Shown here: in pieces, positions 1-35,577 of the stretch | How the letters are laid out: every line of letters begins with the position of its first letter | Position numbering within the stretch: the stretch's first letter is position 1 | IMG/VR virus record: IMGVR_UViG_2778261575_000001 | Direction: 5' to 3' (one strand) | Length of the DNA stretch: 35,577 nucleotides | Origin: a virus | Lineage: Duplodnaviria; Heunggongvirae; Uroviricota; Caudoviricetes | Notes under the pieces: generated by a model | Told to the model about the DNA's origin: nothing | Databases searched by the model: none | Seen by the model: the letters and a program-made list of their open reading frames with translations, nothing else | Translations under genes and position numbers: made by a program

Positions 1-332
1 CGCTTAGGCATGGAAGTTTTGCGGCATTCTGGCTACACAATAACAAGGGAAGACTTACTCGTGGCTGCAACCCTACTAGCTCAAAATTTATTCACACATG
101 GTTACGCTTTGGGGAAATTATGAGGGGATCTCTCAGTGCTAAGTCCCCAAATTCTTCTTTAGCCCAGTCCTGTAAAGTGATTAGTCGAGACATTTGTCCT
201 CCTCTTAGCTGCTGAGGGAGTTTGTGACCGATATATCTGACATGATATTAAGCTCATGGCAGGTACATCTCTTGACTGGTCATAGAGATAAATTTAATGC
301 TGAGAAATGCAGTATTGAATTTATCAATTTTT

Positions 333-572
333 CTATTTCCTGCGTATGGCACGTAACTTCTTAATGTGTTCTGCTGTATCGATCTCTTCGGCTATCCGAT
401 CTGCATCAGCTTTATTCACAGGTTCAAAGTCATGATTAAAGCGGAACATGCTGGCGATACATGTTCTGCCTTTTCGGATGTAGTGAACTTTGTTGTGGGT
501 AGAACGCAGGATTTTGCAGGGAGTGCCGTGGTGGTCGACGTACCAGGTGTTAGGAAAAATGATTCTGAACAT
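333..572 (-). CDS. hypothetical small protein at the distal end of the early-left operon
   Basis: 79-aa ORF in the provided track, same strand as exo/bet; no family recognised by eye. Confidence 0.35.
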   Translation of the reverse strand: MFRIIFPNTWYVDHHGTPCKILRSTHNKVHYIRKGRTCIASMFRFNHDFEPVNKADADRIAEEIDTAEHIKKLRAIRRK

Positions 573-619
573 TTTTACACCTCAGTTGGACGATGTTGAA
601 ATTTGCTGCTTTGAAGCCA

Positions 620-838
620 TTACAATCCCCATTGTTTGTTCTTAAGTTCGATCTCCTCCTGGCAACTTGCACAAGTCCGACAACCCTGAACGGCCAGGCG
701 TCTTCGTTCATCTATGGGATCGCCACACTTACAACAATGAGTGGCAGATATAGCCTGGTGGTTCAGACGACGCATTTTTATTGCTGTATTGCGCTGTAAT
801 TCTTCGATTTCTGATGCTGAATCAATGATGTCTGCCAT
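620..838 (-). CDS. TraR/DksA-family C4 zinc-finger protein (prophage type)
   Basis: 72-aa ORF with CxxC-x17-CxxC (HCCKCGDPI...CRTCASC), typical of small phage TraR/DksA-like zinc fingers; same strand as the Red genes. Confidence 0.55.
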   Translation of the reverse strand: MADIIDSASEIEELQRNTAIKMRRLNHQAISATHCCKCGDPIDERRRLAVQGCRTCASCQEEIELKNKQWGL

Positions 839-936
839 CTTCCATTAATCCCTGAATTGTTGGTTAATACGCTTGAGGGTGAATGCGAATAATAAAAAAG
901 GAGCCTGTAGCTCCCTGATGATTTTGCTTTTCATGT

Positions 937-1218
937 TCATCGCTCCTTAAAGACGCCGTTTAACATGCCGATCGCCAGGCTTAAATGAGTCGGTGTGAAT
1001 CCCATCAGCGTTACCGTTTCGCGGTGCTTCTTCAGTACGCTACGGCAAATGTCATCGACGTTTTTATCCGGAAACTGCTGTCTGGCTTTTTTGATTTCAG
1101 AATTAGCCTGACGGGCAATGCTGCGAAGGGCGTTTTCCTGCTGAGGTGTCATTGAACAAGTCCCATGTCGGCAAGCATAAGCACACAGAATATGAAGCCC
1201 GCTGCCAGAAAAATGCAT
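937..1218 (-). CDS. hypothetical early-left protein (lambda orf61 position)
   Basis: ORF begins 16 nt after the stop of the orf63-like gene; an alternative in-frame ATG at 1152 would give 71 aa. Assigned by position only. Confidence 0.35.
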   Translation of the reverse strand: MHFSGSGLHILCAYACRHGTCSMTPQQENALRSIARQANSEIKKARQQFPDKNVDDICRSVLKKHRETVTLMGFTPTHLSLAIGMLNGVFKER

Positions 1219-1228
1219 TCAGTGGTTG

Positions 1229-1420
1229 TCATACCTGGTCTCTCTCATCTGCTTCTGCTTTCGCCACCATCATTTCCAGCTTTTGTGAAAGGGATGCGGC
1301 TAACGTATGAAATTCTTCGTCTGTTTCTACTGGTATTGGCACAAACCTGACTCCAATTTGAGCGAGGCTATGTGCCATCTCGATACTCGTTCTTAACTCA
1401 ACGGGAGATGCTTTGTGCAT
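1229..1420 (-). CDS. lambda orf63-like protein
   Basis: 63-aa ORF downstream of exo in the early-left operon; size and position match lambda orf63. Confidence 0.45.
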   Translation of the reverse strand: MHKASPVELRTSIEMAHSLAQIGVRFVPIPVETDEEFHTLAASLSQKLEMMVAKAEADERDQV

Positions 1421-1581
1421 ACAGCCCCCCGTTTATTATTTATCTCCTCAGCCAGCCGCTGTGCTTTCAGGGGATTTCGGATAACAGAAAGGCCGGTAAA
1501 TACCCAGCCTCGCTTTGTAACGGAGTAGACGAAAGTGATCGCGCCTACCCGGATATTATCGTGAGGATGCGTCATCGCCAT
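1393..1581 (-). CDS. lambda orf60a-like protein
   Basis: 62-aa ORF ([21 protein letters not shown]...) whose ATG overlaps the exo stop; resembles the remembered lambda orf60a product. Confidence 0.4.
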
Positions 1582-2252
1582 TGCTCCCCAAATACAAAAC
1601 CAATTTCAGCCAGTGCCTCGTCCATTTTTTCGATGAACTCCGGCACCATCTCGTCAAAACTCGCCATGTACTTTTCATCCCGTTCAACCACGACATAATG
1701 CAGTCCTTCACGCTTCATACGCGGGTCATAGTTGGCAAAGTACCAGGCATCTTTTCGTGTTACCCACATGCTGTACTGCACCTGGGCCATGTAAGCCGAC
1801 TTTATGGCCTCGAAACCACCGAGCCGGAACTTCATGAAATCCCGGGAGGTAAACGGGCATTTCAGCTCAAGACCATTGCCGTCACTGCATAAACCATCGG
1901 GAGAGCAGGCGGTGCGCATACTTTCGTCGCGATAGATGATCGGGGATTCAGTAACATTCACGCCGGAAGTGAATTCAAACAGGGTTCTGGCGTCGTTCTC
2001 GTACTGTTTTCCCCACGCCAGCGCCTTAGCATTAACTTCCGGAGCCACACCGGTGCAAACCTCAGCCAGCAGGGTGTGGAAGTAGGACATTTTCATGTCA
2101 GGCCACTTCTTTCCTGAGCGGGGCTTTGCTATCACGTTGTGAACTTCTGAAGCGGTGATGACGCCGAGCCGTAATTTGTGCCATGCATCATCCCCCTGTT
2201 CGACAGCTCTCACGTCGATCCCGGTACGCTGCAGGATAATGTCCGGTGTCAT
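1572..2252 (-). CDS. exo: lambda exonuclease (Red-alpha)
   Basis: 226-aa ORF essentially identical over its full length to the remembered lambda Exo sequence ([37 protein letters not shown]...[11 protein letters not shown]). Confidence 0.95.
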
Positions 2253-3034
2253 GCTGCCACCTTCTGCTCAGTGGCTTTCTGTTTCAGGAATCCAAGAGCT
2301 TTCACTGCTTCGGCCTGTGTCAGTTCTGACGATGCGCGAATGTCGCGGCGAAATATCTGGGAACAGAGCGGTAATAAGTCGTCATCCCATGTTTTATCCA
2401 GGGCGATCAGCAGAGTGTTAATCTCCTGCATGGTTTCATCGTTAACCGGAGTGATGTCGCGTTCCGGCTGACGTTCTGCAGTGTATGCGGTATTTTCGAC
2501 AATGCGCTCGGCTTCATCCTTGTCATAGATACCAGCAAATCCGAAGGCCAGACGGGCACACTGAATCATGGCTTTATGCCGTAACATCCGTTTGGGATGC
2601 GACTGCCACGGTCCGGTGATTTCTCTGCCTTCGCGGGTTTTGAATGGTTCGCGACGGCATTCATCCATCCACTCGGTAACGCAGATCGGATGATTGCGGT
2701 CTTTGCGGTAAATCCGGCATGTACAGGATTCATTGTCCTGCTCAAAGTCCATACCATCAAACTGCTGGTTTTCATTGATGATGCGGGACCAGCCATCAAC
2801 GCCCACCACCGGAACGATGCCGTTCTGCTTATCAGGGAAGGCGTAAATTTCTTTCGTCCACGGATTAAGGCCGTACTGGTTGGCAACGATCAGTAATGCG
2901 ATGAACTGCGCATCGCTGGCATCACCTTTAAATGCCGTCTGGCGAAGAGTGGTGATCAGTTCCTGTGGGTCGACAGAATCCATGCCGACACGTTCAGCCA
3001 GCTTCCCTGCCAGCGTTGCGAGTGCTGTACTCAT
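2249..3034 (-). CDS. bet: Red-beta single-strand annealing protein
   Basis: 261-aa ORF matching the remembered lambda Bet sequence ([38 protein letters not shown]...); 4-nt overlap with exo. Confidence 0.95.
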
Positions 3035-3039
3035 CCGTT

Positions 3040-3336
3040 TTATACCTCTGAATCAATATCAACCTGGTGGTGAGCAATGGTTTCAACCATGTACCGGATG
3101 TGTTCTGCCATGTGCTCCTGAAACTCAACATCGTCATCAAACGCACGGGTAATGGCTTTTTTGCTGGCCCCGTGGCGTTGCAAATGATCGATGCAGAGTG
3201 ATTCAAACAGGTGCTGTGGAAGACCTTTTTCCATGTCGTCTGCCAGTTCTGCCTCTTTCTCTTCACGGGCAATCTGCTGGTAGTGACGCGCCCAGCTCTG
3301 AGCCTCAAGACGATCCTGAATGTAATAAGCGTTCAT
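3040..3336 (-). CDS. gam: Gam (RecBCD inhibitor), short GamS-type form
   Basis: 98-aa ORF ([34 protein letters not shown]...VDIDSEV) matching the C-terminal 98 aa of lambda Gam; AGGAG RBS upstream; the upstream in-frame region is interrupted by stop codons. Confidence 0.9.
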
Positions 3337-3411
3337 GGCTGAACTCCTGAAAATGGCTGTGAAAATATCGCCCGCGAAATGCCGGGCTGATTAGGTAAAC
3401 AGGAAAGGGGA

Positions 3412-3702
3412 TTAGTGATTCAGGCCGTTGCCGCGTCCGTCGAGAAAAACTTCCACGAGCAAATCACGGGTATAAGTGCGCTCGATGCCGCGATGCAGAT
3501 AAAGCCGTCCGCGTAAATTAGCTGATGCAGTCCAGGTACCATCTTTGTGTTTGACCAGCATTCCTGGCATGACCGCACCGCGATTAACGGTCTGCGTTCC
3601 GTAATGTTGATGAACCATAAAAACTCCTGCCCGTAAGCTGGGCTGCTGAACATATAGAGACTTCTGCGCGTATTCAGGCGGTGGATGGCCGCCGGTTGTC
3701 AT
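3412..3702 (-). CDS. hypothetical early-left protein between gam and OL
   Basis: First in-frame ATG with a GAGG RBS gives 96 aa ([20 protein letters not shown]...). The track ORF extends to a TTG at 3822, adding an Arg-rich N-terminus (see findings). An alternative-frame ORF at 3420..3653 also exists. Confidence 0.3.
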
Positions 3703-3869
3703 AACTAAGCCGCCTCGTTGAAGCGACTGAGGTATGAGGTGTTGAGTTGATTTCAGCTGGTCACACCGACGTTCACGCGTCCGCTTCACCCCTCGCACTT
3801 CCCGGAGCCTGCTGAAATTCAAGCTGCGGATCTAAGCGGTCATCGCAACGGTGAATCAGGTGGTTGCCG

Positions 3870-3970
3870 TATCGTTGTGTTGTTGCGATGAATTTATTTA
3901 AAACTATAGTTGTTTTGTCGTCAACAACAAAAGTTGTTTTATTGGTTTTTTTAGATGTAAATGGTTGTAT
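3870..3970. promoter_or_regulatory. OL/pL-type operator-promoter region (GTTGTT/AACAAC inverted repeats)
   Basis: GTTGTT(3909-3914)-N8-AACAAC(3923-3928)-N4-GTTGTT(3933-3938), plus ATGGTTGT at 3961; the same half-site as the OR palindrome. Lies upstream of the leftward operon. Confidence 0.45.
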
Positions 3971-4065
3971 TTAGGATGGATTTATTTTGTGACTTGCATC
4001 GCATAGCGATAACTGAAGCGAGGTCGTGGTGGTTTTTTGAACGGTTTGTGTGATGAGGGGGAGGG

Positions 4066-4094
4066 GCAAAAGAAAACCCGGCACGGTGGCCGGG
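4066..4094 (-). terminator. intrinsic terminator downstream of the ASCH gene
   Basis: Stem CCCGGC(4077-4082)/GCCGGG(4089-4094) with a 6-nt loop; on the minus strand it is followed by TTTTCTTTT (plus 4068-4076), directly after the ASCH stop at 4099. Confidence 0.55.
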
Positions 4095-4098
4095 ATTC

Positions 4099-4476
4099 TT
4101 ACGCAGGTAGGTAAAGATATGATTGTGGTGGCTTAATATTACTACCTAGAGCAGAGATAGGAATTGGTTCTTTATATCTTTCCACTTCACCAATTTTTAT
4201 TGCGTAGGCCTTTTCTCTACCTGAATAATATGAGTCATAAAATTGCTTAGAAATACCTGCGTGTTTTTCCGTCTTTTTCCAAAGAGATTCCGGTTCGTCA
4301 CTTAGTATTGATTCAATACGGAATTGACCAACAACTTTACCTAATGGCATCGTGGCATAAATAACAACGGTGCTAATTTGCGGATTTTTGAATATACCTT
4401 TACGAAACTCGAACCGCTTTGTTCCGTTCAATATTTTTTCTGCAAACTCAGGCTTAATGGATAATAAAACTTTCAT
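4099..4476 (-). CDS. ASCH-domain (PUA-like) protein
   Basis: 125-aa ORF; N-terminus MKVLLSIKPEFAEKILNGTKRFEFRK matches the ASCH signature (K-x-LL-x-I-x-PE-[FY]...K...E-x-R); A+T-rich codon usage; start lies 23 nt inside the upstream gene. Confidence 0.65.
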   Translation of the reverse strand: MKVLLSIKPEFAEKILNGTKRFEFRKGIFKNPQISTVVIYATMPLGKVVGQFRIESILSDEPESLWKKTEKHAGISKQFYDSYYSGREKAYAIKIGEVERYKEPIPISALGSNIKPPQSYLYLPA

Positions 4477-5527
4477 TTATCTTGCCTAACTCGATGATCT
4501 TTAAGAACTGCTCATTTGTGAGTTTAAAGTGACTCCATCGGAATGCACGCGAACCATTTAGCCCCACATGATCTATTAAAATAGCACGATTGGGTCTCTT
4601 TGGCAAAGACAGATTGTATGTGAATCTTATAATGAAAGGGTATCGACGTTCTTTATAGATTTTTCTGAGTTCATCTTCAGAAAATACGCTAAAACGAATA
4701 CAATAGTCTACAAAACTATCTTCGCTTAAAAATTCAGAAATATTTTTTACGCTCTCAACTACACATAATGTACTGGCTACAGAACGATAGCGAGCTGGCC
4801 CTTTTTTGTCTCCGGTTCTATAGATGACAATGATATCTCCTCTTTTCATTCCCATCACAGAACGCATTCCACATATGTAAATTTTATGAATGCTGTTAGC
4901 ATGGGATATATCTTTGACAATATCTGGTGATTCATTTACAAGTTTTGAATCAGGGAATAGTCTAGTGTGATATTCGGGATAAATCGCCAGTAAATATTTG
5001 TTGGCTCTTGATGTCATTATTCGAGGGTAATCTAATAAAATATCACCATAAGGCTCATGCAAAGACCTCGCATATACAAACTCTTTCCCGTTATGTGTTT
5101 CTTTTTCACCATGAATGTAAAATCCGTACGTTTGGAAAAGTTTTATTAGATGGACGTGTTTGTCGAAAACAGTAACATAAATATCATCAGATTTTGATGA
5201 AAATGCATGGTCAAACGCTTTTTTTAGAAATCGTTGTCCGCGAAGGGTGCCTTTAGATTCAAATTTGAATGTTCCTATCTTTAGATGACGTCCTGGTGGG
5301 AGCGCTGGATTAATGTCATTTGCATCATCATTTTCTTTTAGATACATAAAACCTTCGATTTTATGCTTGTCATCATAGAGCACATAAGCTGATTCTCCTT
5401 CTCTGGCTTTTTTTTCTAACCAAAGAGGAAACTCTTTATAATCTTTTTTTAAAGAGTCAAAAAATGGGTCATTGTGATCAAAATCAGAGAATTTCTCATA
5501 TTTTAAAGTATCCATTAAGTTCTCCAT
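4454..5527 (-). CDS. GNAT-like acyltransferase fused to a PUA-like (ASCH-type) domain, candidate effector of an immunity-region module
   Basis: 357-aa ORF with verified ATG and TAA. N-terminal half has a GNAT-like core (...IYVTVFDKHVHLIKLFQTYGF...); C-terminal half has an ASCH-like start (KYLLAIYPEYHTRLFPDSK) followed by GDIIVIYRTG. Domain calls are by eye. Confidence 0.6.
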   Translation of the reverse strand: MENLMDTLKYEKFSDFDHNDPFFDSLKKDYKEFPLWLEKKAREGESAYVLYDDKHKIEGFMYLKENDDANDINPALPPGRHLKIGTFKFESKGTLRGQRFLKKAFDHAFSSKSDDIYVTVFDKHVHLIKLFQTYGFYIHGEKETHNGKEFVYARSLHEPYGDILLDYPRIMTSRANKYLLAIYPEYHTRLFPDSKLVNESPDIVKDISHANSIHKIYICGMRSVMGMKRGDIIVIYRTGDKKGPARYRSVASTLCVVESVKNISEFLSEDSFVDYCIRFSVFSEDELRKIYKERRYPFIIRFTYNLSLPKRPNRAILIDHVGLNGSRAFRWSHFKLTNEQFLKIIELGKINESFIIH

Positions 5528-5595
5528 TCTAAAATGAATAATTAAGTTGTTTTACTGAATGAGCACAATGCCCGGTTGATAATTTTTAATTGGTA

Positions 5596-6285
5596 CTATC
5601 CATGCTTCCTATACGTCTGCGGCATGCTCCCAATAACTTTCCCGAAGATAAACACCCGGTTCATCTCGTCTTTCTCGATTGGGTCCCACGGTGAGTAGCT
5701 CTTGTTATCAGAGATAACCAGCAGTTTATCCTTCATCATTTGCAGGCGCTTTACATGGGCTGTGTCGTCGTACAGAAACGCATAGATACCATCACCGTCG
5801 AAAGATTTAACCGTGATATCAACGAACAGCAGATCACCAGGTTCAATCGTTCCTGACATGCTGTCACCGCGTACGTTAATGATGCGGATATTTTCTGCCT
5901 TCCTGCCATCGAACATGTGACGAGCATCGTCAAACGAGTACTCAACCGAGCGTAGGACTTCTACAAACTCACGGTTGATGACACCCGGCCCGGCACTCAC
6001 TTCTATATCAAGAACGTCAATCTTAAAGTATTTGGAATGGCTGACAGTTGGTTGTATTGGTTGCACTGTACTGTCTGACATATTTCCAACGCCAGAAGAT
6101 AACCATTCTGCGCGCACACCCAAAGCGTTCGCGATCTCCACGATTTTAGTTGTTTGATTAGCTTTTCCTGTTTCGATTTTCTGAATAGCAGCTTGGCTAA
6201 CCCCGACCAAATCCCCAAGCGCCTTTTGTGTAAGGCCTCGCGCTAATCTGGCTTCTTTAAGTCTTTCTGAGAGTGTTGTTTTCAT
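5596..6285 (-). CDS. cI: cI-like prophage repressor (HTH_XRE + S24 LexA-like peptidase domain)
   Basis: 229-aa ORF with an N-terminal HTH (LTQKALGDLVGVSQAAIQKIETGK) and C-terminal S24 motifs (VRGDSMSGTIEPGDLLFVD ... VKRL); sits between the OL-like and OR-like repeat regions; ATG at 6285 has no SD, suggesting a leaderless mRNA. Confidence 0.85.
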   Translation of the reverse strand: MKTTLSERLKEARLARGLTQKALGDLVGVSQAAIQKIETGKANQTTKIVEIANALGVRAEWLSSGVGNMSDSTVQPIQPTVSHSKYFKIDVLDIEVSAGPGVINREFVEVLRSVEYSFDDARHMFDGRKAENIRIINVRGDSMSGTIEPGDLLFVDITVKSFDGDGIYAFLYDDTAHVKRLQMMKDKLLVISDNKSYSPWDPIEKDEMNRVFIFGKVIGSMPQTYRKHG

Positions 6286-6389
6286 AGTTCAAATGTACAA
6301 CCAAGGTTTTATTCCATCAAACGAAAATGGTTGTTGACTAAAAACAACCATAGTTTTAATCTTGATTCAAATTAACCACGGAGGTTGTT
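6286..6389. promoter_or_regulatory. OR region with divergent pRM/pR candidates
   Basis: Perfect 9-bp inverted repeat ATGGTTGTT-N7-AACAACCAT at 6327-6351. Candidate pR: TTGACT (6333-6338), 16-bp spacer, TTTAAT (6355-6360). Candidate leftward pRM (coordinates on plus strand): TTGATG (6315-6320), 17-bp spacer, TACATT (6292-6297), start at the cI ATG. Confidence 0.5.
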
Positions 6390-6620
6390 ATGAACCCAGC
6401 TATTAAAACAGCGATCAATATCGTTGGTTCACAAAAGAAACTGGGCGCTGCTTGCGAAGTTTCACAGCAGGCCGTCTATAAGTGGCTTCACAACAAAGCA
6501 AAGGTATCCCCTGAACATGTCGGCAGCATTGTTACGGCTACTGGTGGAGTAGTGAAGGCACACCAGATTCGCCCGGATCTTCCGAAGTTGTTTCCACACA
6601 CCGAAAAGAACGCAGCTTAA
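6390..6620 (+). CDS. cro: Cro-like repressor (YdaS-type HTH)
   Basis: 76-aa ORF, GGAGG RBS, first gene rightward of OR; resembles YdaS/Cro-type small HTH proteins (..GSQKKLGAACEVSQQAVYKW..). Confidence 0.7.
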   Translation: MNPAIKTAINIVGSQKKLGAACEVSQQAVYKWLHNKAKVSPEHVGSIVTATGGVVKAHQIRPDLPKLFPHTEKNAA

Positions 6621-6632
6621 ATTTCCATTTCA

Positions 6633-6645
6633 CGCTCTTTAACAA
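6633..6645 (+). promoter_or_regulatory. boxA-like element (nutR candidate)
   Basis: CGCTCTTTAACAA, 13 nt after the cro stop, closely matches the boxA consensus (lambda CGCTCTTA; rrn GCTCTTTAACAA); no boxB hairpin found. Confidence 0.35.
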
Positions 6646-6689
6646 TAAGCAATCAACTTAACAGTCAATTCAAACTAAAGGAGTCAATT

Positions 6690-7229
6690 ATGCAACCACT
6701 TACATACCAACAGACTAGCGGATTTAGCCCGACTGCGGTGATAAATCGTTCTCAAACAAAACAGGTGCCAGGCCACGAAAAAATCCGTGATGCCGTCCGC
6801 GCCTGGTCGGCTGAAGATAATCAGGATGTCGTTGCCACACTCATTGTGAATGAGTATCGGGAGCAGGGCGGCGGCACCATCGATTTCCCTGATGATGTCA
6901 GCCGTGCACGCCAGAAGCTGTTCCGCTTCCTCGATAACAAATTCGATTCTGAAAAATACCGAAATAACGTGCGTGAACTGACCCCGGCAATCCTGGCGGT
7001 ACTACCGCTGGAATATCGCGGTTACCTGGTTGAGCAGGATAGCTTCATGGCTAGGTTGGCTGAAATGGAAAAGGAACTCAGTGAGGCAAAACAGGCTGTC
7101 ATTCTCAACGCACCACGCCACCAGAAACTGAAGGAAATTAGTGAAGGTATTGTGTCGATGTTTCGTGTGGACCCAGATCTGGCTGGTCCATTGATGGCGA
7201 TGGTTACTACCATGCTGGGGGCGATATGA
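6690..7229 (+). CDS. YdaT-family regulator (CII-position protein)
   Basis: 179-aa ORF between cro and O with an AAGGAG RBS; shares the remembered YdaT-like pattern (EY.EQGGG ... PAILAVLPLEYR). Confidence 0.5.
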   Translation: MQPLTYQQTSGFSPTAVINRSQTKQVPGHEKIRDAVRAWSAEDNQDVVATLIVNEYREQGGGTIDFPDDVSRARQKLFRFLDNKFDSEKYRNNVRELTPAILAVLPLEYRGYLVEQDSFMARLAEMEKELSEAKQAVILNAPRHQKLKEISEGIVSMFRVDPDLAGPLMAMVTTMLGAI

Positions 7230-8245
7230 CAGGTTCAGAAATGGCGAAAGCCGGTCTGCTGGAACAGAACCGACTTTCAGGTGCAAATCGTAACGCACTC
7301 ATTGCGGAAGGAATTATGGCAAACACTGCTGAGATATTCAATTTTCCAGTGCCGGATGAGGCACAAAAGGAGCGGCGCGTGGCAGATCTCGATGATGGTT
7401 ATACGCGCATTGCAAATGAGTTGCTGGAAGCTGTGATGCTGGCCGGATTAACACAGCACCAGCTTCTGGTCTTCCTGGCTGTCATGCGCAAAACATATGG
7501 CTTTAATAAAAAACTGGATTGGGTGAGCAACGAGCAACTTTCCGAATTGACCGGGATATTGCCGCACAAGTGTTCTGCTGCAAAAAGCGTTCTGGTAAAG
7601 CGTGGGATTCTTATTCAGAGCGGGCGGAATATCGGCATTAATAATGTGGTCAGTGAATGGTCAACATTACCCGAATCAGGTAAGAAAAATAAAGTTTACC
7701 TGAAAGAGGCAAATTTACCTGAATCAGGTAAGAAAAGTTTACCCAAATCAGGTAAAGGCGTTTACCCGAATCAGGTAAACACAAAAGACAAACTAACAAA
7801 AGACAATATAAAACCTTTTTCGTCCGAGAATTCTGGCGAATCCTCTGACCAACCAGAAAACGATCTTCCTGTGGAGAAACCAGATGCTGCAATTCAGAGC
7901 GGCAGCAGGTGGGGGACAGCAGAAGACCTGACCGCCGCAGAGTGGATGTTTGACATGGTGAAGACCATCGCGCCATCAGCCAGAAAACCGAATTTTGCAG
8001 GGTGGGCTAACGATATCCGCCTGATGCGTGAACGTGACGGACGTAACCACCGCGACATGTGCGTGCTGTTCCGCTGGGCATGCCAGGACAACTTCTGGTC
8101 CGGTAACGTGCTAAGTCCGGCCAAACTCCGCGACAAGTGGACCCAACTCGAAATCAACCGTAACAAGCAACAGGCCGGCGTGACAGCCGGAAAATCAAAA
8201 CTCGACCTGACGAACACTGACTGGATTTATGGGGTGGATTTATGA
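7226..8245 (+). CDS. O: replication initiator O
   Basis: 339-aa ORF; N-terminal region (VADLDDGYTRIANELLEA...MRKTYGFNKK...NEQLSELTGI) matches lambda O; contains the iteron array; ATGA overlap with the upstream gene. Confidence 0.9.
   Translation: MTGSEMAKAGLLEQNRLSGANRNALIAEGIMANTAEIFNFPVPDEAQKERRVADLDDGYTRIANELLEAVMLAGLTQHQLLVFLAVMRKTYGFNKKLDWVSNEQLSELTGILPHKCSAAKSVLVKRGILIQSGRNIGINNVVSEWSTLPESGKKNKVYLKEANLPESGKKSLPKSGKGVYPNQVNTKDKLTKDNIKPFSSENSGESSDQPENDLPVEKPDAAIQSGSRWGTAEDLTAAEWMFDMVKTIAPSARKPNFAGWANDIRLMRERDGRNHRDMCVLFRWACQDNFWSGNVLSPAKLRDKWTQLEINRNKQQAGVTAGKSKLDLTNTDWIYGVDL
7667..7779. repeat. ori-lambda-type iterons within O
   Basis: Four ~18-bp repeats TTACC(C/T)(G/A)AATCAGGTAA(G/A) at 7667-7684, 7715-7732, 7739-7756 and 7762-7779, a degenerate copy at ~7696-7709, and an A+T-rich tract at ~7780-7815. 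Confidence 0.75.
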
Positions 8246-8943
8246 AAAACATCGCCGCACAGATGGTTAACTTTGACCGTGAGCAGATGCGCCGGATCGC
8301 CAACAACATGCCGGAACAGTACGACGAAAAGCCGCAGGTACAGCAGGTAGCGCAGATCATCAACGGTGTGTTCAGCCAGTTACTGGCAACTTTCCCGGCG
8401 AGTCTGGCTAACCGGGACCAGAACGAACTGAACGAAATCCGCCGCCAGTGGGTTCTGGCTTTCCGGGAAAACGGGATCACCACAATGGAACAGGTTAACG
8501 CAGGAATGCGCGTAGCCCGTCGGCAGAATCGACCATTCCTGCCATCACCCGGGCAGTTTGTTGCCTGGTGTCGGGAAGAAGCATCCGTTACCGCCGGGCT
8601 GCCAAACGCCAGCGAGCTGGTTGATATGGTTTACGAGTATTGCCGGAAGCGTGGCCTTTATCCGGATGCAGAGTCTTATCCATGGAAATCAAACGCGCAT
8701 TACTGGTTGGTTACCAACCTGTATCAGAACATGCGAGCCAATGCGCTGACTGACGCGGAATTACGGCGCAAGGCTGCCGATGAACTGACCTGTATGACAG
8801 CGCGAATTAACCGTGGTGAGGCTATACCTGAACCAGTAAAACAAATTCCTGTCATGGGCGGTAGACCTCTAAATCGTGCACAGGCTCTGGCGAAGATCGC
8901 AGAAATCAAAGCTAAGTTTGGGCTGAAAGGAGCAAGAGTATGA
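8242..8943 (+). CDS. P: replication protein P (DnaB helicase loader)
   Basis: 233-aa ORF nearly identical to remembered lambda P (MKNIAAQMVNFDREQMRRIANNMPEQYDEKPQ...). Confidence 0.95.
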   Translation: MKNIAAQMVNFDREQMRRIANNMPEQYDEKPQVQQVAQIINGVFSQLLATFPASLANRDQNELNEIRRQWVLAFRENGITTMEQVNAGMRVARRQNRPFLPSPGQFVAWCREEASVTAGLPNASELVDMVYEYCRKRGLYPDAESYPWKSNAHYWLVTNLYQNMRANALTDAELRRKAADELTCMTARINRGEAIPEPVKQIPVMGGRPLNRAQALAKIAEIKAKFGLKGARV

Positions 8944-9242
8944 CGGGCAAAGAGGCAATTATTCATTACCTGGGGACTCATAAGAACTTCTGTGCGCAGG
9001 ACGTTGCCGCGGTAACAGGCGCAACCGTAACCAGCATAAATCAGGCTGCGGCTAAAATGGCGCGGGCAGGAATCCTGGTCGTTGATGGTAAGGTCTGGCG
9101 AACGGTGTATTATCGGTTCGCTACCAGAGAAGAACGGGAAGGAAAGGTGAGCGCGAATTTGATTTTTAAGGAGTGTCGCCAGAGTGCCGCGATGAAACGG
9201 GTATTGAGGGTATATAAAAGAACATCAATGGGTACACAATGA
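8940..9242 (+). CDS. ren: Ren
   Basis: 100-aa ORF matching lambda Ren (MTGKEAIIHYLGTH...VWRTVYYRFATREEREGK...). Confidence 0.85.
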   Translation: MTGKEAIIHYLGTHKNFCAQDVAAVTGATVTSINQAAAKMARAGILVVDGKVWRTVYYRFATREEREGKVSANLIFKECRQSAAMKRVLRVYKRTSMGTQ

Positions 9243-9309
9243 TGAAACAGGTGAGTTGAGTTCAAACTGTAGTACAATTCTCTCCAGTTTGAACAGGAAA
9301 GAATATGCT

Positions 9310-9642
9310 ATGAACCCTTATATTTATCTTGGTGGTGCAATACTTGCAGAGGTCATTGGTACAACCTTAATGAAGTTTTCAGAAGGTTTTACACGGTTAT
9401 GGCCATCTGTTGGTACAATTATTTGTTATTGTGCATCATTCTGGTTATTAGCTCAGACGCTGGCTTATATACCTACAGGGATTGCTTATGCTATCTGGTC
9501 AGGAGTCGGTATTGTCCTGATTAGCTTACTATCATGGGGATTTTTCGGCCAACGGTTGGACCTGCCAGCCATTATAGGCATGATGTTGATTTGTGCCGGT
9601 GTGTTGGTTATTAATTTATTGTCACGAAGCACACCACATTAA
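9310..9642 (+). CDS. emrE: small multidrug resistance efflux transporter EmrE
   Basis: 110 aa from the ATG at 9310 (MNPYIYLGGAILAEVIGTTLMKFSEGFTRLWPSVGTII...) matches E. coli EmrE, a known DLP12 prophage gene; RBS AGGAAAG upstream. Confidence 0.95.
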   Translation: MNPYIYLGGAILAEVIGTTLMKFSEGFTRLWPSVGTIICYCASFWLLAQTLAYIPTGIAYAIWSGVGIVLISLLSWGFFGQRLDLPAIIGMMLICAGVLVINLLSRSTPH

Positions 9643-9897
9643 AAATAATTTATTTTTAAACGACTAAAATATTGAGGTTCGTATATTTGTATGGGCCTCG
9701 TTTTATGCTTTTTGTTAATGTCTTTAGTTTTTATTCATTCTTTTGATCTTTCAAGATTATGGTGTAAGAAAATTGCAATACGATTATTGTTGTATATTCA
9801 AGATAATGTGACCTTAATTGTCTTTTTAAATAAAAATTAAACAAAAATCATATCTCACCACTAAGGTTTATAAAAGCATACTTTAGCAGGTGTCACC

Positions 9898-11424
9898 ATG
9901 AAAAAAGCCATAGCATATATGCGATTTTCATCACCAGGTCAGATGTCTGGTGATTCATTAAACCGCCAGAGAAGGCTTATTACTGAATGGCTAAAGGTAA
10001 ATAGTGATTATTACCTTGATACCGTAACGTATGAAGATTTGGGGTTAAGCGCATTCAATGGAAAGCATGCACAATCAGGAGCTTTTTCGGAATTTTTAGA
10101 TGCTATAGAACATGGTTACATATTGCCAGGGACTACATTGTTAGTTGAAAGTCTGGACAGACTTTCAAGAGAAAAAGTCGGTGAAGCGATTGAGCGTCTG
10201 AAATTGATTTTGAATCACGGTATTGATGTTATAACTCTTTGCGATAATACAGTCTATAATATAGACTCATTGAATGAGCCATATTCATTAATAAAAGCCA
10301 TACTTATAGCACAAAGGGCAAATGAAGAAAGCGAGATAAAGTCAAGTCGGGTTAAATTATCATGGAAGAAAAAACGGCAGGATGCACTGGAATCAGGCAC
10401 GATTATGACGGCGTCTTGTCCGAGATGGCTCTCATTGGATGACAAAAGAACAGCTTTTATTCCACACCCCGACAGGGTGAAAACGATTGAGCTAATTTTT
10501 AAACTCAGGATGGAAAGGCGATCATTGAATGCAATAGCTAAGTATTTAAATGATCATGCTGTAAAAAATTTTTCAGGAAAAGAAAGTGCATGGGGGCCTT
10601 CTGTAATTGAAAAATTATTAGCGAATAAAGCTCTGATAGGTATATGCGTACCTTCATATCGTGCAAGAGGGAAAGGGATAAGTGAAATCGCTGGCTATTA
10701 TCCCAGAGTCATATCAGATGATTTGTTTTACGCTGTACAGGAAATTCGGTTGGCACCTTTTGGTATTAGCAATAGTAGCAAGAATCCTATGCTAATAAAT
10801 CTACTTCGAACAGTTATGAAGTGTGAGGCTTGTGGTAATACCATGATTGTTCATGCGGTATCTGGACGTTTGCATGGCTATTATGTTTGTCCGATGAGAA
10901 GATTACATCGATGTGACAGGCCATCAATAAAAAGAGATTTGGTTGATTATAATATCATTAATGAATTGCTTTTTAATTGTAGCAAAATTCAACCAGTTGA
11001 AAACAAGAAAGATGCTAATGAAACTTTAGAGTTAAAAATTATTGAGCTTCAGATGAAAATTAATAATTTAATCGTTGCATTGTCTGTCGCGCCTGAAGTT
11101 ACCGCTATAGCAGAGAAAATAAGACTATTAGATAAGGAATTACGAAGGGCTTCGGTATCATTAAAAACTTTGAAGAGTAAAGGGGTGAGTTCACTTGGTG
11201 ATTTTCATGCTATTGATTTAACCAGTAAAAATGGGCGAGAGCTATGTCGTACACTTGCCTATAAAATATTCGAAAAAATTATAATTAATACAGATAATAA
11301 AACCTGTGATATCTATTTTATGAATGGCATTGTTTTTAAACACTATCCTTTAATGAAAGTAATATCCGCCCAGCAGGCGATAAGTACTCTTAAATATATG
11401 GTTGATGGTGAGATTTATTTTTGA
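9898..11424 (+). CDS. ybcK: large serine recombinase (YbcK-like)
   Basis: 508-aa ORF with a resolvase-type N-terminal catalytic domain (AIAYMRFSSPGQ...SLNRQ); size and neighbourhood (after emrE) match DLP12 ybcK; A+T-rich. Confidence 0.8.
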   Translation: MKKAIAYMRFSSPGQMSGDSLNRQRRLITEWLKVNSDYYLDTVTYEDLGLSAFNGKHAQSGAFSEFLDAIEHGYILPGTTLLVESLDRLSREKVGEAIERLKLILNHGIDVITLCDNTVYNIDSLNEPYSLIKAILIAQRANEESEIKSSRVKLSWKKKRQDALESGTIMTASCPRWLSLDDKRTAFIPHPDRVKTIELIFKLRMERRSLNAIAKYLNDHAVKNFSGKESAWGPSVIEKLLANKALIGICVPSYRARGKGISEIAGYYPRVISDDLFYAVQEIRLAPFGISNSSKNPMLINLLRTVMKCEACGNTMIVHAVSGRLHGYYVCPMRRLHRCDRPSIKRDLVDYNIINELLFNCSKIQPVENKKDANETLELKIIELQMKINNLIVALSVAPEVTAIAEKIRLLDKELRRASVSLKTLKSKGVSSLGDFHAIDLTSKNGRELCRTLAYKIFEKIIINTDNKTCDIYFMNGIVFKHYPLMKVISAQQAISTLKYMVDGEIYF

Positions 11425-11748
11425 GTAATAATCACTTTTTCAACCGTGCTATGGTATGAAAGTAAAGTAACTAATATGATATTAACTATCTTGAACGAAG
11501 CGCCCTGAGCTATAGTTTTACTATAGGCACTGTCACTGGATGTTGGCATTCTTGCTCTAGTAGCTCAACAATACCCAATCACAAAACAATTCACTGATAA
11601 CAAACTTTGTGCACGTGCTTGGTTATGGCGAACAGGTGATGTTAACCTCTTGCCAGAATGCCACTCCACTTCATTAAGTATCTGAGCACCGAGAGGCTGG
11701 TCACGCCCCCATTAAAAATAATTTCTTTTGAATCGAGTGAAATAGGTT

Positions 11749-11775
11749 AGCCCGCATAAGTGCGGGCTGCTTTTT
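11749..11775. terminator. hairpin terminator between the ybcK block and the esterase gene, possibly bidirectional
   Basis: Stem AGCCCGCA(11749-11756)/TGCGGGCT(11761-11768), loop TAAG, then TTTTT (11771-11775) on the plus strand; overlaps the stop of the minus-strand esterase gene. Confidence 0.5.
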
Positions 11776-12817
11776 ACAGGTCAGCGTTTGTTTTTTGTTG
11801 TTGGGTAGCGGTTTTTATGGGGGTTCCCAGGTTTTTAGTAAACCACTCAACAACTCTGTTTATAATAATTGGCTGATACCATGTATTATCGCCATGCTCG
11901 GCCCCTTCTACCAGCACGTACTCAGCGTTATCACCGTTCTTCTTCAACATCCTGAATAGTTTGGCGCTTTGCTCAGGTGAAACCAGAGTGTCTTTGCTAC
12001 CATGCATAATAAGAAATGGGGGTTTTACTCCTTTCATATGTCCGATTGGACTGGCGTTTAGCGCTTTTTCTTTTGACGCTGTGATGGGGGCTCCCGCAAA
12101 ATTTCTGAATGCAGGGCCATTGATCATTAAGGCTTCGGTTACGGCAGGAGAGCGATGAACCTCCTGCACTGATTCAGGGAACCCCTCGCCAATATTCAAC
12201 AAGTCAGAAATCCCATAAAGTGTGGCAACTGCCTGAACATCTGAGGATTGCTGAAGAAAGTCACCTTTATCAAAGGTTTTGTCACCATTTGTAGTTCCCA
12301 TCATCTGGGCAAGCCATCCACCGGCAGAGTCACCCAGAACTCCGATTCTTTGAGGATCAATCCCATAATTGCTGGCATGCTCTCTCAGGTAACGTATTGC
12401 AGCTTTTCCATCCTCAACTGGTGCTGGAAATGTATCAGGAATTGTTCTGTATTCTACAGCGGCCACAACAAAACCAGCTTCTGCCAGAGCCATTCTCATT
12501 TCAATAAATTTGTCATGTTCAGAAGACATGAATCCGCCGCCGGGATAATAAATAATGGCTGGTTTTAAATCATTTGTTCGCGGGACAAGAACTGACATGT
12601 GAAGCTGTCTGACAGAACGAGTTCCTTTTATCTGGGAATAAACAACATCACCAATGAGATCGACCTGGTTTCTGGTCGGTGAAACACTAATGATATCTGC
12701 ACCCGGGGTGTAACCAGGAAGATTAGTCTGGACAGGTGTTGCACAACTCCCGACCGACATGGCCATTGACATACCATACAATAGTGTTGCAGATGATAAT
12801 ATCTTGTTAATTTTCAT
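11774..12817 (-). CDS. secreted or lipoprotein alpha/beta-hydrolase (family IV esterase/lipase-like)
   Basis: 347-aa ORF with an N-terminal signal peptide and possible lipobox (MSVGSC), an HGGG-type oxyanion motif (YYPGGGF), a GDSAGG nucleophile elbow and a C-terminal His (GAEHGD). Confidence 0.7.
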   Translation of the reverse strand: MKINKILSSATLLYGMSMAMSVGSCATPVQTNLPGYTPGADIISVSPTRNQVDLIGDVVYSQIKGTRSVRQLHMSVLVPRTNDLKPAIIYYPGGGFMSSEHDKFIEMRMALAEAGFVVAAVEYRTIPDTFPAPVEDGKAAIRYLREHASNYGIDPQRIGVLGDSAGGWLAQMMGTTNGDKTFDKGDFLQQSSDVQAVATLYGISDLLNIGEGFPESVQEVHRSPAVTEALMINGPAFRNFAGAPITASKEKALNASPIGHMKGVKPPFLIMHGSKDTLVSPEQSAKLFRMLKKNGDNAEYVLVEGAEHGDNTWYQPIIINRVVEWFTKNLGTPIKTATQQQKTNADL

Positions 12818-13205
12818 GTTTTACATGCCTTGACTTATCGGATGAAATTCTCTTACTGAATTTAACGGCAGTTTAATAGCCGTACAACTCGTGGTAGCCA
12901 GGGAAATATCCCAGTCGTGGTTAAGGTTGTACTTGACGGCTATTATTTCAACAATGCTTAAAGTGAGAGCTTAAGGTTATGCGTATGTTTTACAGTCCGA
13001 GTAGATTCTGACCAATAGCTTCTTTGTATAATTCTGTCAGAAATAAATCTTGGCTTGCATGAAGTTTGAGACCTTATCTTGTTTGATTATGAATAATCAA
13101 TTCGCCATAATTGTATCACCGGAGCCTGAACAACTCCGGTGACTTCTGCGCTAAACGGGGACGTTTATGCGCACACACAATCCAAACTCTCTTCTCCCTT
13201 CACAG

Positions 13206-13232
13206 ATGCAGAAATGCACCTGCGTTTTTTTG
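13206..13232 (+). terminator. weak tR2-like terminator upstream of the nin region
   Basis: Short stem GCAG/CTGC followed by TTTTTTT (13224-13230); the stem is weak. Confidence 0.25.
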
Positions 13233-13264
13233 CATCCAGCGTCTGACCTCTGTGGAGGTGAAGC

Positions 13265-13720
13265 GTGAACCTACCACAAGATGGCATCAAACTGCATCGC
13301 GGTAACTTCATCGCTATCGGCCAGCAGATCCAGCCTTATCTGGAGAACGGAAAATGCTTTCGCATGGTGCTTAAACCGTGGCGTGAGAAACGCAGTCTTT
13401 CCCAGAATGCACTCAGCCACATGTGGTACAGCGAAATCAGTGAATACCTCATCAGCAGGGGGAAATCGTTCGCTACCGCAGCATGGGTAAAAGATGCTCT
13501 CAAACACACATACCTCGGTTATGAAACCAAGGACCTGGTTGATGTCGTAACCGGCGAAATCACTACTATCCAGTCGTTACGCCATACCTCCGATCTCGAT
13601 ACCGGAGAGATGTATGTCTTCCTGTGTAAGGTTGAAGCCTGGGCGGTGAATATTGGCTGCCACCTGACTATTCCGCAGAGCTGCGAGTTCCAGCTGCTGC
13701 GCGACAAGCAGGAGGCGTAA
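13265..13720 (+). CDS. ninB: NinB-family protein (YbcN-like)
   Basis: 151-aa ORF with GTG start after a GGAGG SD; matches the remembered DLP12 YbcN sequence ([15 protein letters not shown]...). Confidence 0.75.
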
Positions 13721-13890
13721 TGGCTACACCGCTTATTCGTGTCATGAACGGACACATCTACAGAGTACCAAATCGTCGTAAGCGTAAGCCTGAGCTGAAA
13801 CCATCCGAAATACCAACACTGCTCGGATATACCGCCAGCCTGGTTGATAAAAAATGGTTGCGACTGGCAGCAAGGAGGAATCATGGCTGA
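13720..13890 (+). CDS. ninE: NinE
   Basis: 56-aa ORF below the track's size cutoff, translated by hand: [56 protein letters not shown]; TAATG overlap with ninB. Confidence 0.7.
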   Translation: MATPLIRVMNGHIYRVPNRRKRKPELKPSEIPTLLGYTASLVDKKWLRLAARRNHG

Positions 13891-14173
13891 CTTGAGAAAA
13901 GCAGCGCGTGGTCGGGAATGCCAGGTAAGAATCCCTGGCGTATGTAATGGCAATCCTGAAACGTCAGTACTGGCACATATCCGGCTGGCTGGATTGTGCG
14001 GTACCGGTATCAAACCGCCAGACCTGATTGCCACCATTGCATGTTCTGCCTGCCACGACGAAATCGACCGTCGCACGCATTTTGTTGACGCTGGATATGC
14101 AAAAGAATGTGCGCTGGAAGGTATGGCGAGAACACAGGTTATCTGGCTGAAAGAGGGGGTAATTAAGGCGTGA
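13883..14173 (+). CDS. ybcO: YbcO-like protein (DUF1364, Cys-rich)
   Basis: 96 aa from the ATG at 13883 ([24 protein letters not shown]...), overlapping the ninE end; DLP12 ybcO position and size. Confidence 0.7.
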
Positions 14174-14532
14174 ATACTTACTGCATCACACTACCCTGGC
14201 CGCCGAGCAATAATCGCTATTACCGCCATAATCGCGGACGCACGCATATCAGCGCAGAGGGGCAGGCATACCGCGATAATGTCGCCCGAATCATTAAAAA
14301 CGCAATGCTGGATATCGGCCTGGCTATTCCTGTGAAAATCAGCATTGAGTGCCACATGCCGGATCGCCGTCGCCGTGACCTTGATAATCTGCAAAAGGCC
14401 GCTTTTGACGCACTCACCAAAGCAGGTTTCTGGCTGGATGATGCTCAGGTCGTTGATTACCGCGTTGTGAAGATGCCCGTTACCAAAGGTGGGAAGCTGG
14501 AGCTGACTATCACTGAACTGGGAGATGAATGA
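14170..14532 (+). CDS. rusA: Holliday-junction resolvase RusA
   Basis: 120-aa ORF matching E. coli RusA ([36 protein letters not shown]...). Confidence 0.95.
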
Positions 14533-14669
14533 TGTTTGAGTCTTATATGGCAGAGCGTCTTCGCCGCCGCTGGGTGCGCCTGCGCTTATATCGTTTTCCT
14601 GGTTCTGTTTTGACCGATTACCGGATACTGAAGAATTACGCCAAAACACTGAAAGGAGCTGCCGCATGA
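14529..14669 (+). CDS. ylcG: YlcG-like small protein
   Basis: 46-aa ORF translated by hand ([46 protein letters not shown]), overlapping the rusA stop and the next gene's ATG. Confidence 0.45.
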
Positions 14670-15355
14670 ATACCCAATATTTACAGTATGTCCGCGAGCA
14701 ACTCATTGTGGCTACCGCTGATTTGAGCGGAGCAACGAAAGGACAGCTTGAAGCCTGGCTGGAGCATGCACAATTTGATACTGGTACATACAAACGAAAG
14801 AAGCCGCGCATTCTGGATGAGGTAACTGGCAGGATGATTACGCTGGATAATCCGCCGATTTCCGGTAAGCAGTCGTACGCAAAAGGTTCATCCATTGCAC
14901 TGGTCAGCCAGGTTGAGTTCTCAACCTCGTCATGGCGCCGCGCGGTTCTGTCTCTCGAAGAACATCAGAAAGCGTGGTTGCTGTGGAGTTACAGCGAAAG
15001 TGTTCGCTGGGAACATCAGGTCACCATAACGCAGTGGGCATGGAGCGAGTTTAAGACTCTGTTGGGTACCAGGAAAATTGCAGGTAAAACACTGGAACGT
15101 TTGAAGAAGTTGATCTGGCTGGCGGCACAGGATGTGAAGAACGAGCTGGCAGGGCGTAAGACCTATGAATACCAGGAGCTGGCATCACTGGTGGGAGTGA
15201 CATCAAAAAACTGGTCTGAGACATTTACTGAACGCTGGGTTGCAATGAAGCACATTTTTCTACAGCTTGATAGCCAAGCTTTATTGCTTTTAACGAAAAC
15301 ACGTTCAAAACAAAAGACCATATTTTCACAGCAAGATATTGCAAAACTGGATTAA
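14666..15355 (+). CDS. putative late-gene regulator (Q-position protein)
   Basis: 229-aa ORF immediately upstream of a terminator-containing leader and the lysis cassette; assigned by position only. Confidence 0.45.
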   Translation: MNTQYLQYVREQLIVATADLSGATKGQLEAWLEHAQFDTGTYKRKKPRILDEVTGRMITLDNPPISGKQSYAKGSSIALVSQVEFSTSSWRRAVLSLEEHQKAWLLWSYSESVRWEHQVTITQWAWSEFKTLLGTRKIAGKTLERLKKLIWLAAQDVKNELAGRKTYEYQELASLVGVTSKNWSETFTERWVAMKHIFLQLDSQALLLLTKTRSKQKTIFSQQDIAKLD

Positions 15356-15422
15356 AAATCATATATTTTATGTAAATCTGATATTTTGCCAATGTTGTAC
15401 GCACTGGCAGTAATCCAAATTC

Positions 15423-15459
15423 AAGCCCGAGGTTTAAAGCCTTGGGCTTTTCTGTTTCT
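15423..15459 (+). terminator. intrinsic terminator in the late leader (tR'-like)
   Basis: Stem AAGCCCGAGG(15423-15432)/CCTTGGGCTT(15440-15449) with one G-U pair, followed by TTCTGTTTCT. Confidence 0.6.
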
Positions 15460-15536
15460 GAACGGTGAGTAGCCTTCCAACCTACCCCAGCCAGGGTGTC
15501 TTCAGCTGTTGAGTTGATATTGCTTAACCCTCTGTT

Positions 15537-15562
15537 GCCAGCTACATGCTGGCTTTTTTATT
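15537..15562 (+). terminator. second intrinsic terminator in the late leader
   Basis: Stem GCCAGC(15537-15542)/GCTGGC(15548-15553), loop TACAT, then TTTTTT (15554-15559). Confidence 0.6.
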
Positions 15563-15676
15563 CCAGGCTTGCGGGGAGCATCAACTCCGTGCTTTGTCGT
15601 TAAATTACCCCGTGAGCCTGATTTCTGACATTTAACGTCCCGGCCTTTTGTCGGCGGCGAAACATTGGCTATTCAT

Positions 15677-15982
15677 ATGCACGAAAAAGAGAGCCTTGCC
15701 GGAGCGTTCTGGCTCGTTTTGCTGATCATCGCAGGTTGGGGCGGTCTGGTCCGCTACCTGATAGATGTGAAGCAGAGTAAAGCAACGTGGAGTTGGATAA
15801 ATGCTCTGGCTCAAATAGTGGTATCAGGATTCACCGGTGTTATTGGTGGCCTGATCAGCATCGAAAGTGGATTCAGTATTTACATGATTCTCGCGACAGC
15901 GGGGATTAGTGGTGCGATGGGTTCGGTTGCACTGACGTACTTCTGGGAACGACTGACAGGGGTGAAAAATGCAAAATCTTAA
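15677..15982 (+). CDS. putative holin (three predicted TM segments)
   Basis: First gene of the lysis cassette; three hydrophobic segments; the track ORF starts at TTG 15665 (MAIHMHEKE), first ATG at 15677; end overlaps the endolysin start. Confidence 0.6.
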   Translation: MHEKESLAGAFWLVLLIIAGWGGLVRYLIDVKQSKATWSWINALAQIVVSGFTGVIGGLISIESGFSIYMILATAGISGAMGSVALTYFWERLTGVKNAKS

Positions 15983-16445
15983 TCCTCAGCGTAAAGCTTT
16001 CCTCGATATGTTGGCGTGGTCAGAAGGAACGGATAACGGACGGCAGCCAACCCGCAATCACGGCTACGACGTCATTGTTGGCGGAGAGCTATTCACTGAT
16101 TACTCCGATCACCCTCGCAAACTTGTCACGCTAAACCCCAAACTCAAATCAACAGCAGCCGGACGTTACCAGCTTCTTTCCCGTTGGTGGGATGCTTACC
16201 GTAAGCAGCTTGGCCTGAAAGACTTCTCTCCCAAAAGTCAGGACGCTGTGGCACTGCAACAGATTAAAGAGCGTGGCGCTTTACCGATGATTGACCGCGG
16301 TGATATTCGTCAGGCAATCGACCGTTGCAGCAATATCTGGGCTTCACTGCCGGGCGCTGGTTATGGCCAGTTCGAGCATAATGCTGACAGCCTGATTGCA
16401 AAATTCAAAGAAGCAGGCGGAACGGTCAGAGAGATTGAGGTATGA
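15969..16445 (+). CDS. R: endolysin, lambda R-type lytic transglycosylase
   Basis: 158-aa ORF nearly identical to lambda R (..[47 protein letters not shown]...). Confidence 0.95.
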
Positions 16446-16903
16446 GCAGAGTCACCGCGATTATCTCCGCTCTGATTATCTGCATCATCGTCTGCCTGTC
16501 ATGGTCTGTTAATCATTACCGTGATAACGCCATTACCTACAAAGCCCAGCGCGACAAAAATGCCAGAGAACTGAAGCTGGCGAACGCGGCAATTACTGAC
16601 ATGCAGATGCGTCAGCGTGATGTTGCTGCGCTCGATGCAAAATACACGAAGGAGTTAGCTGATGCGAAAGCTGAAAATGATGCTCTGCGTGATGATGTTG
16701 CCGCTGGTCGTCGTCGGTTGCACATCAAAGCAGTCTGTCAGTCAGTGCGTGAAGCCACCACCGCCTCCGGCGTGGATAATGCAGCCTCCCCCCGACTGGC
16801 AGACACCGCTGAACGGGATTATTTCACCCTCAGAGAGAGGCTGATCACTATGCAAAAACAACTGGAAGGAACCCAGAAGTATATTAATGAGCAGTGCAGA
16901 TAG
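16442..16903 (+). CDS. Rz: spanin inner-membrane subunit Rz
   Basis: 153-aa ORF matching lambda Rz, with an N-terminal TM segment; ATGA overlap with R. Confidence 0.9.
16662..16844 (+). CDS. Rz1: spanin outer-membrane lipoprotein Rz1 (embedded in Rz, +1 frame)
   Basis: 60-aa ORF matching lambda Rz1 ([23 protein letters not shown]...PPPPPAW...), with lipobox and proline-rich region; wholly inside Rz. Confidence 0.85.
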
Positions 16904-16934
16904 AGCTGCCCATATCGATGGGCAACTCATGCAA

Positions 16935-17228
16935 TTATTGTGAGCAATACACACGCGCTTCCAGCGGAGTATAAATGCCTAAAGTAATAAAACCGAGCAA
17001 TCCATTTACGAATGTTTGCTGGGTTTCTGTTTTAACAACATTTTCTGCACCACCACAAATTTTTGCTGCATCGACAGTTTTCTTCTGCCCAATTCCCGAA
17101 ACGAAGAAATGATGGGTGATGGTTTCCTTTGGTGTTACTGCTGTAGGTTTGTTTCCAACAGTAAATGTCTGTTGAGCACATCCTGTAATAAGCATTGCCA
17201 GAGCGGCAGAAAACAACATTTTTTTCAT
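16935..17228 (-). CDS. bor: Bor lipoprotein (serum-resistance associated)
   Basis: 97 aa from the ATG at 17228 (MKKML.....LITGCAQQTFTV.NKP.AV.PKETITHHFFVSGIGQKKTVDAAKICGG...) matches lambda Bor. Confidence 0.9.
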   Translation of the reverse strand: MKKMLFSAALAMLITGCAQQTFTVGNKPTAVTPKETITHHFFVSGIGQKKTVDAAKICGGAENVVKTETQQTFVNGLLGFITLGIYTPLEARVYCSQ

Positions 17229-17708
17229 CTTATTATCCTGCATTGTTAAAAACGGCAGAATCCTATGTGACAACAATTAAACGATAGTTAAATGGATTGA
17301 TGAAAATTAAAACTACACAGGTGGGCTCAGACTATTGGAGGAAGTTGGGGACACTCAGAATCCTGTGGAATGAAATAAACCGGTCTATCCGTCCATTACC
17401 CTTTTAGCTGCGCTGTATCGTCGCCGTATTCCCGCATTAACCATGACCGTAGCCCGACGGGGAATTCCTTCTGCGTGAGTGTGCGGGAATAATTAAAAAC
17501 GATGCACACCGGGTTTTTACCGCGTTAATGATTCGCGGGTTTATCCCGGTGCGATGGTGGAAGAAACAGGAAGCTGTATTACAGAAAGTGCTACTACTGT
17601 ATCCCGATGCGATGTATGTAATGTGAGTCAGATAATGGCACAGGATGTGGTGATGTGGCAGTCTGGAACACAGGATATATTGTCAGAATAAGACCCGTAG
17701 GAATAAAA

Positions 17709-18035
17709 ATGAAAAGACGCCTTTTACTACTTTTTCTGTTATCTGTCCTGGCAGTGGGATGCTCGCAGCAAAAAGCTGATGAGCCCCGGCAATTAGTGAC
17801 GGTGTATCCACGATATCCGGAATATGCTGCAGCAAATTATATCAAGGGGCTGGTTGAGGTTAAGTTCGATATTGGTGCTGATGGGACTGTGACACGGATC
17901 GTTTTTCTCCGCTCAGAGCCTCATAATTTGTTTCGTGATGAAGTGGTGAAGGCCATGGCGAAATGGCGATTTGAAAAGAATCGCCCCTGTCAGGGAGTGA
18001 AGAGACAATTTATCTTTACGCCGTCACGTCCTTGA
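17709..18035 (+). CDS. envelope lipoprotein with TonB-C-like domain (lambdap78/YbcV-position)
   Basis: 108 aa from the ATG at 17709 with an RBS; signal peptide and lipobox (LAVGCSQQ); C-terminal segment resembles a TonB C-terminal fold (VYPRYPEYAAANYIKGLVEVKFDIGADGTV). The track ORF starts upstream at 17655. Confidence 0.5.
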   Translation: MKRRLLLLFLLSVLAVGCSQQKADEPRQLVTVYPRYPEYAAANYIKGLVEVKFDIGADGTVTRIVFLRSEPHNLFRDEVVKAMAKWRFEKNRPCQGVKRQFIFTPSRP

Positions 18036-18398
18036 TGCTTCCAGGTAGAGAGGGGCTGTAAGCAGGAGAAAAATGAAAGAGCCAGCGGTTATATTTTTGT
18101 CATGGCTGACGAGGAATGATGGAAGAAGGCGTTGTATGCCACACAACGCCTCACTGTTCATTTCTTCTTTTTCTCTGGTGGAACCCGATGAATAAGAGTT
18201 GCACTGGTTTCCGATGAGATGGCGATATACTCGGGCAAAGTATGCTGGCAGTTTTCCAACTGGTCAAAAATACCTGCTCTCGTCTGTTGCAATGCCTGCA
18301 GCATGCGGCGGCAATGCGCCTTGCTTTTACTAACCATCTTTCCTTCCTCTATCAGTCGCTGCGTGAACTCATCATGGAATACCAGGTAAATGCGGATG

Positions 18399-18650
18399 TT
18401 ATCGGTTTTGGCTACGCAGCATAGTACAAAACGGACAGGTGCATCCCGGGACGGGGGAGGCGTCACATGTCCCTGTGATGGTTGTTCCGGGTAATGTACT
18501 GTGTGGGGCATAAAAATGTCCGATAATTTTACTTTCTACCGCAGTTAGTTGATTCGTTGGTCCTGGTAGCACATTGGGCGAGGATTTAAATGCCAGGCAA
18601 CTGAAGGATGATGTCGCAAGGGAGATAGCGAGAATATTTCTGATTTTCAT
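18399..18650 (-). CDS. hypothetical small secreted protein
   Basis: 84 aa from an internal ATG with AGAGG 10 nt upstream; N-terminal signal-peptide-like segment (MKIRNILAISLATSSFSCLA); overlaps another minus-strand ORF (18158..18511) in a different frame. Confidence 0.25.
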   Translation of the reverse strand: MKIRNILAISLATSSFSCLAFKSSPNVLPGPTNQLTAVESKIIGHFYAPHSTLPGTTITGTCDASPVPGCTCPFCTMLRSQNR

Positions 18651-18798
18651 TTGATGATGCCTCTGTGTGAAATGACGGTAAACGACGCACTTGTGCCGGC
18701 ACATAATAGCAAGCACCATAATAGATCAGATTCGATTCTTGCTGTAAGTGATAATTATTCTCGTTTTCGGGTCCTTTCCGTCGATCCAACAGGTTACG

Positions 18799-18810
18799 GG
18801 GCGGCGACCT
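18799..18810. other. cos: cosN cohesive-end site
   Basis: GGGCGGCGACCT, identical to the lambda 12-nt cohesive end, flanked by lambda-like sequence on both sides (..CAGGTTACG | GGGCGGCGACCTCGCGG.TTTTC.CTATTTATGAAAATTTT..), about 180 bp upstream of nu1. Confidence 0.8.
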
Positions 18811-18986
18811 CGCGGTTTTTCACTATTTATGAAAATTTTTCAGGGAAAATCGTGTCGGTACTTCTCGAATATAACTTTTTGTTTTTTTTAATATTGCATC
18901 CGTAAAGGTCCGACATGAAAGTGTCCGAAAATGCCTTTTTCTGGCGTTTTCATGTCGGGCCTTGTATTTGATAATGGGTTGTTTTC

Positions 18987-19535
18987 ATGAAGGTTAATAA
19001 AAAGAGGCTTGCCGAAATTTTCAACGTGGACCCGCGGACGATTGAACGCTGGCAGTCTCAGGGACTCCCTTGCGCCTCCAAAGGTAGTAAGGGCATTGAA
19101 TCTGTATTTGATACTGCCATGGCAATTCAGTGGTATGCGCAGAGGGAAACTGATATCGAAAACGAAAAGCTCCGCAAAGAACTGGACGATTTGCGTGCGG
19201 CAGCGGAGTCAGATTTACAACCCGGCACCATTGACTATGAACGCTACCGGCTCACAAAAGCGCAGGCAGATGCGCAGGAACTGAAAAATGCCCGTGAAGA
19301 CGGAGTAGTGCTGGAAACTGAACTGTTTACCTTCATTCTGCAACGTGTGGCACAGGAGATTTCGGGGATACTTGTGCGTGTGCCGTTGACATTACAGCGT
19401 AAATATCCGGACATTTCACCATCACACCTTGATGTGGTGAAAACTGAAATCGCGAAAGCCTCCAATGTTGCAGCTAAGGCCGGTGAAAACGTGGGCGGGT
19501 GGATCGATGATTTCAGACGCGCAGAAGGCAGCTAA
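18987..19535 (+). CDS. nu1: terminase small subunit Nu1
   Basis: 182-aa ORF matching lambda Nu1 (M.VNKK.LA.IF....RTI..WQ.QG.P...IENEKLR.E...LR...[26 protein letters not shown]). Confidence 0.9.
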
Positions 19536-21435
19536 TGCAGCCGGTGCGATAGCTACAGGGCTTTTATCTCTCATTATTCCTGTTCCACTGACGACAGTTC
19601 AGTGGGCCAATAAACATTATTACCTTCCTAAAGAGTCGTCTTATACCCCGGGGCGGTGGGAAACACTGCCGTTTCAGGTTGGCATCATGAACTGTATGGG
19701 CAACGATCTGATTCGCACGGTTAACCTGATTAAATCTGCCCGTGTTGGTTATACAAAGATGTTGCTGGGAGTGGAGGCTTATTTTATTGAGCATAAATCA
19801 CGCAACAGCCTTCTTTTTCAGCCCACGGACTCAGCTGCTGAAGATTTTATGAAATCTCATGTTGAGCCAACGATAAGGGATGTTCCTGCATTGCTGGAGC
19901 TGGCTCCATGGTTCGGAAGAAAACACCGCGATAATACGCTCACCCTGAAGCGTTTTTCCTCCGGTGTGGGGTTCTGGTGTCTGGGTGGTGCGGCAGCAAA
20001 AAACTACCGTGAAAAATCCGTGGATGTGGTCTGTTATGACGAGCTTTCCTCGTTCGAACCGGATGTTGAAAAAGAGGGTTCGCCAACCCTGCTGGGGGAT
20101 AAACGTATTGAGGGCTCTGTATGGCCAAAATCCATTCGCGGCTCGACGCCTAAAATCAAAGGCTCCTGCCAGATCGAAAAAGCCGCTAACGAGTCGGCAC
20201 ACTTCATGCGTTTTTATGTGCCCTGTCCGCACTGTGGGGAGGAGCAGTATCTGAAATTTGGCGATGATGCCTCGCCTTTCGGTCTTAAGTGGGAGAAGAA
20301 TAAGCCAGAAAGTGTTTTCTACCTTTGTGAGCATCATGGCTGTGTGATCCATCAGTCTGAGCTTGACCAGAGTAACGGGCGGTGGATCTGTGAAAACACG
20401 GGCATGTGGACCCGTGACGGCCTGATGTTTTTCAGCGCCCGGGGTGATGAAATTCCGCCGCCGCGCTCCATCACTTTCCATATCTGGACGGCGTACAGTC
20501 CGTTCACCACCTGGGTACAGATTGTCTATGACTGGCTGGATGCACTGAAAGATCCCAACGGCCTGAAAACCTTTGTGAACACCACGCTGGGCGAGACCTG
20601 GGAAGAGGCTGTGGGCGAAAAACTCGATCACCAGGTGCTGATGGATAAGGTTGTGCGTTACACGGCGGCGGTGCCTGCCCGGGTGGTTTATCTGACGGCG
20701 GGCATTGACTCGCAGCGAAACCGTTTTGAGATGTATGTCTGGGGATGGGCTCCGGGAGAGGAAGCCTTTCTGGTGGATAAAATCATCATTATGGGGCGTC
20801 CCGATGAGGAAGAGACGCTGTTACGTGTGGATGCGGCGATCAACAAAAAATACCGCCATGCAGACGGAACCGAAATGACTATTTCCCGTGTCTGCTGGGA
20901 CATCGGGGGGATCGATGGCGAAATCGTTTATCAGAGGTCAAAAAAACACGGTGTTTTCCGGGTGCTGCCGGTAAAAGGCGCATCTGTCTATGGCAAGCCG
21001 GTGATCACCATGCCAAAAACCCGCAATCAGCGGGGCGTGTATCTGTGTGAAGTGGGGACGGACACCGCAAAAGAAATTCTCTATGCCCGTATGAAAGCCG
21101 ATCCCACGCCTGTGGATGAAGCCACGTCGTATGCCATCCGTTTTCCTGATGATCCGGAGATTTTTTCGCAGACAGAGGCGCAGCAACTGGTCGCGGAAGA
21201 GCTTGTGGAGAAGTGGGAAAAAGGAAAGATGCGTCTGCTGTGGGATAACAAAAAGCGGCGTAACGAAGCGCTGGACTGCCTGGTGTATGCCTACGCGGCA
21301 TTACGTGTGTCCGTGCAACGCTGGCAGCTTGATCTGGCTGTACTGGCAAAATCCCGGGAAGAAGAGACGACCCGGCCAACCCTTAAAGAACTGGCAGCGA
21401 AGCTGTCCGGAGGAGTGAATGGTTACAGTCGCTGA
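19507..21435 (+). CDS. A: terminase large subunit A
   Basis: Long ORF matching lambda gpA (..[49 protein letters not shown]...). ATG at 19507 chosen for its GGTGG RBS; an upstream in-frame ATG at 19465 is also possible. Confidence 0.9.
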
Positions 21436-21625
21436 ACTGCAGGCGCTGCGTCAGGCGCGCCTTGATTTATTAACCGGTAAACGGGTGGTGTCTGTCCAGA
21501 AAGATGGTCGCAGAATTGAATATACGGCGGCTTCTCTGGATGAGCTTAACCGGGCGATCAATGATGCGGAGTCGGTACTGGGGACAACCCGGTGTCGCCG
21601 TCGTCCGCTGGGAGTGAAATTATGA
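21419..21625 (+). CDS. W: head-tail joining protein W
   Basis: 68-aa ORF similar to lambda gpW (..L.TGKRV..VQKDGRR.E.TA.S...L......). Confidence 0.85.
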   Translation: MVTVAELQALRQARLDLLTGKRVVSVQKDGRRIEYTAASLDELNRAINDAESVLGTTRCRRRPLGVKL

Positions 21626-23214
21626 AACGAACGCCTGTCCTGATTGATGTGAACGGCGTTCCGCTTCGTGAGAGTCTCAGCTACAACGGGGGCGGTGCAG
21701 GATTTGGCGGGCAAATGGCTGAGTGGTTGCCACCGGCGCAGAGTGCCGATGCGGCCCTGCTGCCCGCGTTGCGTCTGGGGAATGCCCGGGCAGATGATCT
21801 GGTGCGCAATAACGGAATAGCGGCTAATGCGGTGGCTCTGCATAAGGATCACATTGTCGGGCATATGTTTCTGATCAGCTACCGTCCGAACTGGCGCTGG
21901 CTGGGGATGCGGGAGACCGCAGCAAAAAGCTTTGTCGATGAGGTGGAGGCGGCCTGGTCGGAATACGCCGAAGGGATGTTTGGCGAGATCGACGTGGAAG
22001 GAAAACGCACGTTCACGGAATTTATCCGTGAAGGTGTGGGCGTTCATGCGTTTAACGGCGAAATCTTTGTGCAGCCGGTCTGGGATACGGAAACCACGCA
22101 GTTATTCCGTACGCGTTTTAAAGCCGTGAGTCCGAAACGGGTGGACACGCCTGGACACGGTATGGGGAACCGTTTTCTGCGGGCCGGTGTGGAGGTCGAT
22201 CGATATGGCCGTGCCGTCGCGTACCATATCTGTGAGGATGATTTTCCGTTCTCTGGTAGTGGACGATGGGAACGGATCCCGCGTGAACTTCCCACCGGGC
22301 GTCCGGCCATGCTGCATATTTTCGAGCCGGTGGAGGACGGGCAGACCCGTGGGGCTAATCAGTTTTACAGCGTCATGGAACGGCTGAAGATGCTCGATTC
22401 CCTGCAGGCAACACAGCTTCAGTCGGCCATAGTGAAGGCGATGTATGCAGCGACGATTGAAAGTGAACTTGATACCGAAAAGGCCTTTGAATATATCGCC
22501 GGCGCGCCACAGGAGCAGAAGGATAATCCGCTTATTAATATTCTGGAGAAGTTTTCCAGCTGGTATGACACGAATAACGTGACACTGGGCGGTGTCAAAA
22601 TTCCGCACCTTTTCCCTGGTGATGATCTGAAACTACAGACTGCGCAGGATTCAGACAATGGATTTTCTGCGCTTGAACAGGCGCTGCTGCGGTATATCGC
22701 CGCCGGTCTTGGCGTTTCCTACGAACAGTTGTCCCGTGATTACTCGAAGGTCAGTTACTCAAGTGCCCGCGCCTCCGCCAATGAGTCGTGGCGCTATTTT
22801 ATGGGGCGGCGAAAATTTATTGCGGCCCGGCTGGCCACGCAGATGTTTTCCTGCTGGCTGGAAGAGGCACTTCTTCGGGGGATTATTCGTCCGCCACGGG
22901 CACGTTTTGATTTTTATCAGGCGCGATCAGCCTGGTCACGGGCAGAGTGGATTGGTGCCGGAAGAATGGCCATTGACGGGCTCAAGGAAGTCCAGGAATC
23001 AGTGATGCGCATTGAGGCCGGACTGAGCACGTATGAGAAAGAGCTGGCGCTGATGGGCGAGGATTATCAGGACATTTTCCGCCAGCAGGTCAGGGAATCT
23101 GCTGAGCGGCAAAAAGCCGGACTCTCACGTCCGGTGTGGATAGCGCAGGCGTATCAGCAGCAGATAGCGGAGAGTCGTAGGCCGGAAGAGGAGACAACAC
23201 CACGTGAGACGTAA
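21622..23214 (+). CDS. B: portal protein B
   Basis: 530 aa from the ATG at 21622 (ATGA overlap with W); position and size match lambda gpB. The track ORF starts upstream at 21592. Confidence 0.9.
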   Translation: MKRTPVLIDVNGVPLRESLSYNGGGAGFGGQMAEWLPPAQSADAALLPALRLGNARADDLVRNNGIAANAVALHKDHIVGHMFLISYRPNWRWLGMRETAAKSFVDEVEAAWSEYAEGMFGEIDVEGKRTFTEFIREGVGVHAFNGEIFVQPVWDTETTQLFRTRFKAVSPKRVDTPGHGMGNRFLRAGVEVDRYGRAVAYHICEDDFPFSGSGRWERIPRELPTGRPAMLHIFEPVEDGQTRGANQFYSVMERLKMLDSLQATQLQSAIVKAMYAATIESELDTEKAFEYIAGAPQEQKDNPLINILEKFSSWYDTNNVTLGGVKIPHLFPGDDLKLQTAQDSDNGFSALEQALLRYIAAGLGVSYEQLSRDYSKVSYSSARASANESWRYFMGRRKFIAARLATQMFSCWLEEALLRGIIRPPRARFDFYQARSAWSRAEWIGAGRMAIDGLKEVQESVMRIEAGLSTYEKELALMGEDYQDIFRQQVRESAERQKAGLSRPVWIAQAYQQQIAESRRPEEETTPRET

Positions 23215-24709
23215 TCTTTCACACATTATTGCCGCAGCATTCAATGAACCGCTGCTTCTGGAGCCCGCCTATGCGCGGGTTTTCTTTTGCGCGCTCGGGC
23301 GCGAGATGGGGGCAGCAAGTCTTTCGGTACCACAACAGCAGGTACAGTTTGATGCTCTCGGAATGCTGGCTGAAACGGACGAGTACATGGCCGGAGGTAA
23401 ACGACCGGCCCGTGTTTACAGGGTGGTGAACGGTATTGCTGTACTGCCGGTGACCGGCACGCTGGTGCACCGGCTGGGTGGTATGCGGCCATTTTCCGGA
23501 ATGACAGGCTATGACGGTATTGTCTCCTGTCTTCAGCAGGCAATGGCGGATAGCCAGGTGCGGGGCGTACTGCTGGACATTGACAGTCCGGGCGGGCAGG
23601 CCGCCGGCGCGTTTGACTGCGCTGACATGATTTACCGCCTCCGTCAGCAGAAGCCGGTCTGGGCACTGTGCAATGACACGGCCTGTTCTGCAGCCATGCT
23701 GCTGGCGTCGGCCTGCTCCCGACGGCTGGTTACCCAGACATCCCGTATCGGTTCCATTGGCGTGATGATGAGCCATGTCAGCTATGCCGGTCATCTGGCG
23801 CAGGCCGGTGTGGATATCACGCTGATTTACTCAGGGGCGCACAAGGTGGATGGCAATCAGTTTGAAGCGTTGCCGGCAGAGGTTCGCCAGGACATGCAGC
23901 AGCGGATTGATGCGGCGCGCCGGATGTTTGCCGAAAAAGTGGCGATGTTTACCGGTCTGTCTGTTGATGCAGTCACGGGAACAGAGGCCGCTGTTTTTGA
24001 AGGTCAGTCCGGCATTGAGGCCGGGCTGGCGGATGAATTAATCAATGCGTCGGATGCCATCAGTGTGATGGCCACGGCGCTGAACAGTAATGTCAGAGGA
24101 GGCACTATGCCGCAATTAACTGCAACGGAAGCCGCCGCGCAGGAGAACCAGCGAGTGATGGGGATCCTGACATGCCAGGAAGCGAAAGGACGTGAACAGC
24201 TTGCCACGATGCTGGCAGGACAACAGGGCATGAGCGTTGAACAGGCCCGGGCGATTCTGGCCGCGGCGGCACCGCAGCAGCCGGTGGCATCCACGCAGAG
24301 TGAAGCCGATCGCATTATGGCGTGTGAAGAAGCGAACGGTCGTGAACAACTGGCGGCAACGCTGGCGGCGATGCCGGAGATGACGGTGGAAAAAGCCCGC
24401 CCGATCCTGGCTGCTTCACCGCAGGCGGATGCCGGACCATCACTCCGTGATCAGATCATGGCACTGGATGAGGCAAAAGGGGCTGAGGTGCAGGCTGAAC
24501 AGCTGGCTGCCTGCCCGGGAATAACTGTGGAGTGCGCCCGGGCTGTGCTGGCTGCGGGATCAGGTAAGGCAGAACCGGTCTCTGCATCCACAACCGCCAT
24601 GTTTGAACATTTCATGGCGAACCATTCACCGGCAGCGGTACAGGGTGGCGTGCCACAGACGTCAGCAGACGGTGATGCGGACGTGAAAATGCTCATGGCC
24701 ATGCCATGA
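23204..24709 (+). CDS. C: head protease / scaffold protein C (S49/ClpP-like), with C-terminal repeats
   Basis: 501-aa ORF with GTG start; N-terminal ~300 aa match lambda gpC (..AFNEPL.LEPAYARVFFCAL... PVWAL.ND..CSA..LLASA.SRRLVTQT.R.GSIGVMM.H); the C-terminal part carries three tandem ~35-aa repeats. Confidence 0.9.
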   Translation: MRRNLSHIIAAAFNEPLLLEPAYARVFFCALGREMGAASLSVPQQQVQFDALGMLAETDEYMAGGKRPARVYRVVNGIAVLPVTGTLVHRLGGMRPFSGMTGYDGIVSCLQQAMADSQVRGVLLDIDSPGGQAAGAFDCADMIYRLRQQKPVWALCNDTACSAAMLLASACSRRLVTQTSRIGSIGVMMSHVSYAGHLAQAGVDITLIYSGAHKVDGNQFEALPAEVRQDMQQRIDAARRMFAEKVAMFTGLSVDAVTGTEAAVFEGQSGIEAGLADELINASDAISVMATALNSNVRGGTMPQLTATEAAAQENQRVMGILTCQEAKGREQLATMLAGQQGMSVEQARAILAAAAPQQPVASTQSEADRIMACEEANGREQLAATLAAMPEMTVEKARPILAASPQADAGPSLRDQIMALDEAKGAEVQAEQLAACPGITVECARAVLAAGSGKAEPVSASTTAMFEHFMANHSPAAVQGGVPQTSADGDADVKMLMAMP

Positions 24710-24745
24710 AGCCAGTGCTGACCATCAATAGGAGGTTTTTACAAT

Positions 24746-25093
24746 ATGGTGACGAAAACCATCACTGAACAGCGTGCGGAAGTACGTATTTTTGCCGGTA
24801 ATGATCCGGCTCATACCGCCACAGGCAGCAGCGGGATTTCTTCTGCAACACCGGCTCTGACGCCCCTGATGCTGGATGAAGCCACCGGGAAACTGGTGGT
24901 CTGGGACGGACAGAAAGCCGGTAGTGCGGTTGGCATACTGGTACTGCCGCTTGAAGGCACAGAGACGGCGCTGACGTATTACAAGTCGGGAACCTTTGCG
25001 ACGGAGGCAATCCACTGGCCTGAAAGTGTGGATGAACACAAAAAGGCCAACGCCTTTGCTGGCAGTGCCCTGAGTCACGCGGCGCTGCCGTAA
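24746..25093 (+). CDS. D: head decoration protein D
   Basis: 115-aa ORF with AGGAGG RBS; matches lambda gpD (..DPAHTAT...G.S...PA.TPLMLD....KLV.WDG...G.AVGIL...). Confidence 0.9.
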   Translation: MVTKTITEQRAEVRIFAGNDPAHTATGSSGISSATPALTPLMLDEATGKLVVWDGQKAGSAVGILVLPLEGTETALTYYKSGTFATEAIHWPESVDEHKKANAFAGSALSHAALP

Positions 25094-25150
25094 CACGTTA
25101 TCAGGCCACCGCGGTGGCCTGACTGATTTCTGAATGAAAGGAACTGATTT

Positions 25151-26179
25151 ATGGGATTGTTTACGACCCGCCAGTTACTCGGTTATACCGAACAAAAAGT
25201 TAAATTTCGTGCGCTGTTTCTGGAACTGTTTTTCCGCCGTACGGTGAATTTCCATACCGAAGAGGTGATGCTGGACAAAATTACCGGAAAAACGCCGGTG
25301 GCGGCCTATGTCTCCCCGGTTGTTGAAGGAAAAGTGCTGCGTCATCGTGGTGGTGAAACCCGCGTGTTGCGTCCGGGCTACGTCAAGCCGAAACACGAAT
25401 TTAATTACCAGCAGGCGGTTGAGCGCCTTCCTGGTGAAGATCCATCTCAACTGAATGATCCGGCTTACCGCCGTCTGCGTATCATTACCGATAACCTCAA
25501 ACAGGAAGAGCACGCGATTGTCCAGGTGGAAGAAATGCAGGCGGTAAATGCTGTGTTGTATGGCAAATACACCATGGAAGGAGACCAGTTCGAGAAAATT
25601 GAGGTCGATTTTGGCAGGTCGACGAAGAATAACATCACTCAGGGTAGTGGTAAGGAGTGGTCAAAACAGGATCGTGACACGTTCGATCCTACACATGATA
25701 TTGACCTCTACTGCGACCAGGCCAGCGGTCTTGTGAATATTGCCATTATGGACGGTACCGTCTGGCGTCTTCTGAATGGTTTTAAGCTGTTCCGCGAAAA
25801 ACTGGATACCCGTCGCGGTTCAAATTCTCAACTCGAAACGGCAGTGAAAGATCTGGGCGCAGTGGTGTCCTTCAAGGGGTATTACGGCGATCTGGCCATT
25901 GTGGTGGCGAAAACGTCTTATATAGCAGAAGACGGTATCGAAAAACGTTATCTTCCAGATGGCATGCTGGTTCTGGGGAATACTGCTGCAGATGGGATCC
26001 GTTGTTACGGTGCCATTCAGGATGCTCAGGCGTTGTCCGAAGGTGTGGTGGCCTCTTCCCGTTATCCGAAACACTGGCTGACGGTAGGGGATCCCGCCCG
26101 TGAATTTACCATGACGCAGTCCGCGCCGCTGATGGTGTTGCCGGACCCGGATGAGTTTGTGGTGGTACAGGTGAAATAA
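25151..26179 (+). CDS. E: major capsid protein E
   Basis: 342-aa ORF matching lambda gpE (..FLRLFFR......TE.V.L..I.G......YVSP.V.G.V...RGG.T....PGYVKPKHE ... TRRGSNS.LETAVKDLG...). Confidence 0.95.
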   Translation: MGLFTTRQLLGYTEQKVKFRALFLELFFRRTVNFHTEEVMLDKITGKTPVAAYVSPVVEGKVLRHRGGETRVLRPGYVKPKHEFNYQQAVERLPGEDPSQLNDPAYRRLRIITDNLKQEEHAIVQVEEMQAVNAVLYGKYTMEGDQFEKIEVDFGRSTKNNITQGSGKEWSKQDRDTFDPTHDIDLYCDQASGLVNIAIMDGTVWRLLNGFKLFREKLDTRRGSNSQLETAVKDLGAVVSFKGYYGDLAIVVAKTSYIAEDGIEKRYLPDGMLVLGNTAADGIRCYGAIQDAQALSEGVVASSRYPKHWLTVGDPAREFTMTQSAPLMVLPDPDEFVVVQVK

Positions 26180-26187
26180 TCCGTGAG

Positions 26188-26216
26188 CGGGGGCGAAATG
26201 CCCCCGTGTCTTTTTT
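26188..26216 (+). terminator. intrinsic terminator immediately after the major capsid gene
   Basis: Stem CGGGGGC(26188-26194)/GCCCCCG(26200-26206), loop GAAAT, then TTTTTT (26211-26216); lies between the E stop (26179) and the FI ATG (26231). Confidence 0.55.
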
Positions 26217-26230
26217 CACAGGGGGCTGAT

Positions 26231-26605
26231 ATGGCAACGAAAGAGCAAAATCTGAAACGGCTTGATGAACTGGCCCTGATTCTGGGGCGTGAGCCGGATA
26301 TATCCGGGAGTGCCGCAGAGATAGCGCAGCGGGTGGCAGAATGGGAAGAGGAAATGCAGTCATCCGGCGATGATGTACAGGTTATGAATATGGATATCCG
26401 GGAGCGGGAAACCGCGGCTCATGATGTTCGTGAGGAAACATCCGGCGCGTTAACGCGCATCAGAGTTCTGACCTGCCTCCATCTCTGTGGCGTTGATGGT
26501 GAAACGGGGGAATCCGTTGAGCTTGCGGATGTTGGTCGGGTGATTCTGATTATGTCCTCAGATGCAAAAACACACGTTGATGGTGGAATGGCTGTTTATG
26601 CGTGA
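26231..26605 (+). CDS. FI: DNA packaging protein FI-like
   Basis: 124 aa from the ATG at 26231 with a GGGGG RBS; assigned by position between E and FII with only weak N-terminal resemblance to lambda FI. The track ORF starts at GTG 26183 inside the terminator. Confidence 0.55.
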   Translation: MATKEQNLKRLDELALILGREPDISGSAAEIAQRVAEWEEEMQSSGDDVQVMNMDIRERETAAHDVREETSGALTRIRVLTCLHLCGVDGETGESVELADVGRVILIMSSDAKTHVDGGMAVYA

Positions 26606-26951
26606 TTTTCAGAATGCCTTTGATGCCGCCCTTGCCGGGGTGGACAGTACGATTGTTGAAGTGATGGGCATCAGTGCGCAGTTCACCTCCGGTGCACAGC
26701 GTGGCGGCGAGGTTCATGGCGTTTTTGACGATCCGGAGTCGCTGGGTTTTGCCAGTAGTGGGATCCGTATTGAAGGAAGTAACCCGTCATTATTTGTGCT
26801 TACGGATACGGTTTGTGCTGTACGGCGTGGTGACACGCTGACCATTAACGGCGAGATGTTCTGGGTGGACCGTGTTTCTCCGGATGACGGAGGGAGTTGT
26901 TATCTCTGGCTCAACCGGGGGCAACCACCTGCCGCCAGCCGTCGTCGCTGA
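26598..26951 (+). CDS. FII: head-tail connector protein FII
   Basis: 117 aa from the ATG at 26598; matches lambda FII (..F.N.FDAA.A..D.TI....G.SA..TSG.Q.G....GVFDDPE......G.R.EGS.PSLFV.TD.V...RRGDTL....E.FWVDRVSPDDGGSC.LWL.RG.PPA..RRR). Confidence 0.85.
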   Translation: MRDFQNAFDAALAGVDSTIVEVMGISAQFTSGAQRGGEVHGVFDDPESLGFASSGIRIEGSNPSLFVLTDTVCAVRRGDTLTINGEMFWVDRVSPDDGGSCYLWLNRGQPPAASRRR

Positions 26952-26962
26952 AAGGGGGATGT

Positions 26963-27541
26963 ATGGCCATACAGGGTCTTGAGCAGGCCGTTGAAAACCT
27001 CAGCCGTATCAGCAGAACGGCGGTGCCCGGTGCCGCCGCAATGGCCATTAACCGCGTTGCTTCATCCGCGATATCGCAGTCTGCGTCACAGGTTGCCCGT
27101 GAGACAAGGGTACGCCGGAAACTGGTAAAGGAAAGGGCCAGGCTGAAAAGGGCCACAGTTAAAAATCCGCAGGCCAGAATCAAGGTTAACCGGGGGGATT
27201 TGCCCGTAATCAAGCTGGGTAACGCGCGGGTTGTCCTGTCCCGACGCAGGCGTCGTAAAAAGGGGCAGCGTTCATCCCTGAAAGGTGGCGACAGCGTGCT
27301 TGTGGTGGGAAACCGTCGTATTCCCGGCGCGTTTATTCAGCAACTGAAAAATGGCCGGTGGCATGTCATGCAGCGTGTGGCCGGGAAAAACCGTTACCCC
27401 ATTGATGTGGTGAAAATCCCGATGGCAGTGCCGCTGACCACGGCGTTTAAACAGAATATTGAGCGGATACGGCGTGAACGTCTTCCGAAAGAGCTGGGCT
27501 ATGCGCTGCAGCATCAACTGAGGATGGTAATAAAGCGATGA
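26963..27541 (+). CDS. Z: tail completion protein Z
   Basis: 192 aa from the ATG at 26963; near-identical to remembered lambda Z (MAI.GLEQAVENLSRIS.TAVPGAAAMAINRVASSAISQSASQVARET...). Confidence 0.9.
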   Translation: MAIQGLEQAVENLSRISRTAVPGAAAMAINRVASSAISQSASQVARETRVRRKLVKERARLKRATVKNPQARIKVNRGDLPVIKLGNARVVLSRRRRRKKGQRSSLKGGDSVLVVGNRRIPGAFIQQLKNGRWHVMQRVAGKNRYPIDVVKIPMAVPLTTAFKQNIERIRRERLPKELGYALQHQLRMVIKR

Positions 27542-27933
27542 AACATACAGAACTCCGTGCAGCCGTACTGGATGCACTGGAAAAACATGACACCGGGGCG
27601 ACGCTTTTTGATGGTCGCCCCGCTGTTTTTGATGAGGAGGATTTTCCGGCAGTTGCCGTTTATCTCACCGGCGCTGAATACACGGGCGAAGAGCTGGACA
27701 GCGATACCTGGCAGGCGGAGCTGCATATTGAAGTTTTCCTGCCTGCTCAGGTGCCGGATTCAGAGCTGGATTCGTGGATGGAGTCCCGGATTTATCCGGT
27801 GATGAGCGATATCCCGGCACTGTCAGAGTTGATCACCAGTATGGTGGCCAGTGGCTATGACTACCGACGCGACGATGATGCGGGCCTGTGGAGTTCAGCC
27901 GATCTGACTTATGTCATTACCTATGAAATGTGA
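27538..27933 (+). CDS. U: tail terminator protein U
   Basis: 131-aa ORF matching lambda gpU ([51 protein letters not shown]...). Confidence 0.9.
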
Positions 27934-27940
27934 GGACGAT

Positions 27941-28681
27941 ATGCCTGTACCAAATCCTACAATGCCGGTGAAAGGTGCCGGGACCACACTGTGGGTTTAT
28001 AAGGGGAACGGTGACCCTTATGCGAACCCGCTTTCAGACGTGGACTGGTCGCGTCTGGCAAAAGTTAAAGACCTGACGCCCGGCGAACTGACCGCTGAGT
28101 CCTATGACGACAGCTATCTCGATGATGAAGATGCGGACTGGACTGCGACCGGGCAGGGGCAGAAATCAGCCGGAGATACCAGCTTCACGCTGGCGTGGAT
28201 GCCCGGAGAGCAGGGGCAGCAGGCGCTGCTGGCGTGGTTTAATGAAGGTGATACCCGTGCCTATAAAATCCGCTTCCCGAACGGCACGGTCGATGTGTTC
28301 CGTGGCTGGGTCAGCAGTATCGGTAAAGCGGTGACGGCGAAGGAAGTGATCACCCGCACGGTGAAGGTCACCAATGTGGGCCGTCCGTCAATGGCAGAAG
28401 ATCGCAGCACGGTCACAGCGGCAACCGGCATGACCGTGACGCCTGCCAGCACCTCGGTGGTGAAAGGGCAGAGCACCACGCTGACCGTGGCATTCCAGCC
28501 GGAAGGCGCAACCGACAAGAGCTTCCGTGCGGTGTCTGCGGATAAAACAAAAGCCACCGTGTCGGTCAGTGGTATGACCATCACCGTGAAAGGTGTTGCT
28601 GCAGGCAAGGTCAACATTCCGGTCGTATCCGGTAATGGTGAACTTGCTGCGGTTGCAGAAATCAACGTTACCGCCAGTTAA
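27941..28681 (+). CDS. V: major tail protein V (with C-terminal Ig-like domain)
   Basis: 246 aa from the ATG at 27941; matches lambda gpV ([153 protein letters not shown]). Confidence 0.9.
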
Positions 28682-28696
28682 TCCGGAGAGTCAGCG

Positions 28697-29119
28697 ATGT
28701 TCCTGAAAACCGAATCATTTGAACATAACGGTGTGACCGTCACGCTTTCTGAACTGTCAGCCCTGCAGCGTATTGAGCATCTCGCCCTGATGAAACGACA
28801 GGCAGAACAGGCGGAGTCAGACAGCAACCGGAAGTTTACTGTGGAAGACGCCATCAGAACCGGCGCTTTTGTGGTGGCGATGTCCCTGTGGCATAACCAT
28901 CCGCAGAAGACAAAGCTGCCTTCCATGAATGAAGCCGTTAAACAGATTGAGCAGGAAGTGCTTACCACCTGGCCCACGGAGGCAATTTCTCATGCTGAAA
29001 ACGTGGTGTACCGGCTGTCCGGTATGTATGAGTTTGTGGTGAATGATGCTCCTGAACAGGCAGATGACGCCGGGCCTGCAGAGCCTGTTTCTGCGGGAAA
29101 GTGTTCGACGGTGAGCTGA
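28697..29119 (+). CDS. G: tail assembly chaperone G
   Basis: 140-aa ORF matching lambda gpG; contains the GGGAAAG slippery site near its 3' end. Confidence 0.9.
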   Translation: MFLKTESFEHNGVTVTLSELSALQRIEHLALMKRQAEQAESDSNRKFTVEDAIRTGAFVVAMSLWHNHPQKTKLPSMNEAVKQIEQEVLTTWPTEAISHAENVVYRLSGMYEFVVNDAPEQADDAGPAEPVSAGKCSTVS

Positions 29120-29535
29120 GTTTTGCCCTGAAACTGGCGCGTGAGATGGGGCGACCCGACTGGCGTGCCATGCTTGCCGGGATGTCATCCACGGAGTATG
29201 CCGACTGGCGCCGCTTTTACAGTACCCATTATTTTCATGATGTTCTGCTGGATATGCACTTTTCCGGGCTGACATATACCGTGCTCAGCCTGTTTTTCTG
29301 CGATCCGGATATGCATCCGCTGGATTTCAGTCTGCTTAACCGGCGTGAGGCTGACGAAGAGCCTGAAGATGATGTGCTGATGCAGAAAGCAGCAGGGCTT
29401 GCCGGAGGCGTTCGTTTTGGCCCGGACGGGAAAGAAGTTATCCCCGCTTCCCCGGATGTGGCGGACATGACGGAGGATGACGTAATGCTGATGACAGTAT
29501 CAGAAGGGATCGCAGGAGGAGTCCGGTATGGCTGA
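28697..29535 (+). CDS. T: tail assembly chaperone G-T, product of a programmed -1 ribosomal frameshift
   Basis: Slippery heptamer G_GGA_AAG at 29095-29101 in the G frame; the -1 frame continues open to 29535 (..GKVFDGELSFALKLAREMGRPDWRAMLAGMSSTEYADWRRFYSTHYF..), matching lambda gpT. The T frame has no independent ATG. Confidence 0.75.
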
Positions 29536-32089
29536 ACCGGTAGGCGATCTGGTCGTTGATTTAAGTCTGGATGCGGCCAGATTTGACGAGCAGATGGCCA
29601 GAGTCAGGCGTCATTTTTCCGGTACGGAAAGTGATGCGAAAAAAACAGCGGCAGTCGTTGAACAGTCGATGAACCGGCAGGCGCTGGCTGCACAGAAAGC
29701 GGGGATTTCCGTCGGGCAGTATAAAGCCGCCATGCGTATGCTGCCTGCACAGTTCACCGACGTGGCCACGCAGCTTGCAGGCGGGCAAAGTCCGTGGCTG
29801 ATCCTGCTGCAACAGGGGGGGCAGGTGAAGGACTCCTTCGGCGGGATGATCCCCATGTTCCGGGGGCTTGCCGGTGCGATCACCCTGCCGATGGTCGGGG
29901 CCACCTCGCTGGCGGTGGCGACCGGTGCGCTGGCGTATGCCTGGTATCAGGGCAACTCAACCCTGTCCGATTTCAACAAAACGCTGGTCCTTTCCGGCAA
30001 TCAGTCGGGGCTGACGGCAGATCGTATGCTGGTCCTGTCCAGAGCCGGGCAGGCGGCAGGGCTGACGTTTAACCAGACCAGCGAGTCACTCAGCGCACTG
30101 GTTAAGGCGGGGGTAAGCGGTGAGGCTCAGATTGCGTCCATCAGCCAGAGTGTGGCGCGTTTCTCCTCTGCATCCGGCGTGGAGGTGGACAAGGTCGCTG
30201 AAGCCTTCGGGAAGCTGACCACTGACCCGACGTCGGGGCTGACAGCGATGGCGCGCCAGTTCCATAACGTGACGGCGGAGCAGATTGCGTATGTTGCTCA
30301 GTTGCAGCGTTCCGGCGAAGAAGCCGGGGCATTGCAGGCGGCGAACGAGGCCGCGACGAAAGGGTTTGATGACCAGACCCGCCGCCTGAAAGAGAACATG
30401 GGCACGCTGGAGACCTGGGCAGAGAGGACAGCACGGGCATTCAAATCTATGTGGGATGCGGTGCTGGATATTGGTCGTCCTGATACCGCGCAGGAGATGC
30501 TGATTAAGGCAGAGGCCGCGTTTAAGAAAGCGGACGATATCTGGAATCTGCGCAAGGATGATTATTTTGTTAACGATGAAGCGCGGGCGCGTTACTGGGA
30601 TGATCGTGAAAAGGCCCGTCTTGCGCTTGAAGCCGCCCGAAAGAAGGCTGAACAGCAGAGTCAACAGGACAAAAATGCGCAGCAGCAGAGCGATACCGAA
30701 GCGTCACGGCTGAAATATACCGAAGAGGCGCAGAAGGCTTACGAACGGCTGCAGACGCCGCTGGAGAAATATGCCGCCCGTCAGGAAGAACTGAATAAGG
30801 CCCTGAAAGACGGAAAAATCCTGCAGGCAGATTACAACACGCTGATGGCGGCAGCGAAAAAGGACTATGAAACGACACTGAAAAAGCCGAAGCAGTCCGG
30901 CGTGAAGGTGTCTGCGGGCGATCGTCAGGAAGACAGTGCTCATGCTGCCCTGCTGACGCTTCAGGCTGAACTCCGGACGCTGGAGAAGCATGCCGGAGCA
31001 AATGAGAAAATCAGCCAGCAGCGCCGGGATTTGTGGAAGGCGGAGAGTCAGTTCGCGGTACTGGAGGAGGCGGCGCAACGTCGCCAGCTGTCTGCACAGG
31101 AGAAATCCCTGCTGGCGCATAAAGATGAGACGCTGGAGTACAAACGCCAGCTGGCTGCACTTGGCGACAAGGTTACGTATCAGGAGCGCCTGAACGCGCT
31201 GGCGCAGCAGGCGGATAAATTCGCACAGCAGCAACGGGCAAAACGGGCCGCTATTGATGCGAAAAGCCGGGGGCTGACTGACCGGCAGGCAGAACGGGAA
31301 GCCACGGAACAGCGCCTGAAGGAACAGTATGGCGATAATCCTCTGGCGCTGAATAACGTCATGTCAGAGCAGAAAAAGACCTGGGCGGCTGAAGACCTGC
31401 TTCGCGGGAACTGGATGGCAGGCCTCAGGTCCGGCTGGAGCGAGTGGAAAGAGAGTGCCACGGACAGTATGTCGCAGGTTAAAAGTGCTGCCACGCAGAC
31501 CTTTGATGGTATTGCGCAGAATATGGCGGCGATGCTGACCGGCAGTGAACAGAACTGGCGCAGCTTCACCCGTTCCGTGCTGTCCATGATGACAGAAATT
31601 CTGCTTAAGCAGGCAATGGTGGGGATTGTCGGGAGTATCGGCAGCGCTATTGGCGGGGCTGTTGGTGGCGGCGCATCCGCGTCAGGCGGTTCAGCCATTC
31701 AGGCCGCTGCGGCGAAATTCCATTTTGCAACCGGAGGATTTACGGGAACCGGCGGCAAATATGAGCCAGCGGGGATTGTTCACCGTGGTGAGTTTGTCTT
31801 CACGAAGGAGGCAACCAGCCGGATTGGTGTCGGCAACCTGTACCGCCTAATGCGGGGCTATGCGGAAGGTGGTTATGTGGGCGGTGCCGGAAGTCCGGCG
31901 CAGATGCGGCGGGCTGAAGGCATTAATTTTAATCAGAACAATCACGTGGTGATTCAGAACGACGGTACGAATGGTCTGCCAGGTCCACAGATGATGAAGG
32001 CAGTGTATGACATGGCCCGCAAGGGTGCCCGTGATGAAATTCAGACACAGATGCGTGATGGTGGCCTGTTCTCCGGAGGTGGACGATGA
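29528..32089 (+). CDS. H: tail tape measure protein H
   Basis: 853-aa ORF, the same length as lambda gpH, following G/T in the conserved gene order; alpha-helical, Ala/Gln-rich. Confidence 0.95.
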   Translation: MAEPVGDLVVDLSLDAARFDEQMARVRRHFSGTESDAKKTAAVVEQSMNRQALAAQKAGISVGQYKAAMRMLPAQFTDVATQLAGGQSPWLILLQQGGQVKDSFGGMIPMFRGLAGAITLPMVGATSLAVATGALAYAWYQGNSTLSDFNKTLVLSGNQSGLTADRMLVLSRAGQAAGLTFNQTSESLSALVKAGVSGEAQIASISQSVARFSSASGVEVDKVAEAFGKLTTDPTSGLTAMARQFHNVTAEQIAYVAQLQRSGEEAGALQAANEAATKGFDDQTRRLKENMGTLETWAERTARAFKSMWDAVLDIGRPDTAQEMLIKAEAAFKKADDIWNLRKDDYFVNDEARARYWDDREKARLALEAARKKAEQQSQQDKNAQQQSDTEASRLKYTEEAQKAYERLQTPLEKYAARQEELNKALKDGKILQADYNTLMAAAKKDYETTLKKPKQSGVKVSAGDRQEDSAHAALLTLQAELRTLEKHAGANEKISQQRRDLWKAESQFAVLEEAAQRRQLSAQEKSLLAHKDETLEYKRQLAALGDKVTYQERLNALAQQADKFAQQQRAKRAAIDAKSRGLTDRQAEREATEQRLKEQYGDNPLALNNVMSEQKKTWAAEDLLRGNWMAGLRSGWSEWKESATDSMSQVKSAATQTFDGIAQNMAAMLTGSEQNWRSFTRSVLSMMTEILLKQAMVGIVGSIGSAIGGAVGGGASASGGSAIQAAAAKFHFATGGFTGTGGKYEPAGIVHRGEFVFTKEATSRIGVGNLYRLMRGYAEGGYVGGAGSPAQMRRAEGINFNQNNHVVIQNDGTNGLPGPQMMKAVYDMARKGARDEIQTQMRDGGLFSGGGR

Positions 32090-32415
32090 AAACCTTCCGC
32101 TGGAAAGTGAAACCCGGTATGGATGTGGCTTCGGCCCCTTCTGTAAGAAAGGTGCGCTTTGGTGATGGCTATTCCCAGCGAGCGCCTGCCGGGCTGAATG
32201 CCAACCTGAAAACGTACAGCGTGACGCTTTCTGTCCCCCGTTGGGAGGCCACGGCGCTGGAGTCGTTTCTGGCTGAGCACGGGGGCTGGAAATCCTTTCT
32301 GTGGACGCCGCCTTATGAGTGGCGGCAGATAAAGGTGACCTGCGCAAAATGGTCGTCGCGGGTCAGTATGCTGCGTGTTGAGTTCAGCGCAGAGTTTGAA
32401 CAGGTGGTGAACTGA
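32086..32415 (+). CDS. M: minor tail protein M
   Basis: 109-aa ORF near-identical to lambda gpM (MKTFRWKVKPGMDVAS.PSVRKVRFGDGYSQRAPAGLNANLKTYSVTLSVPR.EAT.LESFL.EHGGWKSFLWTPPYEWRQIKVTCAKWSSRVSMLRVEFSAEFEQVVN). Confidence 0.9.
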   Translation: MKTFRWKVKPGMDVASAPSVRKVRFGDGYSQRAPAGLNANLKTYSVTLSVPRWEATALESFLAEHGGWKSFLWTPPYEWRQIKVTCAKWSSRVSMLRVEFSAEFEQVVN

Positions 32416-33113
32416 TGCAGGATATCCGACAGGAAACACTGAATGAATGCACCCGTGCGGAGCAGTCTGCCAGCGTGGTGCTCTGGGAAATCGATCTGAC
32501 AGAGGTTGGTGGAGAACGTTATTTTTTCTGTAATGAGCAGAACGAAAAAGGTGAGCCGGTCACCTGGCAGGGGCGACAGTATCAGGCGTATCCCATTCAG
32601 GGGAGTGGTTTCGAACTGAATGGCAAAGGCACCAGTACGCGCCCCACGCTGACGGTTTCTAACCTCTATGGCATGGTCACCGGGATGGCGGAAGATCTGC
32701 AGAGTCTGGTCGGCGGAACGGTGGTCAGGCGTAAGGTTTATGCCCGTTTTCTGGATGCGGTGAACTTCGTCAACGGAAACAGCGACGCCGATCCGGAGCA
32801 GGAGGTGATCAGCCGCTGGCGCATCGAGCAGTGCAGCGAACTGAGCGCGGTCAGTGCCTCCTTTGTACTGTCCACGCCGACTGAAACGGATGGTGCCGTT
32901 TTTCCGGGACGTATCATGCTGGCCAACACCTGCACCTGGACCTATCGCGGTGACGAGTGCGGTTATAGCGGTCCGGCTGTCGCGGATGAATATGACCAGC
33001 CGACGTCCGATATCACGAAGGATAAATGCAGCAAATGCCTGAGTGGCTGTAAGTTTCGCAATAACGTGGGCAACTTTGGCGGCTTCCTTTCCATTAACAA
33101 ACTTTCGCAGTAA
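32415..33113 (+). CDS. L: minor tail protein L
   Basis: 232-aa ORF, the same length as lambda gpL, in conserved order after M; cysteine cluster near the C-terminus. Confidence 0.9.
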   Translation: MQDIRQETLNECTRAEQSASVVLWEIDLTEVGGERYFFCNEQNEKGEPVTWQGRQYQAYPIQGSGFELNGKGTSTRPTLTVSNLYGMVTGMAEDLQSLVGGTVVRRKVYARFLDAVNFVNGNSDADPEQEVISRWRIEQCSELSAVSASFVLSTPTETDGAVFPGRIMLANTCTWTYRGDECGYSGPAVADEYDQPTSDITKDKCSKCLSGCKFRNNVGNFGGFLSINKLSQ

Positions 33114-33117
33114 TCCC

Positions 33118-33861
33118 ATGACAGAGACAGAATCAGCGATTCTGGCGCACGCCCGGCGATGTGCGCCAGCGGAGTCGTGCGGCTTCGTGGTGAGAACGCC
33201 GGAGGGGGAAAGATATTTTCCCTGCGTGAATATTTCCGGTGAGCCGGAGGATTATTTCCGGATGGCTCCGGAGGACTGGCTGCAGGCAGAAATGCAGGGT
33301 GAGATTGTGGCGCTGGTCCACAGTCATCCCGGTGGTCTGCCCTGGCTGAGTGAGGCTGACCGGCGGCTGCAGGTGCAGAGTGATTTGCCGTGGTGGCTGG
33401 TCTGCCGGGGGGCGATTCACAAGTTCCGCTGTGTGCCGCATCTTACCGGGCGGCGCTTTGAGCACGGGGTGACGGACTGTTACACGCTGTTCCGGGATGC
33501 TTACCATCTGGCGGGGATTGAGATGCCGGATTTTCATCGCGAGGATGACTGGTGGCGTAACGGTCAGAATCTCTATCTGGATAATCTGGAGGCCACAGGG
33601 CTGTATCAGGTGCCGTTGTCATCAGCACAACCGGGCGATGTGCTGCTGTGCTGTTTTGGTTCATCGGTGCCGAATCATGCCGCCATTTACTGTGGTGATG
33701 GCGAGCTGCTGCACCATATTCCTGAACAACTGAGCAAACGAGAGAGGTATACCGACAAATGGCAGCGACGCACACACTCCCTCTGGCGTCACCGGGCATG
33801 GCGCGCATCTGCCTTTACGGGGATTTGCAACGATTTGGCCGCCGCATCGACCTTCGTGTGA
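33118..33861 (+). CDS. K: tail assembly protein K (JAB/MPN + NlpC/P60-type peptidase)
   Basis: 247 aa from the ATG at 33118; N-terminus MTETESAILAHARRCAPAESCGFVV.TPEGERYFPCVNISGEPE matches lambda gpK; HSHP metal-binding motif present; reads 103 nt into gene I. Confidence 0.8.
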   Translation: MTETESAILAHARRCAPAESCGFVVRTPEGERYFPCVNISGEPEDYFRMAPEDWLQAEMQGEIVALVHSHPGGLPWLSEADRRLQVQSDLPWWLVCRGAIHKFRCVPHLTGRRFEHGVTDCYTLFRDAYHLAGIEMPDFHREDDWWRNGQNLYLDNLEATGLYQVPLSSAQPGDVLLCCFGSSVPNHAAIYCGDGELLHHIPEQLSKRERYTDKWQRRTHSLWRHRAWRASAFTGICNDLAAASTFV

Positions 33862-34430
33862 AAACGGGGGCTGAAGCCATCCGCGCACTGGCCACACAGC
33901 TCCCGGTGTTTCGTCAGAAACTGAGCGACGGCTGGTATCAGGTACGGATTGCCGGGCGGGACGTCAGCACGTCCGGGTTAACGGCGCAGTTACATGAGAC
34001 TCTGCCTGATGGCGCTGTGATTCATATTGTTCCCAGAGTCGCCGGGGCCAAGTCAGGTGGCGTATTCCAGATTGTCCTGGGGGCTGCCGCCATTGCCGGA
34101 TCATTCTTTACCGCCGGAGCCACCCTTGCAGCATGGGGGGCAGCCATTGGGGCCGGTGGTATGACCGGCATCCTGTTTTCTCTCGGTGCCAGTATGGTGC
34201 TCGGTGGTGTGGCGCAGATGCTGGCACCGAAAGCCAGAACTCCCCGTACACAGACAACGGATAACGGCAAACAGAACACCTATTTCTCCTCACTGGATAA
34301 CATGGTTGCCCAGGGCAATGTTCTGCCCGTTCTGTACGGTGAAATGCGCGTGGGGTCGCGGGTGGTCTCTCAGGAGATCAGCACGGCAGACGAAGGGGAT
34401 GGTGGTCAGGTTGTGGTGATTGGTCGCTGA
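33759..34430 (+). CDS. I: tail assembly protein I
   Basis: 223-aa ORF near-identical to lambda gpI (MAATHTLPLASPGMARICLYGDLQRFGRRIDLRVKTGAEAIRALATQLP.FRQKLSDGWYQVRIAGRDV...). Confidence 0.9.
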   Translation: MAATHTLPLASPGMARICLYGDLQRFGRRIDLRVKTGAEAIRALATQLPVFRQKLSDGWYQVRIAGRDVSTSGLTAQLHETLPDGAVIHIVPRVAGAKSGGVFQIVLGAAAIAGSFFTAGATLAAWGAAIGAGGMTGILFSLGASMVLGGVAQMLAPKARTPRTQTTDNGKQNTYFSSLDNMVAQGNVLPVLYGEMRVGSRVVSQEISTADEGDGGQVVVIGR

Positions 34431-34448
34431 TGCAAAATGTTTTATGTG

Positions 34449-34478
34449 AAACCGCCTCCGGGCGGTTTTATCGTTTAT
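34449..34478 (+). terminator. hairpin with U-rich tail between I and J (possible attenuator)
   Basis: Stem AAACCGCC(34449-34456)/GGCGGTTT(34461-34468), loop TCCG, followed by TATCGTTTAT; 12 nt upstream of the J ATG. Confidence 0.3.
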
Positions 34479-34490
34479 GGAGCATGACGA

Positions 34491-35577
34491 ATGGGTAAAG
34501 GCAGCAGTAAGGGGCATACCCCGCGCGAAGCGAAGGACAACCTGAAGTCCACGCAGCTGCTGAGTGTGATCGATGCCATCAGCGAAGGGCCGGTTGAAGG
34601 TCCGGTGGATGGATTAAAAAGCGTGCTGCTGAACAGTACGCCGGTGCTGGACAGTGAGGGGAATACCAATATATCCGGCGTCACGGTGGTGTTCCGGGCC
34701 GGTGAGCAGGAGCAGACACCGCCGGAGGGATTTGAATCCTCCGGCTCCGAGACGGTGCTCGGTACAGAAGTGAAATATGACACGCCGATCACCCGGACCA
34801 TCACGTCGGCAAACATTGACCGTCTGCGTTTTACTTTCGGCGTGCAGGCACTGGTGGAAACCACCTCAAAGGGGGACAGGAATCCATCGGAAGTCCGCCT
34901 GCTGGTTCAGATACAACGTAACGGTGGCTGGGTGACGGAAAAGGACATCACCATTAAGGGTAAAACCACTTCACAGTATCTGGCCTCGGTGGTGGTGGAT
35001 AACCTGCCGCCGCGCCCGTTCAGTATCCGGATGCGCAGGATGACGCCGGACAGCACCACAGACCAGCTGCAGAACAAAACGCTCTGGTCGTCATACACCG
35101 AAATCATCGATGTGAAACAGTGCTACCCGAACACGGCACTGGTCGGCGTGCAGGTGGACTCGGAGCAGTTCGGCAGCCAGCAGGTGAGCCGTAATTATCA
35201 TCTGCGCGGGCGCATTCTGCAGGTGCCGTCGAACTATAACCCGCAGACGCGGCAATACAGCGGTATCTGGGACGGAACGTTTAAGCCAGCATACAGCAAC
35301 AACATGGCCTGGTGTCTGTGGGATATGCTGACCCATCCGCGCTACGGCATGGGGAAACGTCTTGGTGCGGCGGATGTGGATAAATGGGCGCTGTATGTCA
35401 TCGGCCAGTACTGCGACCAGTCAGTGCCGGACGGCTTTGGCGGCACGGAGCCGCGCATCACCTGTAATGCGTACCTGACCACACAGCGTAAGGCGTGGGA
35501 TGTGCTCAGTGATTTCTGCTCGGCGATGCGCTGTATGCCGGTATGGAACGGGCAGACGCTGACGTTCGTGCAGGACC
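34491..35577 (+). CDS. J: tail tip / host specificity protein J, 5' partial (runs off the window)
   Basis: Open frame from the ATG at 34491 to the window end, translated by hand (MGKGSSKGHTPREAKDNLKSTQLLSVIDAISEGPVEGPVDGLKSVLLNSTPVLD...); matches the lambda gpJ N-terminus. Absent from the track because no stop is reached. Confidence 0.9.
   Translation, partial: MGKGSSKGHTPREAKDNLKSTQLLSVIDAISEGPVEGPVDGLKSVLLNSTPVLDSEGNTNISGVTVVFRAGEQEQTPPEGFESSGSETVLGTEVKYDTPITRTITSANIDRLRFTFGVQALVETTSKGDRNPSEVRLLVQIQRNGGWVTEKDITIKGKTTSQYLASVVVDNLPPRPFSIRMRRMTPDSTTDQLQNKTLWSSYTEIIDVKQCYPNTALVGVQVDSEQFGSQQVSRNYHLRGRILQVPSNYNPQTRQYSGIWDGTFKPAYSNNMAWCLWDMLTHPRYGMGKRLGAADVDKWALYVIGQYCDQSVPDGFGGTEPRITCNAYLTTQRKAWDVLSDFCSAMRCMPVWNGQTLTFVQD

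Follow-up and report, generated by a model that had tools for sequence, protein, structure and literature searches.

What is encoded between the leftward promoter and the gam gene is the question raised by the early-left region of the phage analysed here. The window, i.e., the whole stretch of 35,577 nt that was analysed, belongs to a temperate, lambda-like coliphage, of which it covers the early region and the structural genes, and the reported ORF is confirmed as the sole sizeable one between the operator/pL and gam. It lies on the minus strand at 3412–3822 and encodes 136 aa when read from TTG 3822. An ATG at 3702 preceded by GAGG, and an arginine-rich string KRTRERR at 3786–3766 upstream of it, are present as given in a preliminary description of this DNA. 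There the function was regarded as unknown, and the product was proposed to be either a divergent N-like antiterminator using a non-canonical start or an unrelated early protein of a phage that antiterminates differently. The observation was real but mis-assigned. Very probably, the reported ORF is a gene-finder artefact, in which a real kil gene of 68 codons (3618–3412) is fused to an open reading of an untranslated leader of about 270 nt.

Positions 3300–4100 are 99.9% identical to Escherichia phage PhiR47_2 and 92–98% identical to about 15 further isolated phages. On the minus strand, a cI-type repressor gene (5596–6285) is followed by GevT (4454–5527) and GevA (4099–4476), both designated by the PhiR47_2 gene names, and by a terminator at 4094–4077, located between GevA and the operator/pL. 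The pL promoter with its overlapping operator occupies 3896–3928. Its -35 hexamer TTGACG (3919–3924) and probable -10 hexamer TTAAAT (3896–3901) were read by eye from the sequence, and pL was not called by a consensus promoter scanner, so the start site is uncertain by about 10 nt. The operator palindrome GTTGTT-N8-AACAAC overlapping pL (3909–3928) is repeated at OR (6330–6348) and has just two other matches in the window, at 18131 and 33615, the chance expectation being 0.16. The gene order of the early-left region is pL-leader-kil-gam-bet-exo. The kil gene of the KilR family occupies 3412–3618 including the stop codon; a weak terminator-like hairpin lies between kil and gam at 3370–3387, in a region common to the lambda sequence upstream of gam, and gam is at 3040–3336 (Pfam Gam, E 3e-64).

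The identity of the gene was recognized from profiles and alignments. The 136-aa ORF matched PHROG 294, "Kil protein for bacterial septation inhibition", with E 1e-38, but with aa 60–136 only. NCBIfam NF008465, the model of the Rac FtsZ inhibitor KilR, was matched with E 1e-16, and position 1 of the profile fell on aa 69; with 60.6 bits the score is below the model cut-off of 92, so the product is placed in a sister subfamily at family level and is not a KilR equivalog. In BLASTP, the 68-aa product is 36% identical to Rac KilR (E 9e-13), and residues 1–59 align to residues 1–61 from Met1 to Met1 over 61 residues. A search of 5.8 billion proteins yielded 80 relatives. Precomputed Pfam PF27398 was found on almost all kil homologues, several of which are named "cell division inhibitor protein", and a 207-nt gene for a 68-aa "phage encoded cell division inhibitor protein" is annotated by RefSeq in all four E. 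coli genomes examined. Size and N-terminal collinearity (68 aa from ATG 3618, with about 65–85 aa in the family) and the location in the early-left (pL) operon beside a recombination module agree with the profile matches to PHROG 294 and PF27398 and the NF008465 match below its cut-off. On this evidence, residues 69–136 of the reported ORF are classified as a Kil/KilR-family division inhibitor, a known kind of phage protein already correctly annotated in RefSeq. From the 36% identity to KilR and the family names, it is predicted to inhibit FtsZ; inhibition of the FtsZ ring, with toxicity relieved by FtsZ overproduction, is established for Rac KilR only (PMC12482147).

A function can thus be proposed for the ORF from PHROG 294, NF008465 and Rac KilR, which replaces the earlier "unknown function". 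The preliminary description had also stated that N, kil, cIII and ral are lacking. In tblastn against the window, lambda N, HK97 N, Nun, cIII, ral, ea10, orf28 and lambda kil gave a best E of about 0.1, which upholds the absence of N, cIII and ral and shows ea10 and orf28 to be lacking as well; kil is nevertheless present, as the ORF itself is of KilR type. The lack of kil is true for lambda-type kil only, the functional analogue being the reported ORF. A confident homology hit to an unrelated family, which the same description had named as evidence against an N-like protein, was obtained, since the protein is a Kil.

Comparative data place the start of kil at ATG 3618. This codon is preceded by a Shine-Dalgarno sequence AGGAG (3624–3628) and five T residues; the duplex with the anti-Shine-Dalgarno sequence has -6.9 kcal/mol, and the region around it is not unusually structured (z = -0.36). 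When sequences from Escherichia, Enterobacter, Klebsiella, and Salmonella were aligned, conservation started at MVHQHYGTQ, i.e., at Met69 of the reported ORF (3618), and the sequences upstream of Met69 were wholly different between genera. Diversity in kil is 0.006, 0.013 and 0.069 at codon positions 1, 2 and 3, respectively, and strong third-position diversity is seen only from 3618 onward. Natural frameshift variants between 3702 and 3618 were recognized in two contigs (L024 and L032). The 96-aa product from ATG 3702 in the preliminary description is over-extended, as family conservation, the KilR alignment and the RefSeq models all start at 3618. The main value of the analysis is this correction: several deposited phage genomes annotate the gene as 96, 128 or 139 aa, and a reading of the sequence alone can take the leader for an N-like protein.

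The in-frame extension between TTG 3822 and ATG 3702 (3703–3822, minus strand) was compared in two sets of natural variants. Set 1 was retrieved with an 18-mer inside the KRTRERR motif (119 contexts, 99 unique sequences), and the motif stretch is therefore forced to be invariant there. Set 2 was retrieved with a 26-mer downstream of the motif and is unbiased for it; it has 188 contexts, 112 of them with this type of leader, and the motif stretch is exact in 111 of the 112 copies. Within the 18-mer, one variant (L207) has the sole natural change, in which TGT replaces CGT, and hence Cys replaces Arg, at a loop position. In set 1, the frame from TTG 3822 runs into kil in 48 of the 99 unique variants and is broken before or at kil in 51. 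A CAG to TAG change at 3729 is present in 35 of them, and eight more sequences of the same length have a frame that does not reach kil (43 in all); a 5-nt CAACY insertion after 3750 occurs in six variants and a 1-nt insertion in one. Changes found in at least three unique sequences number five, five and six at frame positions 1, 2 and 3 of the extension, in contrast to kil, where they are overwhelmingly at the third position. The corresponding diversities of the extension in set 2, from which the kil values given above also come, are 0.030, 0.024 and 0.046. TTG 3822 has no Shine-Dalgarno complementarity (+0.4 kcal/mol), and the SD-like sequences of the in-frame GTG 3798 and GTG 3789 directly adjoin these codons (zero spacing). 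The 40-aa peptide of the extension matched no family in PHROG, and in tblastn against 50,697 phage records with E up to 10 it recovered only the same 16 E. coli phages. Judged from these comparisons, the extension 3822–3703 is non-coding. Two observations speak for coding: TTG 3822 is kept in 98 of the 99 variants, with GTG in the remaining one, and the three commonest polymorphisms of the extension (3805, 3784 and 3739) are synonymous in the Arg-rich frame.

The KRTRERR string, which had been likened to the arginine-rich motif of N proteins, does not exceed chance expectation. Comparable 7-mers (at least four R and at least five R+K) occur 23 times when the window is translated in six frames, about 0.06 Arg-rich 7-mers are expected per leader of 190 nt, and lambda N aligns to this stretch with E = 84 at best. 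The codons AAG CGG ACG CGT GAA CGT CGG (3766–3786) coincide with a small CG-rich hairpin with the stem GACG/CGUC at 3781–3768. The relative L151 offers a parallel of the artefact seen here: its genuine putL RNA, when read in the frame of the MTTGG ORF that follows, also yields an open Arg-rich frame. A divergent N-like antiterminator with a non-canonical start is disfavoured by the lack of N homology, boxB, Shine-Dalgarno sequence and codon periodicity, and by a frame broken in about half of the variants.

Elements of known antitermination systems were searched for in the same region. PHROG 271 ("anti-termination protein N-like") was matched neither by the 136-aa ORF nor by the 40-aa extension, while the controls lambda N and HK97 N matched it with 9e-24 and 4e-38, respectively. 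The ORF had no Pfam match with E of 0.1 or better, and the annotation of PhiR47_2, the phage with 99.9% identity, contains no N. Descent of the leader from a decayed N gene was considered and rejected, as no protein or DNA similarity to N was found in the 50,697 phage records. Hairpins of the boxB type, defined by a perfect stem of 4 bp or more and a GNRA-type loop of 5–6 nt, are absent from 3600–3900 on the minus strand and from 6350–7300 on the plus strand, which agrees with the earlier statement that there is none between the OL region and the ORF. No boxA within three mismatches was found in the pL leader, and a perfect rrn-type boxA is located after cro, at 6633–6645. A lambda-type N system is thus matched here neither by sequence (PHROG 271, Pfam, tblastn), nor by nut sites in both early transcripts, with boxA after cro only, nor by a translated conserved Arg-rich ORF. 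The boxA and the leader were also considered as a nutR/nutL-like couple, which was rejected because phage Perceval has the same leader and no boxA after cro. This boxA is tied to the immunity type and not to the leader.

For put RNAs, a covariance model was built from eight put sequences, with a consensus of two stem-loops, CGAACGGC...GUCGG...GGCG-GG...CAAU. It scored HK022 putL with 92.7 bits, HK022 putR with 61.8 bits and the putL of L151 with 99.9 bits. The best score in the window was 10.4 bits (E 0.18) at 7344–7418, outside the leader, and there was no match of the leader to the consensus. Paired copies after pL and pR were also lacking, as no second copy of the leader was found in the window, with a 15-nt repeat at 6611–6625 (E 1.8) as the best candidate. 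By the model and the copy number, the leader is not a put RNA, and the nut- or put-like structures that the preliminary description proposed to look for in the pL leader were returned by neither the boxA and boxB scans nor the put covariance model. Its second proposal, of an early protein unrelated to N in a phage with another way of antitermination, was essentially right: the protein is a predicted FtsZ inhibitor, and no N or put element was recognized. Neither N nor put is present in these viable lambda-like coliphages, nor in a prophage type that about four in ten complete E. coli genomes carry. How N-less phages get past the terminators before Q and int are reached is a recognised question, raised for phage LLS (PMC12315714). 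For read-through, attention falls naturally on the conserved leader and on the perfect boxA downstream of cro.

The leader of the kil-gam-bet-exo transcript (3619–3889, minus strand) is an untranslated region of about 270 nt. Homology with hetero-immune phages begins at 3888 or 3853, which is taken as the probable transcription start and 5' end. Of 5426 complete E. coli genomes, 2222 (41%) carry the leader with 95–99% identity, and no annotated feature covers it in RefSeq among the matches listed. Its range is limited to E. coli; when 185,579 species-representative genomes were scanned with a 20-mer, the sole match was a chance one in a Gemmatimonadales MAG. Its diversity is 0.024 and 0.020 versus 0.069 at the third positions of kil, and with 0.060 in the kil-gam spacer the leader is 2.5–3.5 times less diverse than the spacer and the kil third positions (set 2). 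A C-rich, G-poor unstructured tract, UGAAAUCAACUCAACACCUCAUACCUCA (3728–3755, composition read from the sequence), is the site of the natural CAACY insertion and could be a candidate Rho-loading (rut-like) region. At gathering thresholds, Rfam had no match in the whole window, and at E up to 10 it returned only sub-threshold chance matches in 3300–4100, such as ALIL with 20.8 bits, a threshold of 50 and the wrong strand; Rfam is without a put family, and HK022 itself was unmatched. Homology of the leader with the leader of Rac kilR and its KilS sRNA was considered as well, and by inspection of the Rac sequence the two are unrelated.

A reading compatible with the kil explanation, which concerns the role of the non-coding leader, is that its part at about 3889–3740 is a cis-acting RNA of a new family, i.e., a put-like antiterminator, or else an element that regulates the toxic kil gene as a riboregulator or by Rho attenuation. 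In a set retrieved without reference to the leader, constraint is seen at each of the three frame positions (0.024); the leader also begins at the transcription start when the immunity region is of another type, and is as widespread in complete E. coli genomes as given above. Eight of eight common polymorphisms in predicted local stems keep pairing via G-U, where about half are expected by chance. In L151, the genuine putL lies in exactly the slot of the leader, between pL and a conserved hairpin module (3736–3677), and in most other relatives the slot holds an ORF ended by a terminator, which argues weakly for a functional leader RNA. Phages bearing the leader form plaques without N, and terminator-like sites are present between cro and Q (9673–9700 and 11748–11769), so the rightward operon probably still needs some read-through. 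On the other side, the whole leader folds no better than its shuffles (z = -1.2), its individual hairpins are marginal (z = -1.4 to -1.9), and the put covariance model finds nothing in it. A second copy in the pR operon, which would be expected of put and nut elements because they are paired, is lacking, and there is no terminator between pL and kil that would need suppression. Double compensatory changes are also absent, because all copies are 95–99% identical and confined to E. coli, and the low diversity could reflect recent spread. Taken together, a new family of cis-acting RNA is rather unlikely, and it is slightly less probable again that the segment of about 150 nt at 3889–3740 controls early-left transcription or kil translation in this way. 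If true, it would represent a protein-independent control of the early-left operon (antitermination or Rho attenuation) or a control of kil translation in N-less lambda-like phages.

The hairpin module at 3736–3677 is common to phi80, HK225, Enterobacter phage ENT1, Klebsiella phage KO-TP1 and more than 180 IMG/VR contigs. It begins with a covarying hairpin (3700–3736, minus strand), in which CAU is paired with the AUG at 3702–3700 and UUC with GAG of the GAGG taken earlier for a ribosome-binding site. This hairpin has z = -4.9, and none of 200 shuffles folds as well; 98.6% of cells are paired, versus 31–50% in slid controls. Seven pairs are changed on both sides, and the observed covariation was reached by none of 500 shuffles, the sample being 14 distinct variants chosen by hand. 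A second hairpin, GGCGG-CCAUCCA-CCGCC (3677–3693, z = -2.3), follows inside UUAUGACAACCGGCGGCCAUCCACCGCC, a block almost nucleotide-invariant across genera. Directly 5' of the module, most relatives have an intrinsic terminator and L151 has putL. The N PHROG does not include the proteins encoded upstream of it in HK225 and phi80, so it is not claimed that N and tL1 generally precede the module. In phi80, HK225 and L151, the AUG of the module opens an ORF of just 15–21 codons (MTTGGHPP...). In the window, this ORF is in frame with kil, and natural variants have a stop or frameshifts between the two.

ATG 3702 could also start a longer Kil isoform of 96 aa, in which the extra 28 residues are a lineage-specific N-terminal tail. 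It has GAGG 6 nt away, a workable distance (-7.3 kcal/mol), shares the reading frame of kil in the window, and is chosen by Prodigal-type callers, which give 96 aa (P0002 with 472 members; IdasGreatGrand); RBS strength and predicted accessibility alone do not separate it from ATG 3618. However, ATG 3702 and its GAGG are base-paired within the covarying hairpin, and the same ATG in phi80, HK225 and L151 opens a separate ORF. The 28 codons between 3702 and 3618 have no third-position excess, natural variants carry a stop (3670) or frameshifts within them and keep kil intact, and the nucleotide sequence of the block does not vary between genera, which speaks for a signal in RNA or DNA. The 96-aa isoform is therefore improbable; as RBS energy and accessibility leave some initiation at 3702 possible, a small probability is kept for it as a minor product.

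A stand-alone Arg-rich micro-protein acting as a minimal N-like factor (31–42 aa from TTG 3822, or about 20–30 aa from GTG/ATG 3789) could be proposed from the first 31 codons, which are open in 98 of the 99 variants, from the positions of the 3729 stop and the 5-nt insertion, both downstream of the motif, from ATG in place of GTG at 3789 in 14 variants, which gives M-KRTRERR with the start directly before the motif, and from the resemblance of KRTRERR to TRRRERR of lambda N. It is very improbable, as a Shine-Dalgarno sequence is lacking at TTG 3822 and the SD-like GAGGGG runs directly into 3789 with no spacer, neither boxB nor boxA is found in the pL leader nor boxB after cro, no N family is matched with working controls and with the lambda N alignment at E = 84, distinct non-synonymous changes exceed synonymous ones in the first 31 codons (about 13 vs. 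7) and include Arg to Trp, Arg to Cys and Val to Gly, codon 11 of the TTG frame carries a frameshift in one variant (L017), and the frequency of the Arg-rich motif is compatible with chance.

The kil explanation can be put together as follows. When the cI-type repressor is inactivated, pL (about 3924–3896) would fire, and RNA polymerase would transcribe the leader and then kil, gam, bet and exo. No intrinsic terminator was found between pL and kil, so expression of kil should need no N-type antitermination. Kil would be translated from its own AGGAG-N5-ATG at 3618 and, by homology to Rac KilR, would block assembly of the Z-ring, and the induced cell would filament. KRTRERR is a one-frame spelling of the CG-rich hairpin CGG ACG CGU GAA CGU CGG, a near-palindrome, and is neither part of Kil nor an N-type RNA-binding arm. 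The upstream ATG 3702 with its GAGG is locked in the conserved hairpin, and in relatives it opens just a short variable upstream ORF.

Four known systems were compared with this locus. The arginine-rich motif of lambda N binds boxB in nutL and nutR. The reported ORF resembles lambda N in its position, which is the first downstream of pL, in a string of seven residues rich in Arg similar to TRRRERR, and in the boxA located after cro, but it has no N homology, no usable start context and no conservation of the frame, and boxB is lacking at either site. HK022 put elements are antiterminator RNAs that act independently of a protein. Similar to HK022, this is a phage without N, it has a conserved leader with stem-loops that begins at the pL start, and the leader is placed as putL is in L151 relative to the hairpin module; unlike put, the leader does not match the put model and has no second copy downstream of pR.

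Lambda Kil has 47 aa and is a ZipA-dependent inhibitor of FtsZ. The kil gene of the window is in the same slot immediately upstream of gam, the same phenotype (filamentation on induction) would be expected, and the product name is the same in PHROG-style annotation, but the two proteins have no detectable sequence similarity (tblastn E > 0.4). KilR and lambda Kil are unrelated and differ in their action (PMC12482147). The Rac prophage of E. coli encodes KilR (b1352, 73 aa), an inhibitor of both FtsZ and MreB (PMC12482147). The neighbouring genes are gam-bet-exo here versus recET in Rac, and the C-terminal tail is GRGNGLNH here versus DGLPVKAESW in Rac KilR, where the tail is critical. With Rac KilR, the product of the window shares a length of about 70 aa, the same PHROG and NCBIfam neighbourhood, the location in an early-left operon beside recombination genes, and a long non-coding leader upstream, which in Rac holds the annotated sRNA KilS.

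In front of the kil gene, the window has a conserved module at 3736-3677 (minus strand), in which a covarying hairpin is followed by the invariant block UUAUGACAACCGGCGGCCAUCCACCGCC. The module is common to lambdoid phages from several genera, and further copies were located in phage phi80 (L006, 355-411), in the comparison sequences L007 (2501-2561), L135, and L136, and in the IMG/VR contig L151 (about 6240-6300). Usually, an intrinsic terminator lies directly 5' of it and kil or other early-left genes lie 3'. A short ORF of variable length (MTTGGHPP...) starts in the module, and the nucleotide-level invariance of the UUAUGACAACCGGCGGCCAUCCACCGCC block points to a possible RNA or DNA signal. 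Two natural polymorphisms of the pL leader are common among E. coli prophages. The first, at 3750/3749 (minus strand), is a 5-nt CAACY duplication within a C-rich tract, and the second is a C to T change at 3729 (minus strand), a bulged position in the conserved hairpin.

The gene order of contig L151 is pL, putL (99.9 bits with the put covariance model), the hairpin module, short ORFs, a kil homologue of 67 aa, and gam. The ORF finder translated its putL straight through as an Arg-rich "protein" (6151-6340, plus strand), which is the same artefact as the Arg-rich frame of the window. The gene annotated as "N" in the 1988 phi80 record (X13065; 432-728, minus strand) has no arginine-rich motif and does not belong to the N-like family PHROG 271; it is a member of PHROG 25091, of unknown function. 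In the phi80 pL leader, about 400 nt of GC-rich sequence lie ahead of this gene, and there is a boxA close to the consensus, TGCTTTTTAACAA.

Two strong terminator-like hairpins, each with a T-tract, are present at 9673-9700 and 11748-11769 (plus strand), both between the replication genes and Q, and therefore read-through is probably needed in the rightward operon of the window, even though N and put are absent. A perfect rrn-type boxA, CGCTCTTTAACAA (13/13 match; 6633-6645, plus strand), occurs as a single copy within the window in the nutR position, 13 nt 3' of the cro stop codon. No boxB was found 3' of it, where the sequence is AT-rich and C-rich. This boxA might recruit NusB/NusE for N-independent read-through. 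Phage Perceval has no boxA after cro despite having the same pL leader; its immunity region is different.

In the position of rexAB, between cI and pL, the window has a two-gene cassette on the minus strand, coding for an ASCH-domain protein (4099-4476) and a 357-aa protein of PHROG 13728 with acetyltransferase-like N-terminus (4454-5527), annotated in phage PhiR47_2 as GevA antitoxin and GevT toxin, respectively. The cassette has its own terminator at 4094-4077, after the two genes.

In the Rac prophage of E. coli K-12 (L134), the leader upstream of kilR carries the annotated small RNA KilS (5406-5503, minus strand). Its sequence is unrelated to the pL leader of the window, but it is a precedent for kil-type genes located behind leader-encoded RNAs.

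Follow-up and report, generated by a model that had tools for sequence, protein, structure and literature searches.

A GevT/GevA (PDC-M11) gene pair, probably toxin-antitoxin-type cargo, carried by a lambdoid prophage in its repressor operon

Organization of the locus

We analysed a 35,577-nucleotide stretch of phage DNA (the window; IMG/VR record IMGVR_UViG_2778261575_000001). Two overlapping genes, A and B, lie on its minus strand directly downstream of a cI-type repressor gene, and together with the spacer in front of them they form a cassette that can be exchanged as a unit. The features of the region are:

3899..3938, strand not assigned: OL-like operators (3899-3914 and 3923-3938; pattern search, inverted repeats)
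3924-3919, minus strand: candidate pL, TTGACG, overlapping the OL-like operators
4066..4094, minus strand: intrinsic terminator of the cI-cargo operon (stem 4094-4077 with 6 G-C pairs, T-run)
4095..5596, minus strand: swappable cargo cassette (spacer, A and B), between the cI stop codon and the terminator of the backbone
4099..4476, minus strand: gene B (GevA-like, PDC-M11B), 125 amino acids, a single ASCH domain
4454..5515, minus strand: gene A (GevT-like, PDC-M11A), 353 amino acids from its likely start
4454..5527, minus strand: gene A as the program-made open reading frame, 357 amino acids from the upstream ATG at 5527
5516..5595, minus strand: cI-A spacer, with GGAGA inside and without a terminator
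5596..6285, minus strand: cI-type repressor (HTH_3 and Peptidase_S24 in Pfam; cI in PV340567.1), first gene of a putative cI-A-B operon
6292..6320, minus strand: candidate pRM (TTGATG at 6320-6315, 17-nt spacer, TACATT at 6297-6292)
6296..6358, strand not assigned: OR-like operator cluster (16-mers at 6296, 6320 and 6343; pattern search)
6334-6339: candidate pR -35 element, TTGACT, in the OR-like cluster

In RefSeq and in most homologues A starts at the second ATG (5515), for which we read a Shine-Dalgarno sequence, GGAGA, at 5525-5521. The open reading frames of A and B overlap by 23 nt (4454-4476), suggesting that translation of B is coupled to that of A. A site scan of the cI-A spacer found neither terminator-like nor promoter-like sites on the minus strand, and no stable fold was predicted for its RNA (MFE -8.8 kcal/mol, z +1.28). 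The terminator that follows B has a predicted folding energy of -14.8 kcal/mol (z -2.98). It is kept in the related loci L084-L086 and is common to phages with different cargo; it belongs to the phage backbone and lies outside the cassette proper.

The cassette has a GC content of 0.348, the minimum among all 1.5-kb stretches of the window, which averages 0.503 (s.d. 0.065); its GC3 is 0.27-0.28, compared with 0.50-0.61 for cI, bet, exo and O. The scan returned 6 promoter-like sites within this AT-rich DNA where 7.9 were expected, and since such matches are at chance level we do not claim an internal promoter, for example the one at 4606-4578 upstream of B. No Rfam family scored above threshold anywhere in the window.

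We searched the 35.6 kb for AACAACnnnnGTTGTT-like sites with up to two mismatches. Five of the seven sites found are in the flanks of the cassette, at 3899 and 3923 on one side and at 6320, 6343 and 6374 on the other, and a site with three mismatches at 6296 gives a spacing of 23-24 bp across the OR region. The promoters listed above are readings of the sequence. The candidate pRM was read by eye and scored 8/12, under the threshold of the promoter scan, so that this call is tentative; its -10 element is 6 nt from the cI ATG at 6285, which would make the cI mRNA near-leaderless. Because a terminator is absent between cI and A and a lambda-like pRM candidate is present, co-transcription of A and B with cI is plausible.

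An earlier note on this DNA had described the two minus-strand reading frames (357 and 125 amino acids) with their 23-nt overlap, the cI-like repressor directly upstream on the same strand, the lack of a terminator between cI and A, the A+T-rich block and the OL- and OR-like clusters on both sides, all of which we found as described. The terminator that it had placed after B is also there, although as part of the backbone rather than of the cassette.

Families and folds of the two proteins

Residues ~1-155 of A form an N-terminal GNAT acetyltransferase fold, and the C-terminal domain fused to it (residues ~165-353) is PUA-like, of the EVE/ASCH type. The best structural matches of the GNAT part are N-terminal acetyltransferases, RimI and PaiA, and it has no special closeness to known GNAT toxins. 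For the PUA-like domain the best solved-structure match is ZmASCH, a member of B's own family, over EVE proteins; Pfam EVE is matched below threshold only. Against B itself, this domain gave a weak and local profile match (E 2.6e-4, probability 43%), and we rejected it as a detectable sequence relative of B; the similarity of the folds nevertheless suggests kinship.

B matches Pfam ASCH (E 2.5e-8) and ZmASCH (PDB 5GUQ; E 8e-16, 33-34% identity), and its structure model (pLDDT 95.8) aligns with ZmASCH at a Foldseek TM of 0.90. The two share the ASCH fold and the GxKxxExR motif. Tyr, Lys and Ser of the ZmASCH cleft are kept: Y40, K47 and S119 of B align with the nucleic-acid-binding residues Y47, K53 and S128, and within the B family Y40 and S119 do not vary, while K47 is conserved for the most part. 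The source protein of ZmASCH is deposited as a helix-turn-helix domain-containing protein.

The earlier note had not recognized the pair as a named system, and had considered assignment to a housekeeping or morphogenesis family as one outcome that would speak against its reading. Profile searches instead matched both proteins, over their full length, to PDC-M11, a two-gene phage-defence candidate of PADLOC. A matches PDC-M11A (PDLC04419; E 2.1e-133; residues 6-356 aligned with positions 10-356 of a 357-position profile), and B matches PDC-M11B (PDLC04425; E 6.8e-52; residues 1-123). Moreover, Escherichia phage PhiR47_2 (PV340567.1) is 99.9% identical to the window over 3300-6800 and has the same cassette without substantive difference; A is annotated there as GevT toxin and B as GevA antitoxin, in the same order and place behind cI. 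Given PDC-M11, these labels and the architecture described by Bell et al. 2020 (PMC7641849), the pair is already catalogued and our finding is a re-discovery. The defence or exclusion function that the note proposed is a reasonable reading, as PADLOC lists the pair as a defence candidate, albeit for a pair that had been recognized before. In the literature searched, one paper mentions PDC-M11, listing it for an O157:H7 strain. A full-text search did not find an experimental paper behind the GevT/GevA names, and the accessible literature yielded no biochemical activity, target or phenotype for the cassette; the toxin and antitoxin labels come from a GenBank annotation and from predictions.

Distribution, exchange and decay of the cassette

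The same cassette is present in 275 of 5,426 complete E. coli genomes (~5%), O157:H7 strains included, and its relatives, which form about 1,900 clusters at 50% identity, are spread over many bacterial phyla. Pairing is strict. B is present with A in 81 of 81 genome loci and is adjacent to it in 54 of 54 divergent viral loci; adjacency with the conserved overlap was seen in 75 of the 81 genome loci, and the overlap is kept across phyla. Pfam censuses of 74 genome loci revealed no conserved third gene and heterogeneous neighbours both upstream and downstream, indicating that the pair is self-contained. AAA_17 and a ~360-aa protein each occur in 8 of 80 loci, and neither is present in the window; the ~360-aa protein was rejected as a relative of A, as no similarity between them was found. 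Defence genes (SoFic, ResIII, reverse transcriptase) are only occasional neighbours.

In 52 of the 54 divergent viral loci the pair is preceded by a repressor gene. In lambdoid phages the repressor in front of the pair is of the S24 or HTH kind, and in P2-like prophages (L008, L010 and L012) the pair lies between the C repressor and the integrase. Placement in the lysogeny operon recurs among these unrelated temperate phages.

In sister phages with the same backbone, the slot downstream of cI is taken by HipA/HipD or by a lipoprotein gene, or retains a deletion remnant. Homology between the window and PhiR5_1 (HipA/HipD cargo) or PhiR26_1 (lipoprotein cargo) ends at 4094 and restarts at 5597, so that the cassette has sharp junctions, 4094/4095 and 5596/5597. 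The sharp junctions and the alternative cargo bear out the proposal, also made in the note, of a horizontally acquired module in the rexAB slot. Across two immunity types, linkage between the cassette and the C-terminal half of cI is tight. All 21 loci from IMG/VR viruses have intact A and B genes, with an identical A protein in 20 of them and flanks that differ by 2-4.5%.

Several damaged alleles were found. A 441-nt deletion removes or truncates A in L087 and L090, A is truncated at the N-terminus in P0245, and both genes are deleted in PhiR34_1, which is still a viable temperate phage. Decay mostly damages A, in keeping with the idea that A does the harm. In one assembly (L089) A is intact and B is frameshifted within an A6 run; this allele, if real, would mean that A is not lethal without full-length B. 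It is, however, rare, IMG/VR having 24 wild-type copies and none of this allele, and may stem from an error in sequencing. A 110-aa call of B (P0256) was rejected as evidence of truncated antitoxins; it does not represent wild-type B but stems from a deletion or from a rare frameshift in an A-run, followed by a TTG restart.

Proposed function and relation to known systems

We consider it probable that A and B are a two-gene cargo cassette of the toxin-antitoxin type (GevT/GevA, PDC-M11) that a lambdoid prophage carries in its repressor operon. The presence of HipA/HipD in the same slot of a sister phage was counted in support. In the lysogen, A and B would most likely be transcribed with cI from pRM, with transcription ending at 4066-4094, and B would probably be translated by coupling to A through the overlap. 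A is predicted to be an acetyl-CoA-dependent GNAT enzyme, whose PUA-like domain may dock it onto nucleic acid, most plausibly RNA or tRNA; acetylation of the target, an aminoacyl-tRNA amine or a base, could then lead to growth arrest. B, which has the same fold family as the docking domain of A, would prevent harm by A, through binding to A itself or through occupation of, or competition for, the same ligand. The activity of A may be set free when another phage infects or when the prophage is lost, resulting in abortive infection, exclusion or addiction. Should lysogens express the pair as an abortive-infection or exclusion module, it would bear on phage therapy and, in pathogenic E. coli, on the dynamics of Stx phages and further lambdoid phages, and would add an acetyltransferase with a PUA-like reader to the known immune effectors.

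It is unlikely, in our estimate, that the cassette serves the phage in a way other than defence, by addiction or stabilization, by modulating lysis-lysogeny, or by anti-restriction or host takeover acting on modified nucleic acids. Mobile elements are often stabilized by toxin-antitoxin modules, and linkage of the cassette to the C-terminal half of cI in two immunity types is consistent with such a benefit. Bell et al. 2020 (PMC7641849) suggested that GNAT-EVE proteins possibly protect phages from host restriction. However, the pair is found at a repressor-operon site and not in early lytic transcripts, which argues against an anti-restriction role at the time of infection; furthermore, PhiR34_1 does without both genes, and PADLOC counts the pair among its defence candidates. 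We give similarly little credence to a variant in which GevT acetylates a base or aminoacyl-tRNA selected by its reader and GevA is a decoy on the same ligand or reader surface, rather than a classical sequestering antitoxin. If true, this would be a new toxin-antitoxin logic, with possibly the first base-acetylating immune effector, expressed from the repressor operons of lambdoid and P2-like prophages.

We consider it unlikely that the pair sets a reversible modification, in which A would acetylate a base of RNA or DNA, such as cytosine at N4, and B would remove the mark. E. coli YqfB is an ASCH-domain N4-acetylcytidine amidohydrolase (PMC6972931), and a GNAT paired to an ASCH protein hints at a writer plus an eraser; base acetylation was proposed for GNAT-EVE + ASCH operons by Iyer et al. 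2013, as relayed by Bell et al. (PMC7641849). The YqfB structures 9kyf and 9kyh are indeed among the fold matches of B in Foldseek (TM 0.55-0.59 normalized to B, 0.65-0.70 normalized to YqfB). The identity of B to YqfB is 13%, however, and B is far nearer to ZmASCH, with 33%. Catalysis by YqfB involves a triad of Thr24, Lys21 and Glu74 and an oxyanion hole formed by Arg26 (PMC6972931). In the motif alignment, for which the YqfB sequence was checked against 1te7 and 9kyf, the invariant E23 of the B family aligns at the nucleophile Thr24, and K20 and R25 are conserved, so that only the Lys and Arg of the motif are shared with YqfB; Glu74 corresponds to Ser/Thr of B in an alignment made by hand and anchored on TEKHA. 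With the catalytic Thr apparently replaced by E23, B is not expected to be a YqfB-like deacetylase, and we rejected this candidate.

It is very improbable that B is itself the effector or regulator, a ZmASCH-like Mg-dependent ssRNase whose substrates A modulates or marks: its closest characterized homologue, ZmASCH, degrades ssRNA and needs Y47 and S128, both conserved in B, for binding and activity, but this is an in vitro observation without a cellular substrate, the depositors of PV340567.1 call B the antitoxin, and the decay alleles mostly hit A.

New here are the description of A as a GNAT and PUA-like fusion nearest to ZmASCH and of B as lacking the YqfB nucleophile, the counts of A/B pairing, and the location of the pair in lambdoid and P2-like repressor operons, in a slot that also takes alternative cargo. 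The worth of the analysis lies in the cassette boundaries, the structural assignments, the evidence against a YqfB-type eraser and the recurrent lysogeny-operon placement.

Among known systems, the GNAT-EVE + ASCH operons are predicted to be toxin-antitoxin modules and are common in beta- and gamma-proteobacterial prophages (Bell et al. 2020, PMC7641849). Like the (PIN)-GNAT-EVE + ASCH operons, the cassette combines a GNAT and a C-terminal PUA-superfamily reader with an obligatory adjacent ASCH gene, at a gamma-proteobacterial prophage site and at times with an AAA_17 ATPase neighbour. In contrast to them, the pair of the window is a short form that lacks both the PIN domain and the AAA_17 gene, and its reader is closer to ZmASCH than to solved EVE structures.

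The GNAT type II toxins (TacT/TacA, AtaT/AtaR, ItaT, KacT) are single-domain proteins of ~170 aa with an upstream RHH/DUF1778 antitoxin. In both cases a GNAT acetyltransferase is the proposed toxin of a two-gene module found on mobile elements, and the likeliest action is acetylation of a translation-related target. However, the GNAT of A carries a 190-aa PUA-like domain, its partner is a downstream ASCH protein, with the toxin gene first, and Pfam detects no DUF1778/RHH domain in the pair; no sequence-level relationship of A to these toxins was detected.

RexAB of lambda consists of a sensor and a membrane ion channel. The Pfam, PHROG, NCBIfam and PADLOC results contain no RexA/RexB homology, and what the two cassettes have in common is the genomic slot. 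Like rexA-rexB, A and B occupy the position downstream of cI, between OR and OL and ending at the operon terminator, as moron-like low-GC cargo with the same likely logic of expression.

Gene anatomy and identity of the pair

Directly downstream of a cI-type repressor gene, and on the same strand, lie the GevT-like gene A and the GevA-like gene B, with a coding overlap of 23 nt, as the earlier note had read them:

4454..5527, minus strand: A, longest ORF, 357 aa
4099..4476, minus strand: B, 125 aa
5596..6285, minus strand: cI-type repressor, 229 aa, with HTH_3 and Peptidase_S24 domains
Stem 4094-4077, minus strand: G+C-rich terminator hairpin, then a T-run, 3′ of B; fold −14.8 kcal/mol, z −2.98

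The true start of A is probably the second ATG at 5515, because most homologues and the RefSeq call are 353 aa long; GGAGA at 5525-5521 precedes this ATG. A scan of the window found no terminator-like site between cI and the pair, as had been claimed, and no stable structure is predicted for the 95-nt cI-A spacer RNA (z +1.28). The A+T richness claimed for the block was also seen: GC across 4095-5596 is 0.348, with no 1.5-kb stretch falling below it, while the window averages 0.503 (sd 0.065); GC3 is 0.27-0.28 versus 0.50-0.61 in the cI, bet, exo and O genes. The nin region holds a second A+T-rich island (9256-11424, GC 0.31-0.38), with two genes, as in DLP12-like prophages:

9256-9642 (ORF listing; annotated shorter): EmrE-type SMR transporter
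9898-11424: serine recombinase YbcK, 508 aa

The earlier note did not recognise the pair and suggested PADLOC as a check. Each protein is matched over its full length by a PADLOC-DB profile (PDC-M11A, E 2e-133, for A; PDC-M11B, E 7e-52, for B), and the annotation of Escherichia phage PhiR47_2 (PV340567.1), 99.9% identical over 3300-6800, names them "GevT toxin" and "GevA antitoxin". GNAT-EVE fusions are almost always encoded adjacent to an ASCH protein, a combination common in beta- and gamma-proteobacterial prophages and predicted to be a toxin-antitoxin; in 2020 its describers stated that no such module had been experimentally characterised (Bell, Wolf and Koonin 2020, PMC7641849). The pair belongs to PDC-M11 and probably to this GNAT-EVE + ASCH class. 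A literature search returned no paper with the Gev names and no PDC-M11 experiment; PDC-M11 was named once, listed in an O157:H7 strain. The earlier note re-discovered a known, mechanistically uncharacterised system: its anatomy and inference hold, while the module, already catalogued and named, is not new.

Coupling and spread

Scanning one genome per species gave 293 relatives of A, from which we retrieved 80 loci (all at least 45% identical) in Proteobacteria, Bacteroidota, Firmicutes, Cyanobacteria, Chloroflexota, Verrucomicrobia and other phyla. With PhiR47_2 included, a B homologue was present at 81/81 loci; at 75 it lies immediately 3′ of A, co-directional and with the same short overlap, and at five (L013, L017, L022, L035 and L070, from Vibrio, Photobacterium, Shewanella and Clostridium) it is convergent to A. 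B also adjoins A in every one of 54 divergent viral contigs, whose A homologues are 54-83% identical to the A of the window. The flanks are otherwise heterogeneous, the commonest neighbours being Peptidase_S24 upstream (5/74) and phage integrase downstream (6/74). A and B form a unit that is strictly coupled and self-contained. A profile search over 1.84 billion representatives yielded 1,877 clusters at E ≤1e-3; among them are ~500-aa and ~620-aa forms with the A-like region C-terminal, which would fit the PIN-GNAT-EVE variants that Bell et al. described.

Two further neighbours, both absent from the window, recur elsewhere. An AAA_17 ATPase, also noted by Bell et al. (PMC7641849), adjoins the pair in 8/80 loci; it is small (170-190 aa; L014:1720-2232, L020, L064, L073, L071:5419-5997, L042, L017, L077). 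An unannotated protein of ~360 aa (range ~360-440) adjoins the pair, again in 8/80 loci:

Genome loci: L008:4903-5976, L010:4835-5974, L012:4888-5964, L021:4861-5991, L044:7391-8485, L062:5915-7093, L071:8020-9342, L077:7944-9140
Viral loci, directly upstream of A: L171-L176, L179, L184

Pfam, PADLOC and PHROG give no match for this protein, nor is it similar to A. In P2-like prophages its gene lies between A and the C repressor, and may be either separate cargo or a third component. The protein encoded upstream of A in L013 and L022 (506-523 aa) has ZorA/MotA-like hits in PADLOC, all weak.

A swappable cassette behind the repressor

In sister phages (same GenBank series, shared backbone), homology to the window ends exactly at 4094 and restarts at 5597, and the slot carries HipA/HipD in PhiR5_1 and a lipoprotein gene in PhiR26_1. 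This places the swappable cassette at 4095-5596 and assigns the terminator to the backbone. In the deletion derivative PhiR34_1 (L084), 4175-5550 is missing; the final 76 nt of B and 45 nt of spacer remain. The cassette is linked to two immunity types: prophages such as that of E. coli SCU-485, and 13/19 informative IMG/VR contigs, match the window throughout as far as mid-cI (6152) and differ from it in cI N-terminal domain, operator region and cro. The immunity region is mosaic (5597-6152 shared, 6153-6688 differing): both types have the cassette and a common C-terminal (S24) cI half (L083, L096-L099 and others).

Placement behind a repressor is general. Of the 54 divergent viral loci, 52 have a gene on the strand of A whose end is at most 350 nt upstream of it, and these 52 upstream proteins include HTH_3 (31), Phage_CI_repr (20) and Peptidase_S24 (10) domains. 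In Scandinavium, Raoultella and Brenneria (L008, L010, L012) a P2-type C repressor gene is followed by an unknown gene, A, B and then integrase; here the pair sits in a lysogenic operon belonging to a phage family unrelated to this one. In the window, 16-mers resembling AACAACnnnnGTTGTT cluster on either side of the cassette, bearing out its reported position between OL-like and OR-like operator clusters. Five of the seven sites with at most two mismatches are at 3899, 3923, 6320, 6343 and 6374, and with an extra three-mismatch site at 6296 the spacing within the OR region becomes 23-24 bp. A lambda-like promoter candidate, read by eye below the scan threshold, lies here:

TTGATG 6320-6315, 17 nt, TACATT 6297-6292, minus strand: pRM candidate

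Its −10 element is 6 nt from the cI ATG, and cI mRNA from it would be near-leaderless. Together, the repressor-linked placement and this candidate support the predicted co-expression of the pair with the repressor in lysogens. The genes at the cro (6390-6620) and cII (6690-7229) positions are of the YdaS (PF15943) and YdaT (PF06254) families, not lambda Cro or CII. Between a candidate pL and a 68-aa KilR-type gene (3412-3618) is a gap of ~280 nt (3619-3895) with no recognised N-like ORF and no Rfam match; this stretch may be a leader that is not translated and carries antitermination elements.

The cassette (at least 99% identity) occurs in 275 of 5,426 complete E. coli genomes, once per chromosome; carriers include O157:H7 strains, where it is in a prophage next to mlrA. 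Public records place the exact A and B proteins each on at least 1,000 contigs and name them only generically. Both genes are intact in 21/21 IMG/VR loci covering them, and the A protein is identical in 20 of these despite 2-4.5% flank divergence. Decay alleles found mostly damage A. Protein P0245 is A truncated at the N-terminus, and in L087 and L090 a 441-nt deletion (window 4433-4873) removes approximately A residues 215-353 and B codons 1-15. This loss of the A reader domain and B start, and that in L084 (4175-5550), are two independent natural deletions. Locus L089, with A intact and a −1 frameshift in B, cuts against the pattern:

4434-4439: A6 run, B codons 13-14, site of the frameshift allele (loci L089, L088, L091, L092 and L083)

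A possible TTG restart overlapping the new TGA stop yields the 110-aa gene call P0256. The allele is rare (0 versus 24 wild type in IMG/VR, exact-string count) and may partly be homopolymer sequencing error; it could reflect such error, phase variation or tolerated loss of full-length B.

Domains, proposed action and known systems

The AlphaFold model of A has two domains (pLDDT 87, pTM 0.86). B (model pLDDT 95.8) is an ASCH domain by Pfam (2.5e-8) and matches ZmASCH, a solved ASCH protein (33-34% identity, sequence E 8e-16, TM 0.90); it is therefore of one fold family with the PUA-like reader domain of A. Profile comparison of the two gave weak local similarity (E 2.6e-4, probability 43%). 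In ZmASCH, mutagenesis tied the cleft residues Tyr47, Lys53 and Ser128 to nucleic-acid binding and to RNase activity in vitro (PMC5615036). Their aligned counterparts in B are Y40, K47 and S119, the first and last of which do not vary among 31 relatives.

The best-supported reading is a lysogen-expressed module of toxin-antitoxin type. We consider it reasonably likely that the pair is a toxic enzyme and its antidote expressed from the repressor operon, and would put any particular substrate of A much lower. A would be an acetyl-CoA-dependent transferase directed by its PUA-like domain to a nucleic-acid target; B would neutralise A, and once infection or prophage loss set A free, the outcome would be addiction, exclusion or abortive infection. 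Among GNAT toxins already known, the acetylated substrate is aminoacyl-tRNA. The usual ligands of PUA-superfamily domains are RNA or modified bases (PMC7641849, PMC5615036). B might act by decoy or competition instead of simple sequestration, an attractive alternative because B and the reader domain share a fold family.

That B removes a mark set by A has become less probable. The E. coli ASCH-domain protein YqfB is an N4-acetylcytidine amidohydrolase with nucleophile Thr24, plus Lys21, Glu74 and Arg26 (PMC6972931). We aligned YqfB, its sequence checked against 1te7 and 9kyf, with the B family: only the Lys and Arg are in common, and Thr24 aligns with the invariant Glu23 of the GxKxxExR motif. 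B lacks the defining nucleophile and is therefore not a YqfB-type amidohydrolase.

Compared with known systems, the pair resembles lambda rexAB as a moron in the same slot, but is unrelated to RexAB. Membership of TacAT/AtaRT is ruled out by the lack of a DUF1778 antitoxin, the two-domain toxin and the reversed gene order, although the pair possibly works like the GNAT toxin-antitoxin systems.

Follow-up and report, generated by a model that had tools for sequence, protein, structure and literature searches.

The gevTA locus of a lambdoid prophage: a divergent GNAT-PUA-like fusion and an overlapping ASCH gene as a putative toxin-antitoxin-type module

The two genes that follow the cI repressor gene in the viral genome analyzed here (35,577 nucleotides, referred to as the window) are gevT and gevA, a pair that is already known: it is named in GenBank, listed as a candidate system in PADLOC, and its architecture had been published by 2020. 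GevT is a two-domain polypeptide in which a divergent GNAT domain, the putative effector, is joined to a non-catalytic PUA-like barrel that most likely serves in docking, and GevA is a small ASCH protein. It is modestly probable that the pair forms a toxin-antitoxin-type module of a lambdoid prophage, wherein GevT would acylate RNA, GevA would counter this activity, and infection would upset the balance and lead to arrest. The features of the locus are collected in Table 1.

Table 1. Features of the gevTA locus, with positions given in the window
Feature	Positions	Strand	Remarks
Candidate left operator, GTTGTTttgtcgtcAACAAC	3909..3928		Second copy of the half-site pattern; closes the immunity region beyond gevA
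Intrinsic-terminator-like hairpin, CCCGGCCACCGTGCCGGG then TTTTCTTTTG	4077..4094	-	Directly 3' of the gevA stop; from promoter/terminator scan
gevA CDS	4099..4476	-	125 aa; ASCH protein with G18-x-K20-x-x-E23-x-R25 octapeptide
gevT/gevA overlap	4454..4476	-	23 nt, out of frame; GevT tail NESFIIH-stop and GevA head MKVLLSIK share bases
gevT CDS	4454..5515	-	Probable start at Met5, 353 aa; longest ORF, to 5527, is 357 aa
PUA-like (EVE / ZmASCH-like) beta-barrel of GevT	4457..5005	-	Residues ~175-357; without the ASCH catalytic octapeptide
GNAT-fold acyltransferase domain of GevT	5048..5506	-	Residues ~8-160
cI-type repressor gene	5596..6285	-	Pfam HTH_3 (5.5e-13) and Peptidase_S24 (1.2e-18); annotated cI in PV340567.1
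Right operator palindrome, ATGGTTGTTgactaaaAACAACCAT	6327..6351		Between cI and cro; half-site pattern at 6330-6348

The ORF listing contains an ATG-initiated frame of 357 amino acids on the minus strand (4454..5527), where the initial annotation had placed it, and this frame carries all of the strings quoted from it (KIGTFKFESKGTLRGQRFLKKAFDHAF, IYVTVFDKHVHLIKLFQTYGFYIHG, KYLLAIYPEYHTRLFPDSK and GDIIVIYRTG). Nearly all homologues are 353 amino acids long, their first residue being equivalent to Met5 of this frame, and a GGAG lies at 5522-5525, 6 nt upstream of the ATG at 5515; the shorter coding sequence is therefore the probable one. GevT matches 1,631 clusters at 90% identity (E ≤ 1e-5) and 1,425 representatives at 50% identity (E ≤ 1e-3), and these numbers exclude a chance reading frame and indicate that gevT is a genuine gene. 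The NCBI family name for GevT is plain 'N-acetyltransferase'.

The architecture of GevT was at first regarded as unusual, a view that does not hold, as it is widespread, was described by Bell, Wolf & Koonin in 2020 (PMC7641849), is a PADLOC candidate and is annotated as GevT/GevA in PV340567.1. According to that study, GNAT-EVE fusions almost always adjoin an ASCH gene, are frequent in beta- and gamma-proteobacterial prophages, and have a predicted role as toxin-antitoxin systems; Iyer et al. 2013 is cited there as an earlier description of the architecture. The window shares with these (PIN)-GNAT-EVE + ASCH operons (PMC7641849) a GNAT domain followed by a C-terminal EVE-type PUA domain and an adjacent ASCH gene, in the PIN-less form found in gamma-proteobacterial prophages. 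In contrast to other such operons, the locus has neither a PIN domain nor an AAA_17 ATPase gene, whereas a Vibrio relative does have AAA_17. Both proteins also match the PDC-M11 models of PADLOC end to end (GevT and PDC-M11A, 2.1e-133, residues 6-356; GevA and PDC-M11B, 6.8e-52, residues 1-123). By sequence similarity, gevTA is thus the same module as PDC-M11 and the 'GNAT-EVE + ASCH' operon. The PDC systems of PADLOC are candidates chosen by genomic association and are not validated defenses. The single accessible paper naming PDC-M11 lists it as present in an O157:H7 strain, and a search on GevT, GevA, GevTA and GNAT-EVE found no experimental description or mechanism in accessible papers; a paper on Vibrio VpaChn25_0734 proved irrelevant to gevTA.

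Two sequenced phages carry essentially this locus, the gevA-gevT-cI-cro-cII DNA being 99.9-100% identical in both, with no difference at the sequence level. Escherichia phage PhiR47_2 (PV340567.1) shares 99.9% DNA identity and the gene order bet-gam-kil, gevA-gevT-cI, cro-cII-O-P, and its genes are labelled 'GevT toxin' and 'GevA antitoxin'. Escherichia phage IdasGreatGrand (PP925829.1) is 100% identical over the queried 2.7-kb stretch (4000-6700), and both of its gev genes are unnamed hypothetical proteins. The names GevT and GevA presumably come from Brenes & Laub 2025, which is a guess on our part.

The position of the pair suggests when it is expressed. The cI gene lies directly upstream of gevT in the same orientation, and the promoter/terminator scan returned no terminator-like site between them, such that the operon order is cI, gevT, gevA, terminator. 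The co-oriented ASCH gene adjoins gevT, as in the GNAT-EVE + ASCH group. A strict palindrome search returned the right operator only, and a looser half-site pattern, GTTGTT-N6-9-AACAAC, added the left-hand copy; this pattern is found just twice in the window, compared to 0.01 occurrences expected. The gevTA pair is located between these two repressor operator copies, in a region of low G+C content (0.38-0.40), and its slot is filled in sister phages by HipA/HipD or other genes. Given this location within the immunity region, after cI, co-expression of gevTA with the repressor in the lysogen is to be expected. Similar to gevTA, rexA and rexB of lambda are two co-oriented genes directly after cI within the immunity region, and each pair is closed by a terminator ahead of the left operator. 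RexAB has no sequence relationship to GevT/GevA, and homology was rejected because PADLOC, Pfam and PHROG (libraries in which Rex models are unconfirmed) gave matches only to PDC-M11, ASCH and families of unknown function.

GevT possesses the N-terminal GNAT-fold domain that is a feature of the GNAT-EVE + ASCH / PDC-M11 / GevTA group. The GNAT motifs recognized by eye in the initial annotation agree with a profile alignment to the GNAT enzyme PaiA (1tiq; E 2.3e-5), wherein G97 of 'LRGQR' corresponds to the second Gly of the Q-x-x-G-x-G turn of PaiA and 'HLIKLFQTYGF' lies opposite 'NAIAFYKKMGF'. To judge from these comparisons, the GNAT core is degenerate and divergent. The turn, which is usually Q/R-x-x-G-x-G/A, reads K-G-T-L-R-G; in the PaiA alignment Phe131 occupies the place of the usual catalytic Tyr, with an invariant Tyr134 one helical turn further on. 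A Pfam search of GevT returned no GNAT model, and indeed no family, at E ≤ 1. Consequently, given the degenerate turn, Phe131 and the absence of a Pfam GNAT match, the use of acetyl-CoA by GevT is not assured. The side chains of F13, D20, F22, F23, K27, Y30, W36 and K40, located in the GNAT substrate-side helices, are invariant in the family. The high conservation of these helices, together with the presence of the pair in an archaeal virus, points to a universal target.

The resemblance to the tRNA-acetylating toxins TacT and AtaT that had been raised for GevT stands as an analogy at the level of the fold, but does not extend to gene arrangement or profile matches, as the partner is a downstream ASCH protein and not an upstream DUF1778/RHH protein, and no Pfam GNAT model is matched at E = 1. 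TacT, AtaT, ItaT and KacT have a DUF1778/RHH antitoxin encoded upstream and the usual catalytic Tyr. In contrast, the gene upstream of gevT is cI, and GevT has a Phe at the Tyr position as well as an extra PUA-like domain. Membership of GevT in the TacT/AtaT/ItaT/KacT family was rejected on the basis of the missing upstream DUF1778/RHH gene and the lack of the canonical turn and Tyr.

The PUA-like assignment of the C-terminal half is borne out by a fold search of a structure model of the barrel alone against the PDB, in which ZmASCH was the best match (13.0), slightly above canonical EVE proteins (10.9-11.4) and followed by YTH domains (8.4-9.2); such a search cannot separate RNA, DNA and free-nucleotide ligands of the barrel. 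No Pfam model, EVE among them, matches the barrel at E ≤ 1, and a profile of the C-terminal domain searched against PDB sequences gave OCRL as its sole match, which was judged spurious. The ASCH catalytic Lys/Glu octapeptide was looked for in the barrel and is absent. On the model, the barrel is non-catalytic and most likely docks the enzyme on nucleic acid. The start of this half had also been said to mirror that of the neighboring protein. The similarity is real (KYLLAIYPEY in GevT and KVLLSIKPEF in GevA), but short, comprising 29 columns in hhalign (E 2.9e-4, probability 41%). As only these first columns align, the two domains are not demonstrable sequence paralogues, and their relationship rests on the fold.

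GevA, a protein of 125 amino acids that starts MKVLLSIKPEFAEKILNGTK, matches Pfam ASCH (E 2.5e-8), is homologous to ZmASCH (5gus/5guq; E 8e-16) and conforms to the G-x-K-x-x-[E/T/S]-x-R pattern of the ASCH fold. Across 60 homologues, the most distant at 58% identity, there is no substitution at G18, K20, E23 or R25 of the octapeptide, nor at Y40 or S119; Lys53 of ZmASCH lies opposite Gly46 of GevA. GevA shares its GKER octapeptide with TthASCH, EOLA1 and TRIP4, in which the Lys and Glu are catalytic. ZmASCH, which among characterized proteins is closest to GevA, was initially described as an ssRNA nuclease. According to a 2026 preprint, ac4C is removed from tRNA in vitro by 19 ASCH proteins, ZmASCH among them, and the Lys and Glu of the octapeptide are essential. 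Against an eraser role for GevA, ZmASCH was inactive on the free nucleoside, and its expression in E. coli gave no significant drop in ac4C. The ASCH tRNA ac4C deacetylases and ZmASCH (YqfB, TthASCH, EOLA1, ZMO0922) are encoded by stand-alone housekeeping genes, in contrast to GevA, which is paired with GevT. An origin of ZmASCH (ZMO0922) from a Gev-type operon was considered and rejected, as its 375-aa upstream neighbor is unlike GevT by both BLASTP and hhalign.

The pair is widely distributed in prophage cargo slots and defense islands. The allele of the window is found in 275 of 5,426 complete E. coli genomes, O157:H7 included, and relatives range from bacteria to an archaeal virus. The exact 23-nt overlap of gevT and gevA is present in all 20 of the 20 loci compared (Proteobacteria, Firmicutes, Verrucomicrobia and one archaeal virus). 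The pair comes right after the repressor gene in a Rac-like prophage of Salmonella; in a P2/186-like prophage of Dickeya it is likewise downstream of the repressor, and in one E. coli locus it adjoins the integrase. In SopEPhi it is found between gpA-like/DinI-like genes and the portal gene, a site that is presumably the P2 tin/old hotspot. In a Vibrio cholerae island it is flanked by Csy CRISPR genes and SNIPE on one side and by a SIR2 gene on the other. Tn-seq of Dickeya dadantii 3937 identified the prophage ASCH gene Dda3937_01763 as essential, as is the C1 repressor. In this strain, a GevT homologue and an ASCH protein have the consecutive accessions ADM97072 and ADM97071, respectively; the link of Dda3937_01763 to a GevT neighbor is indirect, resting on these accessions and the product names. 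The essentiality of this gene would fit antitoxin-like behavior of GevA.

These results suggest a mechanism in three steps. First, GevT would acetylate or otherwise acylate RNA, with tRNA as the likeliest substrate, and thereby stop translation; the modified amine may belong to a base (N4 of cytidine, for example) or to the amino acid of a charged tRNA. Second, GevA, whose translation would be locked to that of GevT via the universally conserved overlap, would counteract GevT in uninfected cells, the likeliest route being hydrolysis of the acyl mark. Third, phage infection would disturb the GevT/GevA balance, and the infected cell would be arrested. The idea of GevA as an eraser arises from its homology to ZmASCH, the invariant K20, E23 and R25, and the removal of ac4C reported in the preprint. 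The same logic is proposed as for DarT/DarG, which is an analogy and not a homology: the toxin gene comes first and that of an enzymatic eraser antitoxin second, and a hydrolase reverses the action of a nucleic-acid-modifying toxin, as GevA may do. DarT catalyzes DNA ADP-ribosylation, and DarG is a macrodomain protein. The early suggestion that the fusion is an effector acylating tRNA or another nucleic acid agrees with the published predictions and with the depositor's 'toxin' label. The case for toxicity of GevT and for anti-phage defense is indirect, coming from that label, the catalogue of candidate systems and the Tn-seq data and, for defense, from the rexAB-like slot, the presumed tin/old hotspot and the Vibrio island. 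A more specific reading, that GevT and GevA are the first toxin-antitoxin pair to consist of an RNA acetyl writer and its eraser, with an ac4C-like or aminoacyl mark on tRNA, is put forward tentatively; the reader-guided GNAT would add this mark as its toxic action, and GevA, as a dedicated ASCH amidohydrolase, would strip it off continuously.

It is possible, but doubtful, that GevA acts within the same toxin-antitoxin or defense module without catalysis, neutralizing GevT by site competition or type II pairing, with the toxin N-acetylating aminoacyl-tRNA as TacT/AtaT/ItaT do. GevA and the GevT barrel both have the PUA fold in its ZmASCH-like version, their opening strand and helix are recognizably alike in sequence, strict translational coupling fits a stoichiometric inhibitor, and alpha-proteobacterial HTH-ASCH fusions resemble autoregulating type II antitoxins (PMC7641849). 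However, the invariant Lys/Glu/Arg octapeptide would be needless in a pure binder, a DUF1778/RHH partner is missing, and the pairing of one ASCH barrel with another is without precedent, as ZmASCH is a monomer in solution.

A DNA target is improbable. In this scheme GevT would acetylate a DNA base, its EVE-like domain would read the modified base in incoming phage DNA or in that of the host, and GevA would read or erase it, allowing self to be told from non-self much as in restriction-modification. To our knowledge there is no documented case of enzymatic DNA-base acetylation by a GNAT, which counts against the scheme. PMC7641849 credits Iyer et al. 2013 with first proposing that DNA bases are acetylated; it also links PIN-GNAT-EVE relatives to type I restriction-modification systems and describes an HsdS of Methanohalophilus that carries a fused ASCH domain. 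In addition, the Vibrio module lies among DNA-targeting defenses. Nevertheless, those relatives of GevA whose biochemistry has been characterized have RNA or tRNA as their substrate, and it is specifically the prophage-borne GNAT-EVE form that is unlinked to restriction-modification systems (PMC7641849). Least probable of all is a role in neither toxicity nor defense, be it as a counter-defense or lysogenic-conversion enzyme (acting on a host factor, small molecule or antibiotic) or as a pure prophage-stabilizing addiction cassette: the weak similarity of GevT to the polyamine acetyltransferases PaiA and SpeG, its simple NCBI family name and a speculation that GNAT-EVE proteins protect phages from host restriction (PMC7641849) would fit, and ASCH essentiality suits addiction as well as defense, but the repressor-operon position implies expression in the lysogen and not in lytic growth, the pair recurs in known defense hotspots and islands, and an enzyme that acetylates small molecules would require no domain for reading nucleic acid and no obligatorily coupled ASCH partner.

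The gevTA module matters because its allele is common in E. coli and its relatives occur in bacteria and archaeal viruses. A reader-guided GNAT and an ASCH partner in which the catalytic Lys/Glu are retained together offer a sharp and cheap test of writer/eraser pairing, and the conserved overlap provides a concrete handle on coupled expression. If the writer/eraser reading is true, the 23-nt overlap would set the writer-to-eraser ratio, the enigmatic ASCH family would gain a natural cognate writer, and reversible RNA acetylation would join the chemistries of phage defense.

The gevT-gevA system already has a name and a catalogue entry. The names may come from Brenes & Laub 2025. Both proteins match the PADLOC candidate defence system PDC-M11 end to end (GevT, 2.1e-133; GevA, 6.8e-52), and GenBank PV340567.1 labels the same two genes 'GevT toxin' and 'GevA antitoxin'. 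Additionally, Bell, Wolf and Koonin (2020, PMC7641849) recognised GNAT-fused EVE domains as a distinct cluster that nearly always has an ASCH gene beside it; versions lacking the PIN domain are common in beta- and gamma-proteobacterial prophages. That paper predicts a toxin-antitoxin role, states that none had been experimentally characterised, and credits both an earlier account and the proposal of DNA-base acetylation to Iyer et al. 2013. Consequently, the fusion, called an unusual architecture in the initial annotation, is neither unusual nor new. No experimental paper on a GevT/GevA-type system was found in the accessible literature.

The window is a lambdoid coliphage. Over the stretch queried (4000-6700), it matches Escherichia phage IdasGreatGrand at 100% identity and phage PhiR47_2 at 99.9%. 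The ORF listing contains the gevT frame as originally annotated (4454..5527, minus strand, 357 aa), with all of the quoted peptides. Nearly all homologues are 353 aa long and begin at the residue numbered Met5 in that frame, and the ATG at 5515 is preceded by GGAG with a gap of 6 nt, so that 4454..5515 is probably the true CDS. Clustering of the GevT family gives 1,631 clusters at 90% identity; at 50% identity there are 1,425 representatives, of which 869 match with E<=1e-10. The downstream neighbour, gevA (ORF 4099..4476), encodes a protein beginning MKVLLSIKPEF and overlaps gevT by exactly 23 nt (4454-4476). This overlap, with near-identical bases, is present in 20 of the 20 loci examined (the window and the compared loci L002-L005, L007-L019, L022 and L024), which span Proteobacteria (including Legionella), Firmicutes (including Lactobacillus), Verrucomicrobia and the archaeal Methanothermobacter virus psiM100. 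The shared stretch is A-ATG-AAA-GTT-TTA-TTA-TCN-ATT-AA; one of its frames gives NESFII[NH]*, the C-terminus of GevT, while the other gives MKVLLSIK, the N-terminus of GevA. Conservation at this level speaks for an obligatory coupling of GevA production to that of GevT; no mention of the overlap was found in the accessible literature text.

On the minus strand, cI is followed by a 68-nt spacer in which no terminator was found, then by gevT, gevA and a terminator-like hairpin. The pattern GTTGTT-N6-9-AACAAC occurs twice in the 35.6 kb searched, compared with 0.01 expected, and because the two copies flank the pair, gevTA lies within the immunity region, in the position of rexAB in lambda. The pair should thus be co-transcribed with the repressor in lysogens. 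The G+C content of the gevTA region is 0.38-0.40 versus about 0.50 nearby, and the slot downstream of cI is a swap-in hotspot for lysogen-expressed cargo.

Features of the window around gevTA and in the nin-region cargo block
Feature	Position	Strand	Basis or location
G+C-rich hairpin + T-run, 3' of gevA	4094-4077	minus	terminator scan
Operator pattern copy, just past gevA	3909-3928		GTTGTT-N6-9-AACAAC match
cI	5596-6285	minus	HTH_3 + Peptidase_S24
Operator pattern copy, cI/cro interval	6330-6348		GTTGTT-N6-9-AACAAC match
cII-position protein	6690-7229	+	Pfam YdaT_toxin (9.5e-30), not Phage_CII; annotated cII in PhiR47_2
SMR-family transporter	9256-9642	+	cargo block after ren
Large serine recombinase, 508 aa	9898-11424	+	Resolvase + Recombinase + Zn_ribbon_recom
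BD-FAE/alpha-beta-hydrolase, 347 aa, lipoprotein-like N-terminus	11774-12817	minus	cargo block after ren

In sister phages PhiR5_1 (L025 1628-3201) and PhiR70_1 (L026 1608-3130), which have the same flanks, this slot holds either a HipA toxin and a 'HipD antitoxin' or three unnamed, unrelated genes. The interval from the left operator region (about 3909-3928) to kil/gam/bet (window 3412-4098) contains no recognisable N antiterminator gene, and Pfam gave no match to the 'Kil' ORF (3412-3822). A low-G+C (0.37-0.39) cargo block occupies 9256-12817 of the nin region, after ren; its three proteins gave zero PADLOC matches.

Among 5,426 complete genomes of E. coli, 275 carry the window allele of both genes. 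Elsewhere, a Salmonella Rac-like prophage has the pair directly 3' of its repressor gene, and a Dickeya P2/186-like prophage has it downstream of the repressor; further sites are beside the integrase at an E. coli locus, in Lactobacillus prophage Lj965, and between gpA-like/DinI-like genes and the portal gene in SopEPhi. The SopEPhi site is, we assume, the P2 tin/old hotspot. On a Vibrio cholerae island, the pair is flanked by type I-F Csy CRISPR genes with a SNIPE/T5orf172 protein and by a 1,269-aa SIR2_2 protein, and forms a three-gene variant (L019-L021, 5001-6953) of a GevT homologue, an ASCH protein (134 aa) and an AAA_17/AAA_18 P-loop protein. In psiM100 (L004 3036-4881), ORFD, a GevT relative of 492 aa with an N-terminal extension, shares the 23-nt overlap with ORF5, which begins MKVLLSVKPK; the two appear to be a pair of the Gev type located at the right edge of the annotated 'IFa' insert, with ORFD extending beyond the insert end.

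An essential partner gene is a classic antitoxin signature. In Dickeya dadantii 3937, the ASCH domain-containing prophage gene Dda3937_01763 and the C1 repressor gene Dda3937_01765 are both essential (2026 Tn-seq study). In this strain, a GevT homologue (ADM97072) and an ASCH protein (ADM97071) have consecutive accessions, and a sister Dickeya genome has the order CI, 358-aa gene, GevT, ASCH, integrase. Dda3937_01763 is a putative GevA counterpart, matched indirectly through these accessions and the product names.

Pfam returned no match to the 357-aa GevT ORF, even at E=1, so the domain calls made by eye needed structure. The AlphaFold2 model, built from 34 homologues, is confident (pLDDT 89.2, pTM 0.86), and the family profile matches the GNAT PaiA in sequence (E 2.3e-5). 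In this alignment, LRGQR falls on the pyrophosphate turn for acetyl-CoA, and LIKLFQTYGF lies on the canonical N..A..LY...GF helix. Both motifs are degenerate: the turn reads K-G-T-L-R-G, and Phe131 takes the usual Tyr position, one turn ahead of the invariant Tyr134. Modelled separately (pLDDT 83), the C-terminal half matches only PUA-like barrels: ZmASCH, the crystallised Zymomonas mobilis ASCH protein (13.0), the EVE proteins 2gbs, 1wmm, 2ar1 and THYN1 (10.9-11.4), VcaM4I (9.4), YTH domains (8.4-9.2), and YqfB and TRIP4 ASCH (about 7.5). The GNAT and PUA-like assignments of the initial annotation are therefore both correct, and the predicted barrel is best described as EVE/ZmASCH-like. The ASCH catalytic octapeptide is absent from it; the aligned stretch is DSKLVNES, whose Lys is not conserved, and the barrel looks like a reader rather than an enzyme.

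GevA (125 aa) is a Pfam ASCH protein clearly homologous to ZmASCH (E 8e-16). Across 60 homologues, its octapeptide, G18-x-K20-x-x-E23-x-R25, is invariant, and so are Y40 and S119, equivalent to Y47 and S128 in ZmASCH. Nucleic-acid binding and ssRNA cleavage have been reported for ZmASCH. A 2026 preprint describes the removal of N4-acetylcytidine from E. coli tRNA in vitro by 19 ASCH proteins, including ZmASCH, and identifies the octapeptide Lys and Glu as catalytic; ZmASCH had no activity on the free nucleoside and caused no significant decrease in vivo.

In the proposed mechanism, GevT would dock on nucleic acid via its PUA-like barrel and transfer an acyl group to it, GevA would counteract GevT, and phage infection would tip the balance between them. 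Acylation of nucleic acid or tRNA by GevT as an effector, the function initially predicted, is plausible, although its GNAT motifs are atypical. RNA or tRNA is the favoured target because characterised GevA relatives act on these molecules, and because the strong conservation of the GNAT substrate side of GevT, which reaches from bacteria to an archaeal virus, suggests a universal target. The main rival is that GevA neutralises GevT through binding or competition, consistent with the ZmASCH-like fold shared by GevA and the GevT barrel. The invariant catalytic Lys, Glu and Arg favour GevA as an eraser instead, but the ZmASCH gene (ZMO0922) has no adjacent GevT homologue. The gene 49 nt upstream of ZMO0922 (L027 3825-5447) encodes an uncharacterised protein of 375 aa, which has neither a Pfam match nor GevT similarity and may be a different ASCH partner. 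DNA acetylation and roles outside defence are less likely. The remaining interest of gevT-gevA lies in its chemistry, which is directly testable.

What the first reader, a model, noticed from the sequence alone, without database searches (positions are those of the whole stretch)
6621..6689. rrn-type boxA immediately downstream of cro without an obvious boxB
Seen: CGCTCTTTAACAA at 6633-6645, 13 nt after the cro stop, matches the boxA consensus closely (rrn boxA GCTCTTTAACAA; lambda nutR boxA CGCTCTTA). The following 40 nt contain a direct repeat AGTCAATT (6658-6665 and 6679-6686) but no GAAAA-loop hairpin of boxB type. Established: boxA recruits NusB/NusE, and boxB recruits N in lambda. Inference: a nutR-like site whose N-binding element is divergent or absent, consistent with the unclear N gene on the left side.
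Basis: partly seen in the sequence, partly recalled or inferred. Interest (0 to 1): 0.4.

Follow-up and report, generated by a model that had tools for sequence, protein, structure and literature searches.

The report
Orphan boxA after cro, no N
A perfect copy of the short RNA signal (boxA) that lambda-like phages and ribosomal RNA operons use to load host Nus proteins sits just after the cro gene of this E. coli prophage. The phage has lost the partner hairpin (boxB), the N protein and the left-hand site. So it is a stranded piece of a known anti-termination site, probably still able to bind host factors, and not a new kind of system.

Summary
CGCTCTTTAACAA lies at 6633-6645 on the + strand, 12 nt after the cro stop codon. 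It is the only copy in the window, and 0 of 100 shuffles contained one.

No boxB-type hairpin follows the boxA. The window has no N or Nun homologue and no nutL. The first gene downstream of the putative pL is kil.

In Cro homologues from other Enterobacterales, a boxA occupies the same position in 5 of 11 loci, each followed by a hairpin. Four of these five also carry a matching nutL and an N-like gene. Other relatives carry an HK022-type putR or a hairpin spanning the stop codon instead.

The boxA is therefore homologous to a nutR boxA but is orphaned here. It forms the right-hand end of a roughly 640-bp immunity cassette. Sister phages (4A7 type) are 97-98% identical on both sides, lack the boxA and are viable.

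Most likely it still binds NusB/NusE without N, as in rrn, suhB and CRISPR leaders. The effect would be modest and dispensable, either protection from Rho or damping of the cII-like ydaT gene. An inert relic is nearly as likely. This is a new instance of a known element, of moderate-to-low interest.

The parts
6633..6645 (+). Orphan boxA, CGCUCUUUAACAA in the transcript from the putative pR. It is rrn-type and fits the GYTCTTTAANA consensus.
   Evidence: Exact match. 0 of 100 shuffles contain it. Consensus match. Positionally homologous to the nutR boxA of Cro-family relatives.
6390..6620 (+). cro gene (YdaS/Cro-type helix-turn-helix protein, 76 aa). The boxA travels with it.
   Evidence: Pfam YdaS_toxin 1.7e-16 and P22_Cro. 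Annotated as Cro in PhiR47_2.
6621..6689 (+). The 69-nt cro-ydaT intergenic region. It is unstructured and G-poor (27 A, 21 T, 15 C, 6 G) and holds the boxA, two AGTCAATT copies (6663-6670, 6682-6689) and the ydaT ribosome-binding site AAGGAG (6677-6682).
   Evidence: Sequence. Fold z = +0.67. Composition and C/G above 2 across 6561-6720. Repeat coordinates.
6690..7229 (+). ydaT-type cII analogue, the first gene downstream of the boxA. The mosaic junction with the immunity cassette lies exactly at its ATG.
   Evidence: Pfam YdaT_toxin 9.5e-30. Homology with 4A7-type phages starts at 6689/6690.
6049..6688 (.). Immunity cassette that is heterologous to sister phage 4A7. It contains the cI N-terminal domain, OR with the putative pR, cro and the boxA-bearing intergenic region.
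   Evidence: blastn of 4A7 against the window gives 97.4% identity up to 6048 and 97.7% from 6689.
6327..6360 (+). Operator palindrome and putative pR (TTGACT at 6334-6339), the presumed origin of the transcript that carries the boxA.
   Evidence: Inverted repeat with the OL region, 95% complementary between 3898-3916 and 6341-6359. Sequence. The promoter is assigned by analogy. It did not pass the scan threshold.
3700..3945 (-). OL with the putative pL (about 3896-3945) and the roughly 196-nt conserved leader (3700-3895). It contains no boxA, no boxB and no N gene. This is context showing that nutL and N are absent.
   Evidence: Sequence. No boxA on this strand. The leader is present in 141 of 144 loci that carry the orphan boxA. 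It is conserved in 4A7.
3412..3618 (-). kil, the first gene of the putative pL operon, in the position where N sits in lambda.
   Evidence: phrog_294 Kil, 1.3e-37. The extended 136-aa ORF has no N-like match.

Best explanation
The motif is a true boxA inherited by descent from an N-type nutR. It is carried at the right-hand end of this phage's cI-cro immunity cassette. The lineage has no boxB, no nutL and no N, so it cannot act as an N-utilisation site. Because the sequence is rrn-grade, single-stranded and on the presumed pR transcript, it most likely still recruits NusB-NusE, and through them NusA, NusG and SuhB, to RNA polymerase leaving cro. That would be N-independent, as in rrn leaders, the suhB leader and CRISPR-array leaders. 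My preferred consequence is modest protection from Rho at the only untranslated, rut-like gap of the operon (cro-ydaT) and further downstream. It would not give read-through of the intrinsic terminators before Q. The effect is dispensable.

**Shown:**
- the sequence, its position and its strand
- absence of boxB, N and nutL
- homology to nutR boxAs in relatives
- cassette boundaries
- existence of sister phages without a boxA

**Inferred:**
- Nus factor binding
- any effect on Rho or on translation
For: - **Real and non-random.** Exact 13-mer, 0 of 100 shuffles. It matches GYTCTTTAANA, the consensus derived from functional rrn and suhB boxAs (PMC5725501).
- **Expected affinity.** Published NusB:NusE Kd is 5-8 nM for rrnG BoxA against about 80-90 nM for lambda nut BoxA (PMC2800207).
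- **Unstructured context.** Fold z = +0.67. C/G is 2.1-2.4 over 6561-6720.
- **Homology.** 5 of 11 Cro-homologue loci from other genera have a boxA at the same place followed by a hairpin. Four of them carry a matching nutL and an N-like phrog_271 ORF.
- **Missing partners here.** No N or Nun homologue (PhiR47_2 annotation). No nutL. No boxB.
- **Precedent.** Stand-alone boxAs act without N in rrn, suhB and CRISPR arrays (PMC5725501, PMC7665894; review PMC12360218).
- **What lies downstream.** No intrinsic terminator was predicted between the boxA and 9673. Two strong ones (9673-9700, 11748-11769) lie before Q.
Against: - **No evidence of selection.** The whole module is nearly invariant in 1,515 E. 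coli genomes and about 150 IMG/VR loci. The few variants hit the boxA about as often as the rest of the intergenic region, including one locus with CGCTCTTTGACAA.
- **Only one lineage.** The boxA-without-boxB arrangement was seen only here. No divergent relative keeps a boxA without boxB.
- **Dispensable.** 4A7-type phages are 97-98% identical on both sides, have no boxA anywhere in the early operons and are viable.
- **Little obvious need.** The downstream genes ydaT, O, P and ren are tightly packed and translated, so protection from Rho may matter little.
- **Opposite precedent.** Every characterised boxA placed just upstream of a protein-coding gene (suhB; a ParE-like gene in Citrobacter koseri) represses that gene and promotes Rho termination (PMC5725501). 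The direction of the effect could therefore be the reverse of what I propose.
Confidence: 0.4

Rival explanations
1. Inert relic. The boxA is simply what was left when a crossover or deletion between boxA and boxB joined an N-type cro module to an N-less backbone. It may bind Nus factors in passing but has no measurable effect on phage gene expression or fitness.
For: - The mosaic junction lies 44 nt downstream, at the ydaT ATG.
- The position after cro is a swap point that holds four different elements in the Cro family: boxA+boxB, putR, a stop-codon hairpin and the orphan boxA.
- Sister phages lack the boxA and are viable.
- Variants show no excess conservation of the boxA over its flanks.
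- The orphan form occurs in one lineage only.
Against: - The motif is a perfect 13 of 13, better than lambda's own boxA. An rrn-grade boxA on a nascent RNA is expected to be bound whether or not it is selected for (PMC2800207, PMC5725501).
- The lineage is very successful, present in 28% of complete E. coli genomes, and has not degraded the motif. The spread appears recent, however, so this argument is weak.
Confidence: 0.3
2. suhB-type repression. Nus factors bound at the boxA loop the RNA to RNA polymerase, hinder 30S binding at the ydaT ribosome-binding site 31 nt downstream, lower synthesis of the cII-like YdaT and allow Rho to terminate inside ydaT. This would tune the lysis-lysogeny choice and O/P expression to Nus factor availability.
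For: - The boxA ends 31 nt from the AAGGAG ribosome-binding site.
- In suhB, repression persists with up to 100 nt between the boxA and the ribosome-binding site, and the boxA overlaps a rut-like pyrimidine-rich tract (PMC5725501).
- Here 6561-6720 is C-rich and G-poor.
- The motif starts 56 nt upstream of the ATG, just outside the 50-nt window of that paper's genome search, so that search would have missed it.
Against: - Polarity on the translationally coupled O and P genes would harm lytic growth.
- ydaT has a strong ribosome-binding site with ideal spacing.
- In lambda, the N-modified complex tethered at nutR does not prevent cII translation (general knowledge).
- There are no data for this phage.
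Confidence: 0.13
3. DNA-level element. The intergenic DNA is kept because it holds the leftward PRE-like promoter and the binding sites of the YdaT (cII-like) activator. The boxA match, whose TTAACA overlaps a repeated TTAACA(A/G)T motif, is secondary to that role.
For: - In CP-933P, YdaT activates a promoter between ydaS and ydaT and footprints about 95 bp around the end of ydaS (PMC8630535, PMC9986795).
- The intergenic region holds the direct repeats TTAACAAT/TTAACAGT and 2 x AATTGACT, the latter with TTGACT -35-like hexamers on the minus strand.
- One variant has a third TTAACAG copy.
Against: - The full 13-nt identity to boxA, including the GCTCTT half that lies outside the repeats, and its positional homology to nutR boxAs are not explained by a promoter role.
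- The CP-933P operator consensus matches here only with 3 mismatches, no better than chance (20 matches against 21.6 expected).
- The window's YdaT is too divergent from CP-933P YdaT to transfer the specificity (no PDB sequence hit).
- No promoter-like site was called on the minus strand here.
Confidence: 0.08
4. Working nutR with an unrecognised partner. A divergent N-like protein and a non-canonical RNA element replace N and boxB.
For: - There is an arginine-rich in-frame extension (RGVKRTRERRCDQ) upstream of kil in the 136-aa ORF 3412-3822.
Against: - No N-like match for that ORF. Only the Kil part matches.
- No stable hairpin within 45 nt of the boxA.
- No boxA or boxB in the pL leader.
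- tblastn with five N or Nun proteins gives only noise.
- Relatives that use N show all the parts clearly.
Confidence: 0.03

Closest known systems
Lambdoid nutR (boxA-spacer-boxB, N-dependent), as in lambda, P22 and phage 21
   Same: Same position just after cro on the pR transcript, and the same boxA. It is homologous by descent to the nutR boxAs of Cro-family relatives.
   Different: There is no boxB, no N, no nutL and no ARM protein. It cannot recruit N and so cannot give the N-type processive read-through of intrinsic terminators.
rrn leader and spacer boxA (rrnTAC: NusA, NusB, NusE, NusG, SuhB, S4)
   Same: The boxA sequence is of rrn grade (GCUCUUUAACAA) and is expected to load NusB/NusE without a phage factor. 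boxA alone is the key element there (PMC12360218; general knowledge).
   Different: The downstream RNA here is translated mRNA, not untranslated rRNA. There is no boxB or boxC context and no evidence of Nus loading.
suhB 5'UTR boxA (Baniulyte et al. 2017, PMC5725501)
   Same: A stand-alone boxA a short distance upstream of the ribosome-binding site of a protein-coding gene, embedded in a pyrimidine-rich, G-poor tract. It fits the same consensus, GYTCTTTAANA.
   Different: It lies inside an operon, after a translated gene, rather than at the 5' end of a transcript. It is 31 nt rather than 6 nt from the ribosome-binding site. The direction of the effect is unknown.
CRISPR-array leader boxA (Stringer et al. 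2020, PMC7665894)
   Same: An N-independent boxA outside rRNA, used to block Rho on horizontally acquired or defence-related transcripts.
   Different: That element protects a long untranslated RNA and is conserved across species. This one precedes translated genes and is confined to one lineage.
HK022 putR
   Same: It occupies the same slot after cro in an N-less lambdoid phage. A Cro-family relative, Salmonella phage UPF_BP1, carries a near-identical copy of HK022 putR there.
   Different: put is a roughly 70-nt structured RNA with two stem-loops that acts directly on RNA polymerase. The window's region is unstructured and shows no similarity to it.

Membership tests
Lambdoid N-utilisation site (nutR) | boxA on the pR transcript just downstream of cro | tested here: met
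   CGCTCTTTAACAA at 6633-6645 (+), 12 nt after the cro stop.
Lambdoid N-utilisation site (nutR) | boxB stem-loop (about 5 bp, GNRA-like loop) within about 5-30 nt downstream of the boxA | tested here: not met
   The best hairpin is 4 bp with one G-C pair. Fold z = +0.67. Relatives show clear hairpins.
Lambdoid N-utilisation site (nutR) | Cognate N protein with an arginine-rich motif, encoded just downstream of pL | tested here: not met
   The first pL gene is kil. tblastn with N and Nun queries gives only noise. No N is annotated in PhiR47_2.
Lambdoid N-utilisation site (nutR) | Paired nutL (boxA+boxB) in the pL operon | tested here: not met
   No boxA-like motif on the minus strand of the pL leader, and none in the left arms of the 144 related loci with enough left flank to test.
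Lambdoid N-utilisation site (nutR) | N- and Nus-dependent read-through of downstream terminators | not testable with these tools
   Needs reporter assays.
Stand-alone BoxA / Nus-factor element (rrn, suhB, CRISPR type) | Match to the functional consensus GYTCTTTAANA | tested here: met
   GCTCTTTAACA at 6634-6644. Consensus from PMC5725501.
Stand-alone BoxA / Nus-factor element (rrn, suhB, CRISPR type) | Lies on the sense strand of a transcript and is single-stranded | tested here: met
   It lies on the + strand, about 270 nt downstream of the putative pR, and is unpaired in the centroid fold. The promoter is assigned by analogy only.
Stand-alone BoxA / Nus-factor element (rrn, suhB, CRISPR type) | Binding of NusB/NusE and recruitment of SuhB | not testable with these tools
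   Needs ChIP or in vitro binding.
Stand-alone BoxA / Nus-factor element (rrn, suhB, CRISPR type) | boxA-dependent change in Rho termination or in translation | not testable with these tools
   Needs lacZ fusions in nusB, nusE and rho mutant hosts.
Stand-alone BoxA / Nus-factor element (rrn, suhB, CRISPR type) | Conservation of the boxA-only arrangement across diverged relatives | tested here: inconclusive
   It was found only in one near-clonal E. coli lineage. Diverged Cro relatives have either boxA+boxB or no boxA.
put-type antiterminator RNA (HK022, HK639) | A roughly 70-nt RNA with two stem-loops downstream of cro | tested here: not met
   The region is unstructured and shows no similarity to the HK022 or HK639 regions.

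The most novel reading that the evidence does not exclude
A widespread group of N-less lambdoid coliphages uses a bare rrn-type boxA to plug its early right operon directly into the host Nus/SuhB machinery. This would either protect the operon from Rho or set the level of the cII-like YdaT protein according to how much free Nus complex the cell has, which tracks growth rate and rRNA synthesis. Host physiology would then feed into the lysis-lysogeny decision without any phage antiterminator protein.
Probability: 0.12. Interest if true: 0.6.

Novelty: new member of a known kind. Interest (0 to 1): 0.3.

Why it matters
If the orphan boxA is active, it would be the first phage example of N-independent, boxA-only Nus regulation. 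It would extend the short list of non-ribosomal boxA targets (suhB, CRISPR arrays, a ParE-like gene) to a prophage family present in about 28% of complete E. coli genomes.

Nature has already supplied the control. 4A7-type phages are 97-98% identical outside a roughly 640-bp immunity cassette and lack the motif, so the question is cheap to test.

If the boxA is inert, it still gives a clean snapshot of how antitermination modules are exchanged at the junction just after cro. Four different solutions occur in one Cro family. It is also a caution against annotating every boxA after cro as a nut site.

Tried and rejected
- **Rfam.** Gathering thresholds on the whole window gave 0 hits. E-value mode on 3300-7300 gave only chance miRNA and snoRNA matches.
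- **put-like RNA.** The pL leader and the cro-ydaT intergenic region show no meaningful similarity to the HK022 or HK639 regions. A 13-nt HK022 match to '...TTTCACGCTCTT' lies inside HK022 cI on the other strand and is coincidental. The pL leader folds no better than shuffles (z = -1.16).
- **Repeat shared between the operons.** An inverted-repeat search found only the operators.
- **CP-933P YdaT operator (TTGATT-N6-AATCAA).** It overlaps the boxA only with 3 mismatches, at chance level. The window's YdaT has no PDB sequence hit, so the specificity cannot be transferred.
- **Census of 120 IMG/VR stretches containing CGCTCTTTAACAAC.** Most sites that look like genuine boxAs are followed by GC-rich hairpins. 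The set is noisy, with many coding-region matches, and I did not classify it further.
- **Supplement of Baniulyte et al.** It has no ydaT or relevant phage entries.
- **Literature search for GevT/GevA.** It returned only unrelated papers. King et al. 2011 on HK639 is not in the searchable library.
- **Covariation analysis of the pL leader** was not attempted, because all copies are 96-99% identical.

Full report
**1. Setting**

The window is a lambdoid E. coli prophage of the DLP12 / 'Lambda_4A7' (Bievrevirus-like) type.

Gene order:

| Feature | Coordinates |
|---|---|
| exo | 1572-2252 (-) |
| bet | 2249-3034 (-) |
| gam | 3040-3336 (-) |
| kil | 3412-3618 (-) |
| putative pL/OL | about 3896-3945 |
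| ASCH protein and a 357-aa protein ('GevA/GevT' in PhiR47_2) | 4099-5527 (-) |
| S24-type cI | 5596-6285 (-) |
| OR / putative pR | 6327-6360 |
| cro (YdaS type) | 6390-6620 |
| ydaT-type cII analogue | 6690-7229 |
| O | 7226-8245 |
| P | 8242-8943 |
| ren | 8940-9242 |
| emrE | 9256-9642 |
| ybcK recombinase | 9898-11424 |
| esterase | 11774-12817 (-) |
| ninB to rusA | 13265-14532 |
| Q | 14666-15355 |

- Window 6286-6760, spanning the cI-cro intergenic region, cro and the first 71 nt of ydaT, is 100% identical in the isolated phages PhiR47_2 and IdasGreatGrand.
- The 161 nt around the finding occur in 1,515 of 5,426 complete E. coli genomes.

**2. The observation**

- CGCTCTTTAACAA is at 6633-6645 on the + strand, 12 nt after the cro stop codon.
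- No dinucleotide-preserving shuffle of the window contains it.
- It also fits GYTCTTTAANA. That consensus was derived from functional rrn and suhB boxAs (PMC5725501).
Its count in the window is not above chance.
- The second copy overlaps the spacer between the ydaT ribosome-binding site and start codon. It is disrupted in some relatives: a T deletion in 7 IMG/VR loci, and AATCAATT in strain MRY15-131.
- No hairpin follows the boxA. The 161 nt around it fold worse than shuffles (z = +0.67). The best local stem is 4 bp with one G-C pair.

**3. What it is: homology**

I fetched 11 loci from other genera that encode Cro homologues of 64-87% amino-acid identity.

- Five of them (Erwinia, Xenorhabdus, Buttiauxella, Photorhabdus, Arsenophonus) have a boxA 5-45 nt after the cro stop. 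GCTCTTT-A-CA is invariant in the alignment.
- Every one of the five is followed by a hairpin.
- Four carry a second boxA plus a hairpin of the same design on the opposite strand, which is a nutL.
- Downstream of each of those nutL sites is an arginine-rich ORF that matches phrog_271, 'anti-termination protein N-like'.

The window's motif is therefore positionally homologous to nutR boxAs of classical N systems.

**4. What is missing here**

- The putative pL leader (3700-3895, minus strand) has no boxA and no boxB.
- The first gene is kil (phrog_294). Its 136-aa extended ORF has no N-like match.
- tblastn with four N-like proteins, lambda N and HK022 Nun finds only noise, with a best E-value of 0.08.
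- The complete genome of PhiR47_2 has no N annotated.
- Of the 144 related IMG/VR loci carrying this boxA that had enough left flank to test, 141 have the same N-less leader. None has a nutL-type site.

Three of the four sequence-level defining features of a nut site were tested and not met. It should not be filed as a nutR.

**5. Modular context**

Phage 4A7 aligns to the window at 97.4% identity up to 6048 and at 97.7% from 6689 onward.

- The heterologous block is 6049-6688, plus roughly 100 bp at OL. It contains the cI DNA-binding domain, OR, cro and the intergenic region.
- The boxA is thus the last element of the immunity cassette. The junction lies exactly at the ydaT ATG.
- 4A7-type phages have only 30 nt between cro and ydaT, no boxA anywhere in their early operons, and a hairpin across the cro stop codon.
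- HK639, Klebsiella phage ST101-KPC2phi6.1 and three genomic loci have the same hairpin type.
- Salmonella phage UPF_BP1 carries a sequence near-identical to HK022 putR after its Cro homologue.

The slot after cro is therefore a swap point. It holds four alternative elements in one Cro family.

**6. How it most likely works**

*Established background:*
- NusB-NusE binds rrn-type BoxA with a Kd of 5-8 nM, against about 80-90 nM for lambda nut BoxA (PMC2800207).
- Stand-alone boxAs recruit the Nus/SuhB complex without N in rrn operons, the suhB leader and CRISPR arrays.
- The outcome can be inhibition or promotion of Rho termination, depending on context (PMC5725501; PMC7665894; PMC12360218).

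*Shown here:*
- The motif is of rrn grade.
- It is on the sense strand, about 270 nt from the putative pR.
- It is unstructured.
- It is embedded in a 160-nt C-rich, G-poor stretch (C/G of 2.1-2.4 across 6561-6720). This recalls the rut sites around lambda nutR/tR1 and the suhB boxA.

*Inference:*
- The nascent RNA binds NusB/NusE and tethers a Nus complex to RNA polymerase.
- My preferred outcome is modest Rho resistance at the cro-ydaT gap and beyond.
- The alternative is suhB-like damping of ydaT translation, since the ribosome-binding site is 31 nt downstream and repression in suhB tolerates up to 100 nt.
- Neither outcome would carry polymerase through the two strong intrinsic terminators before Q, at 9673-9700 and 11748-11769.
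- A promoter-like site at 13083-13111 may feed ninB-Q independently.

**7. Why confidence is limited**

- The lineage is nearly clonal, so conservation tells little.
- Four variant events were seen in the 69-nt intergenic region across about 150 loci. One of them is inside the boxA (CGCTCTTTGACAA in L084), which is about the share expected without constraint.
- The boxA-only form was found in no diverged relative.
- Viable sister phages lack it.
- An inert relic is therefore almost as likely as a working element.
- A DNA-level role for the intergenic region remains possible. By analogy with CP-933P (PMC8630535, PMC9986795) it could hold a PRE-like promoter and YdaT sites. That would not explain the GCTCTT half of the motif or its homology to nutR boxAs.

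**8. Verdict**

| Claim | Probability |
|---|---|
| Genuine boxA by descent from a nutR | about 0.85 |
| Not an N-utilisation site | about 0.95 |
| Still a physiologically meaningful Nus-loading site | about 0.4-0.5, direction unresolved |

This is a new instance of a known element in a new context, an N-less lambdoid phage. It is not a new system.

Noticed in passing
window 13083-13100 (promoter-like site 13083-13111): A perfect palindrome, TTGATTATGAATAATCAA, identical to the TTGATT-N6-AATCAA operator consensus reported for CP-933P YdaT. It overlaps the -35 of a promoter-like site upstream of ninB, and a hairpin follows at about 13116-13142. It may be a regulated internal promoter that feeds ninB-Q and bypasses the terminators at 9673-9700 and 11748-11769.
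   Followed up: partly
window about 3950-5595 (between the cI stop and putative pL); loci L018-L097: The slot downstream of cI (the rexAB position) is hypervariable. Among 70 IMG/VR loci with the same cI and cro, at least 15 different sequences abut cI. In the window it holds an ASCH-domain gene and a 357-aa gene, annotated GevA/GevT in PhiR47_2. It looks like a defence or moron hot-spot.
   Followed up: partly
window 3700-3895 (-): A roughly 196-nt pL leader is conserved at 96-99% across two immunity types, begins with a 9-bp hairpin (CAUCGCAAC...GUUGCGAUG) and precedes kil directly. With no N in these phages it is a candidate cis-acting antiterminator. It shows no similarity to HK022 or HK639 put, and its fold is not better than shuffles (z = -1.16). 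An arginine-rich in-frame extension (RGVKRTRERRCDQ) lies upstream of kil.
   Followed up: partly
L002 3455-3480; L016 4074-4095; L005-L007; L298 about 3823-3842: Cro-family modules without a boxA share a hairpin, GCCGCYTAAnn(G)GCGGC, that spans the cro stop codon. It recurs across E. coli, Klebsiella, Kosakonia and Enterobacter phages. Its function is unknown.
   Followed up: no
L299 about 2735-2810 (Salmonella phage UPF_BP1): Downstream of its Cro homologue, this P22-like (Lederbergvirus) phage carries a sequence near-identical to HK022 putR. put-type antitermination therefore occurs outside the HK022 group.
   Followed up: no
L003 3601-3612 (E. coli MRY15-131), equivalent to an insertion after window 6656: A 12-nt insertion, TTAACAGACTGA, creates three tandem-like TTAACAG motifs between the boxA and the ydaT ribosome-binding site. 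The boxA itself is unchanged. About 45 E. coli genomes fall in the 90-95% identity band that would fit this variant.
   Followed up: no
window 9256-12817: The morons emrE, ybcK (a serine recombinase) and a convergent esterase sit between ren and the nin region. Strong intrinsic terminators bracket them (9673-9700 and the bidirectional 11748-11769). This interrupts the pR-to-Q path of an N-less phage.
   Followed up: no
L008 3226-3260 and minus strand about 1169 (Serratia sp. Ag1): After its cro, this relative has a decayed boxA-like CGCTTAATAACA (3 mismatches) with no hairpin, while a perfect CGCTCTTTAACAA lies on the left arm. It may be a second, more eroded example of an orphaned boxA.
   Followed up: no

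What the first reader, a model, noticed from the sequence alone, without database searches (positions are those of the whole stretch)
9243..11760. A+T-rich cargo insert between ren and the nin region: emrE efflux pump plus a large serine recombinase
Seen: an intact emrE (110 aa) followed, after a very A+T-rich spacer, by a 508-aa resolvase-domain serine recombinase. Both are on the phage forward strand but have a base composition unlike the replication genes. Established: the same emrE-ybcK pair is part of the defective DLP12 prophage of E. coli K-12; here it sits in an otherwise complete-looking lambdoid genome. Inference: a mobile drug-efflux determinant carried by a potentially inducible phage, and the recombinase may mark an independently mobile sub-element.
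Basis: partly seen in the sequence, partly recalled or inferred. Interest (0 to 1): 0.45.

Follow-up and report, generated by a model that had tools for sequence, protein, structure and literature searches.

The report
Known emrE–recombinase cargo in lambdoid phage

Summary
emrE (9310-9642, 110 aa) and ybcK (9898-11424, 508 aa) are intact, on the + strand, and A+T-rich (34-41% G+C against 50-51% in the flanks).

The insert is larger than reported. It runs from about 9207 (inside the last codons of ren) to 13081. It also holds ylcJ, a rha gene fragment and a minus-strand alpha/beta-hydrolase.

The window is a whole E. coli contig. Its early half is 99.3% identical to phage PhiR47_2, and the cargo is 99.7% identical to phages Perceval, 4A7 and Lambda_4C10. 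EmrE on such phages and Perceval's activity are published, so inducibility and integrity are settled.

The slot between ren and ninB is hypervariable. Other phages carry PD-lambda-1, Rha, an acyltransferase or an inverse autotransporter there. The cargo is a patchwork of separate cassettes joined by ordinary phage mosaicism.

The idea of a recombinase-driven sub-element is only weakly supported. A 38-nt flanking repeat exists in this lineage alone. No excised form occurs in 5426 genomes, and ybcK never occurs without emrE.

YbcK is nevertheless a complete large serine recombinase under strong purifying selection (dN/dS about 0.08). Its relatives sit as lone, mostly A+T-rich genes in cargo positions of unrelated prophages. 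Its substrate is unknown.

The parts
8940..9242 (+). ren. Its last roughly 10 codons (from about 9207-9216) belong to the cargo block and differ from the ren tails of phages with other cargo.
   Evidence: Alignment A1; blastn breakpoints at 9206/9215; PHROG 142 Ren-like.
9207..13081 (.). Whole occupant of the hypervariable ren-ninB cargo slot (3.9 kb, 38.6% G+C).
   Evidence: Breakpoints against five phages with other cargo; G+C by module.
9233..9650 (+). emrE cassette. The CDS is 9310-9642 (110 aa, SMR proton-coupled efflux pump).
   Evidence: This exact stretch is the only part shared (92%) with the chromosomal fliE-yedK island. Pfam PF00893. One substitution relative to K-12 EmrE.
9634..9671 (+). 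Copy 1 of a 38-nt imperfect direct repeat: the emrE stop codon plus an A+T palindrome, TTAAAAATAAtTTATTTTTAA.
   Evidence: longest two-copy direct repeat in the window; score 46 against a null maximum of 30.
9673..9700 (+). Terminator-like hairpin after emrE; it overlaps the ylcJ start.
9691..9840 (+). ylcJ, a 49-aa hydrophobic ORF. It is truncated or frame-shifted in the O157 and Turner lineages.
   Evidence: Pfam PF23688, E 2e-29; lineage comparison.
9898..11424 (+). ybcK, an intact large serine recombinase. Resolvase domain 4-161 with R9/S11/Q15 and ESLDRLSRE; recombinase domain 191-284; Zn ribbon 302-357 with C309/C312/C331/C339; long helices 373-427.
   Evidence: dN/dS about 0.08.
11425..11500 (+). 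3' flank that travels with ybcK. It is present, at about 65% identity, even in the divergent K-12-type allele. Function unknown.
   Evidence: Alignments A3 and A5; 80 IMG/VR loci.
11548..11702 (+). Internal fragment of a rha (antirepressor, P22AR C-terminal) gene; a pseudogene relic of an earlier occupant of the slot.
   Evidence: 77-82% identity to the rha genes of PhiR5_1 and PhiR26_1; a longer version is annotated in NCTC9100.
11707..11744 (+). Copy 2 of the 38-nt repeat (32 of 38 identical). It looks like the relic of an emrE 3' end.
   Evidence: Absent from the K-12, Turner, O157 and NCTC9100 lineages.
11748..11769 (.). G+C-rich terminator hairpin between the ybcK side and the convergent hydrolase gene.
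   Evidence: ST131-type hydrolase contexts start matching just after it, at 11770.
11774..12817 (-). Alpha/beta-hydrolase (BD-FAE / esterase family, 347 aa) with a lipoprotein-like signal sequence. It is a separate cassette.
   Evidence: Pfam PF20434, E 5e-45; PHROG 3341 esterase. In about 470 genomes it is paired with an inverse autotransporter instead of emrE-ybcK.
13082..13264 (+). Conserved leader of the nin region, not cargo. It holds a TTGATT-N-AATCAA palindrome, a promoter-like site, hairpins and the ylcH ORF (13167-13268).
   Evidence: Invariant in all phages whatever their cargo; ylcH by synteny with LF82 and K-12.
13265..13720 (+). ybcN (NinB-like); the first backbone gene after the slot.

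Best explanation
The region is an array of passenger ('moron') genes filling the hypervariable slot between ren and ninB of a lambda/phage-21-like temperate phage of the Perceval / PhiR47_2 type.

The array consists of separately inherited cassettes:
1. emrE with its own terminator.
2. ylcJ-ybcK plus about 75 nt of 3' flank.
3. A relic of a rha gene and of an emrE tail.
4. A convergent esterase gene.

How it was built (inferred from the junctions): recombination between lambdoid phages, homologous in the conserved ren and nin-leader flanks and illegitimate or microhomology-mediated inside the slot. YbcK-catalysed insertion is not needed to explain it.

How it works:
- EmrE is a functional proton-coupled small multidrug exporter. 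The sequence is shown to be intact. Expression in the lysogen rests on the literature. It is carried to new hosts by lysogeny.
- YbcK is a complete, selected large serine recombinase. This is shown by domain content, predicted fold and dN/dS. Its DNA substrate and role are unknown. Most likely it acts on a site not yet recognised. It may be a secondary or former integrase-type enzyme, or a recombinase riding in phage cargo positions.
For: Cargo slot:
- Syntenic phages carry PD-lambda-1 plus Rha, Rha alone, acyltransferase plus lipoprotein, or inverse autotransporter plus hydrolase between the same boundaries, 9206/9215 and 13082.
- Foreign composition: 38.6% G+C against 50-51%.

Cassette structure:
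- emrE occurs alone (9233-9650) in the fliE-yedK island.
- The hydrolase occurs without emrE and ybcK in about 470 genomes.
- A rha fragment lies at 11548-11702.
- The O157 type is explained by a microhomology (CTATC) deletion, read from the flanking sequences.
- IS2 insertions (my reading of the inserted sequence) account for two odd junctions.

Active phage:
- 99.3-99.7% identity to isolated phages.
- Perceval is active, and EmrE is induced in DMEM medium (PMC9928086).
- EmrE was reported in two lambda genomes from infant gut (PMC6969025).

YbcK is functional:
- All invariant residues are kept.
- The AlphaFold2 model has pLDDT 79.5, and its top Foldseek hits are full-length serine integrase-att complexes (E 1e-18).
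- dN/dS is 0.07-0.08 at dS 0.12-0.18.
Against: - A significant 38-nt direct repeat brackets ylcJ-ybcK-rha' in this lineage. It could be read as an attL/attR pair.
- The recombinase gene, with at most about 60-400 nt of flank (in Ewingella plus a small 67-aa ORF), is the only thing shared between very different prophage contexts in Atlantibacter, Pantoea and Ewingella. It is an A+T-rich island in most of the closer homolog loci, though not in the Pantoea, Pluralibacter or plasmid loci. This hints at some autonomous mobility.
- No experiment here shows emrE expression or YbcK activity.
- Strong purifying selection on YbcK means it has a role that this explanation leaves unnamed.
Confidence: 0.75

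Rival explanations
1. ylcJ-ybcK (with the rha relic) is a small integrative element mobilised by YbcK itself. The two 38-nt repeats are its attL and attR, and the emrE 3' end is the target site.
For: - The repeat is the longest two-copy direct repeat in the 35.6-kb window and lies exactly at two module junctions.
- It contains a 21-nt palindrome, as serine-recombinase sites often do.
- The fliE-yedK island shows emrE directly followed by ybcL with no ybcK, which is formally an 'empty site'.
- The recombinase genes are A+T-rich islands with unrelated flanks in several genera.
Against: - The second repeat copy is absent from the K-12, Turner, O157 and NCTC9100 lineages, which also carry ylcJ-ybcK.
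- No excised emrE|hydrolase form occurs in 5426 genomes.
- ybcK is never found without emrE in E. coli.
- The 'element' would contain a fragment of a phage gene.
- Copy 2 looks like a degraded emrE tail followed by its own terminator, that is, a recombination scar.
- The fliE island has two other backbone deletions, so loss of ybcK there is probably just a third.
Confidence: 0.07
2. YbcK is a second integrase for the whole phage. It would use an attP next to ybcK, giving the phage an alternative chromosomal attachment site besides the tyrosine-integrase site at icd.
For: - In 11 fetched loci (about 8 distinct prophages, six named genera plus one unclassified Enterobacteriaceae genome) the relative is the last or nearly last phage gene at the tail-fibre end. 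It lies next to host DNA or, in Yersinia and one Ewingella locus, next to another phage-like element. Host neighbours include ssrA at 540 nt, lepA, and yedK at 240-270 nt in two genomes.
- PHROG 95 'integrase' matches at E 2e-119.
- The predicted fold matches phage serine integrases.
- About 75 nt of 3' flank co-travels with the gene.
Against: - Every E. coli ybcK context examined is internal to a prophage with the same left neighbour (emrE). Every right-hand junction leads into phage or cargo DNA, never host DNA.
- Prophages carrying it sit at tyrosine-integrase sites (icd, argU).
- At the yedK site, E. coli carries a tyrosine-integrase remnant (intG') at the opposite, fliE end of a prophage relic in the same orientation. 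The terminal recombinase in the relatives may therefore be end-of-prophage cargo rather than the integrase.
Confidence: 0.06
3. YbcK provides a host- or phage-beneficial DNA rearrangement, for example an inversion or excision switch that affects phage defence or stress tolerance, as the Pin-type recombinases of cryptic prophages do.
For: - Strong purifying selection holds in defective prophages as well.
- The gene is present in 1424 of 5426 genomes.
- Overexpression raises and deletion lowers sabinene tolerance (PMC7181518).
- PinQ and PinR of cryptic prophages block phage adsorption by DNA inversion (PMC12529663; bioRxiv 10.1101/2025.03.28.646004).
- The relatives lie where pin genes lie, after the tail-fibre assembly genes. 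The position of pin genes is from my own knowledge.
Against: - No inverted-repeat-bounded segment lies near ybcK. No long inverted repeats in the window involve the region, apart from one 33-nt, 73%-complementary pair (13-45 and 11640-11672) with an arm in the rha fragment.
- No orientation polymorphism of neighbouring cassettes was seen.
- No PADLOC defence model matches.
- Large serine recombinases normally integrate and excise rather than invert.
Confidence: 0.08
4. ybcK is a dead fossil of an integration module, picked up by accident and not yet decayed.
For: - It is not needed for the known lysogeny pathway.
- Neighbouring genes are truncated.
- ylcJ next to it is decaying in some lineages.
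Against: - dN/dS is about 0.08 across three allele lineages.
- The full-length ORF is kept in 1398 genomes.
- Relatives of 505-522 aa are conserved across Enterobacterales at 41-61% identity, with all catalytic and zinc-binding residues.
Confidence: 0.04

Closest known systems
emrE-ylcJ-ybcK block of the cryptic prophage DLP12 of E. coli K-12
   Same: Same genes, order and strand, downstream of ren. 96% nucleotide identity over window 9029-11463.
   Different: - K-12 has IS3 in ren and carries ybcL-ybcM after ybcK instead of the rha relic plus hydrolase.
- The sequence diverges at the ybcK stop codon.
- DLP12 is defective and sits at argU. This phage type sits at icd and is intact.
Escherichia phages Perceval (LF82 prophage), 4A7, Lambda_4C10, 1W, 3W, D2, PhiR47_2
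   Same: 99.7% identity over the whole cargo region 8900-13400 for seven of the eight records (phage D2: 99.2% over 96%), with the same annotation: EmrE, large serine recombinase/YbcK, alpha/beta-hydrolase. Early region 99.3% identical to PhiR47_2.
   Different: The window's Q/lysis and structural modules are phage-21-like and differ from LF82's quuD-porin arrangement. This is an ordinary mosaic difference outside the finding.
Moron / defence hot spot between ren (or P) and ninB in lambdoid phages (occupants such as PD-lambda-1, Rha)
   Same: Same conserved boundaries; variable, compositionally foreign content with its own terminators.
   Different: Here the occupants are an efflux pump, a recombinase and an esterase. 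None matches a PADLOC defence model.
Phage large serine integrases (PhiC31, Bxb1, A118/LI, TP901-1)
   Same: Domain order resolvase, recombinase, zinc ribbon plus long helices. Catalytic Ser motif present. Best structural matches are full-length integrase-att complexes.
   Different: - Only 14-20% sequence identity.
- No att sites identified.
- The gene is internal to a phage that already has a tyrosine integrase.
- No directionality factor recognised.
Pin-type small serine invertases of cryptic prophages (PinE, PinQ, PinR)
   Same: Serine-recombinase catalytic domain. Prophage-borne and not the integrase. Relatives of YbcK lie after tail-fibre assembly genes, as pin genes do. The position of pin genes is from my own knowledge.
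   Different: YbcK is 508 aa with recombinase and zinc-ribbon domains rather than about 190 aa with a C-terminal HTH. No invertible segment is adjacent.
Large serine recombinase transposases TnpX / TndX of Tn4451 / Tn5397
   Same: A large serine recombinase that moves a small cargo-bearing element; this is a model for the 'mobile sub-element' idea. A conjugative-transposon recombinase catalytic domain (3g13) is among the fold matches.
   Different: Those elements have defined ends with a GA dinucleotide and form circles (my own knowledge). No such ends, circles or multiple insertion sites were found here.

Membership tests
SMR family, EmrE | About 110 aa with four TM helices and a match to the Multi_Drug_Res profile | tested here: met
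   110 aa; PF00893 E 2e-35 covering residues 3-94; PHROG 1395.
SMR family, EmrE | Essential membrane-embedded Glu14 | tested here: met
   'AILAEVIG' has E14. There is one conservative change (I100V) relative to K-12 EmrE. The essentiality of E14 is established knowledge.
SMR family, EmrE | Confers tolerance to ethidium, methyl viologen or quaternary ammonium compounds | not testable with these tools
   Inferred from 99% identity to the characterised protein.
Large serine recombinase | N-terminal resolvase domain with the catalytic Ser and conserved Arg/Gln/Asp residues | tested here: met
   PF00239 E 8e-19. R9, S11, Q15 and E84-S85-L86-D87-R88-L89-S90-R91 are invariant in the family alignment and kept here.
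Large serine recombinase | Recombinase domain plus zinc ribbon with four Cys | tested here: met
   PF07508 E 2e-14 and PF13408 E 5e-8. C309, C312, C331 and C339 are invariant.
Large serine recombinase | Coiled-coil motif emerging from the zinc-ribbon domain; overall fold of an integrase | tested here: met
   AlphaFold2 model with helices 373-397 and 402-427. Foldseek top hits are 9dxd/9dxf/9dxh serine integrase-att complexes (E 1e-18 to 4e-17), PhiC31, Bxb1 and 4kis. Low TM-scores reflect flexible domain arrangement.
Large serine recombinase | Cognate att sites with a central crossover dinucleotide; demonstrated recombination | tested here: inconclusive
   The only candidate is the 38-nt repeat pair, which is lineage-specific. 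No conserved flank motif is shared across genera. Activity cannot be tested here.
Phage integrase (functional role) | Gene adjacent to attP, so at a prophage end next to host DNA, and the only integrase of the phage | tested here: not met
   In this phage type ybcK is internal, between ren and ninB. A tyrosine integrase and excisionase lie at the icd end. Relatives are terminal, but the far ends of those prophages could not be read.
Lambdoid moron / cargo slot | Lies between conserved backbone genes, with different occupants in syntenic phages | tested here: met
   At least six different occupant sets share the same boundaries.
Lambdoid moron / cargo slot | Foreign composition and its own transcription signals | tested here: met
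   38.6% G+C against 50-51%. Terminator-like hairpins at 9673-9700 and 11748-11769. Promoters are not resolved by the consensus scan. Expression of emrE in the lysogen rests on PMC9928086.
Recombinase-mobilised integrative element | Flanking att repeats present wherever the element is present | tested here: not met
   The repeat is significant only in the window lineage (p<0.005). It is not significant in the K-12, Turner, O157, NCTC9100 or PhiR34_1 lineages.
Recombinase-mobilised integrative element | Occupied and empty versions of the same site; insertion at several sites | tested here: not met
   No emrE|hydrolase junction in 5426 genomes. ybcK always follows emrE. The only ybcK-less emrE context is a multiply deleted prophage relic.
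Recombinase-mobilised integrative element | The same unit in unrelated contexts in other genomes | tested here: inconclusive
   Units with different flanks:
- Pantoea: 1.8-kb unit, 94% identical.
- Atlantibacter: 1.6-kb unit, 76% identical.
- Ewingella: 2.0-kb unit in three prophages, 87-93% identical.
The unit edges coincide with ORF or promoter edges, as in ordinary module exchange.

The most novel reading that the evidence does not exclude
YbcK-type large serine recombinases could form a distinct clade of single-gene modules that move between the cargo positions of unrelated temperate phages of Enterobacterales and are kept by selection. Those positions are the replication-nin slot and the end beyond the tail-fibre genes, often beside umuDC, SRAP, porin, autotransporter or efflux cargo. 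They might act as secondary integrases or as recombinases that capture or exchange cargo cassettes. That would be a serine-recombinase counterpart of an integron integrase inside phage genomes.
Probability: 0.12. Interest if true: 0.6.

Novelty: already known. Interest (0 to 1): 0.22.

Why it matters
As found, it matters little. EmrE on active lambda-like gut phages and the DLP12 emrE-ybcK pair are both documented. emrE is already present in about two thirds of E. coli genomes.

The useful outcomes are a corrected anatomy and one open question:
- The slot is a patchwork of independent cassettes, with exact boundaries.
- The phage-type emrE allele count (1409 genomes at 95% identity or more) nearly equals the ybcK count (1424), and ybcK always follows emrE.
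- Most E. coli instead carry a second emrE allele in a stripped-down prophage relic.
- YbcK is a complete large serine recombinase under strong purifying selection, present in a quarter of E. coli genomes, with no known substrate. If its site were found, it would be a native E. coli serine recombinase of possible use as a tool. It might also explain how cargo regions of phages are reshuffled.

Tried and rejected
1. att-site reading of the 38-nt repeat. Rejected as a general feature, because only this lineage has the second copy and no excised form exists.
2. Clustering of junctions 9-75 nt after the ybcK stop as a sign of a recombination site. Rejected. The classes reduce to a divergent K-12-type allele, a CTATC-microhomology deletion (O157 type) and an IS2 insertion.
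3. A conserved motif in the flanks of recombinase genes across genera. None was found.
4. A ylcJ homolog upstream of the recombinase in other genera. None was found.
5. The fliE-yedK island as a pre-insertion 'empty site', or as the product of integration through a site at the ren/emrE boundary. Rejected. The island is flanked by an intG' tyrosine-integrase remnant and shows two further backbone deletions.
6. Invertible-segment idea. No inverted repeats bound any cassette, and no orientation polymorphism was seen.
7. Defence-system membership. No PADLOC hit.
8. Known RNA families in 8900-13400. None at E 0.1 or better.
9. PDB sequence searches with YbcK or the family profile found nothing. The fold search was needed.
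10. The IMG/VR scan returned only E. coli-type copies, so it did not widen the family contexts.
11. The far ends of the relatives' prophages could not be fetched, so whether those phages also have a tyrosine integrase remains open.
Full report
**What is there**

The window is an entire 35,577-bp contig of an E. coli assembly (NLMS01000043.1 of GCA_002229025.1). It encodes a lambdoid prophage from just after int and xis to the tail genes.

Between ren (8940-9242) and ybcN/ninB (13265-13720) the ORF map shows:
- emrE (ATG at 9310, to 9642, 110 aa)
- the 49-aa ylcJ ORF (9691-9840)
- ybcK (9898-11424, 508 aa)
- a 347-aa ORF on the minus strand (11774-12817)

Pfam assigns these to the SMR family, YlcJ, Resolvase + Recombinase + Zn_ribbon_recom, and the BD-FAE / alpha-beta-hydrolase family.

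G+C content is 40.8% for emrE, 35.8% for ybcK and 44.6% for the hydrolase. It is 50.8% for O-P-ren and 49.8% for the nin genes.

**Boundaries**

I aligned the window with K-12 DLP12 and with phages that carry other genes in the same place.
- The left edge of the variable region is at 9206-9215, inside the last roughly ten codons of ren.
- The right edge is at 13082, the start of a nin-region leader that is invariant whatever the cargo.
- That leader holds a TTGATT-N-AATCAA palindrome, a promoter-like site, hairpins and ylcH (13167-13268).

The same slot holds other cargo in other genomes:
- PD-lambda-1 plus Rha (PhiR26_1)
- Rha plus small ORFs (PhiR5_1)
- an acyltransferase plus a lipoprotein (PhiR30_1)
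- an inverse autotransporter plus the same hydrolase, in about 470 mostly human-derived genomes

It is a classical cargo hot spot.

**The cargo is a patchwork**

1. emrE cassette.
   - The stretch 9233-9650, and nothing else, is shared at 92% identity with a chromosomal island between fliE and yedK.
   - That island reads emrE-ybcL-ybcM-porin.
   - It is a stripped-down DLP12-like prophage. It keeps pieces of ylcH and quuD and an intG' integrase remnant, but has lost ren, ylcJ-ybcK and the ybcN-quuD backbone.
2. ylcJ-ybcK.
   - It travels with about 75 nt of 3' flank.
   - K-12-type phages diverge from the window at the ybcK stop codon. They keep a 65%-identical version of that flank before ybcL-ybcM begins.
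3. rha fragment.
   - Window 11548-11702 is an internal fragment of a rha antirepressor gene.
   - In the commonest arrangement (40 of 80 IMG/VR loci, and NCTC9100), ybcK is followed by a longer rha 3' portion and the gene that normally follows rha.
   - The emrE-ylcJ-ybcK block therefore once displaced the left part of a Rha-type slot.
4. Hydrolase cassette.
   - It starts at about 11703.
   - Among the downstream variants, the O157 type is a CTATC-microhomology deletion. Two aberrant junctions elsewhere are IS2 insertions, as I read the inserted sequence.

These are the marks of homologous exchange in conserved flanks plus illegitimate joins inside the slot.

**The repeat**

A 38-nt imperfect direct repeat (32 of 38 identical) lies at 9634-9671 (emrE stop codon and downstream) and at 11707-11744.
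- Each copy is followed by a terminator-like hairpin.
- It is the longest two-copy direct repeat in the window and is well above shuffled controls.
- It would bracket ylcJ-ybcK-rha' like a pair of att sites.

Against that reading:
- The second copy is absent from the K-12, Turner, O157 and NCTC9100 lineages, which also carry ylcJ-ybcK.
- It looks like a degraded emrE tail.
- All 172 genomes that have it also have the rha fragment. No genome shows the predicted excision product.

I read it as a scar showing that the hydrolase cassette once lay directly behind an emrE gene.

**Is the phage active, and are the genes intact?**

- The cargo region is 99.7% identical to seven phage records, including Perceval, 4A7, Lambda_4C10, 1W, 3W and PhiR47_2; phage D2 matches at 99.2% over 96%.
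- The early half of the window is 99.3% identical to PhiR47_2. The late half is 98% identical to phage-21-like phages.
- Perceval is an active prophage of strain LF82, and EmrE is listed among its morons induced in DMEM medium (PMC9928086).
- EmrE in two lambda genomes from infant-gut temperate coliphages was already noted (PMC6969025).
- EmrE differs from the K-12 protein by I100V and keeps Glu14.

The finding is, however, already in the literature and in database annotation.

**Distribution**

| Feature | Complete E. coli genomes (of 5426) |
|---|---|
| ybcK | 1424 |
| emrE, any allele | 3693 |
| emrE, phage-type allele (95% identity or more) | 1409 |
| emrE, 90-95% band (fliE-island-type allele in every row listed) as best match | 2283 |

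- Phage-type emrE and ybcK have nearly equal genome counts.
- In 80 IMG/VR prophage contigs and in all sampled genomes, ybcK always follows emrE.

**YbcK itself**

- It keeps all residues that are invariant in an alignment of 16 relatives at 41-61% identity: R9, S11, Q15, the ESLDRLSRE motif and four zinc-ribbon cysteines.
- An AlphaFold2 model (mean pLDDT 79.5) has the expected domains and two long helices after the zinc ribbon.
- Its best structural matches are full-length serine integrases bound to att DNA, PhiC31, Bxb1 and the Listeria integrase (E 1e-18 to 1e-10).
- PHROGs files it under 'integrase'. No defence-system model matches.
- Between three allele lineages, dN/dS is 0.07-0.08 at dS 0.12-0.18. 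The protein is under selection and is not a fossil.
- ylcJ, by contrast, is truncated or frame-shifted in two lineages.
- The only experimental data I found are that ybcK overexpression raises and deletion lowers sabinene tolerance (PMC7181518).

**Relatives**

Full-length relatives occur in Atlantibacter, Yersinia, Erwinia, Ewingella, Citrobacter, Pantoea and others.

Replication-nin position, as in E. coli:
- In Atlantibacter sp. RC6 the relative lies between O-P (plus a C5 methylase) and NinG-Q.
- In 'Ca. Pantoea alvi' it lies between P and a truncated second P.

Terminal position, at the tail-fibre end (11 fetched loci, about 8 distinct prophages):
- The relative is the last or nearly last phage gene beyond the tail-fibre and tail-fibre-assembly genes.
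- It lies next to host DNA (ssrA at 540 nt, lepA, yedK at 240-270 nt in two genomes) or, in Yersinia and one Ewingella locus, next to another phage-like element.
- It often sits beside other cargo such as umuDC, an autotransporter or a Lom-like protein.

Evidence that the gene moves as its own module:
- In most of the closer homolog loci the recombinase gene is an A+T-rich island (37-44% G+C against 50-60%). The Pantoea, Pluralibacter and plasmid loci are not A+T-rich.
- Between different contexts, only the ORF with at most about 60-400 nt of flank (in Ewingella plus a small 67-aa ORF) is shared: 76% in Atlantibacter, 94% in Pantoea, and 87-93% among three different Ewingella prophages.

Either a serine integrase next to its attP or a terminal moron would show this pattern. 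E. coli has a tyrosine-integrase relic at the opposite end of the yedK-site prophage, in the same orientation. That tilts me slightly towards 'cargo'. The far ends of the relatives' prophages could not be read.

**Verdict**

The finding is real, correctly identified and already known.
- Its anatomy is best explained by ordinary lambdoid mosaicism in a cargo hot spot.
- The suggestion that the recombinase defines a self-mobile sub-element is not borne out in E. coli. The cross-genus data show only that the recombinase gene is exchanged as its own module.
- The one open point is what a conserved, selected large serine recombinase does in phage cargo positions.

Noticed in passing
L094/L095 (E. 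coli C288, ERP001) 6882-11019; matches window 9233-9650: Many E. coli carry their only emrE (92% allele) in a fliE-yedK island, emrE-ybcL-ybcM-porin. The island is a DLP12-like prophage reduced to its cargo genes, bounded by an intG' integrase remnant. The 90-95% band that this allele falls in is the best emrE match in 2283 of 5426 complete genomes. emrE is therefore not chiefly a 'DLP12 gene'.
   Followed up: yes
window 11774-12817 (-); L096/L097: The esterase cassette is more often (about 470 genomes, several from human urine or clinical sources) paired with a 1421-aa inverse autotransporter directly after P. Those contexts have no ren, emrE or ybcK.
   Followed up: partly
L017 (Enterobacteriaceae bacterium G50) 7328-11527; L020 (Citrobacter pasteurii) 9107-11527: A YbcK relative lies 240-270 nt downstream of the yedK ortholog in two genomes. 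In G50 the yedE-yedF-yedK flank shows it is the chromosomal site where E. coli keeps its emrE island; in C. pasteurii the yedK ortholog follows purB. In G50 and in Ewingella the recombinase is next to umuDC.
   Followed up: partly
L031 ('Ca. Pantoea alvi') 9256-12751: The recombinase unit lies antisense between a complete P gene and a truncated second P copy (residues 77-223, 75% DNA identity). This looks like a junction between two lambdoid segments.
   Followed up: partly
window 13083-13264: The nin-region leader is invariant in all compared phages. It has a palindrome TTGATT-N6-8-AATCAA whose arms co-vary between phages, a promoter-like TTGATT-17-CATAAT, a CCGGAG...CTCCGG hairpin and a terminator-like hairpin at 13204-13227 before ylcH/ninB.
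   Followed up: no
window 7662-7783: Three 27-nt direct repeats spaced 47-48 nt apart inside the O gene. I take them to be the replication-origin iterons.
   Followed up: no
window 18905-18963: An inverted repeat with 27-nt arms (81% complementary) and a 5-nt spacer, just upstream of the small terminase gene. It may belong to the cos region.
   Followed up: no
window 9691-9840 and homologous positions in L004, L098: ylcJ is a 49-aa ORF in the window, K-12 and NCTC9100. It is shortened to 40 aa in O157:H7 and frame-disrupted in phage Turner, while ybcK next to it stays intact.
   Followed up: partly
L105 (GCA_030898125.1) 4560-8920: A variant has ybcK, then the hydrolase, then a complete Rha gene (Bro-N + P22_AR_C) and two more ORFs before ylcH-ninB. 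The hydrolase cassette can therefore sit in front of an intact Rha-type cassette.
   Followed up: no
L024 (Pantoea sp. C3 plasmid pC3_2), L027 (Enterobacter ludwigii plasmid): More distant YbcK relatives (42-43% identity) are on large plasmids, so the wider family is not restricted to prophages.
   Followed up: no

Follow-up and report, generated by a model that had tools for sequence, protein, structure and literature searches.

The feruloyl esterases of the genus Dickeya are FaeD and FaeT, formerly placed in CAZy family CE10, of which FaeD is secreted by the T2SS. Dickeya esterase genes are chromosomal, lie beside LysR regulators and encode proteins with SPase I-type signal peptides that are exported by the Out T2SS. 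The founding enzyme of the BD-FAE family (PDB: 6TKX/6XYC) combines feruloyl esterase and acetyl xylan esterase activities, relies on a Ser-Asp-His triad and has a shallow, solvent-exposed active site that suits bulky, substituted carbohydrate substrates (PMC8165983). It occurs in xylan PULs of Bacteroidetes. Lip_vut4 (PDB: 6NKF), from a goat rumen metagenome, was deposited as a 'lipase'. E. coli itself has a chromosomal gene for Aes (PDB: 4KRX), an HSL-family acetyl esterase that is cytoplasmic and carries an HGG motif. Among lambdoid prophages, the NanS-p sialate O-acetylesterases of Stx prophages provide a precedent for esterase cargo (PMC10462455, PMC8065619); their genes are located in the region that flanks the stx operon (PMC10462455). 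In the cryptic prophage DLP12 of MG1655, the slot between ybcK and ylcH/ybcN is filled by two + strand genes, ybcL and ybcM, which encode the exported, periplasmic YbcL and a protein annotated in MG1655 as a putative DNA-binding transcriptional regulator.

The locus described here occupies the same slot in a stretch of 35,577 nucleotides that is referred to below as the window. In place of ybcL-ybcM, it holds an unrelated esterase gene on the opposite strand. The features of the locus, in window coordinates, are as follows.

11464..13081, no strand: cargo cassette of 1.6 kb that replaces DLP12 ybcL-ybcM between ybcK and the ylcH/ybcN promoter (blastn against MG1655 DLP12)
11748..11769, no strand: terminator-like hairpin that separates the convergent ybcK and esterase genes (terminator scan of the + strand, RNA folding)
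11774..12817, − strand: esterase CDS, 347 aa with an ATG start (ORF listing, Pfam, PHROG, PDB, Foldseek)
11894..11896, − strand: codon of the catalytic His308 (GAEHGD), invariant and present in 45/45 phage copies
11990..11992, − strand: codon of the catalytic Asp276 (HGSKDTLVSP), invariant and aligned with the Asp of 6NKF and 6MLY
12317..12334, − strand: nucleophile elbow GDSAGG, residues 162–167 including Ser164, with G162, D163, S164, G166 and G167 invariant; aligned with GDSSGG of 6NKF
12530..12544, − strand: oxyanion-hole motif PGGGF, residues 92–96, read from the sequence, with P92, G93, G94, G95 and F96 invariant
12743..12817, − strand: predicted signal peptide and lipobox, residues 1–25 (VGS before C25, Ala26 at +2), by pattern check
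12818..13081, − strand: upstream non-coding part of the cassette, the presumed promoter region, which travels with the gene; transcripts of the esterase are seen in the LF82 lysogen, where its neighbors are silent
13083..13111, + strand: promoter-like site (TTGATT-17-CATAAT) of the ylcH/ybcN (orf33/orf151) operon, the right bound of the slot

The initial annotation described a 347-aa ORF opposed to all of the surrounding phage genes. This ORF is a genuine, intact gene. No other credible minus-strand gene lies between approximately 6300 and the window's end, and emrE, ybcK, ybcN, ninE, ybcO, rusA, Q and the lysis genes are its + strand neighbors. By profile matching, its product is a BD-FAE/Abhydrolase_3 alpha/beta-hydrolase. 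The match to the Pfam BD-FAE family (PF20434) has an E-value of 5.5e-45 and a score of 153.9 bits against a cut-off of 26.8, and spans profile positions 7–214 of 215. Abhydrolase_3 follows with a weaker score (81.3 bits, cut-off 25), the scores of lipase-type families are well below that of BD-FAE, and all of the Pfam matches are alpha/beta-hydrolase families. A match to PHROG 3341, 'esterase', was also obtained (E = 1.3e-129). A search of NCBIfam identified no equivalog, and all of its matches, including the HSL subfamily models, were well under their cut-offs.

A sequence search of the PDB identified Lip_vut4 as the closest solved structure (E = 1e-37 over residues 48–330, approximately 31% identity, triad aligned), followed by BD-FAE (6TKX/6XYC, E = 2e-21), to which the identity in a structural alignment is only about 25%. 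Aes belongs to the same superfamily and has a GDSAG elbow in common with the window protein; the match is weak and limited to the N-terminal part (E = 4.6e-9). An AF2 model calculated from a 45-sequence alignment had a pLDDT of 79 and a pTM of 0.82, with low confidence at residues 1–27, while a single-sequence AlphaFold calculation gave a pLDDT of 35. The top Foldseek matches of the model were the esterases of the PDB search, namely 6NKF, 6XYC, 6TKX and 6MLY, each with a probability of 1.00. The last of these is the CE domain of B. eggerthii GH43-CE, which, like BD-FAE, is assigned to PF20434 and presents the alpha/beta-hydrolase fold and Ser-Asp-His triad seen in the window protein. The earlier label of an 'esterase/lipase-like' hydrolase can be kept with respect to an alpha/beta-hydrolase esterase; the protein belongs with the BD-FAE/feruloyl-acetyl esterase-like family and not with the lipases.

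A missing catalytic triad had been named as grounds for rejecting the annotation. The triad Ser164/Asp276/His308 is invariant in the alignment of 45 homologs, is kept in 45/45 phage and prophage copies, and aligns with the triads of 6NKF and 6MLY. The GDSAGG motif was found as annotated. Of the 'HGGG-type' motif that had been proposed, the GGGX-type oxyanion character is retained and the histidine is not, since the sequence reads YPGGGF (residues 91–96). In comparison with the HGG(G) signature of the HSL family, Pro92 replaces the His while GGG is kept, and Pro92 is invariant in the subfamily.

The signal peptide and possible lipobox of the initial annotation are present by pattern, and signal peptides occur in nearly all homologs. 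The amino terminus, MKINKILSSATLLYGMSMAMSVGS followed by C25, has two lysines (K2, K5) in the n-region and 19 uncharged residues (6 to 24); the hydrophobicity of the h-region is only moderate. A lipobox was defined as [LVI][ASTVI][GAS]-C at residues 15–35 after a positive n-region and an uncharged h-region, and S-V-G-S-C25 fits this PROSITE PS51257-like pattern. The 81 nt around the Cys25 codon are identical in 677/682 E. coli records, and Cys25 is kept in 45/45 phage and prophage copies. This survey ruled out that the lipobox Cys is a rare variant; the Cys allele is the rule. The cluster representative P0001 carries Tyr25. The lipobox Cys is also found in the E. coli plasmid-type alleles P0002, P0003, P0005 and P0175, while homologs from other genera at 62–72% identity are without it. 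From this pattern, the E. coli alleles are probably lipidated at Cys25. According to the +2 rule, Ala in the second position of the mature protein predicts Lol-dependent sorting to the outer membrane. Because residue +2 is Ala, the lipidated product would probably be sorted to the outer membrane by the Lol pathway.

Homology to MG1655 DLP12 ends at 11463 and resumes at 13082 by blastn. The flanks of the slot are 94–96% identical to DLP12 and the cargo differs; the earlier placement of the gene where DLP12 has ybcL/ybcM was right, as the DLP12 annotation confirms. The cassette has a GC content of 0.44–0.47, compared to 0.32–0.38 for ybcK and 0.50–0.52 for ybcN. Conserved neighbors around a slot whose composition is unlike that of its flanks are what would be expected of a moron. 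The only matches of the cassette flanks are to further copies of this prophage, and no remnants of decarboxylase genes, LysR genes or donor DNA were found in them. An Rfam scan of the window produced no matches.

The gene had also been credited with its own hairpin terminator. A stable hairpin of 8 bp does begin 5 nt past the esterase stop codon, directly 3' of the gene, with folding energies of -16.7 kcal/mol (z = -3.2) on the minus strand and -22.1 kcal/mol on the plus strand. Its canonical T-run (CTTTTT) is on the + strand side, it was scored as a + strand terminator, and its tail on the esterase's own strand is only AACCUAUUU. As a result, it looks like a terminator common to the convergent ybcK and esterase genes and not a textbook esterase-only terminator. 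In an alternative prophage variant, an unrelated hairpin takes up the same position directly past the stop codon.

On the other side of the gene, 12818..13081 is 98–100% conserved together with the gene in 43/43 IMG/VR copies, regardless of the downstream content. A strong sigma-70 promoter was not found upstream of the esterase; the weak sigma-70 or extended -10 candidates include TGaAATAAT, which ends at 12942. The upstream regions of the phage allele and the plasmid P0003 allele have nothing in common beyond a 10-mer. At the right bound of the slot, the counterpart of 13083..13111 is annotated as putative -35/-10 signals in the phage 82 record X92588.

Independent transcription, as had been proposed for this gene, is supported by published RNA-seq data for E. 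coli LF82 (S1 and S4 tables of PMC9928086). The Perceval prophage of LF82 is 99.9% identical, and its esterase is LF82_159/PERCE_52. Expressed as log2(fpkm+5), the esterase reaches 6.9–7.2 after 1 h in medium and 7.0–7.3 after 1 h in macrophages, while the flanking recombinase and NinB genes remain at 2.7–3.1 (PMC9928086). The gene is thus on in the lysogen at approximately 40-fold over its silent neighbors in both 1 h conditions, in one strain and one data set. In macrophages at 6 h relative to LB, the log2FC is 2.26 with q = 2.7e-13 (PMC9928086). In overnight LB, the esterase is only about 3-fold over background, which is why it was not classed as a moron in the LF82 study (PMC9928086). The overall pattern supports the moron reading. 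Perceval also carries sitABCD, and a siderophore-esterase (Fes/IroE-like) role was considered on that account and then set aside, as the Pfam matches include no such family.

Matching DNA is present in approximately 670 of 5426 complete E. coli genomes (~12%), many of them identical, and in eight sequenced phages, where the gene is annotated as "alpha/beta hydrolase" or "esterase" (PHROG 3341). Carriers cover several O:H serotypes (O25:H4, O150:H6, O170:H18, O7:H15 and O99:H6), and many are ST131 or B2 clinical isolates. Two different prophage backbones carry the gene together with the same upstream region. In the alternative variant, the esterase is located beside an inverse-autotransporter adhesin. 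Related alleles on E. coli plasmid contigs adjoin SPATE autotransporters and perC. Decay into a truncated pseudogene in relatives, which would have counted against the annotation, is not observed: 42/45 phage and prophage copies are intact and three have a stop codon or have lost the start codon. The gene is under purifying selection, with a dN/dS of 0.19 across the 24 DNA alleles represented by the 45 phage copies (dS up to 0.10) and of 0.05–0.10 against the plasmid alleles. No mention of WP_000700204 was found in the literature searched; a paper on orf6/orf10 of the APEC phage phiv142-3 concerns unrelated genes.

With respect to the substrate, plant-associated and gut bacteria secrete relatives with 63–72% identity, among which is a Dickeya "ferulate esterase". 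The window protein is 66% identical to SLM61953 and 47% identical to SLM61950 of D. aquatica, both curated as 'Ferulate esterase'. These D. aquatica proteins, of the same family as FaeD and FaeT, have the triad, PGGGF, GDSAGG and an N-terminal signal peptide in common with the window protein. In contrast to the Dickeya genes, the window gene lies on a phage, lacks a regulator and encodes a lipobox Cys; the comparison was made with the D. aquatica paralogs. These curated names, together with a 2011 study by Hassan and Hugouvieux-Cotte-Pattat in which FaeD and FaeT of D. dadantii were reportedly characterized, suggest the link to FaeD/FaeT.

The gene neighborhood of the homologs points in the same direction. 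A phenolic acid decarboxylase gene (PF05870) is directly upstream on the same strand in eight independent genome loci (Serratia, two in Symbiopectobacterium, Mangrovibacter, two in Azospirillum, Pedobacter and Flavobacteriales) and is the only recurrent adjacent neighbor family among 55 loci at ≥55% identity, that is, at least 55%. The same arrangement, with a divergent LysR regulator, is found on E. coli IncFII plasmid and metagenome contigs. The phage copy is without the decarboxylase and the LysR regulator. BD-FAE is encoded in xylan PULs, in contrast to the window gene, which stands alone as prophage cargo. No description of a pad-est operon was found in the literature searched. Ferulate catabolism is not known for E. 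coli, which makes a benefit to the lysogen less certain. Given the homology and the conserved gene neighborhood, hydroxycinnamoyl/acetyl esters are most likely the substrate class.

Taken together, the gene is probably a functional moron that encodes an exported, possibly anchored BD-FAE-family esterase for plant-derived hydroxycinnamoyl or acetyl esters. It might instead specify a generic short- or medium-chain carboxylesterase or lipase that acts on host or bacterial lipids as a virulence-type factor of extraintestinal and adherent-invasive E. coli. The best solved relative is named a lipase and other matches are thermophilic esterases and HSL-family enzymes, expression in LF82 is higher inside macrophages than in LB, and the SPATE, perC and adhesin neighbors and the ST131 and B2 carriers would be in keeping with such a role. 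[quoted passage not shown] Since the sole conserved neighbor is a phenolic acid decarboxylase and the homologs are concentrated in plant-associated and gut fiber-degrading bacteria, a lipid-directed role is considered unlikely. A neutral hitch-hiker, recently captured intact from a plasmid pad-est module, weakly expressed and under no selection for function in the prophage, would explain why the regulator and decarboxylase were left behind, the low expression in LB and the three damaged copies. It is quite improbable in view of the dN/dS across the 24 phage-borne alleles, the triad and lipobox kept in every copy, the occurrence in some 12% of the complete E. coli genomes and on two backbones with one upstream region, and expression that varies with condition.

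Prophage cargo of this region often alters the cell surface, and a product that is predicted to be exported and possibly membrane-anchored could deacetylate polysaccharides of the host's own envelope (O-antigen, capsule, ECA or O-acetylated peptidoglycan), leading to seroconversion or superinfection exclusion. Acetyl esterase activity also occurs in BD-FAE members (PMC8165983). The close homologs, however, are stand-alone genes in non-phage contexts across many phyla, linked to phenolic acid decarboxylase and not to polysaccharide-synthesis loci, and the gene is spread over several serotypes. The known envelope O-acetyl esterases belong to SGNH/GDSL families, and this reading is very improbable. 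A PADLOC search returned no defense family at E ≤ 0.01, which also argues against envelope modification of this kind; a defense role was dropped on the same result. NanS-p is a different gene of a different family, with no sialate-esterase family among the Pfam matches of the window protein, and in place of a position beside stx, the window gene occupies the nin region, where it opposes the other phage genes, and is active in the lysogen.

For the moron that is favored here, the following course may be proposed. A self-contained cassette of upstream region, gene and hairpin fills a slot in the nin region of a lambdoid prophage, where the esterase faces against the early rightward operon and is transcribed on its own in the lysogen. 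The product would be made with a Sec signal peptide, lipidated at Cys25 and anchored in the outer membrane; were the lipobox unused, signal peptidase I would release the enzyme into the periplasm. The mature enzyme, a Ser164-Asp276-His308 carboxylesterase, belongs to the BD-FAE family (former CE10 group). Its substrates are most likely small hydroxycinnamoyl esters (feruloyl, p-coumaroyl, caffeoyl) and/or plant acetyl esters that pass through porins, with feruloylated or acetylated oligosaccharides and chlorogenic-type esters as candidates. Gut E. coli lysogens might thereby gain access to, or tolerance of, diet-derived esters.

A more specific history is also conceivable, although improbable as a whole. 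A secreted feruloyl esterase of plant cell walls may have become an outer-membrane lipoprotein through the gain of the lipobox Cys on E. coli mobile elements, these being the window prophage and IncF plasmid contigs that also have SPATE or perC genes. Cut loose from the decarboxylase and regulator, it would now serve as a colonization factor of B2, ST131 and adherent-invasive strains, turned on in the lysogen upon entry to host-like media and macrophages, with dietary or host esters as its targets on the cell surface.

The gene was already annotated as "esterase", and as a metabolic moron it is ordinary but well supported, a result that is sound rather than surprising. If the substrate assignment is true, roughly one sequenced E. 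coli in eight would harbor an enzyme, delivered by a phage, that releases hydroxycinnamic or acetic acid from plant esters of the diet. The gene would then be a metabolic moron whose concept resembles that of the Stx-phage NanS-p esterases, yet expressed during lysogeny, and it would add a diet-linked trait to what prophages contribute to the ST131 and adherent-invasive lineages. The gene would also offer a simple case of a soluble secreted enzyme that became a lipoprotein after horizontal transfer.

The esterase gene stands alone on the minus strand, as the initial annotation had described for this 347-aa ORF. All other credible genes between approximately position 6300 and the window's right end are on the plus strand, among them cII/O/P-like genes, ren, emrE, ybcK, ybcN, ninE, ybcO, rusA, Q, and the lysis and morphogenesis genes; thus, the esterase ORF opposes the lambdoid early rightward operon.

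Features of the esterase locus (window coordinates unless a contig is named)
11774–12817, minus strand: esterase ORF read from the window, 347 codons, ATG start
12743–12745, minus strand: Cys25 codon; a natural TGT to TAT variant (Cys25 to Tyr) is a database cluster representative
11748–11769: stable hairpin from RNA folding, first base 5 nt past the esterase stop codon
L109 (contig of an IMG/VR prophage variant) 6081–9632: inverse autotransporter variant with IAT_beta and five Big_1/Invasin_D3 repeats, counterpart of the window region left of 11774

The GDSAGG motif was found at residues 162–167. The oxyanion motif, proposed to be HGGG-type, is of the GGGX type but reads YPGGGF, with a proline where the hormone-sensitive lipase (HSL) family has a histidine. 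A catalytic triad in an alignment had been set beforehand as a test; Ser164, Asp276 and His308 are invariant among 45 sequences, as is P92-G-G-G-F96. Among Pfam families the protein scores best with BD-FAE (PF20434, E = 5.5e-45, 154 bits, cut-off 27), Abhydrolase_3 comes second, and all NCBIfam equivalog models fell far below their cut-offs. The nearest PDB sequences are Lip_vut4, a rumen enzyme (6nkf, E = 1e-37, residues 48–330), the esterase domain of a Bacteroides GH43-CE (6mly), and the founding BD-FAE (6tkx/6xyc). This last enzyme combines feruloyl and acetyl xylan esterase activities, and it has a Ser-Asp-His triad and an active site that is shallow and open (PMC8165983). A structure predicted with a 45-sequence alignment (pLDDT = 79, pTM = 0.82, residues 1–27 disordered) retrieved the same esterases with Foldseek (probability 1.00). 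The fold and family are well known, and the esterase label is already present in genomes, phage records, and PHROGs (phrog_3341 'esterase', E = 1e-129). NanS-p provides a precedent for esterases borne by prophages.

Homology to DLP12, a cryptic prophage of E. coli MG1655 (94–96% identity, blastn), stops at 11463 and restarts at 13082, which defines a cassette of 11464–13081. The DLP12 counterpart is ybcL and ybcM, the place to which the gene had been assigned. The GC content of the cassette (0.44–0.47) is unlike either flank. Its right edge coincides exactly with the -35 hexamer (TTGATT) of a promoter-like site (13082–13111), the one annotated for orf33/ylcH in phage 82 (X92588). This placement suggests that cargo is exchanged between a terminator and this site. 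In the Q-region (14666–15355), a 229-aa ORF is followed directly by lysis genes with no porin moron; this differs from SE15/4A7 relatives, where quuD is followed by a minus-strand ompC/nmpC-like porin.

The gene was also said to have its own hairpin terminator. A hairpin does lie directly past the stop codon; however, its T-run is on the plus strand and a terminator scan scored a plus-strand terminator. It is best seen as a terminator lying between ybcK and the esterase gene, which converge on it. An unrelated hairpin follows the stop codon in a second prophage form among the IMG/VR copies; that this position is taken by a hairpin of different sequence in each form argues for a need to terminate there. 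A 38-nt stretch downstream of the hairpin (~11707–11744) is 84% similar to ~9634–9671, just past the emrE stop codon; a terminator-like or recombination element common to both sites could explain this.

Of 5426 complete E. coli genomes, ~670 contain at least 80% of an 1840-bp intergene-to-intergene stretch, and ~640 records match it at 99% identity or more, many being identical. Among the carriers are SE15, numerous ST131 isolates, and others from clinical, animal and water sources, where the gene is labelled 'alpha/beta hydrolase' (WP_000700204.1). Eight phage records also contain it, labelled 'esterase' or 'alpha/beta hydrolase': 4A7 (two records), Lambda_4C10, D2, 1W, 3W, PhiR47_2 and Perceval. 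In all 43 full-length IMG/VR copies (97–100% identity), the gene is accompanied by its 264-bp upstream region. Past the stop codon the DNA takes two forms, either emrE-ybcK as in the window or the unrelated hairpin and a convergent 1183-aa inverse autotransporter. The latter replaces emrE-ylcJ-ybcK in 26 of the 43, with the recombination junction in the last ~15 esterase codons (residues 332–346 differ).

Together with two reference loci, the IMG/VR copies comprise 24 DNA alleles and 18 protein variants. Cys25 and the triad are present in all 45. The gene is not a truncated or decayed pseudogene in relatives: 42 copies are intact, a premature stop interrupts one, and the ATG is lost in the other two. 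Mean dN/dS is 0.19 among phage and prophage copies (dS ≤0.10) and 0.05–0.10 against three E. coli plasmid-type alleles. With such purifying selection, the gene is unlikely to be a neutral passenger.

Perceval, a prophage of adherent-invasive E. coli LF82, has the stretch at 99.9% identity, and its esterase gene (LF82_159/PERCE_52) appears in the RNA-seq supplementary tables of Misson et al. (PMC9928086).

Esterase expression in one strain, LF82, as log2(fpkm+5) (PMC9928086)
Overnight LB: 4.1–4.4
Medium, 1 h: 6.9–7.2
Medium, 6 h: 5.1
Macrophages, 1 h: 7.0–7.3
Macrophages, 6 h: 6.1–6.3

The flanking recombinase and NinB genes remain at 2.3–3.2 in LB and in medium at 1 h; the esterase transcript is ~40-fold higher than theirs at 1 h. 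These existing data show that the gene is independently expressed in the lysogen, in agreement with its proposal as a moron independent of phage transcription. The increase in macrophages at 6 h relative to LB is log2FC 2.26 (q = 2.7e-13). The authors' moron list, for which the threshold was 5-fold above background in LB, omits the gene for that reason (PMC9928086). A promoter scan identified no convincing sigma-70 promoter upstream, only weak extended -10 candidates. In the S1 table of PMC9928086 (Perceval sheet), emrE and bor of this prophage likewise show higher expression in medium and in macrophages.

A database search returned 2587 relatives. Further E. coli alleles are found at 74–80% identity; Dickeya, Pectobacterium, Pantoea, Kosakonia, Klebsiella, Kluyvera, Rhizobium, Sphingomonas 'Leaf' isolates and Zymomonas plasmids at 62–72%; and gut taxa of several phyla (Sutterella, Bacteroides, Prevotella, Akkermansia, Campylobacter, Helicobacter) at 55–64%. 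Two D. aquatica paralogues, 66% and 47% identical to the esterase, are curated as 'Ferulate esterase'. FaeD and FaeT were reportedly both assayed by Hassan & Hugouvieux-Cotte-Pattat in 2011. According to the Dickeya literature, these are CE10 feruloyl esterases of Dickeya, and FaeD is exported via the type II secretion system (T2SS).

Irrespective of these annotated names, at eight genome loci spanning Gammaproteobacteria, Alphaproteobacteria and Bacteroidota, a phenolic acid decarboxylase gene (pad; PF05870, E = 2e-84) is immediately upstream of the esterase homologue on the same strand. The same arrangement, together with a LysR gene in divergent orientation, recurs on a metagenome contig and on IncFII plasmid contigs of E. 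coli, and the decarboxylase gene is the sole recurrent adjacent neighbour among 55 loci. From gene context, this pairing points to hydroxycinnamoyl esters as the probable substrates. The phage copy retained the esterase only, with no remnant of the decarboxylase or LysR genes in the cassette. Among the E. coli plasmid-type contigs (L090–L092 and L088), LysR-pad-esterase modules on IncFII replicon contigs carry 75–80% identical alleles with an adjoining SPATE serine-protease autotransporter, and another allele adjoins perC and a SPATE; the esterase therefore recurs on contigs resembling virulence plasmids.

These SPATE, perC and adhesin neighbours, the 'lipase' label of 6nkf, and induction in macrophages would favor a lipid-directed esterase with a virulence role. 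This is rather doubtful in view of the family scores, the link to the decarboxylase, and an induction that is of equal strength when macrophages are absent. Neither gene neighbourhoods nor PADLOC, which gave no match for the esterase, favor an envelope deacetylase or exclusion function. Hydrolysis of hydroxycinnamoyl and/or acetyl esters remains the preferred reading.

The proposed signal peptide and possible lipobox match the sequence pattern. The N-terminal sequence (MKINKILSSATLLYGMSMAMSVGS-C25) contains two lysines, 19 uncharged residues and a PROSITE-like lipobox with alanine at +2. Almost every homologue carries an N-terminal signal peptide, which at 62–72% identity ends in an Ala-X-Ala-type site and has no cysteine. 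The lipobox cysteine occurs in E. coli alleles, namely the window prophage and relatives P0002, P0003, P0005 and P0175, and tyrosine replaces it in cluster representatives P0001 and P0004. The tyrosine is rare, as the 81 bases around the Cys25 codon equal the window sequence in 677 of 682 E. coli records. Lipidation, with outer-membrane sorting from alanine at +2, is thus plausible, from the sequence pattern only, in the E. coli clade. The same Cys/Tyr toggle occurs within a plasmid-type allele cluster (P0004 versus P0175).

Apart from minor corrections, the initial annotation holds in both observation and interpretation. New here are the FaeD/FaeT-like subfamily assignment, the decarboxylase linkage, the apparent lipobox gain in alleles of E. 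coli mobile elements, the exact cassette boundaries, and lysogen expression from existing RNA-seq. The natural Cys25Tyr variants offer ready lipobox-minus controls.

Follow-up and report, generated by a model that had tools for sequence, protein, structure and literature searches.

Why does the scaffold part of a lambdoid head protease gene carry three tandem copies of a small module, whereas the lambda homologue has one? The question is raised by a protein encoded in the stretch of DNA analysed here (35,577 nucleotides, referred to as the window). The original prediction described three tandem related segments at 24131-24570, assigned them to the Nu3-like C-terminal part of a gpC homologue of 501 aa, and read them as an expansion of the internal scaffold region that might change the interface for procapsid assembly. 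It further stated that lambda gpC is shorter and has a single such segment. The segments exist, and they are located as described. Lambda gpC has 439 aa and exactly one module, and the lambda segment had been quoted with its exact sequence; three repeats in lambda C, named as a possible refutation, are thus not found.

The protease gene and the scaffold gene nested in it

The gene is a homologue of phage 21 gene 5 and of lambda C (23204..24709, + strand), coding for an S49 prohead protease with a scaffold region. It has a GTG start and translates to 501 aa, as had been claimed. The protein shares 58% amino acid sequence identity with lambda gpC and matches PHROG 53 (head maturation protease) with E = 2.5e-227. 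The S49 (SppA-like) peptidase domain is encoded at 23432..24073 (+; aa 77-290). Pfam PF01343 matches at aa 146-293 (E = 1.5e-34; 119.6 bits, with a cut-off of 24.9), and the SppA structures 3rst and 4kwb from the PDB align with aa 77-290 (E = 3e-16). S162, which we take to be the putative catalytic nucleophile, is invariant in the proteins from the window, lambda and phage 21, and aligns with the serine of the SppA "AASGG" motif. The position of the SppA lysine aligns with Tyr209.

The protease gene is located between the portal gene (21592-23214) on one side and, on the other, the genes for a lambda D-like decoration protein (shp; 24746-25093) and a lambda E-like major capsid protein (25151-26179). 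This is the lambdoid head-gene block, and the head neighbours show 53-62% identity to lambda B, D and E. With its GTG start, the protease gene overlaps the end of the portal gene by 11 nt (23204-23214), as is also annotated in phage 21, and this suggests that portal and protease are translationally coupled. The short gap between the shp/D-like gene and the major capsid gene contains a strong hairpin rich in G+C, TCAGGCCACCGCGGTGGCCTGA, and then a T-rich stretch (25101-25122, +). The hairpin is terminator-like by its score and may act as an attenuator or affect mRNA stability.

The closest relative is phage 21. Its gene 5 matches the gene from the window over 1506/1506 nt with 99.0% identity (M81255.1 and OL657228.1), and the proteins share 98% amino acid identity. 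In GenBank M81255.1 ("Bacteriophage 21 head gene operon"), the repeat_region features "Tri1 box", "Tri box" and "Tri3 box" are annotated within gene 6, with the remark "function unknown; putative". These annotations coincide with the three modules, which were found independently. As the positions match, the feature is already known: the triplicated module is the set of Tri boxes of phage 21. The paper on the phage 21 head operon is said to be that of Smith and Feiss in Gene 126:1 (1993). In 1870 of 5426 complete E. coli genomes, the 603-nt region of gene 6 was matched with ≥90% identity, and the matches sampled are almost always of exactly this length. The Tri boxes are an ordinary, common prophage feature, found in about one third of complete E. 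coli genomes, and they amount to little as a discovery.

The phage 21 annotation, when mapped onto the window, gives an in-frame gene 6 homologue at 24107..24709 (+), coding for a Nu3-type scaffolding protein of 200 aa; the 2022 genome record of phage 21 (OL657228) annotates the same nested scaffolding gene. The Shine-Dalgarno sequence GAGGAGG was read from the sequence at 24096..24102 (+) and is the putative ribosome binding site in both M81255 and OL657228. The protein begins with a 12-aa leader, which precedes the three modules and a tail. It has matches in three stretches to PHROG 8399 ("head scaffolding protein") and likewise to PHROG 8940 ("capsid assembly protein"). In 136 of 141 distinct gpC-like genes, a Shine-Dalgarno sequence of the GGAG type and an ATG are found 2-17 codons past the end of the protease domain. 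Because both elements are so widely kept, comparative sequence data support the ATG at 24107 as the genuine initiation codon of the nested gene.

In lambda, the equivalent start codon is Met309 of gpC, with the arrangement AGGAGG-N5-ATG (NC_001416; position about 2543 of locus L003, corresponding to lambda nt 5342). The annotated lambda Nu3 start is Met239 (nt 5132), which lacks an obvious Shine-Dalgarno sequence; the aligned residue of phage 21 is an Ile. Since a conserved Shine-Dalgarno sequence and ATG are present at Met309, and none is obvious at Met239, the Nu3 start in RefSeq may not be the main scaffold start, or not the only one.

Downstream of the modules is a conserved C-terminal tail (24566..24706, +; aa 455-501), delimited from an alignment of 16 lineages. 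It comprises a predicted helix, TAMFEHFMANHSP, a disordered stretch and the hydrophobic C-terminal peptide DVKMLMAMP. In the AlphaFold2 model, the tail helices are at gp6 residues 160-173 and 191-196. Past the last module, a homologous tail of about 40-55 aa is kept in all lineages, whether they have one copy or several, and its common features are a short helix ([AL][LF][DE]x[LF]M) and a hydrophobic peptide at the C-terminus. The tail helix "AMFEHFM" follows the last module throughout the lineages aligned. The lambda stretch "ALDRLMQ", which MAFFT had aligned to Tri2, was considered as a vestigial second module and rejected, as it matches this tail helix instead.

The modules, their predicted fold and their history

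Module 1 (Tri1) is encoded at 24143-24277 (+; aa 314-358), module 2 (Tri2) at 24302-24424 (+; aa 367-407) and module 3 (Tri3) at 24443-24565 (+; aa 414-454), all three being given as HMM envelopes. The GenBank features map to 24174-24277 (Tri1 box), 24314-24424 (Tri box) and 24455-24568 (Tri3 box). The segments quoted in the original prediction lie at aa 314-358, 368-407 and 415-454 (nt 24143-24277, 24305-24424 and 24446-24565), all within the range that had been given. Each of the three modules has about 41-45 aa. Pairwise comparison of the modules yielded local BLOSUM62 scores of 101, 75 and 89 versus about 25 ± 5 for shuffled sequences (z = 14.9, 9.8 and 13.3); with 1000 shuffled sequences per comparison, none scored as high as the real pair.

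The copies share 44-61% identity at the amino acid level, 52-67% at the nucleotide level and 32-41% at third codon positions. Tandem Repeats Finder reported no repeat on the DNA, and a DNA repeat finder gave merely short matches of 12-25 nt, which may be due to chance. The repeat is detectable solely at the protein level. The low DNA identity between copies and the silent repeat search point to an old duplication that has been kept by selection on the protein, and the constraint appears to act on the protein and not on the DNA.

AlphaFold2 predicts a single module (68 diverse module sequences) to be a three-helix bundle, with a pLDDT of 90 and a pTM of 0.69. For the whole 200-aa gp6, the modules have a pLDDT of 70-80 and the linkers of <60, and the pTM is 0.27. 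The model resembles beads on a string, with the modules predicted to be joined by disordered linkers. Foldseek gave no meaningful matches for the whole gp6 model, owing to its beads-on-a-string form and low pTM. A PDB sequence search with the scaffold part matched no chain, and neither Pfam nor NCBIfam has a model that covers the module.

A check of relatives for copy-number variation had been proposed, and such variation was indeed encountered, the range among homologues being 1 to 4. A module HMM served to count the copies in the gpC homologues of 163 loci. A single copy is found in every lambda-like homologue, on contigs labelled Enterobacter, Kluyvera, Klebsiella, Serratia, Erwinia, Vibrio, Photobacterium, Pseudomonas and Marinobacter, among others. 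The phage 21 lineage has three (E. coli, Shigella, E. albertii, Trabulsiella with 71% identity and Providencia with 61%), as does a set of viral contigs that share about 65% identity and that we take to be Salmonella-type. The module profile also matched at least 1092 protein clusters (E ≤ 1e-3) in a set of 1.84 billion representative proteins, and about 130 of the best 144 new matches are single copy. In long proteins, the module is located a median of about 50 aa before the C-terminus. The first homologue search returned mostly partial E. coli fragments, which are good for variants but not for a census; the census relied on the locus scans and on the profile search of representative proteins.

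The module tree places the first modules of multi-copy proteins with the single modules of the lambda type, and both share three extra residues ("VMG"). Module 2 clusters with the second modules of the Salmonella, Trabulsiella and Providencia homologues, and module 3 with the third modules of the Trabulsiella and Salmonella homologues. Second and third modules thus group mostly by position across genera, the exception being the third module from Providencia, which is outside the Tri3 group. Module 1 is the orthologue of lambda's single module. The grouping by position indicates that the triplication predates the divergence of the E. coli, Salmonella, Trabulsiella and Providencia lineages. In the protease-domain tree, the enterobacterial multi-copy proteins form one clade, with the single-copy clade of the lambda type as its sister group, and the outgroups have one copy. 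From the two trees together, one copy is ancestral and three are derived, and the expansion occurred once, before these lineages diverged.

Several variants depart from the usual numbers. A two-copy form (L146, P0022) has a first module that is a Tri1/Tri2 hybrid, the signature of unequal crossing-over. Partial deletions of Tri2 were seen in three sequences (L131, P0008, P0016). In a four-copy form from E. coli (P0027), copies 2-4 are closest to one another. A distant homologue of 469 aa (P0159) is also a two-copy form, and its duplication is independent of the enterobacterial clade.

A gpC with the same length and module score as that of lambda was met in assemblies labelled Kitasatospora, Shewanella, Pseudomonas, Oceanobacillus, Leeuwenhoekiella, Akkermansia (a MAG), Enterococcus and others. 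The loci concerned (L013, L015-L021, L024, L040, L041 and L050) appear to stem from lambda DNA that entered public assemblies as contamination or spike-in; the contigs of several are about 48.4 kb long. In the representative proteins P0149, P0125 and P0128, lambda gpC is joined to unrelated sequence, the addition in P0149 resembling a lambda tail protein. Such fusions are probably products of rearranged lambda vectors or of mis-assembly and not natural architectures.

What three copies may do

We consider it rather probable that the segment, i.e. the Tri boxes of phage 21-type genes 5 and 6, consists of old tandem domains of about 40 residues that serve as protein-binding beads of the scaffold. 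Each copy would most likely fold on its own into a small three-helix bundle; short disordered linkers rich in Pro, Ala and Gln would join the copies, and the conserved C-terminal tail would follow. The region would be translated twice, once as the C-terminal part of the S49 protease initiated at 23204, and once as the separate 200-aa scaffold initiated at the ATG at 24107. During procapsid assembly, the beads may tie scaffold and protease to each other, to the major capsid protein on its inner face, or to both. Three beads could provide more contacts, or a longer reach, per scaffold molecule than the one bead and long linker of lambda. After assembly, the protease would degrade the beads, by analogy with lambda Nu3. 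The analysis shows the repeat and its age, the orthology to the lambda module, how the module is distributed and varies in number, the conservation of the internal start and the predicted fold; what the beads bind, what is gained from three of them and that they are degraded is what we infer. A protein-binding role of the shared region fits the interactions reported for lambda (Nu3-E, Nu3-Nu3, Nu3-C and Nu3-B; PMC3224144), and small helical scaffold elements that bind capsid protein have been reviewed (PMC3185693). By the same kind of analogy, the conserved tail could be the real capsid-binding element, and the modules would then be spacers or oligomerisation units. Three copies may also not be required, given that natural two-copy and partly deleted variants occur, in prophages that may or may not be viable.

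The main rival explanation is that the extra copies are chiefly a spacer. The two additional modules would merely replace a lost linker of about 40 aa and so keep scaffold length or volume, and the distance from protease to tail. Single-copy proteins have a low-complexity linker of about 40 aa between the protease and module 1, which the three-copy proteins lack: module 1 starts at aa 314 in the latter (about 12 residues past the internal start) and at aa 338-362 in the former. The annotated nested scaffold proteins are of near-equal length (200 aa in phage 21, 201 aa in lambda), and the natural two-copy and partly deleted variants are likewise in line with a spacer. The original reading as a scaffold expansion is partly supported: it is a fair description in that three copies are derived, but the gain is partly offset by the missing linker. 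A mere spacer, however, accounts poorly for the conservation. Every copy keeps the signature EAKGRE / LA / PGMT / A..L across genera, and in an alignment of 21 scaffold homologues, the invariant columns are all within the three modules, with none in the linkers. Moreover, each copy is predicted to fold, and the identity of second and third modules by position mostly dates back to before the split of the E. coli, Salmonella, Trabulsiella and Providencia types. We therefore regard a pure spacer role as unlikely.

A further alternative treats each module with its linker as a cassette, either a cleavage site for the gp5 protease or a docking site for the portal, so that a higher copy number would help to remove the scaffold or to incorporate the portal, and not to bind capsid protein. 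In lambda, gpC degrades Nu3, which is also needed for portal incorporation. The inter-module linkers are predicted to be disordered and accessible, and interactions of C with Nu3 and of Nu3 with B have been described (PMC3224144). It is the linkers, however, that are the least conserved parts, and the data point to neither the portal nor the protease specifically as the partner, which leaves this alternative with a rather low probability.

That the "boxes" might be repeated nucleic-acid signals, such as protein-binding sites or RNA structures, is suggested by the GenBank name with its nucleotide coordinates and by two matches to the CII-site pattern (TTGYN6TTGY; 24112-24125 and 24346-24359, both on the - strand), which are inside gene 6 and are annotated as CII sites in OL657228. 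This pattern occurs at chance frequency, with 6 matches found in the window versus 8.3 expected, and the two sites are probably not meaningful. No promoter- or terminator-like site was found within the repeat region, and a search against Rfam gave no match, which counts against an RNA element. With amino acids conserved between copies that have diverged so far at the nucleotide level, third codon positions included, and with a silent Tandem Repeats Finder, such a signal is highly improbable. An assembly artefact or a very recent tandem duplication specific to this genome, raised a priori by the original prediction alone, has a negligible chance of being correct: seven listed complete genomes of E. 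coli contain the 1506-nt gene with 100% identity and 1866 have a match covering at least 80% of it, two independent sequences of phage 21 are on record (M81255 and OL657228, both at 99.0%), three-copy orthologues are present in contigs labelled Trabulsiella and Providencia and in the viral contigs with about 65% identity, and the copies are highly diverged at the DNA level. A role at the DNA or RNA level and an artefact are effectively excluded.

The preferred reading, protein-binding beads, can be extended to the family as a whole. It is tempting to speculate that a so far undefined family of autonomously folding three-helix domains is the interaction unit of lambda-type scaffolds, and that its copy number of 1 to 4, changed by unequal crossing-over, tunes valency; we offer this as a tentative proposal. 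As a corollary, if true, the Shine-Dalgarno sequence and ATG after the protease domain (Met309 in lambda), and not Met239, would be the scaffold start throughout the family. The value of the present analysis is modest and lies in a conserved three-helix domain with one ancestral copy and three copies in one enterobacterial clade. This picture could guide the study of how lambda-type scaffolds contact the capsid shell.

Comparison with known systems

Among functionally analogous proteins, gp8 of P22 and gp7 of phi29 bind coat protein via helix-loop-helix domains. They share with the Tri modules the principle of small helical capsid-binding elements and thus provide a functional analogy for the proposed mechanism. 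A search for similarity in sequence or structure to the P22 gp8 C-terminal domain or to phi29 gp7 found no match. The Tri module differs in having three helices, in being repeated and in not being at the extreme C-terminus. Tandem three-helix-bundle binding domains, such as the staphylococcal protein A domains, GA modules and UBA/CUE domains, are also among the closest known systems.

In the herpesvirus UL26/UL26.5 pair and in other nested protease-scaffold pairs, a C-terminal region is shared through in-frame internal initiation, and both products are targeted into the procapsid. UL26/UL26.5 differs in that there is no sequence relationship, the protease belongs to another family, and a repeated three-helix module is absent.

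Lambda gpC/Nu3 is much closer. The gene order is the same, the protease domains are 60% identical, and portal and major capsid proteins show 60-62% identity. The lambda module corresponds to module 1, the C-terminal tail is homologous, and an in-frame internal start with a Shine-Dalgarno sequence is found at the boundary between protease and scaffold. Lambda differs in having only one module, which follows a low-complexity insert of 36 aa, and in total length (439 aa versus 501 aa). Its annotated Nu3 start (Met239) is inside the protease domain, whereas phage 21 gene 6 starts past it.

Genes 5 and 6 of phage 21 are the nearest system of all. The gene 5 product has the same length of 501 aa, the three repeats are in the same positions, the gene-6 start and ribosome binding site are the same, and the head block has the same layout, with the portal gene upstream and shp and the major capsid gene downstream. 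The differences are point differences alone, and the copy in the window belongs to an E. coli prophage and not to the reference phage.
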